Positions 1 to 64,000 of a stretch of DNA of 64,000 nucleotides are shown piece by piece. Within the stretch, counting starts at the first letter, position 1. Each line of letters starts with the position of its first letter. A program made the position numbers and the translations under genes. The notes beneath the pieces were generated by a model that was not told the DNA's origin, did no database searches, and saw only the letters and a list, made by a program, of their open reading frames with translations. This DNA comes from an uncultured bacterium (GTDB lineage: Bacteria > Fidelibacterota > Marinisomatia > SCGC-AAA003-L08 > JACNLC01), in NCBI GenBank assembly GCA_964527215.1, contig CAZGNZ010000012.1, positions 1,025-65,024 of the forward strand, read 5' to 3'.

Positions 1-987
1 GGAAATGTTGCCGTCGCGTACTTTGTTCAACGAGATTTGCTTGATGAATCCGTTGGAGGTATTTCCACACTTTGGGAATTACAGGACGTGAAACACATCA
101 TCAAACGACAAAACGCCACAGGGTACTGGAAGTCGAAATCTGCCAATAAGAAGAAACACCCCGCCCAAAACTATGATCTGTTAGAAACGTATCGACAGAC
201 CAATATTTTGGTAAATATGTATGGTCTGACTCGAGAACATCCCAGCATGGAAAAAGCCGCCGAATACCTATTTTCATGTCAGACCGAAGAGGGGGATATT
301 CGTGGTATTATCGGTGAGCAATTTGCCCCGTATTATAATGGGATCATTGCATCTAACCTCAATCGGGCTGGATATGCTGACGATCCTCGAGTGGAGCGCA
401 TCATGCGGTGGCTGCTGACAATGCGACAGCATGATGGGGGCTGGGTAATAGGAAGTCCCGGTTGCTTGGGCCGCTATTCACACGAAGAACGTGATGCCCT
501 CACCACCCAGTTTGTCGGTACTAAACGGGATTTCGATCGTGACCAACCCTGTGGACATGCTGGGACCGGGATGGTGCTTCGAGCGTTTGCCACCCATCCT
601 GTGTATTGCCGCTCCAACGAAGCGACACGAGCGGCGGTCCTGTTAGCCAATGCCCTCTTCGAAAAAAACACGCATAGTTCCTATAAACATCCTGACAACT
701 GGGTGCGCTTCCAGTATCCCACTTGGTGGACCGATCTCATTTCCGCCCTTGATTCGGTCGCGCTTATTGGACTCCCCCCAGACCATCCCAAAATTGCTCA
801 GGCCCTGAGATGGTGCATTGAACACCAACTGCCAACGGGATTGTGGAAACACTCCTACTCGAACATTCATCGAACCATTGAAAACGAGAAAACGCGTGAA
901 CTGAAGTTGTGGATCAGTCTTGCCATATTGCGTCTGTTCAAAACCTTTGGATCAACCAATGTTGCACGCCAGAGCATGTGGTCATGA
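1..987 (+). CDS. alpha/alpha-toroid (prenyltransferase / squalene-cyclase-like repeat) protein, 5' end outside the window
   Basis: Frame 1 is open from nt 1 (GNVAVAYFVQRDLLDES...), so the listed TTG at 37 is probably not the start. Repeats of the QxxDGGW type are present (RQHDGGW, RQNATGYW, HQLPTGLW, CQTEEGDIRG). The protein is collinear with the ORF at 55621-56571. Confidence 0.6.
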   Translation, partial: GNVAVAYFVQRDLLDESVGGISTLWELQDVKHIIKRQNATGYWKSKSANKKKHPAQNYDLLETYRQTNILVNMYGLTREHPSMEKAAEYLFSCQTEEGDIRGIIGEQFAPYYNGIIASNLNRAGYADDPRVERIMRWLLTMRQHDGGWVIGSPGCLGRYSHEERDALTTQFVGTKRDFDRDQPCGHAGTGMVLRAFATHPVYCRSNEATRAAVLLANALFEKNTHSSYKHPDNWVRFQYPTWWTDLISALDSVALIGLPPDHPKIAQALRWCIEHQLPTGLWKHSYSNIHRTIENEKTRELKLWISLAILRLFKTFGSTNVARQSMWS

Positions 988-1930
988 CATCGATGAGTCA
1001 ATGACCCCGAAAAACTATCATCGTTGGTGTCCAGGAAACCCCTCTGAATGCAGGGCGGGGGGGTATTCAGATATTAGTCCGGATATTTAATGATATTGAT
1101 GCTCAGTTAACCCTGCAACCCGTTACTCTGACTAATTTGGAAATTTAAAATTACTCTGATTTTATTGATCAACCTGATCTTGAGTTTCGATTAACATTAA
1201 TTCAATATCAGTGACGAGTGTCGGTGTCGATTAAATTACACATACAATCGATGATATCATCTCTGTAACTCGATAGGCGGCAGTCGAGTCATCAGATCAT
1301 GTAAAATATGCAGAGAAGCTGCAGTCGGAAATCAGTATGCTTAATGGTCTTATTGGGAAGTTTATTGTTTAAATTGCGGCTCTGAAAAAAATCCACGAAT
1401 TTATCCTGTAACTTCAGTGAAAAATTGCAGAATGAGAAACAGTCCAAGACACAAACCCTTCCAGGCTGGATGGTCGGATTTCAGCAATTCTTGCAATATT
1501 GAGGTCATTTACAACAAAGTCCGAAAATCCACCGTGCTGGGTGTCATTCGCCAACACATGTTACGCAGTGGATTTTCAATAACAACCCCGTATTCCTTAT
1601 CATCGAGTCAAAAAAAAATAGTTGCGGGATCAGAAAGATCCGTTCTCCCATCTGGTGAGGTGCTTTTTATTTTACCCAGTCATTAATTGTTTTTGACGGA
1701 TGTGGTTATGCGGTGAAAATACTAGTTGTTTCAGGTAATATTTATCGCGTAAAGTTACTGCTCCGCTATCGGTCTGTAAAGGCCGCAAAGAGGCATTTGA
1801 TTTTTGATATTGATTATTCGCGGAAGGTTCTCAGGATAGATTCCTGATGACCTGCCAGGTCCCAAAAAGATTAAAAAGTTGCGCTGTTTGGGCTGTTTTT
1901 TGAAACTCAAATAAACCTCTATGGTTGGAA

Positions 1931-2003
1931 GCGCCATTAGCTCAGTTGGTAGAGCAGTGGACTCTTAATCCATTGGTCCGGGGTTCGAGCCCCTGATGGC
2001 GCA
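1931..2003 (+). tRNA. tRNA-Lys (anticodon CTT)
   Basis: Manual cloverleaf: acceptor GCGCCAT/ATGGCGC, D arm GCTC-AGTTGGTA-GAGC, anticodon stem GTGGA/TCCAT with loop CTCTTAA, T arm CGGGG-TTCGAGC-CCCTG, discriminator A. No encoded CCA. Confidence 0.9.
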
Positions 2004-2018
2004 CAGAAGGTTTTTGAT

Positions 2019-2091
2019 GACTCCGTAGCTCAGTCGGTAGAGCAGTGGCCTTTTAAGCCATTGGCCGTGCGTTCAAATCGCACCGGAGTCA
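2019..2091 (+). tRNA. tRNA-Lys (anticodon TTT)
   Basis: Manual cloverleaf: acceptor GACTCCG/CGGAGTC, D arm GCTC-AGTCGGTA-GAGC, anticodon stem GTGGC/GCCAT with loop CTTTTAA, T arm GTGCG-TTCAAAT-CGCAC. Confidence 0.9.
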
Positions 2092-2098
2092 CAGAAAA

Positions 2099-2136
2099 AT
2101 CCCCGCTGAAGAATGATTCGGCGGGGATTCTTGTTT
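2099..2136 (+). terminator. rho-independent terminator after the tRNA-Lys pair
   Basis: Stem ATCCCCGC (2099-2106) pairs with GCGGGGAT (2121-2128) and is followed by TCTTGTTT. Confidence 0.7.
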
Positions 2137-2204
2137 AATGCAGGATTGTGTCTGGGTTATTCAGCGATTGAAATCCAACTCCGTCCAGACTGAGTCGGCG
2201 ATTG

Positions 2205-5200
2205 CTAAAACGGATTAATCAGTGAGAACCGGACATACTGCACCGGATCCGTATCATTATTATCCCATTCCTTGATTTCCTTGGCTTCACCTATCCCAAT
2301 ATAAAAGAGGGGCGAACCGCCTATCTGCAGCGCCACCCGTGCTTCATAACCGGCAGTGGTAATGAAGTCGTCACTGATGCTGTCGGAAAGCGGATCGAGA
2401 TTGTCTGAATCCAACTGTGACGAAAATTCACTCAGCTGACTGTCCGATGACCAGGAGTTGCCGAAATCTGAGAAAAGCACAGCGCTGATTCCGCCAATGG
2501 AGATACCCAGAATGTCAACCGGGAAACTGTCCAGCAGGGGGTACCGGAATTCAGCCGATCCGAATACCAGCCGATCTCCGAGACGATATTTGTCGTATCC
2601 GCGGATGTTGTGGTTTTCCGGCAGGCCAAAAGTGCCTGCACTGCCGGGGCCGTATATGGCAATATCATTGCTGATACCCAGATATTCCTGATTCGGAATT
2701 CTGTCACCATCCAGGGCAAGCCCCTTAAGCCGAATGAATCCGGCAGGTTTCCCTAAGCCGATATTGATAAAGGAATCAAAGGTATACTTCTGATAAGTGA
2801 AATCACCAAACACCGATTCATCAGAAAACTCACCTGTGAACCGCAGTCCGAATCCGTTGCCCGGCAGGGAATTATTCAAGCGGTGGGGACGCCGGCTGAC
2901 CCAGGTGTACTGCACAAAAAATTTGCCCTCATCCCCTTCTTCGGGGGGAAGCAGCACATCATACTCGTGGTCAATAAATTCATCACCTTCATAATCATCC
3001 AGACCTTCAAATTCCCGTTTATGTCCGCCAAATCCAAGATTCAGGCTTCGGGCGGAACTCATGTGCTCGCCGGAGTACATGGGTATGCTGCACCAGATAT
3101 TGCCGCCATTAAAAACTTCCCATAATCCGCTGTCGCTGTCATCGTAGAACCGGAATGTCCAATTGACATTATGATAGTAGTTGATTCCCCAGAGCGGTCC
3201 ATGCTCGGCATTGGTGTAGGATAACAGATAAAACGGAGTTTCAAAATCCCAGGTCGTTCCGCCAACGAACTGAAAAACGTGCTTTCCCAGCGCATCTGTC
3301 CAGGCAGTCATACCGAACAGGACATCCAGCGGAAGGATAAACGATGTCATGTGTTTGGGATATTTATAGAACCGGTATTTCTCAGGTGCGCTGGCAGACA
3401 CCATCTTGATATCCTTCAGTGCCGGCAGTGGGTCGTCTGGCCGTTTAATTTTCCAGGAAGTGTAGGAATCCCGAAGATTCAGGGGAGCGGTCGTGGTTTT
3501 CCGATCTGGATCCACATAAACAATCCGGACCGAATCCACGTCCTGCAGTGTGGATGCAATAATGGTTTCCCCGTTCGGTGTCCACTGCGCGCTCCAGACT
3601 GCATCACCGACATCCGTAATCTGTTCGGAATGGCCCGTGGCGAGATCAACGGTATGCAGGTTGGGAGTCAAGCCCTTGTGGGAAGTATAGGTGATCCGGG
3701 ACCCGTCGGGATGCCACACCGGGAGGTAGTCCACTTCCGGATTCTTGGTCAGCCGGGTCATTTCGCTGGTGGCGAGATTCAGGACCGTAATATCCGTATT
3801 CCCGTCACTTGCGGCCAGACCGAACGCAATAGACTGACCGTCAGGCGACCACATGGGTGTCAGAATTTGAACATCATCCTCAAATTTGGTCAGCTGCGTC
3901 AGGTTGGTTCCATTGGGAGTGATGCTGAACAGATTCGATGTGCTGTTCCGGTGGGCGACAAATACAATGGACTGACCGTCAGGCGACCAGATGGGATAGG
4001 TCGCACGCTGGTTTTGGGTGAGCCATCTTGACCGCCCGGTCTCAGTATCCATAATTTTGATATCAAAAAGAATTGAGCCGTGATCACCCCGGTGCGATTT
4101 CGCGTAAACCAGCTGACTGCCGTCAGGAGACCAGTTCAACGCACTGTGAAAAGAACCGTAATCCTGTTCCTCTTTTTCAAAGCGCAGCTTAGTCGGTTTA
4201 TCCTCGTTTTCTCCATTATCAGAGTTGTTTCTGAGACCCAGCTTCTCCAAAAGACCCGAGGAGTTATCATCCGAAACAGGTTCCAGCTCAGCAATAAAAA
4301 GTGACTGGTCAAACTGATCGTTGTCATCCTGTCCGACCATTGCCAGTTTCAGACTGTCCGGGGCGAATCTGAATCCGGATGTGTGAGATATCGGAAGCGA
4401 GGCCACGGATCCGATATCCTTGAAATTTTCTTTCTGGGCGCGGTAGCCGTAAAAACTGGTATTCATGGTTCGGCGCCATTCTTCGTTAAACTGGGAAACG
4501 CTTTGTCCGGTGTATTTCTTGAATGCTTTTTTGAAATCCGGAATTCCGGCCTTGTTTCGATACTGAAGAATATTCACGATGGTTGAGTCGCCGTATTTGT
4601 CGGCAAGCAGCAGAACCTTGCTGATCCCGTCGTGGTGAATATCCATCTCATCTAAACTGTTCTTGATTACATGGGTTTTGTGTGTCAGCTCGGACCGATA
4701 CGGCCGCCAGCGTTCCGTATAATATTCTGCCAAACCTTCCACCATCCAGCCCGGGACACCGCTGAACAGAAATCCAAATGGATTTGGAATCCAGGATTTG
4801 ATGGAATGGAAAAATACAATGTGCTGAAGTTCATGGGAGAGAACCTGGTACAGCCACTTCTCATCCTCCAGCCAGATGGCGGCATCATTCTGATCAACCC
4901 AGATAAAAGTTTGCGATGTCCACATCGCATAACCGTTCATGATTTCATCCTCGGCAGTAAAGACAACATCGATGACCGGAGTGGATTCGATTCCCATCTG
5001 CTTCAGCAGAACCGGGTAAACTGCCTCGGCAATGGATGCTCCTTTCTGGGCAATCTCCTCAATTCCGTTGTGATAATGGACGCGGTAATGTTCCGTTTTA
5101 ATGGTGAACCAGTCCAGTTCGGTGTGAACACTGCCTGTCCAAAGCCAGGGGCCCTGGCCGAGACAAAAACCGGTCAGCAGAAGCCCTAAAAACAGAACCT

Positions 5201-5219
5201 TGATCTGTGCAGCAGTCAT
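2205..5219 (-). CDS. secreted fusion protein: MA-clan zinc peptidase domain + PD40/TolB-like beta-propeller repeats + C-terminal Omp85/surface-antigen-like beta-barrel
   Basis: N-terminal signal peptide. Gluzincin signature SHELQHIVFFH...WMVEGLAEYY. Repeated WSPDGQSIVF / WSPDGSQLVY / WHPDGSRITY PD40 motifs. The C-terminal region is Gly/aromatic-rich with alternating beta strands (FGSAEFRYPL...) and ends in ...LINPF. Confidence 0.7.
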   Translation of the reverse strand: MTAAQIKVLFLGLLLTGFCLGQGPWLWTGSVHTELDWFTIKTEHYRVHYHNGIEEIAQKGASIAEAVYPVLLKQMGIESTPVIDVVFTAEDEIMNGYAMWTSQTFIWVDQNDAAIWLEDEKWLYQVLSHELQHIVFFHSIKSWIPNPFGFLFSGVPGWMVEGLAEYYTERWRPYRSELTHKTHVIKNSLDEMDIHHDGISKVLLLADKYGDSTIVNILQYRNKAGIPDFKKAFKKYTGQSVSQFNEEWRRTMNTSFYGYRAQKENFKDIGSVASLPISHTSGFRFAPDSLKLAMVGQDDNDQFDQSLFIAELEPVSDDNSSGLLEKLGLRNNSDNGENEDKPTKLRFEKEEQDYGSFHSALNWSPDGSQLVYAKSHRGDHGSILFDIKIMDTETGRSRWLTQNQRATYPIWSPDGQSIVFVAHRNSTSNLFSITPNGTNLTQLTKFEDDVQILTPMWSPDGQSIAFGLAASDGNTDITVLNLATSEMTRLTKNPEVDYLPVWHPDGSRITYTSHKGLTPNLHTVDLATGHSEQITDVGDAVWSAQWTPNGETIIASTLQDVDSVRIVYVDPDRKTTTAPLNLRDSYTSWKIKRPDDPLPALKDIKMVSASAPEKYRFYKYPKHMTSFILPLDVLFGMTAWTDALGKHVFQFVGGTTWDFETPFYLLSYTNAEHGPLWGINYYHNVNWTFRFYDDSDSGLWEVFNGGNIWCSIPMYSGEHMSSARSLNLGFGGHKREFEGLDDYEGDEFIDHEYDVLLPPEEGDEGKFFVQYTWVSRRPHRLNNSLPGNGFGLRFTGEFSDESVFGDFTYQKYTFDSFINIGLGKPAGFIRLKGLALDGDRIPNQEYLGISNDIAIYGPGSAGTFGLPENHNIRGYDKYRLGDRLVFGSAEFRYPLLDSFPVDILGISIGGISAVLFSDFGNSWSSDSQLSEFSSQLDSDNLDPLSDSISDDFITTAGYEARVALQIGGSPLFYIGIGEAKEIKEWDNNDTDPVQYVRFSLINPF

Positions 5220-5308
5220 TGTGAATTCCTCCTGAATTGTGCGTTAAATTCATAATTCGGATTTAAAATTCCCGAGCAGTCATAATAATCGTTTAAAAAA
5301 CATAAAAT

Positions 5309-5950
5309 TCAAATCCCGGTAAACCAGTTTTGGACCACCGGCGTGACCCCGTTAATAATGAACTGAACAGAGATAACAATGAGCAGCAGTCCCATAATGC
5401 GCTGAGTAATCCTCATTCCGGTTACGCCCATGAGGCGTGTCATGTATCTGGCGCTGTACAGTACAATGCACGTAACCGCCATGACGGCCGAGATAGCAAG
5501 ATAGATATTCATGGAATGGAAAAGGTTGTCACTTTCCGATGAAAGAATCATTACCGAAGTAATGGCACCGGGTCCGGCGATCAGAGGTACACCGATAGGC
5601 GTAATGGATACATCCTCCTTTGCCTGGGCTTCCGCTTCTTCCTGGGGGGTGGATTTCGTTCTGGGAACCTTGGAATCAAGCATCTGGATGCCAATCCGGA
5701 AGAAGAGTATCCCGCCTGCAATTCGAAATGCTTCAATGGTAATGCCGAAAAAGGCAAAGATCAGTTCGCCCATGACCGCGAATATCAACAGCGTTATCGT
5801 TGCGGTCAGGCTTGATTTCAACGCAATGCGGGATTGTTCAGCTCGGGGATAATCCTGAACCAGTGAAAGATACACCGGAGTCAGACCAACAGGATTTATC
5901 AGAGAAATCAATGTGGAAAACGCAAAGATGAAATGGGTGAAGGATTCCAT
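5309..5950 (-). CDS. marC: MarC family (UPF0056) integral membrane protein
   Basis: Multi-TM protein with a MarC-like N-terminus (MESFTHFIFAFSTLISLINPVGLTPVYL). I chose the internal ATG at 5950 because the longer ORF would overlap argS. The argS stop lies at 5952-5954. Confidence 0.7.
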   Translation of the reverse strand: MESFTHFIFAFSTLISLINPVGLTPVYLSLVQDYPRAEQSRIALKSSLTATITLLIFAVMGELIFAFFGITIEAFRIAGGILFFRIGIQMLDSKVPRTKSTPQEEAEAQAKEDVSITPIGVPLIAGPGAITSVMILSSESDNLFHSMNIYLAISAVMAVTCIVLYSARYMTRLMGVTGMRITQRIMGLLLIVISVQFIINGVTPVVQNWFTGI

Positions 5951-5951
5951 T

Positions 5952-7592
5952 CTACATGCGTTCTGGAGCCGTGATTCCCAGAACGTTGAGTCCGTTGCGC
6001 AAGGTAATCTGACACGCCTGAACCAAAACGAGTCTGGCAGATGTGAGTTCGGCATCATCGGAAATCACTCGGAAATGGGCATAGTACCGATGAAACTCAG
6101 CCGCTGTATCGTTCAGATAATTGATGATCTGCTGAGGTTCCAGAGTCTCCAGTGCTTTCTTGATAACATTTGGAAATTCTAGGAGTTTGCGCGTAAGGGA
6201 CAGTTCTTCCTCCAGTGTCAGCAGATTCAGATCGGCAGATTCATCCAGTTCGATTTCCAATGCTTCCGCCCGTTTCAGAATATTGCACAGCCTGGCATGG
6301 GCATACTGGAGATAATAAACCGGATTTTCATCGGATTGGTCCTTCGCCAGGTTCAAGTCGAAATTCAGATGTGAATTCATGCCGCGCATCAAGAAGAAAT
6401 ACCGGACAACATCTGCTCCAACCTCGTCTGTCAGTTCATCCAGCGTTACGAAATTGGCTTTGCGGGTGGACATTTTCACCTGTTCGCCGTTTTTAATGAT
6501 GGTCACAAACTGGTGAATGAGTACACGAACCTGTGATTCGTCATAGCCAAGAGTTTTGAGAACTGCCAGAATATCGGGAAACGTATCGATATGATCGGTT
6601 CCGAATACATCCACAATCAGATCAAATCCCCGGTCAAACTTGTTGACATGGTAGGCCATGTCGGGCAGCCTGTAGGTCGGTTCACCGGAACTTTTCACCA
6701 GCACCTTATCCGATTCTCGGCCAAGGCGGGTGGCTTTCAGCCATAGTGCGCCGTCCTTGCTGAATGTCAGCTGCTGTTCTTCCAGGCGCTCGAGAATGCG
6801 GTCGATTTCCTGGTTCTCGTACAGTTCATGCTCGTTGAAGAAGGTGTCGAATGTCAATCCCAACCGACCCAGAGCACGTTTGATATCGGTAAAAATGAAT
6901 GCTTCCGCGCTGTCCCTGAAAACCGGATCGTCCGGATGATCTGCTAATTCTGTATGATACTTTTCATAGACGGATTTGGCAATGTCGCGGATATAGTGGC
7001 CCTGGTATCCATCTTCCGGAAACTCGATGGATTTCCCACATAATTCGCAGTAACGGGCATACACGGACTGCGCAAGAAGCCGCATCTGCCTGCCGGCATT
7101 GTTAAAATAGTATTCCCGCTGGACTGTAAAGCCGTTCCATTCCAGGATATTGCTGATGGTATCTCCCAGCATCGCTCCTCTGCCGTGCCCGACAGTGAGG
7201 GGGCCGGTTGGGTTTGCACTGACAAATTCCACCAATGCCCGTTTGCCGTACCCGACTGAACTGCGACCGAATTTTTGATTGGCGGCAAGAATATAAGGCA
7301 GCTGTCCGGCAGTGATTCCCTGGTTGATTTTAAAATTGATGAATCCCGGAGGTGCTGTGTCCACCGACTTGAAGAAACCGTCGCTGTCCTGACGCAGGAG
7401 CGTTGAAACGATTGCGTCCGCAATGTCAAGCGGGGGACGTTTCAGCGTGCCGGTCAGCTTCATTGCCGTATTGGTTGCAAAATCTCCGTGCTCCGGATGC
7501 CTGGGCGCCTGAACCTGGATGTTTTCAGAGGGATACTCCAGTGATTTAAGCGCTTTTTCAATCCTTAAGATCAGCTGCTGCTTCATCATCAT
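5952..7592 (-). CDS. argS: arginine--tRNA ligase
   Basis: 546 aa. Class I motifs SANPTGPLTVGHGRG (HIGH-like) and KMSTRK (KMSKS-like). Typical ArgRS N-terminal and anticodon-binding regions. Confidence 0.92.
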   Translation of the reverse strand: MMMKQQLILRIEKALKSLEYPSENIQVQAPRHPEHGDFATNTAMKLTGTLKRPPLDIADAIVSTLLRQDSDGFFKSVDTAPPGFINFKINQGITAGQLPYILAANQKFGRSSVGYGKRALVEFVSANPTGPLTVGHGRGAMLGDTISNILEWNGFTVQREYYFNNAGRQMRLLAQSVYARYCELCGKSIEFPEDGYQGHYIRDIAKSVYEKYHTELADHPDDPVFRDSAEAFIFTDIKRALGRLGLTFDTFFNEHELYENQEIDRILERLEEQQLTFSKDGALWLKATRLGRESDKVLVKSSGEPTYRLPDMAYHVNKFDRGFDLIVDVFGTDHIDTFPDILAVLKTLGYDESQVRVLIHQFVTIIKNGEQVKMSTRKANFVTLDELTDEVGADVVRYFFLMRGMNSHLNFDLNLAKDQSDENPVYYLQYAHARLCNILKRAEALEIELDESADLNLLTLEEELSLTRKLLEFPNVIKKALETLEPQQIINYLNDTAAEFHRYYAHFRVISDDAELTSARLVLVQACQITLRNGLNVLGITAPERM

Positions 7593-8004
7593 CGTCTTTC
7601 ACTTCAATGGTTTCACCGTCCGCCCATAATCTCTCAAATCCGTAAAAACTTCTCATTTCAGTATGAAAAATGCAGGCAATAACATCGTAGTAATCCATCA
7701 GCACCCACTGCAGGTTCTGGTAGCCCTCAATGTGCGAAGGCCTGATGCCTTTTTTCCGAAGTACATCATCAATATGATCGGTAACGGCCTGGGTCTGCGG
7801 ATCAGATTCCGAGCTGCATAAGACAAAATAATCCGTGAAGGATGCTATTTCCGTCACGTTGATAATTTTAACGTTCAGCGCTTTTTTGTCCAGCATTAAT
7901 TCCGCAATATAATTTGCCAGATTCGCACCATCTGTATCATTTGAGGCTTCAGCCATGATCCCTGCCTTATGCAATTTTAGGAATTGAAGGGTGTCCGTCG
8001 TCAA
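7558..8004 (-). CDS. rsfS: ribosome silencing factor RsfS (iojap-like)
   Basis: FTDYFVLCSSESDPQTQAVTDHI...WVLMDYYDVIACIFHTEMRSFYGFERLW is a typical RsfS core. There is an acidic C-terminal tail. Confidence 0.88.
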   Translation of the reverse strand: MTTDTLQFLKLHKAGIMAEASNDTDGANLANYIAELMLDKKALNVKIINVTEIASFTDYFVLCSSESDPQTQAVTDHIDDVLRKKGIRPSHIEGYQNLQWVLMDYYDVIACIFHTEMRSFYGFERLWADGETIEVKDDDDEAAADLKD

Positions 8005-8368
8005 ATCGGGTGATTATGAATTTCCCCAATTGATTAATTTATCATGGCTCTTCCGTCAACGAAAACAAATTCCCAATGGATTTGTGAATGATTTGCCGGC
8101 CTCGTTCAACGGTTCTGAAAGAATGGTTGTGATCAGGAAAAGGGCGCAGATGTCTGTGCATTTCAGGGCTGTGCTGAATGAAGGAGAGACTGAGGTCACT
8201 GCATCCGTGGAATGCCTTGCACTGACATCCATCCAATGGCAATCGCTGATCGGGGATGTAAACGAGAGATTATAACAATAATACAGACAGAAATCGAAAA
8301 GACGGATTCAGATCCTGATCTGTCAAGCCGTCATGAAAATGGGATTCATCAGGGGGATGGTTAGCAGG

Positions 8369-8926
8369 TTAAAATGGATTGGACATCTGGTGGAGTTTTT
8401 GATAGGCCGGAATGCTTTCAAAGTCATTTCCGAGAATCACGGTAACATCCAGAAACAGGGTGGAGTCAAGACGGGTAATGACATTTTCCGGAGAGATTTC
8501 CAGAATTTTTGCCACCGCCTGGGCCCGTTCTTCGTTTCCCCGGCGCAAAACAACCAGCGTCCCGGAGTAGTCGTAATTATATGCATTGCCGGTTCGAATC
8601 ACATCTATTCCGGAATGCCTCAGATAATCGGCAAAATCACTGGCCAGCCCGCTTTCCCCGCAGCCGTTTAAAACTTCTGCAGTGAGCCGGTGACCGGTTT
8701 CCTGTTCATAATCTGACTGAATCAAAAGGGATGGAAGATCAGGCTTGATGCCGAATGGGAGGGATTTGTCCGAACTGTAATTGTTCACGATTGACCAGAT
8801 AAATCCGCTGACAATGACAACCAGCGCAACAATAGCAATATTTTGCCAGACATCCTGGAATCGAATTGGGCTGCCGGTTTTTTTTGTTGACCGCACATTG
8901 CGGCGTTTTTTGGGTTTACCGGCCAT
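8369..8926 (-). CDS. LytR_C domain-containing membrane-anchored protein
   Basis: Basic N-terminus plus one TM. C-terminal VLNGCGESGLASDFADYLRHSGIDV...GTLVVLRRGNEERAQAVAKIL matches the LytR C-terminal domain pattern. Confidence 0.7.
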   Translation of the reverse strand: MAGKPKKRRNVRSTKKTGSPIRFQDVWQNIAIVALVVIVSGFIWSIVNNYSSDKSLPFGIKPDLPSLLIQSDYEQETGHRLTAEVLNGCGESGLASDFADYLRHSGIDVIRTGNAYNYDYSGTLVVLRRGNEERAQAVAKILEISPENVITRLDSTLFLDVTVILGNDFESIPAYQKLHQMSNPF

Positions 8927-9377
8927 AATACCACAAATTGGGCGTCAGGTAGGGATTGGAGTACCGGGCAAAACGAAACTGGAAAAATGTATTTTCAGTC
9001 GGCTTGTAATTCAGGGCGACATCATAATTAACATCGAATTCGGGTTGAGAATATAAACCGGAAGAATACAGCGGCTGGATGAAATGAAGATCAGCATTGA
9101 CCCAGAGCTGATCGTTGATCTGGTACTTAAGGAAATTGGAATAAAACCCCACAGAACTGGAATACCCGTTTCCGCTGCTGGCAACAAAACTTACGGACTG
9201 ACTCATATCCAGACGGTTGGGATTGAGGAGCGACTGGGTGAAACCGGTGCTTGGCGTCAATCCCCCCGAGGAGGTGTTGTCACTGAATCCCTGTGCAAAT
9301 GTCAGGTTGACCAGAAGAATTATAACAATAGGACCAAACCGGTATATCAATCTGTGTGGGTTCATTGTATTCCTCAA
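8916..9377 (-). CDS. small secreted / outer-membrane beta-strand protein, function unknown
   Basis: Signal peptide (IVIILLVNLTFAQG). Ser/Tyr/Asn-rich alternating beta-strand pattern. Overlaps the downstream gene start by 11 nt. Confidence 0.5.
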   Translation of the reverse strand: MRNTMNPHRLIYRFGPIVIILLVNLTFAQGFSDNTSSGGLTPSTGFTQSLLNPNRLDMSQSVSFVASSGNGYSSSVGFYSNFLKYQINDQLWVNADLHFIQPLYSSGLYSQPEFDVNYDVALNYKPTENTFFQFRFARYSNPYLTPNLWYYGR

Positions 9378-9495
9378 TTTTCCAATGCAATTCCAATGGT
9401 AAAATTCGATAAAATTTTTGGATTTTTCAACTGCATTTGATAATAATACATAATCGTATCAATTTGACAGTTTCAGTTGAACGAATATTCCCTGC

Positions 9496-10578
9496 TCAGG
9501 TTGATTTATCACTGAGCATTCGGGCAATGACTCCTCCTCCCAATACGATATCATCATCATAAAAAACGATGGACTGTCCCGGAGTGATGGACAGTCTGGG
9601 TTCAAAAAACGAAACCCTGAGCGGATCGGAGCTGAAATCCAGTGCTGCTTCGGAGGGCGGTGAGTTGTATCGAATCTGAGCATGTATTCTGGAAGGAATA
9701 TCGGACTGATCCACCAGCCAGTTCACATTCTCCACCGTACAGTTGTATGCAAGAAGGCTTTCCTTGGGTCCCACGAAAATTCGGTTCGTCAGCGGTTCAA
9801 TGCGGGTGACATATCTGGGCTCCGGGCGGGAGAGGCCAAGCCCCTTGCGCTGCCCGATGGTAAAATGAACATATCCTGAATGAGTGCCGACCGCTTGGCC
9901 GTTTTCGATAATTTCGCCCGGTCCGATCTGCGCCATGTCGGAACTTCGGTATTCATTCAGAAATCGCTTATAGTCATTGTCCGGAATAAAGCATATTTCC
10001 ATGCTTTCCGGCGTATCGGCAGTCGCCAGCTCCTTGCTGCGGGCCGCACTGCGTACCTGAGACTTGCTGAGATCTCCCAGCGGCAGGATGGTTTTTTTTA
10101 ATGTCTGCCTCGGAATCCCCCAAAGCACGTAGGCCTGATCCTTCAGCGGATCCAGTCCCTTTTTCAAAACCGGTGTGCCGTTGCGGGTTTCAATACGGGC
10201 ATAGTGCCCGGTTGCAATATACTCGGCGCCCAGTATCTCCGCCTGCCTGATGAAGGCTTCCCATTTTACGAATGAATTGCAGCGGACACAGGGATTGGGG
10301 GTTCGTCCCGCCAAATATTCATTGGCAAAATCATCCACAACCTGCTCTTTGAATACCTGCGTAAAATCAATGGTGTAGTGGGGGACATCCATTCGGTCGC
10401 ATACCAGCTTGGCCCCGTTGATAGACTCAGTGGAGCAGCAGTTGGTGTCAGAAACCACATTTCCGCCATAGGCATCGTAGGACCACAGCTTCATCGTGAC
10501 GCCGATGGGATCAAAGCCCATTTCGATCACCTTCAGCAGTGCAACCGAACTGTCGACGCCGCCGGACATGGCCACCAT
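9496..10578 (-). CDS. mnmA: tRNA 2-thiouridine(34) synthase MnmA
   Basis: PP-loop MVAMSGGVDSSVA. Conserved CCS..D and NPC.RCN motifs. The start is set at ATG 10578, because the longer ORF would overlap the upstream desulfurase gene. Confidence 0.9.
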   Translation of the reverse strand: MVAMSGGVDSSVALLKVIEMGFDPIGVTMKLWSYDAYGGNVVSDTNCCSTESINGAKLVCDRMDVPHYTIDFTQVFKEQVVDDFANEYLAGRTPNPCVRCNSFVKWEAFIRQAEILGAEYIATGHYARIETRNGTPVLKKGLDPLKDQAYVLWGIPRQTLKKTILPLGDLSKSQVRSAARSKELATADTPESMEICFIPDNDYKRFLNEYRSSDMAQIGPGEIIENGQAVGTHSGYVHFTIGQRKGLGLSRPEPRYVTRIEPLTNRIFVGPKESLLAYNCTVENVNWLVDQSDIPSRIHAQIRYNSPPSEAALDFSSDPLRVSFFEPRLSITPGQSIVFYDDDIVLGGGVIARMLSDKST

Positions 10579-10589
10579 GATTTTTGGCT

Positions 10590-11729
10590 TCACAGCTGAC
10601 CTCTGAATCTGCGGTGGATTTCTTTTATGCCGTCCGCAAGGCGAAAAATATCTGAATCCGTGTTTTCCCGGCCAAAAGAAATCCGAATCGAGGACTGAAC
10701 CGTTTTTTCCGGGAGTCCCAGTTCTGACAGAAGTTCGGAATGGAATCGACTGCCTGATGTGCATGCGGATCCGCCGGAGACGGCAATGCCTTTTAAATCC
10801 AGACCGATAATCATTTCCTGAGCGGGAATACCGGGGAAATGGATATTCAGGAGCCCCGGCAGTTCGTTGGCGGTATTCTGATGATGTGGGATTTCAAGTT
10901 CTTTCATTTTGTTCAGAAACAGGGACGTCAAACGGACCAGATGTTCCCTGTTTTTTTCCATTTCCGAAGATATCATGCGCACTGCGGCGGCGAATCCCGC
11001 GATGCCGGCGACATTTTCTGTGCCGGCGCGGAGCCGATGCTCCTGCGACCCGCCGTGGATGATGGGTTTCAACCCGGTTCCGGCACGGACCACAAGCGCA
11101 CCTATCCCTTTGGGACCATATACTTTGTGGGATGATATGCTCATCAAATCAATGCCTGAGGAATCGAAATGGACTGGGATTTTGCCGAGTGTCTGTACTG
11201 CATCCGCAAAAATCAGCATATCCGGATGTTTGATTTCCACAGCAAGGGAGGGGATATCCAGGACCGTTCCAAATTCATTGTGGCCCCAGGTAAAACAGAT
11301 CAGTCTGGTTTCGGGACGAATGGCATTTCGGAGGTCTGATAGTGACGGTTTGCCGTTCGAGTCCGGTTTCAGCCATGAAACGGAAACTCCGGATTTTTCA
11401 AGAAATTTCAACGGCTGGCTGAGGGATGCATGATTCACTGTGGTTGTAATGCAGTGCTGCCCCGGTTGAAGAATGCCCTTCACAGCCAGGTTATTGGATT
11501 CGGTTCCGCCGGATGTGAAAAGAACTTCACCGGGCCGGCAATGGACTGCAGCCGCAATATCCCGCCGGGCAGTTTCAACCGCGGATCTCGCTTTTTGACC
11601 CATTCGATAGGGAGAATTGGGATTCCCGTATGTATCCTTCTGGATCCGGTTCATCACACTGAGTACTTTCGGATGAAGAGGGGTGGTCGCGGCATGGTCG
11701 CAAAAAATCGTTTTCCTGAGTGAATCCAT
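10590..11729 (-). CDS. cysteine desulfurase (NifS/IscS-like, class V aminotransferase)
   Basis: PLP-lysine motif SSHKVYGPKGIGAL and active-site loop SGGSACTSGS. It lies immediately upstream of mnmA, the known YrvO-MnmA type pairing. Confidence 0.88.
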   Translation of the reverse strand: MDSLRKTIFCDHAATTPLHPKVLSVMNRIQKDTYGNPNSPYRMGQKARSAVETARRDIAAAVHCRPGEVLFTSGGTESNNLAVKGILQPGQHCITTTVNHASLSQPLKFLEKSGVSVSWLKPDSNGKPSLSDLRNAIRPETRLICFTWGHNEFGTVLDIPSLAVEIKHPDMLIFADAVQTLGKIPVHFDSSGIDLMSISSHKVYGPKGIGALVVRAGTGLKPIIHGGSQEHRLRAGTENVAGIAGFAAAVRMISSEMEKNREHLVRLTSLFLNKMKELEIPHHQNTANELPGLLNIHFPGIPAQEMIIGLDLKGIAVSGGSACTSGSRFHSELLSELGLPEKTVQSSIRISFGRENTDSDIFRLADGIKEIHRRFRGQL

Positions 11730-11899
11730 GCAATAATCTACGATTGAGACAGTGATTCAGGGAATTGAAAGGCATTCGGTCCGGATAGACGGAGTATTTC
11801 AGGTTTCCCGAGACGGTCATCAGGTCCCTGTACAAACTTATTTGAAAAAATGAATGTCGTGTCAAGAAACACTTGGCGACAGGTTACAGACAGCTCTAA

Positions 11900-11927
11900 T
11901 TTACACATACAGACATGTATGTATAAT
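11900..11927 (+). promoter_or_regulatory. candidate sigma70-type promoter with embedded palindromic operator for the TetR/efflux operon
   Basis: TTTACA (11900-11905), a 16-nt spacer, then TATAAT (11922-11927). The spacer is CATACA-GACA-TGTATG, a perfect 6-bp inverted repeat. GGAGGAG follows at 11931-11937. Confidence 0.45.
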
Positions 11928-11939
11928 TACGGAGGAGCC

Positions 11940-12557
11940 TTGAAAAGGACCAAAGAACAGGCAGAGCAAACCAAAAATCAGATACTAGATTCTGCAGTTA
12001 AGGTTTTTTCGAACAAAGGATTTAACGCCGCAAGACTTACCGATATCGCTGAATCTGCCGGAGTGACCAGGGGTGCCGTGTACTGGCATTTCAGGGACAA
12101 ATCCGAAATCTTTGAGGCGGTATCAGAGAAATTTTTTGGTGAATATCTGCAGCTCATTGAAGGAGTGGATGAAAAAAACCTCACTCCGATTCAAAAAGTG
12201 GAAGAAATCCTGTGGCAGGTGCTGGCGCGATCACAGGAAAATCAGAATATGTTCAAAATCATGAGGGCACAGGTGCTGTTTTTCGAACGAATCGGAACCA
12301 GTATCGAAGATGCTTTTCCAAATATTGATGCGATTTTGAAAAAATTGACACATCAGATACAGAAAATTATTGCGAACGGGCAGACAGCCGGCGAATTGAG
12401 AACCGATATATCACCGGCAGGCATGGCCGCGTATATACAAGCCCTCATCAAGGGTTTGTCAGATATTGCATTGGGAAAATACTTTGCTATCGATTTGATA
12501 GAAAACGCCAGACCGATGATAGGAATTCTAATCGATGGTCTCAGGAAAAAGAATTAA
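11940..12557 (+). CDS. TetR/AcrR family transcriptional regulator
   Basis: HTH region ILDSAVKVFSNKGFNAARLTDIAESAGVTRGAVYWHFRDK. An in-frame TTG at 11940 follows GGAGGAG. Alternative starts at ATG 11919 or 11850 would lie inside or upstream of the putative promoter. Confidence 0.8.
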   Translation: MKRTKEQAEQTKNQILDSAVKVFSNKGFNAARLTDIAESAGVTRGAVYWHFRDKSEIFEAVSEKFFGEYLQLIEGVDEKNLTPIQKVEEILWQVLARSQENQNMFKIMRAQVLFFERIGTSIEDAFPNIDAILKKLTHQIQKIIANGQTAGELRTDISPAGMAAYIQALIKGLSDIALGKYFAIDLIENARPMIGILIDGLRKKN

Positions 12558-12582
12558 CATTTAAACGAATACAGGAAGGATT

Positions 12583-13602
12583 ATGAAAAAGGAATTATTG
12601 ACTGGAATATTGCTGATTTTAGTGATTGGCTGTACACGAGACAACACAGACAGCAGAAGCATGGAAGAAATTTACCGGCAGGAAGGTGTGCCTGTACGGA
12701 CACAGCTGATTGAACCACAGACATTTTCTCAAAGTCTTTTCTTCAATGGCCGGTTGTCTGGTATCCGCGAATCATCCGCGTATGCATCGATTGGGGACCG
12801 GGTGGAAAAAATCATGGTAAAAGTCGGAGATCTGGTCACAAAAGATCAGGTTCTTTTGACTTTTCCGGAGGATAATCCATCTGCAAGTTTTCTGCAGGCA
12901 CGTGCCGCCTACGAGAATGCATCAGCCTCTTTTACCCGTATCAGCCGGCTGTATGAGACCGGCGGAATTTCCCGCCAGCAGTTGGATGATGCCCAGGCGG
13001 GGGTTGAAGTCGCAAAGGCAAACTGGGATGCGGTGCGACAGCTGATCAGGGTCCAGGCGCCCATTGCCGGGACCATTACCCGGGTCAATATACAGGAAAC
13101 CGATAATGTTGAGCGGGAGCAGGAATTGTTTGCCATCTCCGATTTAAGCCGGATGAAAGTCAGGATTCAGGTAACGGATAAGGAAATCTCCCGAATTCAG
13201 ACCGGTCGCAAAGCCTTTGCCCGATGGAACGGGCAGGTTCTGGAAGGCCGGGTAACCCAGGTGGACTTAAGTCAGAATCCCAGACAGCAGTCATTTGGCG
13301 TGGTGGCGGTGTTTGATAATCCAAACGAAGCGATCCCTGCCGGTGCAACCGCCGAGATTGAAATCGAAGTGTACAGCAGCTCAGGTTCCATCGTGATCGG
13401 GATTCAGCATATGCAGAGGTCGCTTGAAGGCGATCACGTTTATGTTCTGCAGGATGGAAAAGCTGTCCTGCAGCCAGTGACACTCGGGAACCGTCAGAAC
13501 AATCTCATAGAAATTGCTGACGGACTTCAGATTGGACAGGAACTGATTACAGAAGGGCTGAATCTGATCACGCCCAACGTTAAAGTAAAAGTGGTTGATT
13601 AG
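12583..13602 (+). CDS. efflux RND transporter periplasmic adaptor subunit (MFP/HlyD family)
   Basis: Lipoprotein-like N-terminus (LILVIGC). Coiled-coil hairpin and barrel-sandwich pattern (APIAGTITRVNIQETD). Lies between the TetR and RND pump genes. Confidence 0.85.
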   Translation: MKKELLTGILLILVIGCTRDNTDSRSMEEIYRQEGVPVRTQLIEPQTFSQSLFFNGRLSGIRESSAYASIGDRVEKIMVKVGDLVTKDQVLLTFPEDNPSASFLQARAAYENASASFTRISRLYETGGISRQQLDDAQAGVEVAKANWDAVRQLIRVQAPIAGTITRVNIQETDNVEREQELFAISDLSRMKVRIQVTDKEISRIQTGRKAFARWNGQVLEGRVTQVDLSQNPRQQSFGVVAVFDNPNEAIPAGATAEIEIEVYSSSGSIVIGIQHMQRSLEGDHVYVLQDGKAVLQPVTLGNRQNNLIEIADGLQIGQELITEGLNLITPNVKVKVVD

Positions 13603-13610
13603 GAGCATTT

Positions 13611-16600
13611 ATGTCATTGGCCGGATTATCAATCAAGCGTCCCATCATGATCAGTATGCTGCTGGTCGTATTCCTCCTTTTTGGCGGTCTCTCTTACTTT
13701 GCCTTAACCCTGAATCTCGTACCCCAGATGGATCTTGGCTTTGTGACTATCCAGACAATTTACAAGGGTGCCAGTCCGGAAGAAATTGAATCCCAGGTCA
13801 CCAAACGTCTGGAAGATGCCGTTGCAACAGTCAGCATGATCGATAAAATTGAATCCTATTCAATGGAAAGCGTTTCATTTGTGATCATCCAGTTTGAACT
13901 GGGTAAAGATCCCGATATTGCCAACCAGGAAGTCAAGGACAAGGTAAACGCCATACTGAACGATCTGCCTGATGAGGCAGATATACCCATTGTTGAGAAA
14001 TTTGAATTCGGTTCCCACGCAATCATTGATGTCATTCTCTCCGGCCCCGTTGGTCCCAGGGAATTGTATGACATTGCGGATAAAACAGTCAGCGACCGAC
14101 TGGCACAGGTAAAGGGAGTTGCCAGGGTTACGGCTGCAGGCGGTGAGGAACGTGAAATTCAGGTTGCACTGGATAACCGGACGGTTTTCCAGCATGCACT
14201 GAATCTGGTTCAGCTGAACCAGGTGCTGGCAGCCTGGAACATGGATATGCCAGGCGGAAATTTTGCTCGGGAAGGTCGGGAATATGCCGTCCGAGTTGAA
14301 GGCGAGTTCAATACGGTTGAACAGCTGGAAAAACTGGAAATTCCCACCGCCTACGGCAGTAAAACCCTGGGCTCGATTGCCGATGTCAGGGATACATCCG
14401 CTGAAGTCCGTAAACGGTCAATCTTTTTTGAACGGGAGAAGGGAATCCGGCAGGAAGATATTGTGCTGCTGAGCATTTTTAAAAGTTCTGACGGGAATAC
14501 GGTGGAAATGGCCAAAGGAATTCATGAATTGCTGCCTGAGCTTGAAGCTTCCCTGCCTTCCGGCTGCCGGCTGAGTCTGGCCCGTGACAGTTCTATCTTC
14601 ATTGAATCATCGGTGAGGGATACGCTCAGCAATATTTTTCTCGGCATACTTCTGACGGGTTTGGTGCTGCTGTTTTTCCTACACGATTTGAGATCGACCA
14701 TCATTGTTTCCATGGCAATGCCGATGTCCATCATTTCAACATTCCTGCTGCTGGACGTTTCAGGATTTTCACTGAATCTGATGAGTCTCATGGGCCTCTC
14801 GACGTCGGTGGGTATTCTTGTGGTCAACTCAGTGGTTGTACTTGAAAATATTTTCAGACACAAAGGACTGGGAGAAGGCCGAAAATCTGCTGCGGAAAAG
14901 GGGACGTCTGAAATAGCCCTGGCCGTGATTGCCAGCACGATGACCAACATTGTGGTGTTTCTGCCGATTGCATTCATGTCCAGCATGATAGGTCAGTTTT
15001 TCAGGGAATTTGCATTGACTGTCACCTATGCCACCATGTTTTCGCTCCTGATTTCCTTTACTCTCACACCCATGATGGCCTCACTGATACTGCCGGAAAC
15101 GGATCGCAAGAAACACCGAATTGGTGATATCCTGGAAAAAATGTTCCGGCATTGGGAGCAGACGTACAAAAACCTTCTCAGGCATCTTATCGGCAGCCGA
15201 GTGCGAAGCAGTTTGGTTGTCGTGGCCGCCGTAGGCTTGTTCATTCTCAGTATTTTTCAGGTATTTCCAAGGGTGGGTTTCGAGTTCATGCCGCAGCTGG
15301 ATGAGGGAGATCTGAACATCGAAATCGAACTGCCGCAGGGAACAGATCTCAATGAAACTGCACGCCTGGTTGAACGGGTCGAGCAGCGGGCAGTCAAATA
15401 TCCGGAAGTAAAGCACATCATTACGACTCTGGGTCAGTTCAGCGAACTGGATATCGGGCCCAATCTCGCGAAGATTGCCGTAAAACTGGTTGACTCGGAT
15501 CTAAGGCAGAGATCAACCATGGAGGTGTCAAATGCCCTGATAGAAGATTTGTCGGACATCCCTAATGCCGTTCTTCGGGTGGCATCGATCAATTCGATCG
15601 GCAGCGGTGAAGCCCCCGTAAACCTCGCCGTCAAGGGACCTGAAATGGATCTGCTGGAGTATTACAAGGATCAAATCCTGGAGCGAATTCGAAATGTGGA
15701 CGGACTTATCAATCTGAATACCAGTTCTCGAACGGGTCAGCCGGAAATCCTGATTCATCCTGACCGTAAAAAACTGGCGGACGCAGGTTTTACCGTGATG
15801 GATCTTGGAATGACGGTCCGGACCGCTCTCGAGGGAATGGTTTTCACCTATTTCAAGGATGACGGAGAAGAATACAATATTCGTGTTCTTCTGGAGGATA
15901 CTTCTGTGGATTCACCGGAGGAAATCGACAATCTGACAATCGTTGGCCCGCGCGGCATTTTCAGACTTGCCCAGCTGGCGGACCTTGAATTATCCACCGG
16001 AAGCAGCAAGATCATCCATGATGACAAGGAAAAATCCATACGAATCACCGGCCATACCAGTCCGGGCGTCCCCCTGGGAGATATCGTGAATGATATCAAT
16101 TCCCTTGTTGCAGATCTGGATATGGAAGAAGGCTATCATATCACCTGGGGCGGAGATGCAGAAATGATGGCAGAGACGGCCACGGATATGCTGCGGACTT
16201 TTGTGATCGCTGTGATTTTGACGTACATGCTGCTCGCAGCAATACTGGAAAGTCTGACGCAGCCGCTGATGATTCTTCTCACCGTTCCGCTGGCGCTGAT
16301 CGGTGCGTTCGGAGGATTATGGGTCACCGGGAAAACGATGAACACCATCTCAATGATGTCGATAATTATGCTTTTGGGAATTGTGGTGAATAATGCCATC
16401 CTGCTCCTGGATTATACCAACCAGCTGCGCAGGCAGGGGATGGGTGTGACTGATGCACTGCTGGAAGCCTGTCCCACAAAGCTCAAGCCAATCCTGATGT
16501 CGTCCATTGCCATTATTCTGGGAATGATGCCGATGGCTCTGGGGATGGGATCCGCAGGGCGTGAATTCCGGCAGCCGATGGCGATTGTCAGTATCGGCGG

Positions 16601-16694
16601 ACTGGTGATTTCCACCGTTCTGGCATTGATCGTAATCCCGGCGATATACCATTTGACCAGTATCCGCAAGAAACCCAAACCGGAGACGAAATAA
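13611..16694 (+). CDS. efflux RND transporter permease subunit (AcrB/HAE1-like)
   Basis: 1027 aa. Two pseudo-repeats, each with a large periplasmic loop plus TM bundles. Typical N-terminus SIKRPIMISMLLVVFLLFG. Confidence 0.92.
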   Translation: MSLAGLSIKRPIMISMLLVVFLLFGGLSYFALTLNLVPQMDLGFVTIQTIYKGASPEEIESQVTKRLEDAVATVSMIDKIESYSMESVSFVIIQFELGKDPDIANQEVKDKVNAILNDLPDEADIPIVEKFEFGSHAIIDVILSGPVGPRELYDIADKTVSDRLAQVKGVARVTAAGGEEREIQVALDNRTVFQHALNLVQLNQVLAAWNMDMPGGNFAREGREYAVRVEGEFNTVEQLEKLEIPTAYGSKTLGSIADVRDTSAEVRKRSIFFEREKGIRQEDIVLLSIFKSSDGNTVEMAKGIHELLPELEASLPSGCRLSLARDSSIFIESSVRDTLSNIFLGILLTGLVLLFFLHDLRSTIIVSMAMPMSIISTFLLLDVSGFSLNLMSLMGLSTSVGILVVNSVVVLENIFRHKGLGEGRKSAAEKGTSEIALAVIASTMTNIVVFLPIAFMSSMIGQFFREFALTVTYATMFSLLISFTLTPMMASLILPETDRKKHRIGDILEKMFRHWEQTYKNLLRHLIGSRVRSSLVVVAAVGLFILSIFQVFPRVGFEFMPQLDEGDLNIEIELPQGTDLNETARLVERVEQRAVKYPEVKHIITTLGQFSELDIGPNLAKIAVKLVDSDLRQRSTMEVSNALIEDLSDIPNAVLRVASINSIGSGEAPVNLAVKGPEMDLLEYYKDQILERIRNVDGLINLNTSSRTGQPEILIHPDRKKLADAGFTVMDLGMTVRTALEGMVFTYFKDDGEEYNIRVLLEDTSVDSPEEIDNLTIVGPRGIFRLAQLADLELSTGSSKIIHDDKEKSIRITGHTSPGVPLGDIVNDINSLVADLDMEEGYHITWGGDAEMMAETATDMLRTFVIAVILTYMLLAAILESLTQPLMILLTVPLALIGAFGGLWVTGKTMNTISMMSIIMLLGIVVNNAILLLDYTNQLRRQGMGVTDALLEACPTKLKPILMSSIAIILGMMPMALGMGSAGREFRQPMAIVSIGGLVISTVLALIVIPAIYHLTSIRKKPKPETK

Positions 16695-18004
16695 TGCGAA
16701 AATTCCTAATTATCTTAATGATTCTGACGGGTCTTTCGAATGCTGCAGAATTCACGGAAACAGGATTTCTGAAGTATGTACTGGAAAACAATCTGGATCT
16801 GGAAATTGCGCGGCAGGATCTAAAGCTGTCGAAAAACCAGCAGAACGAAGCCCGGTCAACAGCGCTTCCGAAAGTCATTTTCGAAGGCAGCTATACCCGC
16901 AATCTGAATATACCCAATATGTATTTCGATCCGGAATTCGGAGCAATGCTGGGAGATACCAGCGGGAATCCCGTAAAAGTGCCAATGGGAAAGAAGAACG
17001 ACTACGGCGTGAACGCGGTGATCAGCCAGCCGCTTTTTGATGCAAATGCATTTTACGCCCGTAGGGCAGCCAGAGAGTACACCGATCTCTCGAGAAACCT
17101 GTTTATTGCAGTTGAGCAGACGGTGGTCGCCTATGCCAGGAAAGCGTTTTATCAAACACTGCTGGCACAGAAAGTATGGGAAGTGTCTCAGCAGACAGCT
17201 CAGAATGCCCATCAGAATTTTATTCAGATGCAGGATAAGTACGCCCAGGGGCTGGTTTCCGAGTTTGAGCTGCTCCAGGCGGAACTGCGATGGAAAAATC
17301 AAATTCCCCAGGTCTCCAAGGATCAGCGGAATTATGAACTGGCGTTGAATTATCTGATGAAAATGGGAAATATCCAGGATGAAGAGTTCAGCATCACCGG
17401 CGGCTTTGAACAGTATCCGCCAATTCCCGAAAAACCGGGTCTGGATACCGTTCTGAAAAACCGCCCTGATTTTCAGGCTCAGATCAAGGAGGAGCAGCTG
17501 CGCGGAACCAATCTGAAATCTAAAACTGCAGCATTCCTGCCCTCACTTTCGATGAATGCCGTCTGGAGCTTTTCAGGCAGTTCTGACGAGTTCGTGATCG
17601 ATAACGACAACAATCTGAAAATGGTTGGACTGAATCTGTCCTGGCCCATCTGGCTTGGCGGATATAATCAGGCACAGGTCAGCAAAGCCCGGATTGAACT
17701 GAGGAAATCCGGCATGCGGGCCCTTCAGACCCGGCAGGATATTCAGATAGATATTGATAACATCTATTTACGACTGGCAGAATCCAGGAATCGGATTGAA
17801 GCTGCGGAACAGACGCTGGACACCGCTCAAAAGGCGTTTCAAATTGCTGAATCAAGCGCAGAAACCGGATTGGCAACTCAATTGGAGCTTCGGGAAGCAC
17901 GGACCAGCTTTGATCAGGCCCAGTTGAATTTCTACGGTGCGGTATACGATTATCTGGATGCATGGTTTGACTGGGAACTGGCAACCGGTAACGGAATGCC
18001 GTAG
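16694..18004 (+). CDS. TolC family outer-membrane efflux protein
   Basis: Signal peptide and duplicated coiled-coil/beta pattern. The start overlaps the RND stop (TAATG). Confidence 0.85.
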   Translation: MRKFLIILMILTGLSNAAEFTETGFLKYVLENNLDLEIARQDLKLSKNQQNEARSTALPKVIFEGSYTRNLNIPNMYFDPEFGAMLGDTSGNPVKVPMGKKNDYGVNAVISQPLFDANAFYARRAAREYTDLSRNLFIAVEQTVVAYARKAFYQTLLAQKVWEVSQQTAQNAHQNFIQMQDKYAQGLVSEFELLQAELRWKNQIPQVSKDQRNYELALNYLMKMGNIQDEEFSITGGFEQYPPIPEKPGLDTVLKNRPDFQAQIKEEQLRGTNLKSKTAAFLPSLSMNAVWSFSGSSDEFVIDNDNNLKMVGLNLSWPIWLGGYNQAQVSKARIELRKSGMRALQTRQDIQIDIDNIYLRLAESRNRIEAAEQTLDTAQKAFQIAESSAETGLATQLELREARTSFDQAQLNFYGAVYDYLDAWFDWELATGNGMP

Positions 18005-18377
18005 CCATAATCGATGATGAATATGAAATTCGCGGTCATAATTTTTGCCCTTTGATACGGAAGGCTGCGGGGTGACTTGTCTTTGAAAAAAATGACTTGA
18101 TTCCGTTTCCGCTGCCCCGCTGTCGTCCGCCCTTCGTATTGCGGTTTAATCCGCAGGTCGAAACTCGTAAAAACATTGAAAACCGAGCCGCCGCCCCGGG
18201 GGAAATAGTTTTCAGGTCGCGAAGAATTCCGTAATTTTTATACGGGTTTTACTATTGTATCCTGTACATATTCAATGTGAATTTTTGATTTAAGGATGAC
18301 CCGGTTTGAAGCCGGATGTCTGGTTTTTTGATCAGCCCCTGATCATCCTGTATCGATTTTAAATCAACGGAGTCCTT

Positions 18378-20600
18378 TTGAAAAATTATCCGGAAGTTAA
18401 TAATGATGCGGTCCGGGAACACGGCCTGTCAACAGAAGAATATGAAAAAATAAAGAGTATTCTGGGAAGAACGCCTACGTTTGTGGAACTGGGTATTTTT
18501 TCCGTAATGTGGAGCGAGCACTGCTCCTACAAGAGTTCCATCAAAGTTCTTAAAACTCTGCCCCGGTCCGGCGGTCGGCTTCTGGTTGAGGCGGGTGAGG
18601 AGAATGCCGGACTTGTGGATCTCGGGGATGATCTGGCAACCGCGTTCAAGATTGAATCTCACAATCATCCATCCGCCGTCGAACCCTATCAGGGTGCAGC
18701 AACCGGTGTGGGCGGAATCATGCGCGATATTTTCACCATGGGGGCCAGACCCATTGCATCAATGAATTCACTGAGGTTCGGATCCCTGGATATCAACCGG
18801 AACCGGTTTCTGCTGGAACATGTGGTAGAGGGAATTGCCGACTACGGCAACTGCCTTGGGATTCCCACCGTGGGCGGCGAAGTGATTATTGAAGACTGTT
18901 ATACCGGCAACTGTCTGGTCAATGCGTTCAGTCTGGGAGTTGTAAAGACAAACAACGTTATCAGTGCGGTGGCCAGGGGAACGAATAATCCGGTGTTTAT
19001 CGTTGGTGCAAAAACCGGTCGGGACGGGATTCACGGAGCGACTTTTGCCTCTGTTGAGCTGTCGGAAGAGTCCGAGTCCAGAAAATCCAATGTGCAGGTG
19101 GGCGATCCCTTTACAGAAAAACTGCTTCTTGAAGCCTCACTGGAACTGGCACCGAAACCCTGGCTGGTCGGCATGCAGGATATGGGAGCGGCAGGCATAA
19201 CCTGTTCGTCTTCAGAAATGTCAGCCAAAGGTGAATGCGGGATAACCATTGACATCGACAAGGTGCCGAGGCGGGAACCCGGCATGAACACCTACGAGGT
19301 GATGCTGTCTGAATCCCAGGAACGGATGCTGGTTGTGGTTCAGCGCGGGTTTGAAACGGAACTGGCAAAGATTTTTAAAAAATGGGATCTGGACTGTACA
19401 AAAATCGGTTTTGTGAATGATACGGGAATGCTGACAGTGCTTGAATCGGGTGAGACGGTGTGTGAAATACCGTCGTTTGAACTGGTTCTCGGCGGCGGTG
19501 CCCCGCAGTACGACATGCCGGCTTCCGAACCCTCCTACCTGAATGAGGTGAATGACCTGCAGGTGGAACTGCTTCCGGAACCGGAAGATTTCAATGAAAC
19601 CCTTCTCACACTTCTCAAATCCCCGAATATCACCAGCAAACACTGGGTGTACAACCAGTACGACAGTACTGTACGGACCAATACGATGATGGGTCCCGGC
19701 AGTGATGCGGCCGTTGTCAGACTGAAGGGCACCCGCAAAGCACTTGCCATGTGCACGGATGGAAACGGACGGTATGTCTATCTGAACCCCAGGGTCGGCG
19801 GACAGATTGCCGTGGCGGAAGCAGCACGAAACGTCGTCTGTACCGGAGGGGAACCGCTGGCAATCACCAACTGCCTGAATTTCGGCAACCCACAGGATCC
19901 GGAAATCTACTGGCAGTTCAGGGAAGCAGTTACCGGTATGGGTGAGGTCTGCCGGGCTTTGAACACCCCCGTCACCGGTGGAAATGTCAGTTTTTATAAT
20001 GAAAATGTTGACAGTGCCGTTTATCCCACACCTGTCATCGGCATGGTCGGAATTCTCGATGATCTGGATCAAATGACGACCCCGGACTTCAAGGATCCGG
20101 ATGATTTCATCGTGGTCATCGGATCTCTGAACGGTCAGCTGGGCGGATCGGAATACCTGAAAACCATACTCAACCGGGTAGAGGGTCCCATCCCGCAGAT
20201 GAATATTGAATTTGAAATGCGAGTGCAGGAAGTCTGTCTGGAAAGCATCAAGAAGAACATCATCAAATCCGCCCATGATATTTCCGACGGCGGCCTGGCG
20301 GTCAATATTGCCGAAAGCCTCATCAGTGCGCGGGAGGGGATTGGCGCGCGCCTTGATTTTGCCCGAAAACTCAGAAACGATGAACTGGTTTTCGGTGAAT
20401 GTCAAAGTGCCATCATCGTCACACTGTGTGAAGAGGACCTGATAAATCTGGTAATTATTGCTCAGGAGTTTGACGTGCCGACGCAGACCATCGGACGCGT
20501 CACGGAGACCGGGCGGCTGGTGATCAATAATCTTATTGATATTGATCGATCAGAGCTGGATACCGCCTATCACACCACCCTTTCCGGTATAATGGAGTAA
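18378..20600 (+). CDS. purL: phosphoribosylformylglycinamidine synthase subunit PurL
   Basis: 740 aa. Motifs [33 protein letters not shown] and the duplicated PurM-like fold are typical of small-type PurL. Confidence 0.93.
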
Positions 20601-20667
20601 CCGAATAGTCAAAGCCGTCTTTTTTTCCCGAATTGGGAACGGCGTGTCAGGCTGACCATCCTACAGA

Positions 20668-21804
20668 ATGATATTTATACCGGAAAGAATTAAGTTTAAC
20701 GGATCAGACAGTCCCTCAGTCGGAGTAGAGGTTGAACTGCTGGTCCTGGATCCAGGATCATTTGAACTGGCACCGGGGGCACCGGTCATTCTGGATAAAT
20801 TCCGGGACGATCCTCATGTCAAGGAAGAACTGCTGGATTCCATCATTGAGATCAACACGGGAGTCTGCAGGGATATTCCGGAAGTCCGCAGCGATTTGAG
20901 GGCTCGATTGACGGAAGTTGTTCAGACCGCTGAATCGGAAGGATATCAGCTGGTTTCAATGGGGACACATCCGTTTTCCAGATGGTCAGACCAGGCGGTC
21001 ACAAAAAAACCGCGCTACCAGCAGTTTGTAGAGCGCATCCAGTGGCCGCTGAGGCGGCTTCTGATCACCGGCATCCATGTGCATATCGGTGTTGAATCCG
21101 GTGAAAAAGCCATTGCGGTAACCAATGGCCTGACCCGGTATATTCCCCATATGATTGCCATGTCCGCCAACTCCCCTCTGCATGACAGCCAGATTACGGG
21201 ACTGGCATCCACACGCACCAAGCTTTTTGAAGGCATGCCGACGACGGGAATTCCGCCGCAGCTCAGGAATTATTCCGAGTTTCAGAAATATATGCGAACC
21301 CTTCAAAAAGCAAATACTATCGGATCCATTCGGGAAGTTTGGTGGGATATTCGGCCGCATCCCCGATTCGGCACTGTTGAAACGCGGTTGTATGACAGTG
21401 TACCCAGTCTGGATCACATTGTCAGCCTTGCCGCTTTCACGCAATGTTTGGTTGTGGGTATCTCGGATCATTATGACAACGGCACACAGCTGGATTTGCT
21501 GGATCCCTGGATCCTCAGTGAAAACAAATGGAGAGCCACCCGGCATGGGGTGAACGCGGATATCATCACGGATGATGAAGGACATCTGGAATCACTTTGC
21601 AGTAATTTCAGAGAAACCATTACGAAATTACTTCCAATCTCGGAACAGCTGGGATGCCGCCGCGATCTGCTTCATCTGATTCAACTGGCGGACGGGGGTA
21701 ATGCGCCGTATTTGAATCAGCTGAATTTGTATCAGTCAACCGGAGATTACAAAAAGGTTATCAGTTATCTAGTCGATGAGTTAAAAAGGAGCATCTGCAT
21801 ATGA
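20668..21804 (+). CDS. carboxylate-amine ligase, YbdK / glutamate-cysteine ligase family 2
   Basis: VGVEVELLVLD..., GTHPF and HVHIGV motifs are typical of GCS2/YbdK. Confidence 0.8.
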   Translation: MIFIPERIKFNGSDSPSVGVEVELLVLDPGSFELAPGAPVILDKFRDDPHVKEELLDSIIEINTGVCRDIPEVRSDLRARLTEVVQTAESEGYQLVSMGTHPFSRWSDQAVTKKPRYQQFVERIQWPLRRLLITGIHVHIGVESGEKAIAVTNGLTRYIPHMIAMSANSPLHDSQITGLASTRTKLFEGMPTTGIPPQLRNYSEFQKYMRTLQKANTIGSIREVWWDIRPHPRFGTVETRLYDSVPSLDHIVSLAAFTQCLVVGISDHYDNGTQLDLLDPWILSENKWRATRHGVNADIITDDEGHLESLCSNFRETITKLLPISEQLGCRRDLLHLIQLADGGNAPYLNQLNLYQSTGDYKKVISYLVDELKRSICI

Positions 21805-22970
21805 TAGAAAAACATTGGATTAAAGAGAATCAGGACTATCTGGTAAAGGCACGGAGAAAAATCCACAGAGAACCTGAACTGGGGTTTGAAGAACATAAAA
21901 CCGGTGCATTTCTGAAAGAGCAGCTGACGGGTTTCGGATATACCATCACTCAGACTGAACCGATGAAGACCGGGTTCTGCTGTGATTACGGTGCTGGAAA
22001 AGGTCCCGTCCTCGGAATCCGGTGCGAGTTGGATGCAGTGCCGATGTTTGATGCAAAGGAAGTTCCCTATCATTCCGTCAATCCGGGCGTGATGCATTCA
22101 TGCGGTCATGATGTCCACATGGCGGTAATGCTGGGTCTGGCAAAGTGGCTTCAGGATCAGGCAATAATGGTCAATGGAACCATCCGTTTCATTTTCCAGC
22201 CGTCTGAGGAGAAAGCACCAGGCGGTGCTCTGGCCATGATTGACGGCGGTGCAATCAAAGAAATGAACCATATTATGGCTATGCATGTGCTGCCGAAACT
22301 GGAGGTGGGAAAAATCGGTATTCGCCACGGCGCAATGTCAGCCATGGTGGACATCGTAAATATCACCCTCAGCGGCGAGGGCGGTCATACTTCAAGCCCC
22401 CATCGGACGGTAGATCTTATTTCCTCTGCCGCTTATTTGATCAATACACTGGACCAGATTTTGAAATACCGGCTGGATCCTCAAAATCCGGTGGTGCTGG
22501 GCTTCGGTGCCATCAACGGAGGGTCCACTTTCAATGTTATTCCCAGCAAAGTGAACCTGCAGGGGACGCTGCGATATCTGAATCAGGATATGAAGAATCA
22601 TCTGCACAGTCTGATTGGTGAGATCATATACAATGTTTCTGAAATCACCGGTGCAAAAATTGAATGGCATATGCCTTATTCAGCACCGGGGATATTTAAT
22701 GATGAGACCCTGACCAGCATGATAATTGACGCGGCGAACAACACTATCGGAACTGAAAACCTGACCTATCTGGAAGATGCGAGTATGGGCGGTGAGGACT
22801 TTGCATACTACCTTGAACACATACCCGGTGCATATTTCAGGGTCGGAAGCAGCGACGGATATTCCACCGACCTCCACTCAATCAGTTTTGATGTTAATGA
22901 ATCATGCATCATTACTGCCATTGAAGTCATCTCAGACACCATCAAGAACTATTTCAAGATTGGTATCTAA
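21801..22970 (+). CDS. M20D family amidohydrolase (N-acyl-amino-acid amidohydrolase / hippurate hydrolase-like)
   Basis: IHREPELGFEEHKTGAFL, MHSCGHDVH and FQPSEE motifs. The ATGA overlap indicates start/stop coupling with the ligase gene. Confidence 0.85.
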   Translation: MIEKHWIKENQDYLVKARRKIHREPELGFEEHKTGAFLKEQLTGFGYTITQTEPMKTGFCCDYGAGKGPVLGIRCELDAVPMFDAKEVPYHSVNPGVMHSCGHDVHMAVMLGLAKWLQDQAIMVNGTIRFIFQPSEEKAPGGALAMIDGGAIKEMNHIMAMHVLPKLEVGKIGIRHGAMSAMVDIVNITLSGEGGHTSSPHRTVDLISSAAYLINTLDQILKYRLDPQNPVVLGFGAINGGSTFNVIPSKVNLQGTLRYLNQDMKNHLHSLIGEIIYNVSEITGAKIEWHMPYSAPGIFNDETLTSMIIDAANNTIGTENLTYLEDASMGGEDFAYYLEHIPGAYFRVGSSDGYSTDLHSISFDVNESCIITAIEVISDTIKNYFKIGI

Positions 22971-23000
22971 TACCAGTTTTATATTTCTGATAGGTATTGA

Positions 23001-23342
23001 ATGGTCAATCGCGCAGCAGTATTACTACGATATAAAGAGCCAATTTTAAGGTGGATAAAAGAAGCTGATCCATTAGATGATAGTGCAGAAATCACCTTGT
23101 CTATTGTGAATGAAGAACGAACGGTTTACCTAGTATCGGATGGGGAAGCAGAGAATATCGATAAATGGATTCGTGCAAATTACAGCGTTCTTTTTGAAAG
23201 TGAACTTGAAGGCTGGTACGCCGATGAAAGCTTGTGGCCAAAAAAACGAGATCTCAAAATCTTTACTGAATGGTTTGAGGTAGAGTGCCATTCTGTTGTT
23301 TTGGACACTGTCGGAGGGCGCATATTTGATGATGAAACATAA
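23001..23342 (+). CDS. small acidic cytosolic protein, function unknown
   Basis: 113-aa ORF in a visibly AT-richer patch. The motif WP.KRDLKIFTEWFEVECHSVVLD looks like a conserved small-protein family that I cannot name. Confidence 0.5.
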   Translation: MVNRAAVLLRYKEPILRWIKEADPLDDSAEITLSIVNEERTVYLVSDGEAENIDKWIRANYSVLFESELEGWYADESLWPKKRDLKIFTEWFEVECHSVVLDTVGGRIFDDET

Positions 23343-23519
23343 CAATTTACTTAAGCCGACCGCAACGCATGTCACGCCCTTTGCAGAAAGGCAAAGGCCG
23401 CGCCAAGCTCCGGCGGCTTAGTTTTACCGTTTGCTGAACGCAATCATTCCCGGTTCAGTTGAATCGCATTTAACCGTCCGCCTCCTCGGAGCAGAACTTG
23501 AACCGGGATTCAGCCTTTT

Positions 23520-23609
23520 AAATCCGCCAGTGGGCGCGGCGGCGAAATTTTAATACCCCGATTGATTACGGATACCCCGTCCCGTCAGCAGACTGGTAGG
23601 GAATTCATT
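23520..23609 (+). repeat. dispersed structured repeat, copy C (3' module only)
   Basis: AAATCCGCCAGTGGGCGCGGCGGCGAAATTTTAATACCCCGATTGATTACGGATACCCCGTCCCGTCAGCAGACTGGTAGGGAATTCATT aligns by eye with the 3' ~95 nt of copy B (43395-43487). Confidence 0.75.
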
Positions 23610-23709
23610 ATCAAATCCTGAATGAAACCAGCTTTTTCTGTCAGGGGAGATAAGCAATTCCAGACAGATCGGGTTCCGCACAAAACAGTATTACAATAAG
23701 AGGATATCC

Positions 23710-26700
23710 ATGAAGCTATCCATAATGGTTATAATAGCTGCGCTTGGCATCGGGTTTGTGTCAGGACAGCCGATTTATTCAACACTAACTGGTGGAAACT
23801 GGTCTGATCCCATGACCTGGGTCGGTCAGGTTGTACCGGGTGATGATGATGATGTGTTTATTGAAGGCCCTGTGCTGGCTGACATCAGCAGCAGCTGTCA
23901 AAACCTGACCGTCAGCGAGACGGGTTCGCTAATGAATCAGGGCTCCAGGGTGATTACCGTATCAGGTTCCTTTGACAATGCCGGGACAATTGCGAATAAT
24001 CCGGCTGGGTACAGTCTGACGCTCAATGTGGCAGGTGATTTTTCCAATTCCGGGACAATGTCCCATCATGATACCAATCTTACAGGATCGAACAGCATTC
24101 AATTTTCCATGACAGGCGGAGAGTTTTCGGGAACCTATCTGGATATTGCTGAGGCAGGTAAGATTGTCAGTCTGGAATCGAATCTGACCTTCAGCAATAC
24201 GATGATCGACCTGAGCGATGCGACTTTGATTTCCGGCGGCAGTATTACGGTCTTCTTGACTGGCGGATTTTTGAGGGACGGGATTTGGGAAGCCAACGGC
24301 TCGACCCTGAGCATGGCCGGAAACAGTTATACGGATGATATGGTGATTTCCAATGTTGTTCTGGAAGATACGGTCCAGGTTGCAGGCAATGTGTTTTTTA
24401 CCGAATCCGCGACAAACAACGGAACCGTACAGAATTACTCTTCCAGCCGGGTGCTCACCATTCAGGGAAGTATCACGAATAACGGGTCCATACGAAATAA
24501 TCCGGCCGGATATTCCCTGACGGTCAGCTGTCAGGGCGATCTTACAAACAATGGCGACTGGAATACCTATGATCTGAACCTGGAACCGGTAAACGAACCG
24601 GGAATCACCATCACCACCGGTTCGGACAGCTATTTTCAAAGCACCTATATTGACCGATCGGCTGGCGATTACGCCGTCAGTATTGCTTCCGATGCGGTCT
24701 TTTATCATTCATCTATTGACCTGAATGACGGAGTGATGATCCTGTCCCAGCCTTCTTCCCTGACACTGCATAACAGTATTCTTAGAGATGGAACACTGAA
24801 TGCAAATAATAACGGATTGGCCCTGTTTGACAATTCTTATCTGAACGACATCTCAGTTGACAGTGCGGTGACCGATGGAATCATTCAGGTATCATCCACG
24901 GTATATTTTACCGGCGGTTTGATCAATAACGGCTCTCTGGTGAACTACTCAAATTCATCATACACGGTAACGGTCGATGGAAATCTGGTCAACAACAGCA
25001 TCATCGGCAACAATGAATCCGGAAATACACTGACGATGGTACTGGACGGCAATCTCACCAATTACGGAAGCCTGTCAAATTCCTCAATCCAACTCGCCGG
25101 TGTCGATGATATCACCATCGATTTTGGTGAATCGGGTGTTTGCAGCTGCAGTTATTTCAGAACCAGCAGTTTGATGGAGGGAAATCTCACCGCCGTCAGC
25201 GAACTGCATTTTGTCGGGACAGAATTGGATTTTAACGATGCTGTGCTGACTCTTCCGGCTGACGGACTGCTTTCTGTTGTGGGGGGGGTGCTGCGGGATT
25301 TTCAAATCATCGGATCAGGTTCAGTAATCCATACTTCCGACGGTGCGTATTTTAATGATATCACGGCTGATAACATCGAACTGGCCGGGACCGCCCGTAT
25401 TTCCGGGAATGTCACTTTCACCACCTCCGTTACCGTTCAGGATACACTGGAAAACAATTACAATTCCAGCTATACCCTGACTGTGGACGGTGACTTGATG
25501 AATAATGGTACAATCCGCAACTCACCGGCCGGATACAACTTCAGTATGAACATATCAGGGAATATATCTCAAAATGGAGTATGGGATTTTTATCAGACTT
25601 CCCTGACAGGATTAACAGATCAGTGGCTCAGCCAAAGTGAAGGCTCGCTATTCTCCGGCAGCCGTTTTCTGGATACCAACAGTTCATCGGGAATCCACAG
25701 CGGAAGTCCGCTGTCATTCCAGGGCATGGAGCTTGATCTGAACGGAGCGGTTTTAACCCTCGAGGATGGTCATTCACTCACCATTACCGGTACAGCAAGT
25801 GACTGCATCACTGACGGCACAATAATGAGCAACGGCAACGCGGTCCATACAAGCGGAGGATTTTACCTTTCGGGAATCATGATTGAAAACGGTGCAGTGC
25901 TGTCTGGAGACATCACCATAAGCGGAACAGTCACAGCTCTGGGTCAGGTGGTTTTGAACGGCATGGTCATGAATCGGTCAAACAGCTCCTATACGCTGGT
26001 GATAGACGGTGACCTGATCAACAACGGGAGTATCGCAGACAACAGCGCATACAGCCTGTTTCTTCAACTTACCGGGAATCTGGAGAACTACGGACTGATT
26101 TCCAATTATTCGGTCAGTCTTACAGGTGACTCGGCTCAATCGATCCAGGCCGGGGAAGGGATTGTATTTTCACCCGGCAGTTTTACCGATTCCAATGCTT
26201 CATCCGCTGTGTATTTTCTAAGCCCGCTTGCATTTGAAAATACCACACTTGATTTTAACAATGCCGAAGCAGTTCTGGAACCCGGCGCAAATCTGACAAT
26301 CTCCGGTTCTGAAAGCCACAGCCTTAATGATGTGGTAATAACGGGCAGCCATAACATCATTACCGCTTCGGGGGGAATGTATCTCAATAATGTCCATGCC
26401 GATAACATCGTTTTGGACGGGGTACACATCATCGCCGGCAATATTGTATTAAGCGGGGAAATACAAAACATTGGCGAAATCCGGAATCGCAGCAATTCAT
26501 CCTACACCCTGCAGGTTGAAGGAAATCTGGTCAATGAAGGCGCCATCTCCAATAATATATACAGCCTGCAGGTCGAGATCACCGGTGATTTGACAAATTC
26601 AGGATCAATTGATGTTAACCGTCTTCGTTTCCGGGGAGCGGAACCGCAGAGCATCACGGCTGCGGGAGATGCCTGGTTTGGAATGACCTATTTTGATACC

Positions 26701-28587
26701 GCCGCGCCGAATACAGCCGTCAACCTTGCTTCATCAGTGGAATTCAGCGGAGTTTCAACCGATTTGAACGGCAGTACGCTGACAATCGGGGAAGGAAACA
26801 TCCTTGGATTATCCGGCGGTTACCTGTCTGACTGTACCCTGAGTGCCGGGTCTGTGAACAGCGGCGACGGAGCATATCTGTCGAATCTCGAGCTGGTTGA
26901 TATCACGCTGCAGGGGGAAACCTTGATTTCTTCAAATGTGGTTTCCAGCGGTCTTCTGGTCAACGAAGGATTCCTGTGGAACAGAAATACCGGCAGTTAT
27001 CATCTGGATGTGAACGGCAATGTCTGGAATCGCGGATCCCTGGCAGACAATCCAAACGGCTACCAGTTGACGTTTGATGTGTCCGGAACTCTGGTCAGTG
27101 AAGGCAGCTGGCAGCCGTACCGAACGTATCTGGACGGGGCATCTGATCAGGATGTTCTCCTGATTTCAGGAATGGATATGGGCGACGGCTTGTATCTTGA
27201 ATCACAGCATTCAGGCAGCAGTATGCAGTGGTACCGGGACGGTGTTGCTTTGGATTCTGATGCATATAACGGGGAAAATTCTGCGACTCTGGGTTTTGAA
27301 GAGGATATAACCGACAGCGATGCCGGAACGTATTACTGCATCTCAACCGCCGGACAGTCGCGTAATTTCCACTTTGCTGCCGGAACAATTGGATGCATGG
27401 ATCCCGCCTCCGTGAATTATGATCCGAATGCGGTCTGGGACGACGGCAGCTGCATGTATGCGGTTTACGGCTGTACGGATGAAAACGCCTGCAATTATGA
27501 TCCGAATGCCACTATTGATAACGGTTCCTGTCTGTATGATGACTGCAGCGGAGAATGCGGTGGTGTGGCCTACATCGACGACTGTGGGGAATGCGTAGGC
27601 GGTTCCACCGGAATGATGCCCAACTGGGCGATGGATGACTGCGGTGTCTGTTTCGGCGAAAATGCCGACATGGACTGCAGAGGCGTATGCTTTGGTGAGG
27701 CCTTTGAAAACGAGTGCGGCTGCGTTGGCGGAACGACTGGACTGCAGCCGGATTTCTGTTACGGCTGCATGGACGAAACCGCGTTCAATTATGACCCGAA
27801 TGCCGTGTTTGATGATGAATCCTGTTATTATGGTGCCGTTGGGGATATGAATGGTGATCAGACCATCAATGTGCTGGATGTTGTCGTGTTGGTGGAGGGG
27901 ATCCTGGAACAGGAATTTGATGAGTACGAGTCATGGGCCGGGGATGTCAGCGGCGACGGCGCAGTCAATGTGCTGGATGTCGTCATGCTGGTGGATATCA
28001 TCCTTTCAGGTGCTCTGAGTCGCGGGGAACCGTTATCCGAGGTGAGCTACCGGCTCAGCCGCACCCTGGAAATTTTCCCGAACGGTGCAATGGCTGCCTG
28101 TCAGATCAGTGTCACCGGGAATCTTCAGACGGTTTCCGATGATTTGCCGGATGGCTGGTTCATGGATCAGCGGGATGGGATAATCCTTATCTACAATACT
28201 GCCGGTCTGTCTATTGAACAGAAGCTGAGCCTGAGAACAGTCGGTGACGGCGATGTGACCGAACTGCTGGCTGCCGACTGGCACGGCTTTGCGGTTGCTG
28301 CCGAAGAACTGCTGCTGCCGGAGAGGGCAGAGCTGGGTGATGCTTTTCCCAATCCGTTCAACCCGGTGACAAAAATTCCATTTACTCTGCCAAAGGACTG
28401 CTGCGTGGATATGAAAGTGTACAATATTCGCGGTCAGCAGGTTTGCACGCTGCTGGAAAACAGTACACTGCCGGCCGGTTCATACAATATTAATTGGAAT
28501 GCCGGTGAAAGCCCTTCCGGTGCTTACATGATCCACCTGACGACCGGAAACACCACTCGAACAGCAAAGGTTATTCTGATGAAATAG
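23710..28587 (+). CDS. giant secreted repeat protein: ~7 beta-helix-like modules + Ig-like + Cys-rich modules + dockerin-like module + T9SS C-terminal sorting domain
   Basis: Signal peptide. Seven modules of ~165-173 aa anchored by S(S/R)YTLTVDG.L.NNG.I.NNPAGYSLT. GTYYC Ig-like segment. C.D..A.NYDPNA..DDGSC occurs three times, and there are CGECGG/CGVC stretches. GDMNGDQTINVLDVV...GDVSGDGAVNVLDVV is dockerin-like. FPNPFNP...AKVILMK is a T9SS type-A CTD. Confidence 0.85.
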   Translation: MKLSIMVIIAALGIGFVSGQPIYSTLTGGNWSDPMTWVGQVVPGDDDDVFIEGPVLADISSSCQNLTVSETGSLMNQGSRVITVSGSFDNAGTIANNPAGYSLTLNVAGDFSNSGTMSHHDTNLTGSNSIQFSMTGGEFSGTYLDIAEAGKIVSLESNLTFSNTMIDLSDATLISGGSITVFLTGGFLRDGIWEANGSTLSMAGNSYTDDMVISNVVLEDTVQVAGNVFFTESATNNGTVQNYSSSRVLTIQGSITNNGSIRNNPAGYSLTVSCQGDLTNNGDWNTYDLNLEPVNEPGITITTGSDSYFQSTYIDRSAGDYAVSIASDAVFYHSSIDLNDGVMILSQPSSLTLHNSILRDGTLNANNNGLALFDNSYLNDISVDSAVTDGIIQVSSTVYFTGGLINNGSLVNYSNSSYTVTVDGNLVNNSIIGNNESGNTLTMVLDGNLTNYGSLSNSSIQLAGVDDITIDFGESGVCSCSYFRTSSLMEGNLTAVSELHFVGTELDFNDAVLTLPADGLLSVVGGVLRDFQIIGSGSVIHTSDGAYFNDITADNIELAGTARISGNVTFTTSVTVQDTLENNYNSSYTLTVDGDLMNNGTIRNSPAGYNFSMNISGNISQNGVWDFYQTSLTGLTDQWLSQSEGSLFSGSRFLDTNSSSGIHSGSPLSFQGMELDLNGAVLTLEDGHSLTITGTASDCITDGTIMSNGNAVHTSGGFYLSGIMIENGAVLSGDITISGTVTALGQVVLNGMVMNRSNSSYTLVIDGDLINNGSIADNSAYSLFLQLTGNLENYGLISNYSVSLTGDSAQSIQAGEGIVFSPGSFTDSNASSAVYFLSPLAFENTTLDFNNAEAVLEPGANLTISGSESHSLNDVVITGSHNIITASGGMYLNNVHADNIVLDGVHIIAGNIVLSGEIQNIGEIRNRSNSSYTLQVEGNLVNEGAISNNIYSLQVEITGDLTNSGSIDVNRLRFRGAEPQSITAAGDAWFGMTYFDTAAPNTAVNLASSVEFSGVSTDLNGSTLTIGEGNILGLSGGYLSDCTLSAGSVNSGDGAYLSNLELVDITLQGETLISSNVVSSGLLVNEGFLWNRNTGSYHLDVNGNVWNRGSLADNPNGYQLTFDVSGTLVSEGSWQPYRTYLDGASDQDVLLISGMDMGDGLYLESQHSGSSMQWYRDGVALDSDAYNGENSATLGFEEDITDSDAGTYYCISTAGQSRNFHFAAGTIGCMDPASVNYDPNAVWDDGSCMYAVYGCTDENACNYDPNATIDNGSCLYDDCSGECGGVAYIDDCGECVGGSTGMMPNWAMDDCGVCFGENADMDCRGVCFGEAFENECGCVGGTTGLQPDFCYGCMDETAFNYDPNAVFDDESCYYGAVGDMNGDQTINVLDVVVLVEGILEQEFDEYESWAGDVSGDGAVNVLDVVMLVDIILSGALSRGEPLSEVSYRLSRTLEIFPNGAMAACQISVTGNLQTVSDDLPDGWFMDQRDGIILIYNTAGLSIEQKLSLRTVGDGDVTELLAADWHGFAVAAEELLLPERAELGDAFPNPFNPVTKIPFTLPKDCCVDMKVYNIRGQQVCTLLENSTLPAGSYNINWNAGESPSGAYMIHLTTGNTTRTAKVILMK
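23944..27180 (+). repeat. in-frame tandem protein modules (~500-nt period, diverged) inside the giant gene
   Basis: Anchor motifs recur near aa 79, 243, 415, 585, 758, 928 and 1093 of the ORF. Confidence 0.7.
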
Positions 28588-28610
28588 GTCGTATATCATA
28601 GTCAAGATAT

Positions 28611-28650
28611 CCCCGGATTTGCAGACCGTGCGAACCCGGGGGTTTTTTTT
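28611..28650 (+). terminator. rho-independent terminator of the giant gene
   Basis: CCCCGG ... CCGGGGG stem followed by eight T residues (28643-28650). Confidence 0.8.
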
Positions 28651-28912
28651 ACCAGACGCTGAAACCGGGTTTGGCCTTAACAGGAGTTTCAGAAATATTC
28701 TTCCCGTTCGCGGCAATTGGATGTCAGCTGACGGTCCGGTGCTCGACACCGAATCCCGGAATGACGGCTTGCCGCGGCTTCCAATCCAGCTGGTTCAAAC
28801 AGCACTCCGATCAATGCTGAACGACGTTATCAGGCAGCCTGAAATATTCGGGTTAGATTTACCTTTTTGGCTTTTGCGGCATAAACAGGAGGAAATACAG
28901 AAAGGATTCGAA

Positions 28913-29305
28913 ATGAAAAAGTACATCAAGACAATATGTATCTGTGTGTTCACGACGTCGCTCTTTGCCTCAGAGGGCCTGCTGATTCTGAATATTGATG
29001 CCGCAGATGTCGAGGCAGTTCGAATAACGGCCCGGTTCGGCCAGGCAAATGCCGTTCACATCCATCTTGAACGCAAAGCCGATATCAATCAGCTGGTACA
29101 ATTCCTCAACGGCTCTCAGTTTATCCGCAGCAAAACTCCGGTTCCGCTGGATTTGGATAAATGTCCGTTTCATATCCAGCTGGTGGGAATACACGATCAG
29201 CTCTATGTATTTGAATCGCATGCACTGATCGGGAAAAGTCAGTTCACCAATCAGGAGGGATTCACGGAAAGCCTGGAACGGTTTCTGAAATTATTGGAAG
29301 ACTGA
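28913..29305 (+). CDS. small secreted protein, function unknown
   Basis: ATG at 28913 is preceded by AAAGGA. Signal peptide MKKYIKTICICVFTTSLFA. The listed longer ORF (from 28619) runs through a terminator and a repeat relic. Confidence 0.55.
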   Translation: MKKYIKTICICVFTTSLFASEGLLILNIDAADVEAVRITARFGQANAVHIHLERKADINQLVQFLNGSQFIRSKTPVPLDLDKCPFHIQLVGIHDQLYVFESHALIGKSQFTNQEGFTESLERFLKLLED

Positions 29306-30068
29306 TGCATTTCAAATGTTCAGTTTCAGACCAGTCTGATAATAAAATTGATAAATATTCTTATAGATTTGATAATTAAGCCGTTGGCGGAATTATTTCC
29401 GAGATTCCGCTCAACTCGGTAAGAATCAATACCAATCTGATTGGCATCCCTTCAAAGGAATGAAATTCAATTCGGAAATCTGAACTGTCCATGGATGCAT
29501 CTGCAGTTAAATCCCATATTCATGACAAATTTGTTTAAGATATTTTATTTCAATGGAATACCTACAACGAAGTGTAAATGTTGGTATTCGACAAGTTTAT
29601 CCGCTCAGCATATTCATCGTCAATAATCCACATGATAACTTCCCATTTCCGAAGAGGACAGATGAAATTCATTCAACAGACACACCTGCAGAAGATTTCC
29701 AGTTGCAGCCTGCCGACATCTGAGTAATCAAAACGGTTTAACTCATTGGCACGATTATTTCCAGTTGCTACTGAATACCAGGTGATTTCAATGTTTCGGC
29801 TGACGGCAGGTTTTCCATATTCAGCTGCTTAAGCCCTATTTGCCAACCAGCGTCCCGGAAGTGGCAATCCCAAACCGGATCAGATGATTTTGCCTGATCA
29901 CAAAATGCGTAAAAACCGCGGTACGCAGTGGAAATCCCGGACTGCGAAATACACAGTCCACGGCATAAAATCAACCGCTTTTGCGCGGCGGGAAATTCAG
30001 ACTTTGGCCATTATTAACTCTTTGTAGGGACTGGTTCACCCTAAACCCCACTGAGCTGAGAGGAAATT

Positions 30069-32327
30069 ATGAAACACTCCATTATTTATCTGCTGTTCCC
30101 AGTCATACTTCTTGTTGGAGTAGGGGTTTGTTCAGATACCATCGATCAATATTCTGGTCAATACGAAAATCAGATACATGCTTTGATCGATCAGATGACG
30201 CTGGATGAAAAAGTCGGACAGCTCGCACAGCTCAATTTGTGGTCCAGAAACAGTGATATGGAACTGCTGACTGCCGAAATTCGGGATGGCGGGATTGGAT
30301 CATTCATGAATGCCGGTGACCGCTCCGTCAAGCGGACCCTTCAGAAAGCAGCAGTGGAGGAAACCCGTCTGGGAATTCCGATTCTTTTCGGTCGGGACGT
30401 CATTCATGGGTATCGAACCATATTTCCCATTCCGCTGGGGCAGGCGGCCAGCTGGAATCCGGAATTGATTCGGGAAGCCAACGCAGTTGCGGCTGCAGAG
30501 GCTTATCAGATGGGAATCCACTTAACTTTCGCACCGATGATGGATTTGACCAGAGACCCGCGCTGGGGAAGGATTGCAGAATCACCCGGCGAGGATCCGT
30601 ATCTGGGATCACAAATTGCCGTTGCCATGGTTCAGGGTTTTCAGGGAACCGATTTGAGTGCCCCCGGAACCATCGCTGCCTGTGCAAAGCATTATGTGGG
30701 ATACGGGGCAGCAGAAGGGGGACGGGATTATAACACAACCATCATCTCGGACAATGAACTGCGGAATATTTACCTCAGGCCGTTCCATGCGTCTGTTGAG
30801 AACGGTGTCGCATCAGTCATGTCGGCCTTTAATGATCTGAACGGTGTGCCGACATCCGGAAATCCATATACCCTCAGAACGATACTTCGGGATGAATGGC
30901 AGTTTGACGGTTTTGTCATCAGTGACTGGGAAAGTGTGACGGAAATGATTGACCACGGTTTCTGTGCCGATGAACGAGAAGCCGCCCTGAAAGGATTCAA
31001 AGCCGGTGTCGATATGGAGATGGTTTCGGAATCCTATCTGGAGTATTTACCTGACTTAATTTCCGAGGGACTGGTTGACATGAGCATGCTGGATGAAGCA
31101 GTTGCAAATATCCTGCGTATAAAATTCCGGCTCGGGCTGTTTGAAAATCCGTATCCGCCGAAGGACGATTCGTCCATCCTTCTGAACGAAGAGCATCTTT
31201 CCGTTGCGCGGAAGCTTGCCGCGGAGAGTATTGTCCTGCTTAAGAATGATGAAAATACTTTGCCGCTGAGGGATATTCGAAGACTTGCGGTTATCGGTCC
31301 TTTGGCCGACAGTCCTCAGGACCAGCTTGGCTGCTGGTCAATGGATGGTGATGCCGGAGATTCTGTCACGCCGCTGGCGGCTGTCAGGGATATGCTGTCA
31401 GATGATGCGGAGATTGTGTACCAAAAGGGGCTTCCTGAAGCCCGGTCGAACGAAACCAGCCTGTTTCCGGGTGCTGTGGAGGCTGCAGCCAATTCCGATG
31501 CTGCTTTGCTGTTTCTGGGTGAGAACGAGTTCATGTCGGGAGAATCCCGCTGCCGGGCATTCCTGGATTTGCCTGGCGCACAGGAAGATTTGATCAAGGC
31601 TGTGGCGGAAACGGGAACGCCCGTAATTCTGGTCATTTTCGCCGGGCGACCACTGACCTTTTCAAGTATTCTGCCCTATGTGGATGCGGTGCTGTACGCC
31701 TGGCAGCCCGGAACGATGGGCGGACCGGCACTGGTGGATGTCATCACAGGAAAAACGGTACCCGCCGGGAAGCTGCCTGTGACGTTTCCGCGGTCAGTGG
31801 GGCAGATTCCCCTGTATTACAATCACCGCTCTACAGGACGTCCGCCGTTTGACGAGATGCTGGGAATCCCTCTGGGCACACCGGAAGATCCCAAAGATTA
31901 TGTCTCCTACTATTTGGATGCGGATTTTACGCCGCAGTATCCTTTCGGATACGGATTATCGTACACCACGTTTAAGTATGCTGATCTGAAAATCTCTAAT
32001 CCCGAGTTGACGGCGGGGGACATTCTGGAAGTCCGGGTGAAAGTGGAAAACACCGGACGGTTCGATGCGGAGGAAATCGTTCAGCTCTATATTCAGGATC
32101 GGTTTGCAAGTATCACGCGTCCGGTCAAAGAGCTGAAGGGATTCCTGAAAATTGCAATACCTGCCGGAGAATCGCGACAGGCAGCATTCAATCTCACTGC
32201 AGATGATCTGGGTTTCTGGAACAATGATCGTCAGTTTGTAACTGAGCCTGGAGAATTCAAAGTGATGGTGGGCGGCTCATCGGCAGACCATGATCTGCTG
32301 ACTGCAGACTTTCTTCTGAAAGATTAG
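30069..32327 (+). CDS. glycoside hydrolase family 3 beta-glucosidase (BglX-like)
   Basis: GRDVIHGYRTIFPIPLGQAASWN, KHYVGYG, and GFVISDW (nucleophile Asp), plus a C-terminal FnIII-like domain. Confidence 0.9.
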   Translation: MKHSIIYLLFPVILLVGVGVCSDTIDQYSGQYENQIHALIDQMTLDEKVGQLAQLNLWSRNSDMELLTAEIRDGGIGSFMNAGDRSVKRTLQKAAVEETRLGIPILFGRDVIHGYRTIFPIPLGQAASWNPELIREANAVAAAEAYQMGIHLTFAPMMDLTRDPRWGRIAESPGEDPYLGSQIAVAMVQGFQGTDLSAPGTIAACAKHYVGYGAAEGGRDYNTTIISDNELRNIYLRPFHASVENGVASVMSAFNDLNGVPTSGNPYTLRTILRDEWQFDGFVISDWESVTEMIDHGFCADEREAALKGFKAGVDMEMVSESYLEYLPDLISEGLVDMSMLDEAVANILRIKFRLGLFENPYPPKDDSSILLNEEHLSVARKLAAESIVLLKNDENTLPLRDIRRLAVIGPLADSPQDQLGCWSMDGDAGDSVTPLAAVRDMLSDDAEIVYQKGLPEARSNETSLFPGAVEAAANSDAALLFLGENEFMSGESRCRAFLDLPGAQEDLIKAVAETGTPVILVIFAGRPLTFSSILPYVDAVLYAWQPGTMGGPALVDVITGKTVPAGKLPVTFPRSVGQIPLYYNHRSTGRPPFDEMLGIPLGTPEDPKDYVSYYLDADFTPQYPFGYGLSYTTFKYADLKISNPELTAGDILEVRVKVENTGRFDAEEIVQLYIQDRFASITRPVKELKGFLKIAIPAGESRQAAFNLTADDLGFWNNDRQFVTEPGEFKVMVGGSSADHDLLTADFLLKD

Positions 32328-32346
32328 TGGTCTGGGAGGGACCGGC

Positions 32347-33477
32347 TTAAAATCGCTGGTCTCCGGCATATCTTTGATTCAAATCAGCATAAGACCTGAT
32401 GCGGATCAGGTATTCATCCAATGACTGCGGCGGCGCGATCCAATCCGGATCGGGATATTGTTCGATGACGGACTGCCAGCTTCGACCGGTATAGAAATCC
32501 TCATCCACCGTGCACCCTTTCAGCTGATGGACAGGTGCAAGAAAAATATATCCGTCGAACAGCTGTTCCAGTGTGAAATCCGGGTGGCAGACACTGTAGC
32601 TGCTGTGATCTTCCAACCTGCCCATAGGGGTATCGATAAGGTCGAAACCGCATGGGGTGTTTCCGTGTAATTCCATAATCATTTCCAGCTTTCCGTCTCC
32701 CGGTGTTGCTGCGATGGGATTCCCGCCAAAGGGCATGTGAAGCATCATGCTGAAAACATTCTCCGGGTACAAATTCAAAAGACGATTGCCCAGCCATCCG
32801 TCATCATAGGCACAGAAGTTATCGCTGTTCGGCTGCAGAAATCCCGTCTCATACCGAGCAAATGCATGAACAAGTCCCACCAGCAGCAGAATTTTTTCAG
32901 ATTTTTGAATAACTTCTTTTGAAACGATTTCCGACCTGTACTTGTCCGGTGTGCCTTTATAAAAAGTCGCCGCCATGCTCTCAGGTGTCCGGAATGTGCC
33001 AAATCGTTCCCATCGGTACTGGTAGCTCAGATTTACAACTCTGAACAACGGAGCTCCCACCGGAAGTGAGTGATTGAAATTCCAGACCTTTTCATAAACA
33101 TCCATATACTCCTGATAGGGCCAGCCCACATTGTAGAAAAACATCATGTCCCTTGCCAGCTGCGGGGAATACTCCGGAGCTGACAGGAGTGAGTCCAGTT
33201 TGGGCTGCATCTCGCTTGCGCCGAACTCCATCCCGAGGTTACGGACGCCGCATTCATAAAGGTCCGGTATCAGATCGGTGACAAACACCAGATTGTTTCT
33301 GACGGCATGATCTTCACCCAGCAGAATGATATCGTACTTGTCAAATTTCTCCAAAACATAATCCTGGGGCGGTTTTCCGGATGTCTGCAGGAATTCAAGT
33401 GCGCTGTCAAATTCTGCCGACCGGCTGCCGTTTATTAAGATCAGTACAAGTAATGTCTGTAGAATGTGCTTCCCCAT
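32347..33477 (-). CDS. secreted protein of unknown function (possibly ChaN/Tiki-like, GExH motif)
   Basis: Signal peptide. DIILLGEDHAV resembles the GExH motif of ChaN/erythromycin-esterase/Tiki-like proteins. The family assignment is weak. Confidence 0.55.
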   Translation of the reverse strand: MGKHILQTLLVLILINGSRSAEFDSALEFLQTSGKPPQDYVLEKFDKYDIILLGEDHAVRNNLVFVTDLIPDLYECGVRNLGMEFGASEMQPKLDSLLSAPEYSPQLARDMMFFYNVGWPYQEYMDVYEKVWNFNHSLPVGAPLFRVVNLSYQYRWERFGTFRTPESMAATFYKGTPDKYRSEIVSKEVIQKSEKILLLVGLVHAFARYETGFLQPNSDNFCAYDDGWLGNRLLNLYPENVFSMMLHMPFGGNPIAATPGDGKLEMIMELHGNTPCGFDLIDTPMGRLEDHSSYSVCHPDFTLEQLFDGYIFLAPVHQLKGCTVDEDFYTGRSWQSVIEQYPDPDWIAPPQSLDEYLIRIRSYADLNQRYAGDQRF

Positions 33478-34036
33478 TTTTATATCTCCTTTTTGATCCG
33501 GCAGTAATGTCTGACAAATCCAATTTGATCAATCATCAATTTCAGTAAGGCCTAATAGGGATGATGGTGTGTTGATTGTGTGATTCTGCGGCCAATCTCC
33601 GGATTCTGTCAGATCATGGTGTGCAAATTTATGAAACGATCCGGATTCAACGGCAGTGGAACTCTGCTCGGAGGATCTCTGTCCCATCTGTTTTTTTTTC
33701 AGCAGTTTCCGATTTTGTATGTGATCCGCTATAAACTGACTTTACAGCAGCTGTAAACCGGATTGCTGTTTTTATCTGGACAAATCAGCGGAGCGAAAGG
33801 CAGTGAATTTTCTAAAGGGCAGTATTTTATGTAGTTAAAAGGAATTTCAGTTTAGGAATTGTAGATGGAATAGTTTTTGGATAAGATATCATCACTATTG
33901 TTAATCAATCTGAAATCCCCGGCCGGCTCAAAAAAAGGCAAGTTGGTATCAATTTGAATCCAACAGGCAATTGTACAATAATCTGAAATAGTAGAATAGT
34001 AAAACGAGTTTACAAATACAACGAGGAGATAAATCC

Positions 34037-35536
34037 ATGATTAAAAAGGCACCATTGTTTTTCACTATCCTGTGCATTACGATGAGTTTGATTTCAAGCC
34101 AGGATATCACTTCTGTCGGGAATCCGTATTCAGAAGAATCTTATGCTGAACAGATGGTTCAACTTTTTTTCCCCCGGATTGGTGAACAGGATCCTGAGGC
34201 ACTGTTCGAAGCGGATTATGTCACTACCGCAGAGAATATCGATCGCAATATTGTTTACAGTATTGATAACCCGGAAGACAGTCCCATCTGGTTTCGGAGT
34301 GCGGAACTGCTCATCATTGCCAAAGCTCCGATGGATGAATTGCTTCGGTGGAATCTGTACGGCACCGGGCTGGAAATTGTTGATGCTCCCGACGGCTCAA
34401 TGAACATCAGTGACGTTCAGGCGGACACACCGATCCTGGACCGGGATACAAAGGTCAGAGTGAAAAATCCGTTCTGGATCTGGTGGGACGAGGATGTCGT
34501 CGACATCGATTATGATTACAAAGCCATCATGACGGCCCATCAGGAAGATCACGATTTTCGGGATGTTTACATCACTCGCGAGGAATTTTTTGACAAGAGA
34601 ATTACGGTGCGGGCGGGGTACACGTATATCGTGGTTCGGGCGGATGACACTGCTTTGAAAAATGATATATATGCCAATATAGCGGGAAAGACCGGACGAC
34701 GGTACTCTGCGTCATCAAATATCGTGGAATGGTTGGACTATCCCGAGCCCATCATTATGCACAGCTGTCAGCCGCTGGTGAATGTAATCGCCAATATCAA
34801 TACCCGGAGTGTTTCCGATAATCGATCCGGTTCAGAGAATGTCAACAGCAATCACGATTCATTGAGGATCGAACTGGAAGGGAACATTATTAATGCGGGA
34901 CGCAGATCAGTATCATCCGATTTTCTGGTGATGCATTTTCAATACGGTGACGACAATCTTGATAAAATCATGACCTATTCTGAGCTTCTTGGGCAAACCA
35001 TTGAGATCAAGGCATGTGAAAGAAGTGAGTTCAAATACAAGGACCTTACTATTTTTAATCCATACTTTGTTCCGGATTCGGAAGGGATCTGCGGGAAAAG
35101 TATTGATCTGTTTATGGCGCTGCCCAATGTGGGAGACAGGGTGCGTATTGATCAGCAGTTTGTGCAAACGAATGCGGTGTTTACAATCAATTCCAGAGGG
35201 ATCTATGGGAATGCATGGGTTTATGCAACACTTGAGATAGAAGACGAGGGAAACTGGTTTGTCAATGTAACCAATATTAAAAAAACTGGAAATCTTTTTA
35301 TCTCGGAAATATCACCGCTGAGTGCAATACAAAAGCATACACTGCCCATTGAATTTACTGACCACGGTGAGATTAAGCTTCTGAGATCTCCCAGTTGGAA
35401 AGATTCAAAAAATGTCTGGGTGTTGAATTCGGACCGTTCAAATCGTTTTGAATTATCTACTTATGCAAAACTGAGTACTGAAACCAATTTGGAACTTCCG
35501 GACAAAATCATGACTCGTGTCGTAGAGAACTTCTGA
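34037..35536 (+). CDS. secreted protein, function unknown
   Basis: 499-aa ORF. GGAGATAAATCC precedes the ATG. Signal peptide LFFTILCITMSLISSQ. I recognise no motif. Confidence 0.6.
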   Translation: MIKKAPLFFTILCITMSLISSQDITSVGNPYSEESYAEQMVQLFFPRIGEQDPEALFEADYVTTAENIDRNIVYSIDNPEDSPIWFRSAELLIIAKAPMDELLRWNLYGTGLEIVDAPDGSMNISDVQADTPILDRDTKVRVKNPFWIWWDEDVVDIDYDYKAIMTAHQEDHDFRDVYITREEFFDKRITVRAGYTYIVVRADDTALKNDIYANIAGKTGRRYSASSNIVEWLDYPEPIIMHSCQPLVNVIANINTRSVSDNRSGSENVNSNHDSLRIELEGNIINAGRRSVSSDFLVMHFQYGDDNLDKIMTYSELLGQTIEIKACERSEFKYKDLTIFNPYFVPDSEGICGKSIDLFMALPNVGDRVRIDQQFVQTNAVFTINSRGIYGNAWVYATLEIEDEGNWFVNVTNIKKTGNLFISEISPLSAIQKHTLPIEFTDHGEIKLLRSPSWKDSKNVWVLNSDRSNRFELSTYAKLSTETNLELPDKIMTRVVENF

Positions 35537-35608
35537 TTGAAATTGTTTCAGAAGAGGATCCTTCGTTGGACAGGATGCTCTTCAATAAACCACCTTTTTG
35601 AGGAATCA

Positions 35609-36667
35609 ATGAGACAAAAAATGATTTCAGGAATAATTTTTCTGCTGCCGATTTTCGCATTTATTTTTCCACAGAAAATGGTCAAATATCACATTGGCAG
35701 GGATTATCACAGGGATATATTAATTACCAGTCAGGAAGATGTTGCAGCAAACGAGGTAATCCTGTTGTTTACAAATGTGATTACAAGTCATTCCCGAGTT
35801 CATGATTTCAAGTGCAGATTCATATTACCTCCCAACATCGAATTGTACAAGGAATTATTGCTGCCTGATGGAGAAAGCTATTCAAATTGGTACAAGGAAC
35901 TACCGGAATTTGACTGGGAGGAGACGAATATTCGGGAGAAACTGGAATGCTGGCGAGATACTGAAGAAGGAGAATGTGACTGTGTTATTCTAAATCAAAT
36001 GCAGGAAACGTTTGCGTGGCCGGTACTAGACTATTCGATACCCGTTGGGGAATCCCGGTTGATGATGTTCAATGTGGTGCCGCGGTATGCGGGGGTTGGA
36101 CGAATTCAGGCGGAGATCACCTGGCGGGATGATGACGGCCGCATTCAAACCGTGGTTGAAGAGAGCGGTCTGATCACAACCACGGTTCCCGAGTGTATTC
36201 CCTGTCCGTCAGTCTGGGCCATCGGTTTCGGTGCTGGCATGGGCATTCCTATTGGTTATGACGGGTACTACAAGAACGGGCTTTCCGGCGGGTTCGAGAT
36301 CAAGCGTATGGGTTTTCCGTGGAGAAGGACCAGTCTGGGACTCAAACTGTGCTATAACCAGCTGAATGAGGATGAAAAGCCCAATCTGATCACAAGAGCT
36401 GGGTTGCTTACTCTGGAATATGAACTGCTGGAGTTTCTGGCTCCCGTGATTGCGGCCGGATATTTCAATCAGGATCGGGAAGATGAAGAGGACGCCCTGA
36501 GCACCTTCGGCGGGATGGCCGGATTGAATGTGTACATCCCGCTGACGAATACAGCCCGAATTCAGGTGCATGGAAATGTGTTCGGCATTGATGGGAATGT
36601 GAACGCCGATTCGGATGCCAACCAGCTGATTGGAAATATCAGTCTGGGACTGGAAGTGAAGTTGTAG
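35609..36667 (+). CDS. outer-membrane protein: unknown N-terminal domain + C-terminal small beta-barrel
   Basis: ATG 35609 after AGGAA. Signal/TM segment ISGIIFLLPIFAFIF. The last ~150 aa show an alternating Gly/aromatic beta-strand pattern (OmpX/OmpA-barrel-like). The ORF track start at 35537 abuts the upstream stop. Confidence 0.55.
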   Translation: MRQKMISGIIFLLPIFAFIFPQKMVKYHIGRDYHRDILITSQEDVAANEVILLFTNVITSHSRVHDFKCRFILPPNIELYKELLLPDGESYSNWYKELPEFDWEETNIREKLECWRDTEEGECDCVILNQMQETFAWPVLDYSIPVGESRLMMFNVVPRYAGVGRIQAEITWRDDDGRIQTVVEESGLITTTVPECIPCPSVWAIGFGAGMGIPIGYDGYYKNGLSGGFEIKRMGFPWRRTSLGLKLCYNQLNEDEKPNLITRAGLLTLEYELLEFLAPVIAAGYFNQDREDEEDALSTFGGMAGLNVYIPLTNTARIQVHGNVFGIDGNVNADSDANQLIGNISLGLEVKL

Positions 36668-36756
36668 GAGTCAGCTGCTGACGCGCTTAGGTGCACAAAT
36701 TCAGCGGTTGATCTTGTACATCTCCTGGCGAAAATGCATTGGTGAACAACAGGAGA

Positions 36757-36785
36757 AAAAGCCCTCGCATGCCGGGGGCTTTTTG
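36757..36785 (+). terminator. rho-independent terminator
   Basis: AAAAGCCCTCG-CATG-CCGGGGGCTTTTT hairpin about 90 nt after the 36667 stop. Confidence 0.65.
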
Positions 36786-36953
36786 CAATGATGAGAATTG
36801 CATTTTGGTGATACTCAGTCTTATGAGAATCAACAGATTATCATACCGATAAAAACCAGATTGGAAATTAATAATTTGTTGTTTCGGGTCAACTGATTTA
36901 TCTAAAATTACTGCTCTGCTGCGAAGAATAGATAATGAGTTTGCAGCGTCTTT

Positions 36954-37042
36954 GGAGAGTTCGCATAATGGTATTGCAGCGGATTGCTAATCCGCCGGGC
37001 CAAATTCGGCCTGTGAGGGTTCGAGTCCCTTGCTCTCCGCCA
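36954..37042 (+). tRNA. tRNA-Ser (anticodon GCT), CCA encoded
   Basis: Acceptor GGAGAGT/GCTCTCC, 3-bp D stem GCA/TGC, anticodon stem GCGGA/TCCGC with loop TTGCTAA, long variable arm CGGGCCAAATTCGGCCTGT, T arm GAGGG-TTCGAGT-CCCTT, then G-CCA. Confidence 0.88.
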
Positions 37043-37047
37043 TACGA

Positions 37048-37082
37048 AAATGCCCTTCGATGAATTTCGAGGGGCATTTTTC
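37048..37082 (+). terminator. rho-independent terminator after tRNA-Ser
   Basis: AAATGCCCTTCGA-TGAATT-TCGAGGGGCATTT followed by TTC. Confidence 0.8.
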
Positions 37083-37212
37083 TATATAACTGTATTCACA
37101 GTTACTTACAAGGTAATCCACTTGGTTCATATTTGGAAATGTTTCCAGCCAGAATCCCTATTTTCCCTGTAAATGGGCACATATTGGGCACTGTTTTTCG
37201 CGAGAGTGTCTA

Positions 37213-37407
37213 CTATTTTAACCATTTTTCAATGTCAGACTTGATGTACCGAATTGTCCCATTAATCTTCTTATGAGGTATTTTCCCCTCACTTGCCCAG
37301 TTTTGGATTGTCTTACGAGTCATCTGTAAATAGTTTGCTACTTGCTGGGCAGTCATCACATCAGGATATAGTTGGTTTCGATCGACTAGCTTAGACTCAA
37401 TCCTCAT
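37213..37407 (-). CDS. excisionase-family / MerR-like helix-turn-helix DNA-binding protein
   Basis: 64 aa. MTAQQVANYLQMTRKTIQNWASEGKIPHKKINGTIRYIKSDIEKWL fits the HTH_17/Xis-type pattern. Confidence 0.7.
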   Translation of the reverse strand: MRIESKLVDRNQLYPDVMTAQQVANYLQMTRKTIQNWASEGKIPHKKINGTIRYIKSDIEKWLK

Positions 37408-37519
37408 CTTATCTAGAAAGTACTTTCACCATTCAAGGCTTTCTAAATTCTAGTCAAGTCCTAAATGTTGGTGTAAAATAAATCCTTCCTTGCATTGATG
37501 TTTTTATTAAGATTAAGAT

Positions 37520-38470
37520 TCAAACCCAGACACTTTTCATTTCTCTTCTTTCGACAAGGGATGCATCCCGCAATTCCTGATAAAATTGCTTCATCTGCTT
37601 ATAATTGCCTAATCCCTTAATGACATATTGTCCCGGTTTAGCTCTAATTAATTGTTCCATTAAAGTAGCCCTAATACACACTTTAGCGTCTGAAGTTAGA
37701 ATATTGAGTGGACCTCGTTTTAATGAAACCTCTTGTATTTGGTATAACCATATTGATATTTCTTTTCTAAAAAGTATTCCTGTTTTTAAATCAATTCGGC
37801 GCTGATATATTGAATACTTTGTGGTTCTTGACTTTATAAATGTAATTATTAGTGCAATTATAAAATAGATTGCCAACGCTACTAAACTTCCTTCATCAAA
37901 ATAGTGAAAAAAACGTCTTTCTGGAATTTCACTTATGAAAAAGAGGCCAATCAGCATAATTGATAAGAACCATCCAATTAATGATCTTAATCTTGGGTGC
38001 TTTGATATAAGTAAGTCTCCAGCGATTTTTTTCTTTGAATCAAATGTGCCATTTTCTTGAATGGTTTTTGCAAGTGACCTATCATTTGGTGAAGTTTCTC
38101 CCAAATCTTGTGCTTCTTTTGGTGCAATTTTATTGATTTTTTCTAGTGCTTCACTGAAGTTGGGATTTATTAATAAAGCAATCCGATAGTGTTTTAATGC
38201 TTCCTTAATATTGTTGTTTTGTTCATGGACAAGTCCCAAATAATAATTTGAGAAATGGTCATCTACATTGAGTGATATTGCTTTTCTAAAATATTTAGCC
38301 GCCGATTCAGTTTTTTTTGTTCTAAAATGACCCACCCCTAACAAAAAGTAAGCGTGCGATACTTCATGATTAATATTTATTATATTTTCAAGAATATCAA
38401 TTGCCTCCTGTATCTTCCCAGATTCTAATAATTTTGAAGCTTCAGTTAACTTTTTTTGTACAGTATTCAT
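37520..38470 (-). CDS. TPR-repeat + transmembrane + bacterial PH (bPH_2/YdbT-like) domain protein
   Basis: N-terminal TPR-like helices (AYFLLGVGHF..., NYYLGLVHEQ..., ALKHYRIALLINPNF). Two TM segments. C-terminal YSIYQRRIDLKTGILFRKEISIWLYQIQEVSLKRGPLN resembles bPH_2. Confidence 0.6.
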   Translation of the reverse strand: MNTVQKKLTEASKLLESGKIQEAIDILENIININHEVSHAYFLLGVGHFRTKKTESAAKYFRKAISLNVDDHFSNYYLGLVHEQNNNIKEALKHYRIALLINPNFSEALEKINKIAPKEAQDLGETSPNDRSLAKTIQENGTFDSKKKIAGDLLISKHPRLRSLIGWFLSIMLIGLFFISEIPERRFFHYFDEGSLVALAIYFIIALIITFIKSRTTKYSIYQRRIDLKTGILFRKEISIWLYQIQEVSLKRGPLNILTSDAKVCIRATLMEQLIRAKPGQYVIKGLGNYKQMKQFYQELRDASLVERREMKSVWV

Positions 38471-38522
38471 ATTATTAACTCCATAAGAAATGACGTAAGC
38501 ATAATTATCCTTACGTTATGAC

Positions 38523-39251
38523 TCAATTTCCATGTACATTGGGTGGTGATTCTGTATTATCTGCCTCGTGAGTAATTCCACCGCCTACACCACCATCTGA
38601 TGCATCGTTATCCATGTTCGTTTTTGTCATATCCAGTTCCCCATCTGCTTTTTCTACTCCTTCAGGAGCATATGCCGATGTTTCCTCACCATCTGATACA
38701 TCGTTATCCATGTTTGTTTTTGTCATATCCAGCTCCCCATCTGCTTTTTCTACTCCTTCAGGAGCATCTTCCGATGTTTCCTCACCATCTGATGCATCGT
38801 TATCCATGTTTGTTTTTGTTATATCCAGCTCCCCGTCCGCTTTTTCTATTCCTTCAGGAACATCTACCGATGCTTCCTCACCATCTGATACATCGTTATC
38901 CATGTTCGTTTTTGTCATATCCAGCTCCCCGTCTGCTTTTTCTACTCCTTCAGGAGCATTAGTGGGGGTCCCTTCACTTATTTCATTCTGATGACGGTCT
39001 TCACCTATTATTGTTGAAGATCCATTTTTTAATGGTGTTTTAAAATTTCGCAGTTCTTGGGTCCCAACAGCAATGTCTTTAACATGTCCCCAATTTTGAA
39101 TCTTATGTTGAGCATACCAAGAAAGGGAGATAGGGCCTACCCACAACGGAGATATAATCGTTAATCCTATCCTAATAGCCTTTGGAATTGATGGACTCCA
39201 ATTCATTGGTATTGATCTGTATATTATAGTTTTTTTGACATTGTCTGGCAT
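38523..39251 (-). CDS. membrane-anchored acidic tandem-repeat protein
   Basis: N-terminal hydrophobic segment, then ~3.8 copies of the 32-aa unit APEGVEKADGELDMTKTNMDNDVSDGEETS... Confidence 0.6.
   Translation of the reverse strand: MPDNVKKTIIYRSIPMNWSPSIPKAIRIGLTIISPLWVGPISLSWYAQHKIQNWGHVKDIAVGTQELRNFKTPLKNGSSTIIGEDRHQNEISEGTPTNAPEGVEKADGELDMTKTNMDNDVSDGEEASVDVPEGIEKADGELDITKTNMDNDASDGEETSEDAPEGVEKADGELDMTKTNMDNDVSDGEETSAYAPEGVEKADGELDMTKTNMDNDASDGGVGGGITHEADNTESPPNVHGN
38593..38960 (-). repeat. 96-nt tandem repeat, ~3.8 copies, in frame within the 242-aa ORF
   Basis: The unit CCATCTGATGCATCGTTATCCATGTT...TTCCTCA recurs head-to-tail with only a few substitutions per copy. Confidence 0.85.
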
Positions 39252-39578
39252 TTAATTAACTCCAATTCCTTATCTAATAGGTACAATTAATTTTTCCATC
39301 ACAAGTGTATATTTGAATCAGATATGCTTAAATACTATGCTCCATCGACTCACATTCTGAATCAAATAACACTTTGTGCATTATCTATATTTGAGATCGA
39401 AATTATTGAATTGGAAATTTATTGTAGATATCGGAAAGACAATTGTCTTAGAAGTTATCGGCCCCAGCTTCGGTTCGGCACACAATCGTGACTTGTGTTA
39501 TTTTATCTAATTTCGACAATAAAATATACAACACATTGATGATTGAGAAAAGGCAGGACCAAACCTAGACGCATTCAC

Positions 39579-40778
39579 TCAATTCTTATTCTTAACATAC
39601 CTTTTTTTCTTCCTCGGTTTTCCCGGCTCAGGGCTCTGATTCAAAGGATTTCTCCCCAGCCATTGGGCCTTGATTTTTTTGCGGCTTATCAGGCTTTTAA
39701 CCCGGTGAATATCCCCTTTTTTAATAAAGGAAAAAGCTTTCCCGCTGCGGCCCATGCGTCCGGTCCGGCCGGTCCGGTGGGTATATTGATCCAGCTTGGA
39801 CGGGAAATCCCAGTTGATGATCACAGACACATGACTGAAATCCAGTCCGCGACCGGCTACATCGGTGGCAATCATGTACTTCAGCCTGCCGCGCTTGAAC
39901 CGGTTGAAAATGGAGGTGCGTTTCGGCTGGGGCAGGGCACCATGAATGTACTCAATATCCTTGAGTTTCCCTTTCAGGTCCCGGAAAAGTCTTTCAACAC
40001 CGTGCCGGGTATCACAAAAAATAATCACCTGCTGGGTCGTCTCTTTTTCCAGGAAATCCAGCAATGCCCCGATCCTGTTTCTGGGATGAATATACTGGAA
40101 CCAGTGAGAAATGCTGTCGGGTGAAGGTTTGCTGCGGATCAGGTTGACAACACTGGGATCCACCAAAATGTCCTTTGCCAGTCGTTTGGTGTTTTTACCG
40201 GCAGTAGCGGAGAAAAGCAGGGTCTGGTGCTTCACATGAATGCAGGACAGGATGAATTCGATATCCTCCAGAAACCCCTCCTTGAGCAGCTCATCCGCCT
40301 CATCAAGAATGGCCATTTTCACGTGGGGAAAATCCAAAACCCCGTCATACATCAGATCCATCAGCCGGCCCGGCGTTGCCACCAGAATGTGGACGGTGGA
40401 TTTCAAACGAACCACATTGGCGACTTTTGGGGTTTTTCCAAAAACGGCATAAGTAATAACATCAGAGCCCTTGGCCAGCTTGCTGATCTCATTCACATAC
40501 TGGATACAGAGCTCCCGGGTCGGAACGATGACGAGTGCCTGTATTTTATTCAGTCTGGTGTCTATGCGCTGCAGCATGGGGATGCCGCAGGCCACTGTTT
40601 TACCGGACCCGGTTTCAGCCAGAGCCCAGAGGTCACGTCCCTCAGTTATGATGGGGTAGGCAGCTTCCTGGATGGGCGTCATCTCTGTGATGCCCATATT
40701 GTTGACTGCCGAGACAATATTGGCGGGAAGGTTCAGTTCGGAAAATTTCATCAATTCATCTTTCAAGTTAAGCCGCAT
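39579..40778 (-). CDS. DEAD-box ATP-dependent RNA helicase
   Basis: AETGSGKT (motif I), PTRELC (Ia), DEAD in LDEADELL (II), SAT (III), HRTGRTGR (VI), and a basic C-terminal tail. Confidence 0.9.
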   Translation of the reverse strand: MRLNLKDELMKFSELNLPANIVSAVNNMGITEMTPIQEAAYPIITEGRDLWALAETGSGKTVACGIPMLQRIDTRLNKIQALVIVPTRELCIQYVNEISKLAKGSDVITYAVFGKTPKVANVVRLKSTVHILVATPGRLMDLMYDGVLDFPHVKMAILDEADELLKEGFLEDIEFILSCIHVKHQTLLFSATAGKNTKRLAKDILVDPSVVNLIRSKPSPDSISHWFQYIHPRNRIGALLDFLEKETTQQVIIFCDTRHGVERLFRDLKGKLKDIEYIHGALPQPKRTSIFNRFKRGRLKYMIATDVAGRGLDFSHVSVIINWDFPSKLDQYTHRTGRTGRMGRSGKAFSFIKKGDIHRVKSLISRKKIKAQWLGRNPLNQSPEPGKPRKKKRYVKNKN

Positions 40779-41117
40779 TGGAAAACCCGCATCCTCAGGC
40801 CGTTGGGATGGTATCAGTTCTGTTCGCTTCCAGCTGTCTTCGGACCCTGCTGCCCATTACAAAAACTGGTCGAGATAAACCATGCACAAGACTTAGGTTA
40901 AGGATGATTGCAGGATGATACCCAATGAATTCTGATGAATGGCTTACGGGAAAATGAAACGCAGAACCGCACCAAATGTCAGGGACCGCCTGCCGCCCAA
41001 CTCCTGCCGACTCAGCTCAATCAGGAGGTTTGTTGTGATGAAAACAGGACCATTCTTCGCCTTGAACAGACTAATTTAGACGCCGCGGCAATGGGTTTAT
41101 TTTTCAAAAAGGACAGT

Positions 41118-42566
41118 ATGAATCAGAATATCATCAAACAGTTCTGCAGCTGCATCGGCAGTTCATTCGTCATTCGGGAACCGGACGCCTGTGAGGCTTA
41201 TGCCCAGGATGAATACCCCGGACGAAAGTTTTACCAGATTCCCGGAATCGTATTAAAACCGGGCTCTGCATCAGAGGTTGCTGCAGTGATGCGGATTTGC
41301 AGCGATAACAAAATTCCTGTGACGGTTCGCGGCGGCGGAACGGGACTTGCGGGTGCCTGTGTCCCGAATCCAGGCGGTATCGTATTGTCAATGGAACGAT
41401 TGAATCGACTGGTAGATGCAGATTCTGAGAATCAGACCATAACCGTGGAAGCCGGAATGACTCTTTCCCGATTCTATCGCGAAGTGGCGAAAACCGGCTT
41501 GTATTTTCCACCGCATCCCGGAGACGACGGGGCATTTACCGGCGGGATCGCTGCCACCAATGCCGGAGGTGCAAGAGCCGTAAAACATGGTACAGTCCGC
41601 AAATTCATCCGGGGGATGGAAGCCGTGACCGCTCAGGGAGATATCCTGCAGCTTGGCGGGAAATATATCAAATCCAGCAGCGGATATCCCCTGATGCAGC
41701 TCATCATCGGTTCGGAAGGAACCCTGGCGGTAATCACCCAAATTACATTCTCTCTGGTTCCTGCACCGAAAGCGCAGTGCACCTTGGTGGTTCCGTTTGC
41801 ATCCGTTACCGAAGCCATTGATTCAGTATCTGCCATCCTGAATGCCGGCCAGATACCGCTGGCAGCAGAGTTTGTCGAACACCCGGTACTGAGACTGGCT
41901 GAGAATATGACCGGACTCCGCTGGCCCGCTGAGGATGGGTCCGCATCACTTATGTTTATTCTGGATGGGAACAGCGAGGATCAAGTGATGGACCAGGCGG
42001 TGAAAATGGGTGAAATTCTTCAGCGAAACGGAGCGCTGGATATACTGGTGGCCCAGGAAAAACGGCAGCAGGCCGATATACTTAAACTGAGGTCAGTTCT
42101 CTATGAGGCACTGCGTCCCGGTGTGGCCGATATGTTTGACATTTCCCTGCCCAGATCTGAAATCACCGGACACATCACGGCGATCCATCAGCTGGAAGAA
42201 AGGCTGAACATTCATCTGCCGACCTATGGGCATGCCGGCGACGGCAACCTCCATACCCACTATATGCGCAGGGAAATTAAAGACGGTGCACTGAGTACGG
42301 AAATTCCGAACTGGGAAATACTCCTTCCTGATGTTCAAAATTCATTATTTTCCGACGTGCGGAAGCGGGGCGGTGTGATATCGGGAGAACATGGAATCGG
42401 GCTGGCTAAACGGAAGCAGTTAAAATCATTTATGGATCCGGTGCAGCTGGAGCTGATGAAGGGAATAAAAAAACAGTTTGATCCGCAGTGCGTTCTGAAT
42501 CCCGGAAAAATATTTGAATCCGCCAGTGGGCGGGTTTTTAATCCGTCTCCTGACGGAGAAGTGTAA
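41118..42566 (+). CDS. FAD-binding oxidase (GlcD / D-lactate dehydrogenase-like)
   Basis: The FAD-binding PCMH pattern VTVRGGGTGLAGA and the C-terminal GEHGIG..K...FDP..VLNPGKIF are typical. The start is taken at ATG 41118, and the upstream part of the ORF looks non-coding. The last ~16 codons lie in repeat copy A. Confidence 0.8.
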   Translation: MNQNIIKQFCSCIGSSFVIREPDACEAYAQDEYPGRKFYQIPGIVLKPGSASEVAAVMRICSDNKIPVTVRGGGTGLAGACVPNPGGIVLSMERLNRLVDADSENQTITVEAGMTLSRFYREVAKTGLYFPPHPGDDGAFTGGIAATNAGGARAVKHGTVRKFIRGMEAVTAQGDILQLGGKYIKSSSGYPLMQLIIGSEGTLAVITQITFSLVPAPKAQCTLVVPFASVTEAIDSVSAILNAGQIPLAAEFVEHPVLRLAENMTGLRWPAEDGSASLMFILDGNSEDQVMDQAVKMGEILQRNGALDILVAQEKRQQADILKLRSVLYEALRPGVADMFDISLPRSEITGHITAIHQLEERLNIHLPTYGHAGDGNLHTHYMRREIKDGALSTEIPNWEILLPDVQNSLFSDVRKRGGVISGEHGIGLAKRKQLKSFMDPVQLELMKGIKKQFDPQCVLNPGKIFESASGRVFNPSPDGEV

Positions 42567-42683
42567 TTGGGTGCATTCCCCGCCGCTTGTTGAAAATCCG
42601 CCATTTGGCGTGGCGGCAAAATGAAAAATGATTATATCACTAATGATACCTCACCCGTCAGCTGACGGGCGGGGAAATTCATT
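42516..42683 (+). repeat. dispersed structured repeat, copy A (full length, ~168 nt)
   Basis: Collinear with copy B over its whole length, and with the reverse complement of copy D over ~112 nt. Contains the perfect palindrome CCCGTCAGCTGACGGG at 42654-42669. Confidence 0.85.
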
Positions 42684-42728
42684 GATGCCGACCTGCACTG
42701 TCACCACAGAAATTTTAAAAGAAAAGCA

Positions 42729-42754
42729 AAAGGCTGCGATATCCACAGCCTTTT
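42729..42754. terminator. bidirectional rho-independent terminator
   Basis: AAAGGCTG-cgatatcca-CAGCCTTT is flanked by an A-run upstream and a T-run downstream. It can terminate the + oxidase transcript and the - strand tRNA-Ser. Confidence 0.65.
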
Positions 42755-42821
42755 AAAAAGTTGAACTTCATCCAACCGGAAGTTCGTTCCGCAGCCGGCG
42801 AATCTTTCGTCAGCCTGCCTG

Positions 42822-42905
42822 CGGAGGATGAGGGACTCGAACCCCCAAGGGCGCAAACCCGGCGGTTTTCAAGACCGCTGCCTTACCAATTAGGACTAAT
42901 CCTCC
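42822..42905 (-). tRNA. tRNA-Ser (anticodon TGA)
   Basis: Read on the minus strand: acceptor GGAGGAT/ATCCTCC, D stem GTC/GGC, anticodon stem GCGGT/ACCGC with loop CTTGAAA, long variable arm CGGGTTTGCGCCCTTG, T arm GGGGG-TTCGAGT-CCCTC, discriminator G. No CCA. Confidence 0.88.
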
Positions 42906-43000
42906 CGTTATTATCTGGCACCGTATTTACAGGGTGTCAAATAAAGTCGGCAAATTTATTGCCTTATGCAATCACGGAAAAAGGTTAATTTTTCGAAGAA

Positions 43001-43270
43001 TTAAATTTCTTCCCTGTAATTGATTTTACAGCCGCATCCGTCCCACATCCGTTCATATGTCTCTAAACGGTCGCTGACAAATTTCCGGGCGCTATCCAGG
43101 GAATCAGACTTCCGCAGCAGAATCTCCTTTTTATCGGATTCTTCAATAATTAAATATTCATGATCCTTTCGCATAATAGCAATCAACCCGCAGATGCAGG
43201 TGTCATGTTCCTGAACCAGTTCAGAAGAATCCCTGAGTTCACGGAGTTGATCAGCGCTGATAATTTCCAT
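43001..43270 (-). CDS. small Cys-motif protein, function unknown
   Basis: 89-aa ORF with CIC and MWDGCGC motifs. Lies between the two full-length repeat copies. Confidence 0.45.
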   Translation of the reverse strand: MEIISADQLRELRDSSELVQEHDTCICGLIAIMRKDHEYLIIEESDKKEILLRKSDSLDSARKFVSDRLETYERMWDGCGCKINYREEI

Positions 43271-43318
43271 TGCGTATTCCTCAGATTAAATTACTTTCAG
43301 GTCAGTTCCGGTAGGTTT

Positions 43319-43487
43319 GAAACCGCCAGTTGGCGGGTTTTAATTCCTCTCCTGACAGACATGTGTAACAGGGTGCATTCCCCGCCGCTTGTTGAAAATC
43401 CGCCATTTGGCATGCCGGCGAAATAGTTAATGCCCCGATCGATTACTGAACCCCCGTCACGTCAGCTGACGGGCGGGGAAATTCATT
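43319..43487 (+). repeat. dispersed structured repeat, copy B (full length, ~169 nt)
   Basis: GAAACCGCCAGTTGGCGGGTTTTAATT...GGGTGCATTCCCCGCCGCTTGTTGAAAATCCGCCATTTGGCATGCCGGCGAAAT...GTCAGCTGACGGGCGGGGAAATTCATT. Same order and orientation as copy A. Confidence 0.85.
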
Positions 43488-43738
43488 TGCAGCACCATTA
43501 CAAACCATATGGGTTGAACACCGGGGCTGAATCCTGACCGGAATTCCGTTTCGTGCCGCACATGTCCGCCCTGTCTGTCATACAGGCATTGGACGGATAA
43601 ACCTCAGTATCCCCGGTCATAATGCTGAAAAAACGGATTGGATTTCCACTTGCTCCGGATTCCTGCTGATTCTTATTGCACCTGAAAAATCCAATTATCC
43701 GTGTTGTAATAATACGAACGATCGTACTAATATTCCAT

Positions 43739-44347
43739 ATGTCAAAAGGAGAAGAAACCAGAAGATTTATCCTTGAGATGGGGCTTGAACTGGCCACACA
43801 GCTTGGTTTGGAGTCCATATCCATCGGGCTGCTGGCGAAAGCGGCCGGAATGTCAAAAAGCGGATTGTTTGCCCATTTCAACTCCAAGGAAAATCTTCAG
43901 ATTGCCATTCTGGAATTTGCTGCTGAAAATTTTTCACAGTCCGTGGTTGTACCGGCACTGAAAGAACCGGCAGGAATCCAGCGCATCACCGCGATGATCC
44001 GCAACTGGATCAGTTTCAGTTCCAAACTTTCCGGCGGCTGTATATTTACATCCACTGCAGTAGAGTTCAGTGACCGGCCGGGAAAAGTTCGCGATCTTCT
44101 CCTTTCCCAGCAGAACAGCTGGGTGAGTACACTTCGAAGGATTGGAAAGACGGCCGTTAAAACCGGTGATTTCCGGAAGAATGCGGATTTGGATCAGTTC
44201 GCATTTGACGTCTATTCAATGCTTATGGGTGTGCATTATTATGGAACGCTTTTAAATGATTCCATGACAAACCAGTATATGCAGAATTCATTTCGGCAGC
44301 TCCTGGAGTTCTATGGTTCTGCGGACCTTGTTCTTACTGAAATATAA
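43739..44347 (+). CDS. TetR/AcrR family transcriptional regulator
   Basis: MSKGEETRRFILEMGLELATQLGLESISIGLLAKAAGMSKSGLFAHFNSKE is a typical TetR N-terminal HTH. The start is taken at ATG 43739. Confidence 0.8.
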   Translation: MSKGEETRRFILEMGLELATQLGLESISIGLLAKAAGMSKSGLFAHFNSKENLQIAILEFAAENFSQSVVVPALKEPAGIQRITAMIRNWISFSSKLSGGCIFTSTAVEFSDRPGKVRDLLLSQQNSWVSTLRRIGKTAVKTGDFRKNADLDQFAFDVYSMLMGVHYYGTLLNDSMTNQYMQNSFRQLLEFYGSADLVLTEI

Positions 44348-44365
44348 TAAACACGGGAAATCAAA

Positions 44366-45286
44366 ATGAATCGACGAAGTCCGCTGACTGAATCCGGCAG
44401 GCAAAACAACAGCTTTCGGCAGGCGTTTATGCGCGTGCTTGTTCGAGCCAGCTGGAAACTGAATGAATCATGGACAGACCGATTAATCCGCAAACTGTTT
44501 TTTACCCCTCGGAACAGAGAAATATCATCCCTTCAGAATGACCTCCTTGAATTGTCTGAACCGTTTGAAATTATTGTCAATAATGCCAGAGTAAACTGTT
44601 GGAAGTGGGGTCATGGCCCGGTCCTTCTGTTTGTGCACGGCTGGAACGGCCGGGGTATCCAGTTTCGCCAGATGCTGGAAAATCTGATTGCTCAGGGGTA
44701 CACCTGTATTACGTTCGACGGTCCGGGTCACGGTGAATCAGAGGGGGCCACATCCAGTTACTTTCAGATGAGCGATGCCGTTCGATCACTGATCCGGTAT
44801 CTCGGTCCAGACAATATTACCGGGCTGATCGGGCATTCCTTCGGAGCCGGAGCTGTTATCAATGCGATGGCGAATGATTCAATCAGACTGCCTGCCATTC
44901 TCATCGCGCCGGCATTGCGGATGAAGGAAACTCTGGACAGGGCATTTGAACATCATGGTGTACCGTTGGAGATTTTCAATGCCATCATAGGAAAATATGA
45001 ACTCCGGTACGGATACAGCATGATCAAGGACAATCCCTTTAAACTGCTGGAAAAACTCAAATCGTCTGTTCTGGTGATACATGACCGCGAAGATACAGTC
45101 ATTCCCTATTCAGATTCTGTGTCGGCTGCGGGCAGGTTTCCGATAATCAGACTGCATACAACTTCCGGATTGGGACACAATCGAATTCTGAAGGACGAAA
45201 AAGTGATCCAGGCTGTAAAAAGTACACTTAAACCACATGAAGCGGAAAGCAGACGTAAAGCGCCGGGAAGACCGGCTGCGGTTTAG
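44366..45286 (+). CDS. alpha/beta hydrolase
   Basis: HGWNG oxyanion region, GHSFG nucleophile elbow, and a late GLGHNR His motif. Confidence 0.8.
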   Translation: MNRRSPLTESGRQNNSFRQAFMRVLVRASWKLNESWTDRLIRKLFFTPRNREISSLQNDLLELSEPFEIIVNNARVNCWKWGHGPVLLFVHGWNGRGIQFRQMLENLIAQGYTCITFDGPGHGESEGATSSYFQMSDAVRSLIRYLGPDNITGLIGHSFGAGAVINAMANDSIRLPAILIAPALRMKETLDRAFEHHGVPLEIFNAIIGKYELRYGYSMIKDNPFKLLEKLKSSVLVIHDREDTVIPYSDSVSAAGRFPIIRLHTTSGLGHNRILKDEKVIQAVKSTLKPHEAESRRKAPGRPAAV

Positions 45287-45349
45287 GGGAGCCCGGCAGA
45301 CTGCGGCAATGGAGACGCAGGCACTGCCTGGGATTTCACTAAGTCACGG

Positions 45350-45931
45350 TCAGTCAGACATCTCCTGATATTCTATTTCGCGGTGACCCTCGATCTGACT
45401 GTCATTCCGAAAGCGGGACATTTTGACGATGTATCCGTTTCCATCCCGTTCAAAAAAACCATAGTAATAGGACAACGTATCCGACTCAGACACAAAATCG
45501 GTTCGGGTCCAAACCCCGTCCCCGGAGTAGGTCCACGTCATTTCCCCCAGGATCTGTTCCATACTGTCTTCCACTGTGCAGGACAGAACATTGTCGTCAT
45601 CATCGTAACTGAAATTCGCCCATGCCTCGGTCAGCAGTCCGTCAGAACCATACACCCGCCTGCTGATCAGCAGTCCTGACTCATCATAATCGTAGTATTC
45701 ATACCCAGTGACGGCACCTGAAGCATCGGTGATTTCATTGTGCAGCAGCAGATACTGATCATCATAAACGTAACTGGTTCGAACCTCAAGCACCTGTCCG
45801 ATCAGATCAAAATCACTGATACCGGAAATCAGATAGAGTGCTGCAGGATCTTCTTCCGAACTGCAGCCGAACAGGATCAGCAGCGGCAGAATTTGAAGGG
45901 GGTTTAATAATTTGCGGGTGTTGTTTATCAT
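45350..45931 (-). CDS. lipoprotein, function unknown
   Basis: Lipobox LLILFGCSS. Asp/Tyr-rich beta-type sequence. Confidence 0.55.
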   Translation of the reverse strand: MINNTRKLLNPLQILPLLILFGCSSEEDPAALYLISGISDFDLIGQVLEVRTSYVYDDQYLLLHNEITDASGAVTGYEYYDYDESGLLISRRVYGSDGLLTEAWANFSYDDDDNVLSCTVEDSMEQILGEMTWTYSGDGVWTRTDFVSESDTLSYYYGFFERDGNGYIVKMSRFRNDSQIEGHREIEYQEMSD

Positions 45932-46072
45932 AATTGAATCCAGTTTAAGCTTGTTACTGATATTATCGGGCAGATACCGTTTATCTGAAATGCATGTTTC
46001 ATGAAATAGTTGACGGTCTCAGACGGCTGCCGTATTAAATTTGCCGTTAAATTACCACTGATATTACAGCCG

Positions 46073-47494
46073 ATGCCAGCTGACAGTTATCTTCGATTTT
46101 ATACTGCTGCCCAAAATCTATACCGGTCAGACCTGCGCCTGGCGGAAAGGTATTTTTCGGAAATCACAAACGGTTCAATGGACCTCGTTCAGCGGTCCAA
46201 CCGCATTGTTCCAATGTTGGATGCCGAAATTCGACAGGTTCAGCTTTCCATTCTCCCGGTGTCACCAAAATGGCGGTACTGGCGGAATCTGCAGGATTTG
46301 GTTCAGTACTTTTATATTGGTGATGTCGGCTGTTTTGTACCGGAGAAAAAATACAATATTCATTTGAAACGCGCCCTTGGCAGCGCCCAAAAACGATGGG
46401 TCCGATATGACTGGGAGGTCCTTCCCGATCCGCCTATCGAGTTTATAATTGACCGTCTGATTGAAATATCGGAAGTTCTGGACGAGGAGGTGGGCGAATG
46501 GTTGAAAGAGCAGCTGTACCGCGCGCTTCAGATCATACCGGTTCCGGTCCTTCGCCAGGGAGGATATGGAAAACTGACCCGGACCGTCAGCGGTGTACTC
46601 ATGTATTCCATTCTTGCCCTTGACAGCGACGCCAATGCAGCGCAGGTCCGGCAGCGGATTTTTTCTGCATTGAAAGGGGGGATGTTTTTTGGGTTGATGT
46701 ACCCTTTGGTGGATGATGTAATGGATCTGCCGGATTTGCTGTCTCCGATACAGAAGGAGGAGTATGCCAGGTACATCACGAATCTGGCGCTGGGAATGAC
46801 GAATGAACCGGATCATGATTTTCCGTACGATCTTCAAACCCATTTCTGCGGCTGCTTTCGAAATCTGGAAAATCTGCTGGAAGCGCCCCGATTTCAGGAG
46901 CTGGTCAAAAACATGCTGGTACTTCATATTTCTCAGCTTGAGGACGGCATGAAAAGCAGTCGATACCGCTATTCCGATGAGGATATCTATCCGCCGCTGA
47001 TTCTGAAAGCCGCCTACACTCGAATTATTGCAGCCATTCTGGGAGGATTCCCCATTCAGGATGAATTTCGAAACAACATGATAAAAAATGGACTTGGCCT
47101 GCAGATGGTGGATGATTTCCGGGACTTTCAGAAAGACCTGAAACGCAGTCAGTTTACTCCGTTTACCCATTTTCACAAATTCGGTAATGACGATAATGTC
47201 AATCCGATGCTGCTGTATCTTGCATCATTGCAGGAGTTAATGGATCGTCACGGAAACAGAAAATCCTGCAGCCGACAGATCGTCCGGCGATTCAGCCATG
47301 CGGTGCGGCGGTTTGCGCAAACCCATGCTGATGATCAGATGCATGGATTTCTCACCCTGTTTTTATCTGATACACCTTCATTAAGGCGTTCCGTGGCCCG
47401 GCTGATTCGCCTGAGCAGCCGGATTACAGATATTGATTTTCAGATATCGGACACGATGACAAAAATCGCTGTCACCCAGGCTGGAAGAAGCTGA
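46073..47494 (+). CDS. divergent class I isoprenoid-synthase-fold protein (two DDxxD motifs)
   Basis: LMYPLVDDVMD and GLQMVDDFRDFQKD lie ~140 aa apart, like the FARM/SARM motifs of trans-prenyl synthases and terpene synthases. There is a long N-terminal extension. The start is uncertain (46010 or 46073). Confidence 0.5.
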   Translation: MPADSYLRFYTAAQNLYRSDLRLAERYFSEITNGSMDLVQRSNRIVPMLDAEIRQVQLSILPVSPKWRYWRNLQDLVQYFYIGDVGCFVPEKKYNIHLKRALGSAQKRWVRYDWEVLPDPPIEFIIDRLIEISEVLDEEVGEWLKEQLYRALQIIPVPVLRQGGYGKLTRTVSGVLMYSILALDSDANAAQVRQRIFSALKGGMFFGLMYPLVDDVMDLPDLLSPIQKEEYARYITNLALGMTNEPDHDFPYDLQTHFCGCFRNLENLLEAPRFQELVKNMLVLHISQLEDGMKSSRYRYSDEDIYPPLILKAAYTRIIAAILGGFPIQDEFRNNMIKNGLGLQMVDDFRDFQKDLKRSQFTPFTHFHKFGNDDNVNPMLLYLASLQELMDRHGNRKSCSRQIVRRFSHAVRRFAQTHADDQMHGFLTLFLSDTPSLRRSVARLIRLSSRITDIDFQISDTMTKIAVTQAGRS

Positions 47495-47496
47495 GC

Positions 47497-48666
47497 TTAT
47501 TTCTGTCCTGCTGGTTCAATTGAGGGAGGATCGGGAGGGATTTCTGTTTCCTGGTCTGGAACACCCTGATCGGGCGGCTGAAATCCAACCTCATCGGCCT
47601 TTCTGACTTCCGGCAGATAAGCCCTGAAAGTTTCGCCATAGATATCCCAGACGGTGACAAACAGTGCGGCAATAATGGGTCCCACAATAAATCCCACAAT
47701 TCCGAACAGACTGATTCCTCCCAGCGTTGAGAAGAAGATCATCAGGTCATGCATTCGGGTATCCTTTCCGACCAGTCTGGGACGCAGCACATTGTCGACA
47801 CTTCCCACAAGCAGCCCGCAGAACAGGGCCAGACCCACCGCTTTCAGAATCGCCCCGGATGCGGCCAGAAGGATCACCGCCGGTATCCAGATCAGGCTGG
47901 AACCCACGATGGGAATTATGGACAGGACCGTCATTACGGTGGCCCAGAACAGCACGCTGTCGATGCCGACAACCCAGAATGCCAATCCCGCCAGTCCGCC
48001 CTGAATGGCGCCGATGACCAGGGTTCCTTTTATGGTGGCCCGTGTCACGGATGTGAATTTTGCCAGCATTCGGCGTTCATCCTGATCGGTGAGGGGGAAA
48101 TATAACAGCAGTTTGTCCAGAATCATCTTTCCGTCTTTCAGGAAGAAATACATGGTATAAAGAAACACGAAAGACATAAACAGAAAGTTGACGGTGGAAA
48201 AAGTAAATGAAGAGATACTGTCAAACAGCAGACTGCTCAAGTTGCTCACCATCTCACCGGCCTTCTGCAGGATGATATCCTGGTACCTGCTGAACTCTTC
48301 ATAATAGGGCAGTTTCTGAAAAAAATCATCAAAAGTGGATGTTTCCTGAAGGGTTTTTGCAACCCATGGCGTAACCGACTGACTGATTTTTACGGCTTGT
48401 CCGGCAATGATTCCGAGAAGAACCAGAAGGGGCAGGAAAATTATCAGCGACAGGCAGACAAGTGTCAGAGCAGAACTGAGTCCGGCGCGATTGCGGGTCC
48501 ATTGTAGAAATTTCTGGTAAACCGGCTGGGTCATGGCAGCGAAAATGCTGGTCAGCAGCAAGGTCATTAAAAAACTGCGAACCATTATCAGGAAAACGGC
48601 CGAAATAAATATCAGGACCAGTATCAGAACAATCTGACTTAGCGAGAGCTGTTTCGTTGCGGACAT
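47497..48666 (-). CDS. AI-2E family transporter (PerM/UPF0118)
   Basis: 8-TM pattern with a conserved late region (LSIIPIVGSSLIWIPA...VDNVLRPRLVG). Confidence 0.85.
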   Translation of the reverse strand: MSATKQLSLSQIVLILVLIFISAVFLIMVRSFLMTLLLTSIFAAMTQPVYQKFLQWTRNRAGLSSALTLVCLSLIIFLPLLVLLGIIAGQAVKISQSVTPWVAKTLQETSTFDDFFQKLPYYEEFSRYQDIILQKAGEMVSNLSSLLFDSISSFTFSTVNFLFMSFVFLYTMYFFLKDGKMILDKLLLYFPLTDQDERRMLAKFTSVTRATIKGTLVIGAIQGGLAGLAFWVVGIDSVLFWATVMTVLSIIPIVGSSLIWIPAVILLAASGAILKAVGLALFCGLLVGSVDNVLRPRLVGKDTRMHDLMIFFSTLGGISLFGIVGFIVGPIIAALFVTVWDIYGETFRAYLPEVRKADEVGFQPPDQGVPDQETEIPPDPPSIEPAGQK

Positions 48667-48817
48667 AAGTTCCTCAAAGTGAATGACCCGGTTACAGGCA
48701 GAGCACTGGTAATAAAAACGTTAAAAAACCACAGGCAGCTGATGAATCGAACATTCCAGCAGCACACGGCAAAATACCCTTGCGAATGGTTTGGTGCAGG
48801 TTGAACGGCTGTCCGGA

Positions 48818-49780
48818 TCAGCTGCTGCCCAAAATATGGAGCTGTACTTCAGGGTTTCCTTCCATGTCGTCTGCGATTCGCAGAATCATGAGAGGATGCA
48901 GTGATCCTCTGACATATGTCTTTCCGATTGTGATATAGGTATACCCGTCGTCGCGATCCATTTCTATGAATTGCAGATCAGGGAAACATTCCCGTACGGA
49001 AACTTCCACCTGCCGCAGGATGGGTTCTGCCAAATCGGTGCTGCTGGAACTGCCGAAAGAAGCCTCATAATCCGGAGAAATCTCCTGGGCATTGACAATA
49101 TGATTGTCCGAAGTGCAGGGGAGATGTACCGCAACCTCCTGGGAGTACATCAGCCAGGGTTTGCCGGGATTCTCATCCAAGGTGAAAATGTTTTCAAAGG
49201 AATTGATTCTCATATTGAACAGTTTTGTCAGAACGTCGCAGAATTCATCGCACGAGTACAAATATTTTCGGGTTTTGACGAAATCGTATTCATATTCCGG
49301 CCACTGAAAATCATCCTTAATCCATGTACCGGTGAGGTATGACCCGTCCGCCCGGGTTAAAGTGCCCCAGCCGGCCCTGGTATCATTTTCAAAACGCCCT
49401 TCCCAGTGCATCGTGTCTGCCCATGAGTAAACTGCATGACCATGCCGCTGGTCAAAATAATAATCACCTGCGTACAGACGTCCATCAGCGTTTTCGAGAC
49501 CGAATCCCTGAAAATTGTTTTCATAAAATTCGCCGGTGTATATTTTGCCGTTGGAATAAATATAGGTTCCTATTCCGTGCATCATATAGTTTTTAAACAT
49601 ACCGATATACCGGTTGCCGCCTTCCAGGGCATACACTCCGGCTCCATCCTGACAATCCCCGGCAATACATCCTGTGTTTTGAGCAAAGCCCATCCCGGTC
49701 AAAACGAACAGGGCTGCTGTGAGTGAACGGATGTGTGTATAATCCCAAAAACAGTGCATATAACCTCCTGGAATTACCAT
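48818..49780 (-). CDS. MORN-repeat secreted protein with unknown C-terminal domain
   Basis: Signal-like segment. Repeated Y.G.f.....G.G MORN units (YIGMFKNYMMHGIGTYIYSNGKIYTGEFYENNFQGFG...). Start uncertain. Confidence 0.6.
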   Translation of the reverse strand: MVIPGGYMHCFWDYTHIRSLTAALFVLTGMGFAQNTGCIAGDCQDGAGVYALEGGNRYIGMFKNYMMHGIGTYIYSNGKIYTGEFYENNFQGFGLENADGRLYAGDYYFDQRHGHAVYSWADTMHWEGRFENDTRAGWGTLTRADGSYLTGTWIKDDFQWPEYEYDFVKTRKYLYSCDEFCDVLTKLFNMRINSFENIFTLDENPGKPWLMYSQEVAVHLPCTSDNHIVNAQEISPDYEASFGSSSSTDLAEPILRQVEVSVRECFPDLQFIEMDRDDGYTYITIGKTYVRGSLHPLMILRIADDMEGNPEVQLHILGSS

Positions 49781-50116
49781 TGATGATGATTGTTCTGCTG
49801 GATAAAATGAAGTTTACTGAATACAGACTGCTTTCAAGTTAATTCAATATTTGTGTTGGAAAAAAGAGATTAAGTATCCTCTAAAGTCGGTCAGGGCAGA
49901 CGGTTTTGACTGCACAGTCGCTGCGGGCAAGTTCAGACTGCTGCTGGTCAAAGCGTTTCATTCTTTCAAATTTTAATATGCGGACATCGTCATCTCGCTA
50001 TAATTTTACATGTTGAATTATGCGGAATCCGTACAATGTGCCGTCTGAAAACTGAATTAATGGCTAAAATCTGAACTCAACCCGAATGATAAGCATAATC
50101 AAAAAATACTATCTGA

Positions 50117-51148
50117 ATGAATTTACTGAATAAGGATTACAGACTGCTGATTGTGGACAATGAGTCCACGGTTTTGGCAGATATTCGAAATCTGCTGTTC
50201 AAGGAATACGCTTTAACGTTTGCCAAAACTGCACATGAAGCCCTAAGCGTTGCAGATAAACTTCAACCGGACCTGGTGCTGATTGCAGTGGGTTTAAAAA
50301 ATCTGGATGGGTTTGAAGTCTGCAAAACCATAAAAAAACTGCGTCATCTCTCACGTGTCCCTGTCATTTTCATGACATCAATATCAGACCCGAGCGTGGA
50401 AAAGCGCGGATTTGAATGCGGCGGCAGTGATTTTATTCGAAAGCCGTTGTCTCCAGCTGTTCTGAAAGCCCGAATAAAAATCCACCTTTCTCTGTATCAT
50501 CAGCAAAAAACCGTAGAAAAGAAAGTCCAGGAGCGAACCGCAGAACTGATGGCCAGCTGTAAAGGGGCCATCTATATGCTTGGAGAGGTCGGCCATTTTA
50601 ATGACAGTGATCCGGGACTGCATATCTGGCGTATGGCAGCGTATTCAGTGGCGATAGCCCGTAAAGCCGGTTGGTCTGGCAGTCGGCTTGAGCTTCTGGC
50701 ATATTCTGCTCCCCTGCATGATCTGGGCAAGATTGGAATTCAGGATACCATTCTGAAAAAGCCCGGCAAACTGACGTCGGAAGAATGGATCACCATGCGG
50801 AACCACACCATGATCGGATATAAACTGCTGAGCAGCAATTCCTCTCCGCTGTTCCAGATGGCCGCCGAAATAGCATATACCCATCATGAGAAATGGGACG
50901 GAACCGGATACCCGCGCGGATTAAAAGGTGAAGAAATACCTGAATCAGCTCGTGTCGTCGCTATCGCCGATGTATTTGATATCCTGACCATGCAGCGGTC
51001 TTACAAAGCTCCCTGGCCGATCAAACGGGCAGTTCAGGAGATCAAGAAAAACAAGGAAATTCACTTTGATCCCGTCCTGGTGGATCATTTTATTGAAATA
51101 TATCCCGAAATCATTCATATAAAAGAAATCTGGGACAGCCGGGAATAG
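50117..51148 (+). CDS. response regulator with HD-GYP domain (putative c-di-GMP phosphodiesterase)
   Basis: REC domain (LLIVDNE...DLVLIAVGL...). HD (LHDLGKIG) and HHEKWDGTGYP motifs. Confidence 0.88.
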   Translation: MNLLNKDYRLLIVDNESTVLADIRNLLFKEYALTFAKTAHEALSVADKLQPDLVLIAVGLKNLDGFEVCKTIKKLRHLSRVPVIFMTSISDPSVEKRGFECGGSDFIRKPLSPAVLKARIKIHLSLYHQQKTVEKKVQERTAELMASCKGAIYMLGEVGHFNDSDPGLHIWRMAAYSVAIARKAGWSGSRLELLAYSAPLHDLGKIGIQDTILKKPGKLTSEEWITMRNHTMIGYKLLSSNSSPLFQMAAEIAYTHHEKWDGTGYPRGLKGEEIPESARVVAIADVFDILTMQRSYKAPWPIKRAVQEIKKNKEIHFDPVLVDHFIEIYPEIIHIKEIWDSRE

Positions 51149-51261
51149 GCAGGCATTTTCAACCGGCAGTCCTGACAAAATCAGGTTCCCGGCCCTGTCT
51201 TGAAATGGGTTCCTTCAGCGATATATCGATACTGATTATCACATCAATTGGGAGGTCCCTT

Positions 51262-52635
51262 ATGCGAAATATTGTTCCAACAGCCGGAATCCTCTGTCTG
51301 CTTTTTGTGCTTCAGGCCGGCATTGAATCTGATGAAGGTTCAGCTGTTCCCTCACAGCAAATCCTTGAGGCTCAGCTGGATTCACTGAAAGATGCCAGAA
51401 ATTTAACAGCTATCCGGACCAAACTTGACGAGTTGCTTTTGTATTATCCGGAACATCTGGATGCGCTGAGTCTGCGGATTTATATCAACTCCCATTACAG
51501 AGAAAATTTTCAGCAGGTTCTGACGGATTTGGAGACCAGCTCCGGTATTCGGGAAACCCCTGAAAGCTGGTGGACTGAAATTGGGTATTTGTACATCGAC
51601 AGCGGAGACCCGGATCATGCACGACAGCTGGCGGACAAAGGACTTGAGCTGTTTCCGGACAACAGTGAGCTGCTTGTGATTCGGGGAGAAGCCAACGGGA
51701 ATCTGGGGGATTTCGGCAGTGCTATCGATGATTACAAAAAAAGCCTGGAAATCCGGCCGGGATATGAATACGGAATGGTGAATCTGGCGGAAGCCTATTT
51801 TGAGAATGGCGACACTGCGGAAGGATTGGCGATGGTGGACGAGACTCTGGCCAGTCACCCAACTTCCCATCTGGTCATGCATGTGCGCGGCAATTATTTC
51901 CAAAGCATTGATGAATTTGACAAAGCGCTTTTGGATCTGGAACAGGCCGCAGCATGGGCGGATCCCGCCACACAGGCGTATTATTTCGGGGTGATGTCAT
52001 TTGTCTATCAGGATATGAATGACTCGGACAGAGCCTGTGAATCTGCCGTGAAAGCGCTCAAGGGCGGGGATTCATTTGCCTATTCCATGATTGACGGGTG
52101 CAATATCACTCTTGAAGAATTCAGTCTTTCCGGTGGTGACAGACTGATATATCGGACAACCATCCCCGGGGCGGATCAGTTAACGGTCAGTCTTACGAAT
52201 CTCACGGAGGAAATGGTGAAGTTCGACTGGAACCTGAACAGCAATGAAGGTACCGCCGGCTCCGTTACCGTCACGGAAGATGCTTTTCACACTTCATTCG
52301 CGCTGCACAATTCATTTTCCGACGGCAGTGATTTGCTGCTGGAAGACAGAACATCCATCTGGCTGAGTCATGAAGCCTGGCGAAGTCTGCGTCCAAACAA
52401 TGTCTTCACCATGGATACCGGCAGTGGAGAAAAAACCGTAATGGTGACCGGTGAAGAACTGTTCGCATTTACGTTAAACGGAGAAAATGCTGTTGTTTCT
52501 GCTGTTGTGCTGGAATCTGTCAGCGATGAAACACCGGAAAAATTCTGGATATTGGATGAGCCGTACAATACCATTATCCTGAAAATGGATTCAGACTGGG
52601 ATATGGAACTTCTGGAAGCGGTTACTGAAGAGTAG
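51262..52635 (+). CDS. secreted TPR-repeat protein with unknown C-terminal domain
   Basis: GGGAGG lies 6 nt before ATG 51262. Signal peptide. TPR-like helices in the N-terminal half. Confidence 0.6.
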   Translation: MRNIVPTAGILCLLFVLQAGIESDEGSAVPSQQILEAQLDSLKDARNLTAIRTKLDELLLYYPEHLDALSLRIYINSHYRENFQQVLTDLETSSGIRETPESWWTEIGYLYIDSGDPDHARQLADKGLELFPDNSELLVIRGEANGNLGDFGSAIDDYKKSLEIRPGYEYGMVNLAEAYFENGDTAEGLAMVDETLASHPTSHLVMHVRGNYFQSIDEFDKALLDLEQAAAWADPATQAYYFGVMSFVYQDMNDSDRACESAVKALKGGDSFAYSMIDGCNITLEEFSLSGGDRLIYRTTIPGADQLTVSLTNLTEEMVKFDWNLNSNEGTAGSVTVTEDAFHTSFALHNSFSDGSDLLLEDRTSIWLSHEAWRSLRPNNVFTMDTGSGEKTVMVTGEELFAFTLNGENAVVSAVVLESVSDETPEKFWILDEPYNTIILKMDSDWDMELLEAVTEE

Positions 52636-52686
52636 GAAAACACTCCCTGTCTGCATGGACGACAGGGATGATATCAGGAAAAGGGT

Positions 52687-53361
52687 ATGACAAAATATAA
52701 TCCCGTGGAAATTCACGACCAGACTGCCGCCGGGTACGATGAGCAGGTCAAGGAATACCACAGTTACGGACACGAGATTCTTTTTGGTCTGTGTTTCGAA
52801 TTCTGCAAAACGGATGGGCAGGTGCTTGATCTCGGTATTGGGACCGGACTCAGTTCGAAGTATTATCCAAAACTGGGAATGAACGTGACCGGTGTGGATG
52901 CCTCTGAAAGTATGCTGAAGGAATGCCGGAAAAAGGGGTTTGCGCACAGGCTGATTGTTCATGACATCGGAAACAGTCCGCTTCCTCTGGAAGACTCAGT
53001 ATTCGACATGGTGATTGCCTGCGGTCTGTTTCATTTCTATAAAGATCTCCGCAGTGTATTTCAGGATGTGTCCCGGGTACTGGTTCCGAATGGGATATTT
53101 GGATTTACGCTGTCAACCCCGAGTTCGCTGGAAGTCGCTCCGAATGGGAATCCCGGATTCTGGGAAGTTCCCACCGTTTGGGGGGTTCCCATTACGAAGC
53201 ACTCCGATGAGTATGCTTCAGATCTGTCAAAAGACTGTGGATTCGAGATGCTGAAAAAACAGAAGGTTCTCATTGACGGCGGACCGGGGAGCCGGTCGGA
53301 TCTGCTGTTTACTGTTTATGTATGCCGCTGTACAGGGAAAATCAGCAAAGCAAATGAATGA
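52687..53361 (+). CDS. class I SAM-dependent methyltransferase
   Basis: Motif I VLDLGIGTGLSS and post-I/II pattern. Confidence 0.8.
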   Translation: MTKYNPVEIHDQTAAGYDEQVKEYHSYGHEILFGLCFEFCKTDGQVLDLGIGTGLSSKYYPKLGMNVTGVDASESMLKECRKKGFAHRLIVHDIGNSPLPLEDSVFDMVIACGLFHFYKDLRSVFQDVSRVLVPNGIFGFTLSTPSSLEVAPNGNPGFWEVPTVWGVPITKHSDEYASDLSKDCGFEMLKKQKVLIDGGPGSRSDLLFTVYVCRCTGKISKANE

Positions 53362-54446
53362 TAGAAAATATGACGAAATATACATTAAACGAACTTGGAT
53401 TTGGGACCCATCAGGAAAAATTCCGCCAGGAAAATGAACTGGGCGAAATGCCGCCGGGCAGGGTGACTGCCGTTCATCGGGAACGATATTCCGTTTGGAC
53501 TGAAGAGACCGAGCTGGAAGCAGAACTCATTGGACACTTGAGATTTGCATCCGAATCACCATCGGATCTGCCTGCTGTTGGAGACTGGGTGGTGGTGGAT
53601 GTATTTGACGGTCACCGGGGACTGATTCACGGTGTATATCCTCGAAAGAACTCACTGGAAAGGCAGGCTGTTGGTAAATTCGGCGAAACCCAGATTATTG
53701 CCGCAAACATTGACACCGCCCTGATAGTACTTGCCGCTGACAGGGATTTCAGCATCAACCGGATCGAAAGATATCTTGCGGTGTGCCATTCCGCTGAGAT
53801 ATTTCCAGTCATTCTGCTGAGCAAAACGGATTTGCTTGATCATGATGAAACCATGCAGCTGACTGATATGATCGGTAGCAGAATACCGGGCATTCCATGC
53901 ATCCCAATGAGCAATGAAACCTGCCTGGGCCTCGACCGCATCAGGGAATATCTGGCTCCCGGAAAGACCTGCTGTCTTCTGGGATCATCGGGTGTGGGCA
54001 AATCCACACTTCTGAACCGTCTTGCCGGCAGGCCGGTGATGGAAACCGCATCCATCAGTGTCAGCTCGGACCGGGGACGGCATAAGACCACCCGCAGGGA
54101 GCTGATCATGCTTTCGGAAGGCGGGATGATTATCGATAATCCCGGTATGCGCGAAGTGGGACTGGCCGATGCGGAAAAGGGTCTGAGTGTCACATTTGAT
54201 CCTGTGATGCAGCTGGCGGAAAACTGCCGTTTTTCAGACTGCACCCATCAGAATGAAGCTGGCTGCGCAGTGCTGGCGGCGGTTGAAAGCGGCGAACTGG
54301 ATTCTGCCCTGTATGCACATTATGTAAAGCTGAGAAAAGAACAGGCGCACTTTGAATCCACCGTCTCAGAACGGCGCCGAAAAGACCGTCAGTTCGGTAA
54401 AATGGTAAAACAGATCAAGAAAGAAAAAATATTCAAGCGGATGTGA
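53358..54446 (+). CDS. rsgA: ribosome small-subunit-dependent GTPase A
   Basis: Circularly permuted GTPase: LLSKTDL (G4), then GSSGVGKSTLLNRL (G1). Zn-finger CRFSDCTHQNEAGCAV. Confidence 0.9.
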   Translation: MIENMTKYTLNELGFGTHQEKFRQENELGEMPPGRVTAVHRERYSVWTEETELEAELIGHLRFASESPSDLPAVGDWVVVDVFDGHRGLIHGVYPRKNSLERQAVGKFGETQIIAANIDTALIVLAADRDFSINRIERYLAVCHSAEIFPVILLSKTDLLDHDETMQLTDMIGSRIPGIPCIPMSNETCLGLDRIREYLAPGKTCCLLGSSGVGKSTLLNRLAGRPVMETASISVSSDRGRHKTTRRELIMLSEGGMIIDNPGMREVGLADAEKGLSVTFDPVMQLAENCRFSDCTHQNEAGCAVLAAVESGELDSALYAHYVKLRKEQAHFESTVSERRRKDRQFGKMVKQIKKEKIFKRM

Positions 54447-55339
54447 GGAAGTTGCCGGACACTTCGAAATACCCCTTGTCAGTAATCCTGGATACCGCCA
54501 GGAATGATTCGCGTATTCGAGCCGTCCTTCTGAACGGATCCCGTGCCAATCCAAACTGTCCTGCAGACCCGTTTCAGGATTTCGATATTGTGTATTTTGT
54601 CCGCGAACCTGCTTTTTTTAAGAATAACCTGAACTGGATCAATCGCTTTGGTGAACTGATGATCCTGCAGATGCCGGAACCCGGATTCAATACCCCGGAA
54701 CTGGATATGAACTCCTTTGTCTATCTCATGCAGTTCAAAAACGGCTTTCGCATCGATTTGACGGTCATTCCCGTACATCACCTGGATTTGGTTCGCTGGG
54801 ACAGCCTCAGCGTGGTTCTGCTGGACAAAGACAGACTGCTGCCGGCATTACAGCCGCCGAATGAATCTGACTATTATCCGAATCCTCCGACTGCCGAACA
54901 GTATTTTCACTGCTGCAATGAATTCTGGTGGCTCTGTCCAAGTATCGCCAAAGGACTTTGGCGCAGTGAAATTCTGTATGTAAAACATTTTCTGGATCAT
55001 TTTCTCAGGAAACAGCTGGAAAAAATGCTGATCTGGAAAGTGGGAATTCAAACGGAGTTTGAGGTGAATCCGGGAAAATGCGGGAAATATCTGGACAAAT
55101 ATCTGACTGCTGACGAATGGAATCTGCTTCTGGAAACATGGTCATCCGCGGTCGTACCGGCGGTGTGGGATGCGCTGTTTGCTCAAATCTCGCTGTTTCG
55201 ATCCAGTGCATTGTCAGTGGCGGATGAATTCGGATACTCGTACCCTGACGCTGAGGACCGGCGTGTTACGGCTCATTTAAGGCATGTTCGCGGTTTGCCG
55301 TCCGATGCAGGCAGAATATATCCAAACGAGGGCAGATAG
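54443..55339 (+). CDS. aminoglycoside 6-adenylyltransferase family protein (AadK/ANT(6)-like)
   Basis: RIRAVLLNGSRANPNCPADPFQDFDIVYFV and CCNEFWWLCPSIAKGLWRSEILY closely follow the pattern of B. subtilis AadK as I recall it. A GTG start overlaps the rsgA stop. Confidence 0.8.
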   Translation: MRKLPDTSKYPLSVILDTARNDSRIRAVLLNGSRANPNCPADPFQDFDIVYFVREPAFFKNNLNWINRFGELMILQMPEPGFNTPELDMNSFVYLMQFKNGFRIDLTVIPVHHLDLVRWDSLSVVLLDKDRLLPALQPPNESDYYPNPPTAEQYFHCCNEFWWLCPSIAKGLWRSEILYVKHFLDHFLRKQLEKMLIWKVGIQTEFEVNPGKCGKYLDKYLTADEWNLLLETWSSAVVPAVWDALFAQISLFRSSALSVADEFGYSYPDAEDRRVTAHLRHVRGLPSDAGRIYPNEGR

Positions 55340-55620
55340 CGGCTGGTTCAAAAGATCCGGGAAATATGCGGGAGACCGTACCGGCCAGCGTCCGTCCGGG
55401 TGCTGATCTGGTTTCAGCAGAGCCGTTTTTGCGGCAGTTTCAGCAGTATCATACGAATGCCGAAAGATATTCTGCAGGCAGGATGCGGGTGATAAAATTT
55501 TTACAAAACCCCTTCCACGGCAGAGTCTGTGGATTCAGGGGAATCAGCGAGAAGGTCATATTCAGAGGTCTGGCTGTGGAACGGCAGACGGACTGCTGAA
55601 TCACGTAATTCTGAGAAATA

Positions 55621-56571
55621 ATGATAGATTCTGATATTATGCAGTGGCTGCTTGAGAGTGATCCGGCGATCCAGTACCAGACGCGCCGGGATCTCCTGGA
55701 GGATGATAACCCGAAGATTCGAAAGCGGATTGAAAAACTGGGATGGGGCAGTCAGATTCTCTCAAAGCGGCGAGCCGACGGCCACTGGGGAAATGGTTTT
55801 TCCCAGCCAAAGTGGATTTCGTCCCATTATACGCTGCTGGATTTGAAAAACCTCAGTATCAATCCGGAGCTGGCGGCTGCCAGGGAATGCATTCGCATGA
55901 TCCTGGAGACGGAAAAGGGAAGGGACGGCGGTCTCAATCCCAGCCGCGATCTTCGATTCAGCGATGTCTGCATCAATGGGATGTTTCTGAACTACGCGTC
56001 TTATTTCGGAGCGGATCAGAACGAACTGAAAAGTATTATTGACTTCATTCTTTCCCAGAAAATGAATGACGGCGGCTTTAACTGCGAAGTGAAAGAAACC
56101 GGCGCCCGTCACAGCTCAATGCACTCTACCATTTCTGTGCTGGAAGGTATTCTGGAATACAAGCGGATGTGGTATTCATACCGATTGTCCGAACTGGAAG
56201 AAGCGGCCTTTGATGGTCATGAATTTCTGCTTCGGCACCAGCTGTTTTTATCTGATCAGCCAGATGATCCCATCAGGAAAGAGTTCATGAACTTTGCGTA
56301 TCCGTGCCGCTGGAAGTATGATATTCTCAGGGCTCTGGACTATTTTCAGGATGCAGGGCAGCTATGGGATGTTCGATTGAGACCGGCATTGGACGCGCTG
56401 CTGACGAAACGAAACAGGGACGGGACTTGGAATACCCCGGCACCGTATCCGGGTCTGGTTCATTTTGAGATGGAATATGCAGACATGCCGGGACGCTGGA
56501 ATACCCTCAGGGCATTGAGGGTGCAGAAATATTTCAGCGAAAAAAAATCATCTGAACGAAAACGGATTTGA
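55621..56571 (+). CDS. alpha/alpha-toroid (prenyltransferase / squalene-cyclase-like repeat) protein, paralog of 1-987
   Basis: RRADGHWGNG, EKGRDGGLNP, QKMNDGGFN and KRNRDGTWN repeats. Collinear with the first ORF of the window. Confidence 0.6.
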   Translation: MIDSDIMQWLLESDPAIQYQTRRDLLEDDNPKIRKRIEKLGWGSQILSKRRADGHWGNGFSQPKWISSHYTLLDLKNLSINPELAAARECIRMILETEKGRDGGLNPSRDLRFSDVCINGMFLNYASYFGADQNELKSIIDFILSQKMNDGGFNCEVKETGARHSSMHSTISVLEGILEYKRMWYSYRLSELEEAAFDGHEFLLRHQLFLSDQPDDPIRKEFMNFAYPCRWKYDILRALDYFQDAGQLWDVRLRPALDALLTKRNRDGTWNTPAPYPGLVHFEMEYADMPGRWNTLRALRVQKYFSEKKSSERKRI

Positions 56572-56674
56572 AAACTGCGCATTGAAGATGTCCGCAAAAT
56601 CATCAGCTGATGGCCAAACCTCACACAGGAATGGGAACGACCATTTTGAAAGACAGCGTTTCGAAATTCAGTAA

Positions 56675-56981
56675 TCTTGCCCTGACACCGTCCATGGACT
56701 GAAACCGCTGGAAAACGATGACTGTGCGGTCTGTATCCTGAACCGGAATAACCGGGAACAAACCTTGGAAATATACTGGCCGCGCTATGTAGATACTGAC
56801 GGATTATCCAACCGGGAGTTTAATCCGGGTAGGCGGGAGTATCATATACCATCCGCTTTGAAATTCCCCTTTCCCCGGCAGCACAATCCACCCTGTTAAA
56901 CTGAACCTCACAGGTCATGAGGCGGTACTACTGAGGCTGATCCGGATGGTCAAGCAGTCACTGCAGCAAGGCGCAGACTGA
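56675..56981 (+). pseudogene. frameshifted C-terminal relic of a glycoside hydrolase (GH27 alpha-galactosidase-like beta-sandwich)
   Basis: There is no start codon. The frame-2 fragment ...VHGLKPLENDDCAVCILNRNNREQTLEIYW... stops at 56897. The +1 frame continues ...IHPVKLNLTGHEAVLLRLI... to a stop at 56979. This resembles the typical end of GH27-type enzymes. No catalytic domain lies upstream. Confidence 0.4.
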
Positions 56982-57291
56982 TTGAGAAAATATCAAGTGA
57001 TTCCTATGCGTGTATTATACTAAATTACCGTGGTGCCGTAAAGTGATTCCCTGAGCATGGCAGACAGATCCCAACCCATATAATTCTCCGAACTTTACAT
57101 CTTGAAATTTCAACCGGTCCTCAATACCGGCCCGGTGATTCACATCATGAGACTATTCTGGTGCTTTCCTTTACAAAAACAGATTGATCAATGATCAAAT
57201 TATTCACGGTTTGGCGGACTCATCCGGTTTTCAGTTTCACTGACTCAATTCGCCGACGGTGCCGATATTATAAATTTCCTTTAACCAAAGT

Positions 57292-58698
57292 ATGCAGAGG
57301 GTGCACATGATGAAATGCTTAACACCAATAGTGCTGATTCTCGGAATCTTGATTGCCGGAGATTTGCCCATGAACAACATGGAATACTCCAGGCTGACCA
57401 CCCGGGATCAGTTTGTCGTCATCGGCTGGAATGATTTAGGGATGCACTGCGCAAATCAGAATTTTGCCAATCTGGCGGTTCTGCCACCGTACAATACGGT
57501 CCGGGCACAGGTGGTTCTCAAACCCGAGTCGGGATTTCCTCAAATCATTACAGAGGATATTCGACTTAATTATTCCATCCCGGGAAATACATTTTCTGTG
57601 GGAAAAACCAATTTCTGGGAATATGCACAGGATCTGTTCGGACTGCCTGAACCGCTGCCGGATGATATCGGATTAACCGGTCTTGGCTTATCCGGAGAAA
57701 TGAGTGTGCACGATGGGTATTTTGAAGCTTCTGGAATCCCGGTCACACCGTTTACGGATGATGATCTTGTGAATGAAGCTCCCTATCAGCTGATCCATCT
57801 TGTAGCGGAAAGAATCAGCACTGGTGAAATATTGGCGGAGACGGATGTCACCATTCCCGTCAGCAATGAAATCGGATGCGTACAAGGAGGCTGCCATTCA
57901 TCAGAAACAGGTATTCTGTGGTCCCATGAAAATGAAGACGGTTATAATCCGGCTGATACACCCATTCTGTGTGCTGAATGCCATGCATCCAATGCTCTTG
58001 GAACCACGGGAGATCCGGAAGCGCGTTTCCTGTCCTATCGGATTCACGAGGAGCACAAGGAAGATGCCGGTCCGCTGTACAGCATCCAGACCTGCTATAA
58101 ATGTCATCCGGGACCGGATACCCAATGTTTCCGTGGCGTAATGGCTGATGGAATCGACAATCCTATGATCTGTCAGGACTGTCATGGAACCATGTACACA
58201 ATTTATCAATCCATCAATGCCGGTCGTGAACCCTGGCTGGACGAACCGGCATGCGGCGCTGCGGAGTGTCATGGTGCAGAGTACGCTGAGCAGCCCAACA
58301 CTTTGTTCAGAGAAAGTACCGGCCATGGAGGACTGTACTGCTCCGCATGTCACGGCAGTCCTCATGCGATTTACCCTTCGAGGGAAGACAATGACAATGT
58401 TCAAAATGTTTCACTGCAGGGACATGCAGGAACTTTGGGCACATGCACTGTCTGTCACACATCCATCCCCGGCGCACCGGGTCCGCATGGGTATATTCCG
58501 GATCCCATGAGCTTTCCAGGTGATGTCAATACGGACGGCAGTCTGGATGTCACGGATATTGTGCTGATGGTCGGGTTTATTTTAGGTACCCAGAATCCCA
58601 GTCCGGAGATATTCAGCATTGCGGATGTGAATCAGGACGGCAGTCTGGATGTACTGGATATTATTCAGGTGGTTCAGATGATCATCGGGGATCAATAA
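57292..58698 (+). CDS. secreted multiheme c-type cytochrome with C-terminal dockerin-like module
   Basis: Signal peptide. Five CxxCH motifs (CAECH, CYKCH, CQDCH, CSACH, CTVCH) plus two Cx4CH motifs (CVQGGCH, CGAAECH). C-terminal GDVNTDGSLDVTDIVLMV...ADVNQDGSLDVLDIIQVV. Confidence 0.8.
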   Translation: MQRVHMMKCLTPIVLILGILIAGDLPMNNMEYSRLTTRDQFVVIGWNDLGMHCANQNFANLAVLPPYNTVRAQVVLKPESGFPQIITEDIRLNYSIPGNTFSVGKTNFWEYAQDLFGLPEPLPDDIGLTGLGLSGEMSVHDGYFEASGIPVTPFTDDDLVNEAPYQLIHLVAERISTGEILAETDVTIPVSNEIGCVQGGCHSSETGILWSHENEDGYNPADTPILCAECHASNALGTTGDPEARFLSYRIHEEHKEDAGPLYSIQTCYKCHPGPDTQCFRGVMADGIDNPMICQDCHGTMYTIYQSINAGREPWLDEPACGAAECHGAEYAEQPNTLFRESTGHGGLYCSACHGSPHAIYPSREDNDNVQNVSLQGHAGTLGTCTVCHTSIPGAPGPHGYIPDPMSFPGDVNTDGSLDVTDIVLMVGFILGTQNPSPEIFSIADVNQDGSLDVLDIIQVVQMIIGDQ

Positions 58699-58835
58699 TC
58701 GTTATAGTCCGGATATTTCATGAGACTTCGTGATGAGATGATGAAAATGTAATGATGCGGAAAAAGCAAAAATTCAACACATTTAAGTGCTGACAATCAA
58801 TGAAGCTTTTTCCGTTAAAGCACCCATGGGTTCTC

Positions 58836-58947
58836 AATGAATTTCCCCGCCCGTCAGCTGACGGGACGGGGTATCATTAGTGATATAATCATTTTTCATT
58901 TCGCCGCCACGCCAAATGGCAGATTTTCAACAAGCGGCGGAAAATGC
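58836..58947 (-). repeat. dispersed structured repeat, copy D (inverted orientation, lacks the 5' ~55 nt)
   Basis: The reverse complement reads GCATTTTCCGCCGCTTGTTGAAAATCTGCCATTTGGCGTGGCGGCGAAATGAAAAATGATTATATCACTAATGATACCCCGTCCCGTCAGCTGACGGGCGGGGAAATTCATT. It differs from copy A at only a handful of positions. Confidence 0.85.
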
Positions 58948-59017
58948 GAAGCATTTTACGCATAGATATTCTCATGAAATATTCGGGACAGGGTGTAAAA
59001 AAAGTGAGGAGGGAATT

Positions 59018-59563
59018 ATGAAAATACTCAAAATAATAGGGATTTCTTTGGCCGGCCTGGCAGGTGTTGTCCTGATTGGCGGTTTGTTTGTTCCTGGACA
59101 GTATAGCGCTGAACGGCAGGTTGTTGTCAATCGGCCTGTTTCGGAGGTTTTTGACTATGTCAAATATCTTAAGAATCAGGACCTGTGGAGTGTCTGGATG
59201 CAGATGGATCCGGAAATGGAAAAAAGCTATACCGGCACGGATGGAACCGTCGGATTTATCTCGGCCTGGGAAAGCCAGAACAAGGATGTGGGTAAAGGCG
59301 AGCAGGAAATTGTTGCAATCACCGAAGGAGAGCGGATAGACTATGAACTTCGGTTTCTGGAGCCGATTGAATCCACCGATGATGCCTTTTTGATCACGCA
59401 TGCGCTGACAAATTCCAGTACTGAAATTGTCTGGGGGATCGAAGGAAAATTATCCTATCCGATGAATTTGCTGATGCTGTTTATGAACATCGATGAAATG
59501 CTCGCTGAAGATTTGTCTGAAGGTTTGTCGAATCTGAAAACAATCCTCGAGACCGCCCGTTAA
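59018..59563 (+). CDS. SRPBCC-fold (polyketide cyclase/dehydrase-like) membrane-anchored protein
   Basis: GAGGAGGG precedes ATG 59018. One N-terminal TM, then a START/SRPBCC-like pattern. The upstream part of the listed ORF lies inside repeat copy D. Confidence 0.6.
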   Translation: MKILKIIGISLAGLAGVVLIGGLFVPGQYSAERQVVVNRPVSEVFDYVKYLKNQDLWSVWMQMDPEMEKSYTGTDGTVGFISAWESQNKDVGKGEQEIVAITEGERIDYELRFLEPIESTDDAFLITHALTNSSTEIVWGIEGKLSYPMNLLMLFMNIDEMLAEDLSEGLSNLKTILETAR

Positions 59564-59784
59564 CCGGGTGGAATGGTGAGAGTGATGCGGCGTTCCTTTG
59601 CCACCTCAGCCTGAACGGCATCCGTGCCAACCGCAGATTATATTTCAGCAGGATGTCAATCCGCAATCCGTTGTAAATTAACATGCTGCCTGCATTCGGA
59701 ACAAAATAGGATTCCTGTATCCCAACATGCTTGGCAGCAAAGATTTAAGATATAGAAAAAAACGAATTTATATCAGGAAACCCT

Positions 59785-60972
59785 GTGAGTCGATTACATA
59801 TCTTCTTCCAGTTTAGACATATTCTTGGCCCGATTATCCTTTTTTGCATATGCCCGGCGCAGAATCCGTTACAGATTACGGACAATGACTTTGTGAATTA
59901 CATGCCGTCCCTGATTCAAACGCAGACCGGCCGGTTCATGATTGTGTACGAGCAGTTGGACAGCGGATTCGGCAGCGGGGATCTGCTGGTAACCATATCC
60001 TCGGACGGGATACTCTGGAGCGAACCGGAACCGATTGTTTCGGGGCCTGGAAACGATCGTCATCCGTCACTCATTCAGCTGAATGACGGCTCATTTCAGG
60101 TATATTATCTGTCGGATATAAGCGGCGGCTACCGCATCAGAATGGCCTGGTCGGAAAACGGTACTGATTGGATGGATGCAGGGGATGTGGATCTTGGCTG
60201 GCCGCAGTCCACCCAGACAATCAATCCCACCGTAATATTGGAAAGTGACGGCTCCTTGACCATGAGTTACGACATCCTCTACGGCGGCGGATATGTGTCC
60301 CATTCCGCAGACGGGGCTAGCTGGTCGGAGGACCATACCTGGGTCAGCAGCGGTGCACTGAATCGAATCATGCGGCATCAGAACGGAACCTATCTGCTCA
60401 GTTATCAGCAGCAGACGGGCAGTCAGTACTATCAAATAGACCTGTTTACACGCACTTCCCAGAATCTGACAGACTGGACGCCGGAAAATCAGGTAACATC
60501 CAATTTGAATTCCCATGATTCGTTTCCCATTCAGCTTGCCGACGGAGAATACGGATTGTTTTATGCCCGGTCGGACAATAATGCACCCTACGACCTGGTA
60601 CGGTTGGCTTCTGACGACGGCCTGAACTGGGATGACCAGGAGTATCTTTTTCCCGATCCCGGATGGGACACCCAACCTCATCCTATCCTCACTGCGGACG
60701 GTGATATCGCCCTGGCCTGGGCCAGAGGTCCCTCTCAAAATACCACGGAAGTGTTCTTTGTGCTGATCCCCGGAACCGGCAGCGATTGTGACGAGACGCC
60801 CGGTGATGTCAACGCAGACGGGATCATCAATGTGCTGGACATCATTTCCATTATAAATTTTATATTAGGGTTATCTGATCCCACGGAATGCCAGTTTTCG
60901 GCAGCGGATATGAATGGGGATCAAACACTGGATATTCTGGATATTATATTGATAGTAAACGTGATAATATAA
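59785..60972 (+). CDS. BNR/Asp-box beta-propeller (sialidase-fold) protein with C-terminal dockerin-like module
   Basis: Asp-box-like SSDGILW, SENGTDW, SADGASW and SDDGLNW. C-terminal GDVNADGIINVLDIISII...ADMNGDQTLDILDIILIV. Confidence 0.75.
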   Translation: MSRLHIFFQFRHILGPIILFCICPAQNPLQITDNDFVNYMPSLIQTQTGRFMIVYEQLDSGFGSGDLLVTISSDGILWSEPEPIVSGPGNDRHPSLIQLNDGSFQVYYLSDISGGYRIRMAWSENGTDWMDAGDVDLGWPQSTQTINPTVILESDGSLTMSYDILYGGGYVSHSADGASWSEDHTWVSSGALNRIMRHQNGTYLLSYQQQTGSQYYQIDLFTRTSQNLTDWTPENQVTSNLNSHDSFPIQLADGEYGLFYARSDNNAPYDLVRLASDDGLNWDDQEYLFPDPGWDTQPHPILTADGDIALAWARGPSQNTTEVFFVLIPGTGSDCDETPGDVNADGIINVLDIISIINFILGLSDPTECQFSAADMNGDQTLDILDIILIVNVII

Positions 60973-61034
60973 TTTTTGTAGTGAATTGGATACTTGGTTA
61001 ATTGCAATAAGACAGTCATATAAAGGAAAATCAA

Positions 61035-61754
61035 ATGAAATCATTTTTTATTGTCGGACTCATAATCATTCTGTCAGGCTGTGCCGTAATGGATACATCT
61101 GTTCTGGAAACCGCAGAGACTCTTGAGAAGGGGCATTTTGAGTTCAGCGTTGATACGGGAACCGGAATCGACCTGGCGGATGCCGTAGCGGTTTCATCAG
61201 ATGATGACCACTTTTTGGATGCCGAAGAGCTGATTCCCGCCCCGGTGATGGGATTGAATCTGGGGCTGGGTCTGGCAGATGATCTGCAGGCCAACTTCAA
61301 GACCTGGGCATCCGTTGCCGGCGGCGGCGGAAGGTTCAGCTTGAAGAACCGCCTGACAAAACCATCGGATTCAACATTCGTCTGGGCCGTGATGCCGGGG
61401 TTGAATTACCTGCGTTCTGATATCGATATGAATGACGGATACCTGGATTATGAATGTGATATTGAGGTAATCGGGTTTGAAATCCCGCTGCTGTACAGCC
61501 GCAGACTGTATTCGCATCTGGATTATTTCGGTGCATTTCGATACGGCTACGACAATATCCAGATAAACTCTATTGACGGAGAGGATATTGAGGGTGAGTA
61601 TGAACTCCATCGTTTTGGACTGTATCAGGGACTTGGGGTCCGGTTCGGCTGGCTCATATTCAGATCTGAAATTGGATTTGATACGGTGATGAATGAAGAC
61701 AGTGAGTGGGGCTTCGTCCCGACGGTCAATATGAGGGTCGGGTTGGGCGGCTAG
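61035..61754 (+). CDS. outer-membrane beta-barrel lipoprotein, function unknown
   Basis: Lipobox IILSGCA and an alternating beta-strand pattern to the C-terminus. Confidence 0.55.
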   Translation: MKSFFIVGLIIILSGCAVMDTSVLETAETLEKGHFEFSVDTGTGIDLADAVAVSSDDDHFLDAEELIPAPVMGLNLGLGLADDLQANFKTWASVAGGGGRFSLKNRLTKPSDSTFVWAVMPGLNYLRSDIDMNDGYLDYECDIEVIGFEIPLLYSRRLYSHLDYFGAFRYGYDNIQINSIDGEDIEGEYELHRFGLYQGLGVRFGWLIFRSEIGFDTVMNEDSEWGFVPTVNMRVGLGG

Positions 61755-61898
61755 ATATTTTGGATGAAGATCACCCCGTGTTCCAGATTTATTATCCTGA
61801 AAGAAATTTCACCTGACTTGCGCCGCGGCCGAATGACAGGTTGAAAATTTTCATTGAAAATTCCTGACGGGCATGTCCCGGGAAACTTTGGAGGAAAC

Positions 61899-62333
61899 AT
61901 GGCTGAATTGAAAACACAACCCCATGACGGCAGTGTGACCGAATTTCTGGATTCAGTGGACAATGAATCCCGTCGGGAAGACGCATACAGACTGCTGAAC
62001 ATGATTACCGAAGCAACCGGTGAATCGCCGGTCATGTGGGGAAGCAGCATTGTCGGATTCGGCAGGTACCGCTATCGGTACGCCAGCGGCCGAACCGGGG
62101 AGTGGTTCGTTATCGGGTTTTCACCTCGGAAATCCAACCTCACCTTGTACACCATGGGCTGTTTTTCGGAATTCAAGGAGCTGCTGAACCGTCTGGGTAA
62201 CGTCCGTTCCGGGAAAGCCTGTGTATATCTGCCCAGACTGGATAAAATCGATATTGATGTGCTGCAGGAACTGATCGAAAAATCGGTAACAGCTGCCCGA
62301 GAGCTGGATATCAGCCAGGATCAGTGTAAGTAA
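61899..62333 (+). CDS. DUF1801 (YdhG-like) domain protein
   Basis: GGAGGA precedes ATG 61899. The VTEFLDSV...RREDAYRLLNMI...PVMWGSSIVGFGRYRY pattern fits. Confidence 0.65.
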   Translation: MAELKTQPHDGSVTEFLDSVDNESRREDAYRLLNMITEATGESPVMWGSSIVGFGRYRYRYASGRTGEWFVIGFSPRKSNLTLYTMGCFSEFKELLNRLGNVRSGKACVYLPRLDKIDIDVLQELIEKSVTAARELDISQDQCK

Positions 62334-62360
62334 CCGCATTTGGAATATGGAGAAGTTTGA

Positions 62361-63962
62361 ATGAAGCTGCTGCGGCCATTGATTATATTCACAGCTGTCA
62401 TTTCTGTTATAACGTCTTCAACTCCCCAAACCGGAATGTATTTTTCCAAAGAGTCAACTGTTCTGCCGGCGGTTCCGGTATTTGAAGAAAGTCGGACACT
62501 GCTGCCAATCCCGGTACTTGAAAACAATCCGGTGTGGATTGACATGTACTGGAAGTGCTGGGAAATTGCCTTTCGCGGGATACGCAGCCCTTCACCGGGA
62601 TCTCCGTTTGTGTCAAACTGGCTTGATGAAGCATTCAGTGAGAATATATTCCAGTGGGATACAATATTCATGATGATGTTTGCCCGGTATGCACATTCGG
62701 TATTTCCTGCCATTGAATCTCTGGATAATTTCTACTGTCTTCAGCGGGAAAGCGGATTCATTGCCCGCGAGTATCGAGAAGCGGACGGTGAAATCATTCA
62801 TTTTGATTTTGACGGCGGACTTTTTTCTGAACACGGGTGGAAAAACACGATCAATCCACCTCTTTTCAGCTGGGCGGAAGTCGAATCCTACCGGCTCACA
62901 GGTGACAAATCCCGTTTCGGGATGATATTGCCTGTGCTGGAAAAATATGCCGAGTGGCTGAACCGATCCGGTGATCCTGAGGCTTTGGACTGGGAAGCAC
63001 AGGGTCGGAAATCCGTCACTGCGGTGCATCAGCTGTTCTGGAATACTCCGCTGGGCAGCGGAATGGACAATACGCCCCGACCGGCGGATAAGGGGGCCGG
63101 CTGGGTGGAAATGTCCTCGCAGATGGTGCTAATGTACAAAAGTCTGGCAATGATCTGTGATGAGTTGGGCTTCAGTGACAAGGCCCGGCGCTATCGCGAT
63201 GAAGCAGGTCGGATTGCTAATCGAATCAACCAGTGGTGCTGGAATGAAGAAGACGGATTTTATTATGATGTTCGGGCGGACGGCACTCAGTTTAAAAAGA
63301 AAACAATCGGCGGATTTTGGCCGCTGCTGGCCGAAGTTCCCAACAGCCGTCAGGCAGAGCGAATGGCAGCCCACCTCACAAATGAATCAGAGTTTTGGCG
63401 CAAAATGGTTTTCCCGACCCTTTCTGCCGATGAACCGGAATACCATCCCGGCGGCGGATACTGGCTGGGATCCGTGTGGGCACCTACCAATGTCATGGTT
63501 ATCAAGGGACTGGAAAAATACGGATATCATGATTTGGCGGCAGCGGCAGCTGATAACTATCTCCACGGTATGGCGCACGTGTTTGAATTGACCAATACAG
63601 TCTATGAAAATTATGCGCCGGATTCTTTTGAACCGGGTGATCCGGCATTGGCTGATTTTGTGGGCTGGTCCGGCTGCGGACCCATCCAGCTGCTGATTGA
63701 AAATGTCATCGGACTGCAGCCTGACGCGGCAGACCGCACTCTGGCCTGGCACCTGAGACGTACAGACCGGCATGGGATTCAGCAGTTGCAGTTGGGACAG
63801 AATAGGATTTCAGTGATTTGCGCTGCCAGAAGCACCCCGGAATCGCCGGCGGATATCCACGTGGAATGTCAGCATCCATTTACACTGATTGTCATCCACC
63901 CGTCAGGAACGCGGCCATATCATTTTGAATCGGGTTCTCATCAGGTTACAGTGGATTGGTAA
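62361..63962 (+). CDS. (alpha/alpha)6-barrel glycoside hydrolase (GH63 / trehalase-like)
   Basis: Signal peptide. FQWDTIFMMMF, GFWPLLA and GGYWLGSVWAPTNVMVIKGL are typical of the GH37/GH63/MGH1-like clan. Confidence 0.7.
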   Translation: MKLLRPLIIFTAVISVITSSTPQTGMYFSKESTVLPAVPVFEESRTLLPIPVLENNPVWIDMYWKCWEIAFRGIRSPSPGSPFVSNWLDEAFSENIFQWDTIFMMMFARYAHSVFPAIESLDNFYCLQRESGFIAREYREADGEIIHFDFDGGLFSEHGWKNTINPPLFSWAEVESYRLTGDKSRFGMILPVLEKYAEWLNRSGDPEALDWEAQGRKSVTAVHQLFWNTPLGSGMDNTPRPADKGAGWVEMSSQMVLMYKSLAMICDELGFSDKARRYRDEAGRIANRINQWCWNEEDGFYYDVRADGTQFKKKTIGGFWPLLAEVPNSRQAERMAAHLTNESEFWRKMVFPTLSADEPEYHPGGGYWLGSVWAPTNVMVIKGLEKYGYHDLAAAAADNYLHGMAHVFELTNTVYENYAPDSFEPGDPALADFVGWSGCGPIQLLIENVIGLQPDAADRTLAWHLRRTDRHGIQQLQLGQNRISVICAARSTPESPADIHVECQHPFTLIVIHPSGTRPYHFESGSHQVTVDW

Positions 63963-64000
63963 ATGCGATTAATAAATCGGACTCTCGGCTTTGCACCGAT

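Follow-up and report, generated by a model that had tools for sequence, protein, structure and literature searches.

Single-strand transposases of the HUH type recognize subterminal hairpins and insert DNA directly 3′ of a short specific target without duplicating it. Palindrome-associated transposable elements (PATEs) are gene-less derivatives of IS200/IS605 elements, and Rickettsia palindromic elements (RPEs) are AT-rich repeats, confined to Rickettsia, that insert in frame within genes. REP sequences, BIMEs and REPINs are GC-rich palindromic units with mosaic modules and tens of copies per genome, sited a short way past stop codons and within operons; an HUH enzyme encoded by a single-copy gene (RAYT) is presumed to act on them in trans (PMC2817692). 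ERIC/IRU, RU-2/YPAL and Correia-type sequences are small mobile repeats of enterobacterial and neisserial genomes (PMC3184786, PMC2759123), and in the Geobacter MITE Chunjie the inverted repeats are 21 bp and the direct repeats 9 bp long (PMC3184786).

Within the window (the whole 64,000-nt stretch of DNA analyzed here), repeat search, pattern search and BLAST located four copies (A to D) of a dispersed repeat of ∼170 nt, as an earlier note on this DNA had claimed, and a fifth copy (E) lies 3.7 kb beyond the window end. Copy A (42514–42683, + strand) is full length, with a TTGAA(T) junction at 42514–42519 and the element running to ...GAAATTCATT. Copy B (43317–43487, + strand) is likewise full length. 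Its site is a divergent spacer between an 89-aa ORF on the − strand and a TetR/alpha-beta-hydrolase operon on the + strand. Copy C had been placed at 23520–23609; a + strand copy is indeed present there, but it starts at 23459 (23459–23609) and is a full-length, decayed element, with the 5′ hairpin and a conserved 23-mer deleted and the 3′ palindrome broken without compensation. Copy D (58836–58947, − strand; 94% identity to A) is inverted, as reported, with the correction that it is 5′-truncated. It lies antisense to both neighboring genes. Repeat search gave 88% identity between 42533–42622 and 43335–43424, an identical 28-nt block at 42656–42683 and 43460–43487, 95% complementarity between 42573–42650 and 58870–58947, and 100% complementarity between 42654–42685 and 58834–58865; BLAST aligned A to D at 93.9% over 114 nt and A to B at 82.2% over 174 nt. 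A degenerate core pattern matched these four copies and nothing else in the window (zero matches expected from 100 shuffles), in agreement with the conserved core described previously, and the additional “relics” mentioned beyond A to D were not detectable in the window by BLAST. The contig's + strand carries four of the five copies (n = 5, too few for an orientation bias). Independent assemblies of the same organism, from up to 16 samples, are interrupted within copies A and B and at the border of D, and Logan contigs start at copy B (43420 and 43460) and near copy D (58959). Sequencing runs in which the organism is present include SRR31802798 and SRR24302411.

The repeat is built from several unlike hairpins in a unit of 90 to 170 nt. 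Copy A opens with a terminator-like hairpin, CCGCC-AGTG-GGCGG, followed by GTTTTT (42520–42539, + strand), inside the reading frame of a glcD-like gene. This hairpin plus T-run module is found in copies A, B (where it also scored as terminator-like) and E and in the related locus L007; L009, a second related locus, has the hairpin without the T-run, and the module is absent from the type found in Desulfobacteraceae. An invariant 23-mer, GGTGCATTCCCCGCCGCTTGTTG (42570–42592, + strand), is identical in A, B, L007 and L009, and 20 of its bases are kept in all Desulfobacteraceae copies. The window-type core, AAATCCGCCATTTGGCGTGGCGGCAAAAT (42594–42622, + strand; pattern search and BLAST), contains a CCGCCA/TGGCGG hairpin and is paralogous to the 5′ hairpin module; positions 4–23 of A also match 23517–23536 in C. 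It is followed by a variable cassette (42623–42653, + strand), for which comparison of aligned copies confirmed one version common to A and D and another common to B and C, and by a perfect 16-nt palindrome, CCCGTCAGCTGACGGG (42654–42669, + strand; sequence and repeat search), which forms a 3′ subterminal hairpin. The architecture that had been read by eye was therefore recovered, including the pairing of terminal with internal sequence, where TTCCCCGCC (42576–42584, within the 23-mer) is complementary to GGCGGGGAA (42668–42676). The 3′ terminus, GGGCGGGGAAATTCATT (42667–42683, + strand), provides an ATTCA complementary to TGAAT at the 5′ junction, and beyond CATT all copies diverge sharply. 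Desulfobacteraceae-type copies end in TTCAA, whereas the window type ends in TTCATT. Copies may be intact, truncated, internally deleted or decayed, with interchangeable modules and in either orientation.

Relatives with the identical 23-mer and the same architecture were found in a Cloacimonadota metagenome-assembled genome (MAG). A form of ∼90 to 120 nt, retrieved by scanning genomes with the 23-mer minus its initial T, occurs on 14 contigs of the Desulfobacteraceae MAG ALSabin.42 (JAJDOA01), in two Desulfosarcina MAGs (among them ChS5.bin.72) and in one delta-proteobacterial MAG. Related loci comprised L007, L009 and 22 metagenome loci, and further diverged copies were found with an HMM and a covariance model. 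The window-type core pattern matched one locus in the genome collection and had no match in metagenomes or viral contigs; a 20-mer scan of viral contigs was also without a match, and a scan with the 3′ palindrome pattern gave single chance matches in unrelated genomes only. PurL of the window organism is 75 to 79% identical to FCB-group/Marinimicrobia proteins, and a relative with 79% PurL identity (L065, overlapping L066/L067) had no copy in the ∼22 kb read. The shared core establishes, at the level of sequence, that a single family spans an FCB-group (Marinimicrobia-like) bacterium and Desulfobacteraceae/Desulfosarcina, and the presence of one family with an identical core in both groups implies horizontal spread.

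The ORF of the glcD-like FAD-linked oxidase (41118–42566, + strand) ends at a TAA stop (42564–42566) inside copy A, and its last 16 codons (ESASGRVFNPSPDGEV) as well as the stop are encoded by the repeat. The ORF has 543 residues, of which the Pfam domain FAD-oxidase_C extends to residue 526. Among 120 GlcD homologues, 108 stop 0 to 3 residues past NPGK[IV]x, whereas the window protein continues for 16 residues more, and the 16-residue tail was present in none of the homologues compared. These data, together with the insertion of relatives at gene ends, favor the proposal in the earlier note that the repeat inserted at the native end of the gene. They support an insertion of copy A into the last codons of glcD that gave the protein a foreign 16-residue tail and stop; having entered the end of the gene in another frame, the repeat is now read for 16 codons up to its own TAA. 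A bidirectional terminator-like hairpin (42727–42755) lies outside the element, between copy A and tRNA-Ser(tga) (42821–42905, − strand), and is probably the working terminator of glcD.

All five window-type copies are preceded by TTGAA. Desulfobacteraceae-type copies are all preceded by TGAA or CGAA, with T at position −1 in 10 of 13. In 7 of 27 independent copies of relatives the 5′ TGA is the stop codon of a long, co-oriented upstream ORF, and an extra case is the response-regulator gene in L060; the C-termini at those stops are native (for example, MacB-type ...ALRHE*). This frequent seat on a native TGA stop arises because TTGAA contains TGA. Many copies lie within operons in sense orientation, in the gap that separates a stop codon from the following ribosome-binding site (for example, glyQ-glyS in L026 and L015), and one copy was probably inserted within an AbiEii-like ORF. 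The near-identical genomes represented by L060 and L036 differ by a clean 48-nt indel at TTTGAA^TA, with flanks that otherwise differ at 2 to 3 positions; this is the single clean occupied/empty pair (n = 1), and the inserted sequence is a derivative of 48 nt with an internal deletion. TTGAA is already there in the empty site, and any duplication is at most 2 nt (AA). At an antiporter locus, the element is present in L015, L021 and L036 and reduced to a 12-nt remnant in L060 and L061, and L059 and L062 have no element and a stop at the same codon. A search for target-site duplications found no direct repeats in the flanks of 13 copies. No empty site was found for the window's own copies, since the lineage is poorly sampled (the best GlcD homologue is 57% identical).

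Taken together, the repeat is probably a small, non-coding, non-autonomous mobile DNA element, not an RNA gene, which inserts 3′ of TTGAA without target duplication. An enzyme encoded elsewhere would move it in trans, most likely a single-strand HUH-type transposase, either an IS200/IS605 TnpA or a RAYT-like enzyme of the REP-associated kind. The complementarity between the TTGAA target and the right end (a “closing stem”) may aid recognition of the target or of the cleavage site; such complementarity is not known from IS608 or ISDra2. Effects on the host, namely terminator-like hairpins, structures at mRNA 3′ ends and altered C-termini, would be by-products. Pfam searches revealed no transposase gene in the window, no gene in the annotated related loci is labeled as a transposase, and neither a mobilizing enzyme with matching ends nor, in the ∼613 kb searched, a parent insertion sequence with the ends of the element was found. 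A regular-expression search for left and right ends flanking a gene returned noise only, and tblastn with an approximate IS608 TnpA query, a weak test, recovered only an unrelated IS200-like remnant in L007. It is conceivable, though we consider it unlikely, that the family represents a new mode of transposition, in which a gene-less hairpin element pairs its right end (TTCAA/ATTCA) with TTGAA, does little harm by homing on stop codons and the junctions of operons, and is spread between phyla by an enzyme acting in trans. Alternatively, a conserved factor that binds RNA or DNA could use the invariant 23-nt core as its handle.

The strongest competing explanation, which we nevertheless regard as rather improbable, is a functional structured RNA family: a cis-acting 3′-UTR or intercistronic module that terminates, stabilizes or directs the processing of transcripts, is kept at gene ends by selection, and is multi-copy through repeated recruitment. 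The sense copies within operons fit such a role, as does the terminator-like 5′ hairpin with its T-run, yet in copy A this hairpin lies upstream of the stop codon and would be harmful if it worked, and copy D is antisense to both of its neighbors. A three-way-junction fold was kept in 85% of cells of an alignment that had been fitted to the model, with 13 pairs changed on both sides, a result reached by none of 500 shuffles, and a local hairpin (CCGCTT/AAGCGG) was 93% paired with compensatory changes; conservation of hairpins is, however, equally expected if an enzyme reads hairpins in DNA. Copies A (−72.1 kcal/mol, z = −4.4) and D (z = −3.6) fold better than shuffled sequences, whereas Desulfobacteraceae-type copies, from GC-rich hosts, fold no better than shuffled (z = +0.1 to −1.6). 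G·T pairs (29) were fewer than C·A mismatches (52), so that the forward strand is not favored, in a test confounded by a search pattern that had fixed one strand. Truncated, internally deleted and uncompensated decayed copies (C, L060 and L007) also argue against an RNA under selection. The suggestion of a structural RNA gained no specific support: the helices are conserved but without a strand signal, and old copies decay without compensation. No Rfam family reached its gathering threshold for the repeat and none matched it even at E ≤ 1–10; the window contained tRNAs only (best sub-threshold matches, 16 to 21 bits), nothing was found at E ≤ 1 in 15 related loci, and the core sequence did not occur in a full-text literature search. 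The earlier note could not match the repeat to any named family, and these searches concur. Four other candidates were dropped on reading the sequences: a SECIS element (the TGA ends native C-termini), a small toxic peptide (the short ORF exists in the A/D cassette only), a sigma-54 promoter and a CsrA site.

More doubtful still is a classical MITE of the DDE-transposase kind, mobilized by a co-resident insertion sequence; its inverted termini would be very short, (T)TGAAC ... GTTCA(A), and its duplication would be the 2 bp AA. The “MITE-like termini” of the earlier note exist in so far as the termini are complementary, but that description was too strong, as the complementarity extends over 5 to 7 nt only, TTGAA is at least partly target, and no duplication accompanies it. 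As the empty site itself has TTGAA, the left “repeat” belongs to the target rather than to the element, and what remains of the ends (CCGCG... and ...GGGTTC) has no inverted-repeat relationship. A 2-bp duplication could explain the AA at each junction of the 48-nt indel, yet an AA duplication is at odds with window-type copies, whose last bases are CATT, and variable direct repeats were seen beside none of the copies examined. In L007, an element of the IS256 family is found at a distance of 70 nt from the copy; this link was dropped because the IS256 ends are unrelated to those of the repeat. Far less credible, and largely refuted, is the view that the repeat is not mobile and that copies are leftovers of a terminator region that was locally duplicated or underwent gene conversion, or attC-like cassette recombination sites. 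Copies A and B do share one orientation at a distance of 803 nt, with a tRNA gene between them, but copies are scattered across 44 kb or more in unrelated contexts and occur on 14 contigs in another phylum, and a clean insertion polymorphism exists. Similarly, a start at a stop codon is a trait of attC sites as well, and the two-hairpin type has AAC...GTT at its ends, yet the RYYYAAC...GTTRRRY boxes, spacing, arrays and integrase of attC sites were not observed here: the GTT core is absent from most copies, the spacers of the paired boxes measure 15 to 19 nt on one side and 1 to 3 nt on the other, which does not match attC spacing, and the neighbors are housekeeping genes with neither cassette arrays nor an integrase (IntI). 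Least plausible of all is a guide-RNA scaffold (omega-RNA/reRNA) belonging to a nuclease of the TnpB or IscB type, with copies as solo right ends and the variable flank after CATT as guide, for although a structured body of ∼170 nt with a sharp 3′ boundary before unrelated sequence would suit it, a TnpB/IscB gene is neither in the window nor annotated in the related annotated loci, Rfam gave no match to known omega-RNA families, and large internal deletions and module swaps are tolerated.

The insertion rule of the family is unusually clear: the site is 3′ of TTGAA and often falls on a TGA stop, and no duplication results. If the mobilizing enzyme is found, the pairing of target and right end would offer a simple system in which to study target choice by hairpin elements. 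Copy A accounts for the foreign C-terminal tail and the internal terminator-like hairpin of the glcD-like oxidase, and, with short-read assemblies breaking at copies, the family is a source of annotation and assembly errors. Its unusually wide host range (FCB group and Desulfobacterota) makes it usable as a marker of horizontal exchange in anoxic communities.

Compared with known systems, the family differs from Correia sequences and classical MITEs such as Chunjie, which have long inverted termini and target duplications; here, both inverted repeats of about 10 bp or more and a target duplication are absent, and identity with Chunjie was rejected on comparison. ERIC/IRU, RU-2/YPAL and Correia elements resemble it as imperfect palindromes of 100 to 170 nt in transcribed intergenic regions, with size variants from internal deletions or insertions and an occasional overlap with gene ends that adds residues to proteins, but they have no sequence relation to it. 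RPEs are likewise small palindromic repeats in coding sequence that are translated with the host protein, as in the glcD tail, whereas the window family mostly abuts stop codons. With REP, BIME and REPIN sequences it shares palindromic units, mosaic modules and sites at stop codons and in operons. However, a REP is a palindrome of 20 to 40 nt with a GTAG head, while the window family has 90 to 170 nt, several hairpins and no GTAG-type head; no RAYT was identified for it, and it crosses phyla where REP families are usually narrow. PATEs differ in that no Y1 transposase partner is known for the window family, its left hairpin (window type) starts 1 to 2 nt from the junction, unlike those of IS608 and ISDra2, and its left and right hairpins are dissimilar in sequence, so that similar hairpins set back at both ends with guide tetranucleotides were not seen. 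The likeness to PATEs lies in a small, non-coding element with subterminal hairpins, no target duplication, no long terminal inverted repeats, seamless presence or absence, and insertion directly 3′ of a short fixed target of 4 to 5 nt that stays at the left junction. The family is without prior description, and its kind, that of REPIN- or IS200/IS605-derived PATE-like small elements, is already known.

The dispersed repeat that an earlier note had described from the sequence is real: a repeat search of the whole window, a degenerate core pattern (exactly four matches against zero expected) and BLAST agree on it. The repeat search matched copies A (42514-42683, +) and B (43317-43487, +) between 42533-42622 and 43335-43424 (88% identity) and between 42656-42683 and 43460-43487 (100% over 28 nt), and copies A and D (58836-58947, -) between 42573-42650 and 58870-58947 (95% complementary) and between 42654-42685 and 58834-58865 (100% complementary). 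By BLAST, A was 93.9% identical to D over 114 nt and 82.2% identical to B over 174 nt. All parts listed by that note, from 5' hairpin to terminal segment, were found where it had placed them, and A and D do share one version of the variable internal cassette (42623-42653 in A) and B and C another. The extents proposed for two copies needed correction: copy C (+) is present but starts at 23459 and runs to 23609 as a decayed full-length copy from which the 5' hairpin and the 23-mer core (42570-42592 in A) are missing and whose 3' palindrome is disrupted without compensation, and D is present but 5'-truncated. A profile search of the window recovered none of the additional relics that had been claimed. 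Copies A and B, 803 nt apart in direct orientation, bracket tRNA-Ser(tga) (42821-42905) and an 89-residue open reading frame (ORF) without family match (43001-43270).

The window is ordinary chromosome (argS, mnmA, purL, an RND efflux operon, glycosidases and dockerin-bearing secreted proteins), its gene content includes no transposase, and its PurL is 75-79% identical to proteins from FCB-group and Marinimicrobia MAGs. Dockerin type I modules (57292-58698, 59785-60972 and 27841-28004) occur in several secreted proteins, among them an ORF with weak multihaem cytochrome c7/c3 matches, a BNR-repeat protein and a 1625-residue repeat protein (23710-28587). A streptomycin adenylyltransferase/ANT(6) family gene (PF04439, 334 bits; 54443-55339, +) follows rsgA in a chromosomal operon, and a 96-nt tandem repeat (38591-38959; 3.8 copies, 93% matches) lies within a minus-strand ORF without Pfam match (38523-39251). 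In the GlcD-like oxidase gene (41118-42566), which runs into copy A, the Pfam C-terminal domain ends at NPGKI(F); 108 of 120 homologues end 0-3 residues past this motif, the window protein runs 16 further, and its tail ESASGRVFNPSPDGEV occurs in none of the 120. The suggestion that the element inserted at the native gene end is supported, and the end of glcD is rewritten by the element at this locus. Because some homologues natively run on as ...IFE, the TTTGAA at the junction may belong to native glcD and have been the target.

Further assemblies of this organism in the public record, reached via window proteins, break at copies. A multi-copy repeat has this effect on a k-mer assembler, with breaks that recur at one internal point from copy to copy. 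A contig from 16 samples ends at 42542, 27 nt into A; contigs begin at 43420 and 43460, inside B; and a contig from 15 samples begins at 58959, at the edge of D. This last contig continues for 3.7 kb past the end of the window and breaks off in TGAATCCGCCAGTGGGCGGGTTTTTAATC, with which a fifth copy begins (contig L075, 8677-8705, +; window-equivalent ∼67635). The upstream ORF enters it in the same frame as glcD enters A (...IESASGRVFN) and matches the AbiEii toxin family (PF08843) over the first quarter only (profile positions 13-58 of 238), which makes an intragenic position of the fifth copy probable. Two independent Logan contigs of this organism end at 23378-23386, ∼75 nt before copy C begins; no cause is evident, and copy C has itself diverged too far to interrupt an assembly.

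The earlier note could name no family for the element, and none emerged: no Rfam family matches it, and a full-text search met the core in none of the papers that it covered. Pattern scans revealed a shorter window-type copy, with cassette and palindrome lost, in a Cloacimonadota-labelled MAG (locus L007), and a related ∼90-nt form in Desulfobacterota, with a ∼120-nt variant carrying a duplicated hairpin. ALSabin.42, a Desulfobacteraceae MAG, carries the Desulfobacterota form on 14 contigs; two Desulfosarcina MAGs and one further delta-proteobacterial MAG also have it, as do ∼15 of 22 metagenome loci. When the fetched loci were searched with a profile and a covariance model, further, diverged copies turned up. 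The presence of the family in two distant phyla is noteworthy. GGTGCATTCCCCGCCGCTTGTTG recurs in all forms, whole or as 20 of its bases, and so does one 5' to 3' layout: TTGAA junction, 5' module, core, local hairpin, GC-rich hairpin, GCGGCGGGG (which pairs back to the core) and TTCAA or TTCATT. Locus L009 is an intermediate: its 5' hairpin and its end are window-type, its interior Desulfobacteraceae-type. Modules recombine. A second type of 5' module, GCGAACTGGAAATCGAT.TTCATCC.T.CGGTG..., occurs with the same core and 3' end at L013 1740-1831, L027 7190-7290, L015 27-130 and L036 7330-7429; at L013 and L027 it directly follows a first copy, giving tandem composites, as also found at L049.

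Predicted RNA folds were stable for the two strands of copy A (z of -4.4 and -3.6) and for D (-3.6), with B reaching only -1.5; Desulfobacteraceae-type copies folded no better than shuffled sequence. Among 16 hand-picked copies the long-range helix was 84% paired with little covariation, and the local hairpin 93% paired with three compensated pairs. Across 34 copies aligned to, and hence fitted to, a covariance model of a three-way junction, 85% of cells pair and 13 pairs changed on both sides, a result reached by no shuffle. C.A mismatches (52) exceeded G.T pairs (29), favouring neither strand, although this count is confounded by a search pattern in which one strand of the main helix was kept constant. 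The helices seem to matter. A functional RNA would account for them, but hairpin recognition in single-stranded DNA fits them equally well, and the RNA reading is the less likely.

Insertion at TTGAA often puts the element on TGA stop codons, which is noteworthy: in 7 of 27 independent Desulfobacteraceae-type copies, the TGA of the 5' TTGAA is the exact stop of a long co-oriented ORF with a native C-terminus (e.g., MacB-type ...ALRHE*). Other copies lie a few nucleotides past a stop, between operon genes (glyQ-glyS, L026) or beside the stop of a convergent gene. T occupies position -1 in 10 of 13 copies, and the flanks of copies hold no direct repeats. At a Desulfosarcina antiporter/response-regulator locus the element is present in three contigs (L015, L021 and L036), cut to TGAAGGGTTCAA in two (L060 and L061; antiporter 90% identical to the L015 protein) and absent from L059 and D. 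alkanivorans (L062), with the antiporter stopping at one and the same codon throughout. At the stop of the neighboring gene, L060 has a copy reduced to 48 nt by internal deletion and L036 has none, their flanks otherwise differing at 2-3 positions. As the empty L036 site, CACTTTGAATATC, already has TTGAA and the native TGA stop, the element goes in 3' of TTGAA and duplicates nothing, or AA at most. Of the inverted termini first proposed, the left is thus at least partly target sequence; a classical MITE, which such termini had suggested, is a less likely reading.

The element is best described as a non-autonomous mobile element: its multiple copies lie in both orientations, some are truncated or decayed, and modules are shuffled among them; its ends are sharp, a fixed left-flank motif already exists in the empty site, and no duplication is seen; one copy is probably intragenic, and the family spans phyla. 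Readings as an attC site or an omega-RNA are less likely. An IS256-family insertion sequence (L007 1986-3318; Mutator-type transposase, 397 bits; 38-nt imperfect inverted ends) lies 70 nt from the L007 copy, with AbiEi and AbiEii genes downstream; its ends are unrelated to those of the element, and it was rejected as a partner. No enzyme that would move the element was found: a tblastn search with an approximate IS608 TnpA query, no more than a lead, returned just an unrelated IS200-like remnant at L007 4270-4400 (-), in which ∼25 codons of a Y1 transposase N-terminus (...YKCDYHIVWTPK) lie between hairpins ACTGTC-TTCG-GACAGT and GACGCC-GAAG-GGCGTC, and which looks like a PATE (a gene-less IS200/IS605 derivative) of another family. 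Mobilization of the element would proceed by single-strand HUH transposition, as in IS200/IS605 and their PATE derivatives or in REP/REPIN with RAYT (REP-associated) transposases, this being the one known mechanism in which the ends are hairpins, insertion is seamless and a short, fixed target stays at the left junction. In its geometry, however, the left end of the element is unlike that of IS608. The repeat family is genuine and previously unnamed, and its kind, the small hairpin-rich non-autonomous bacterial repeats, is already known.
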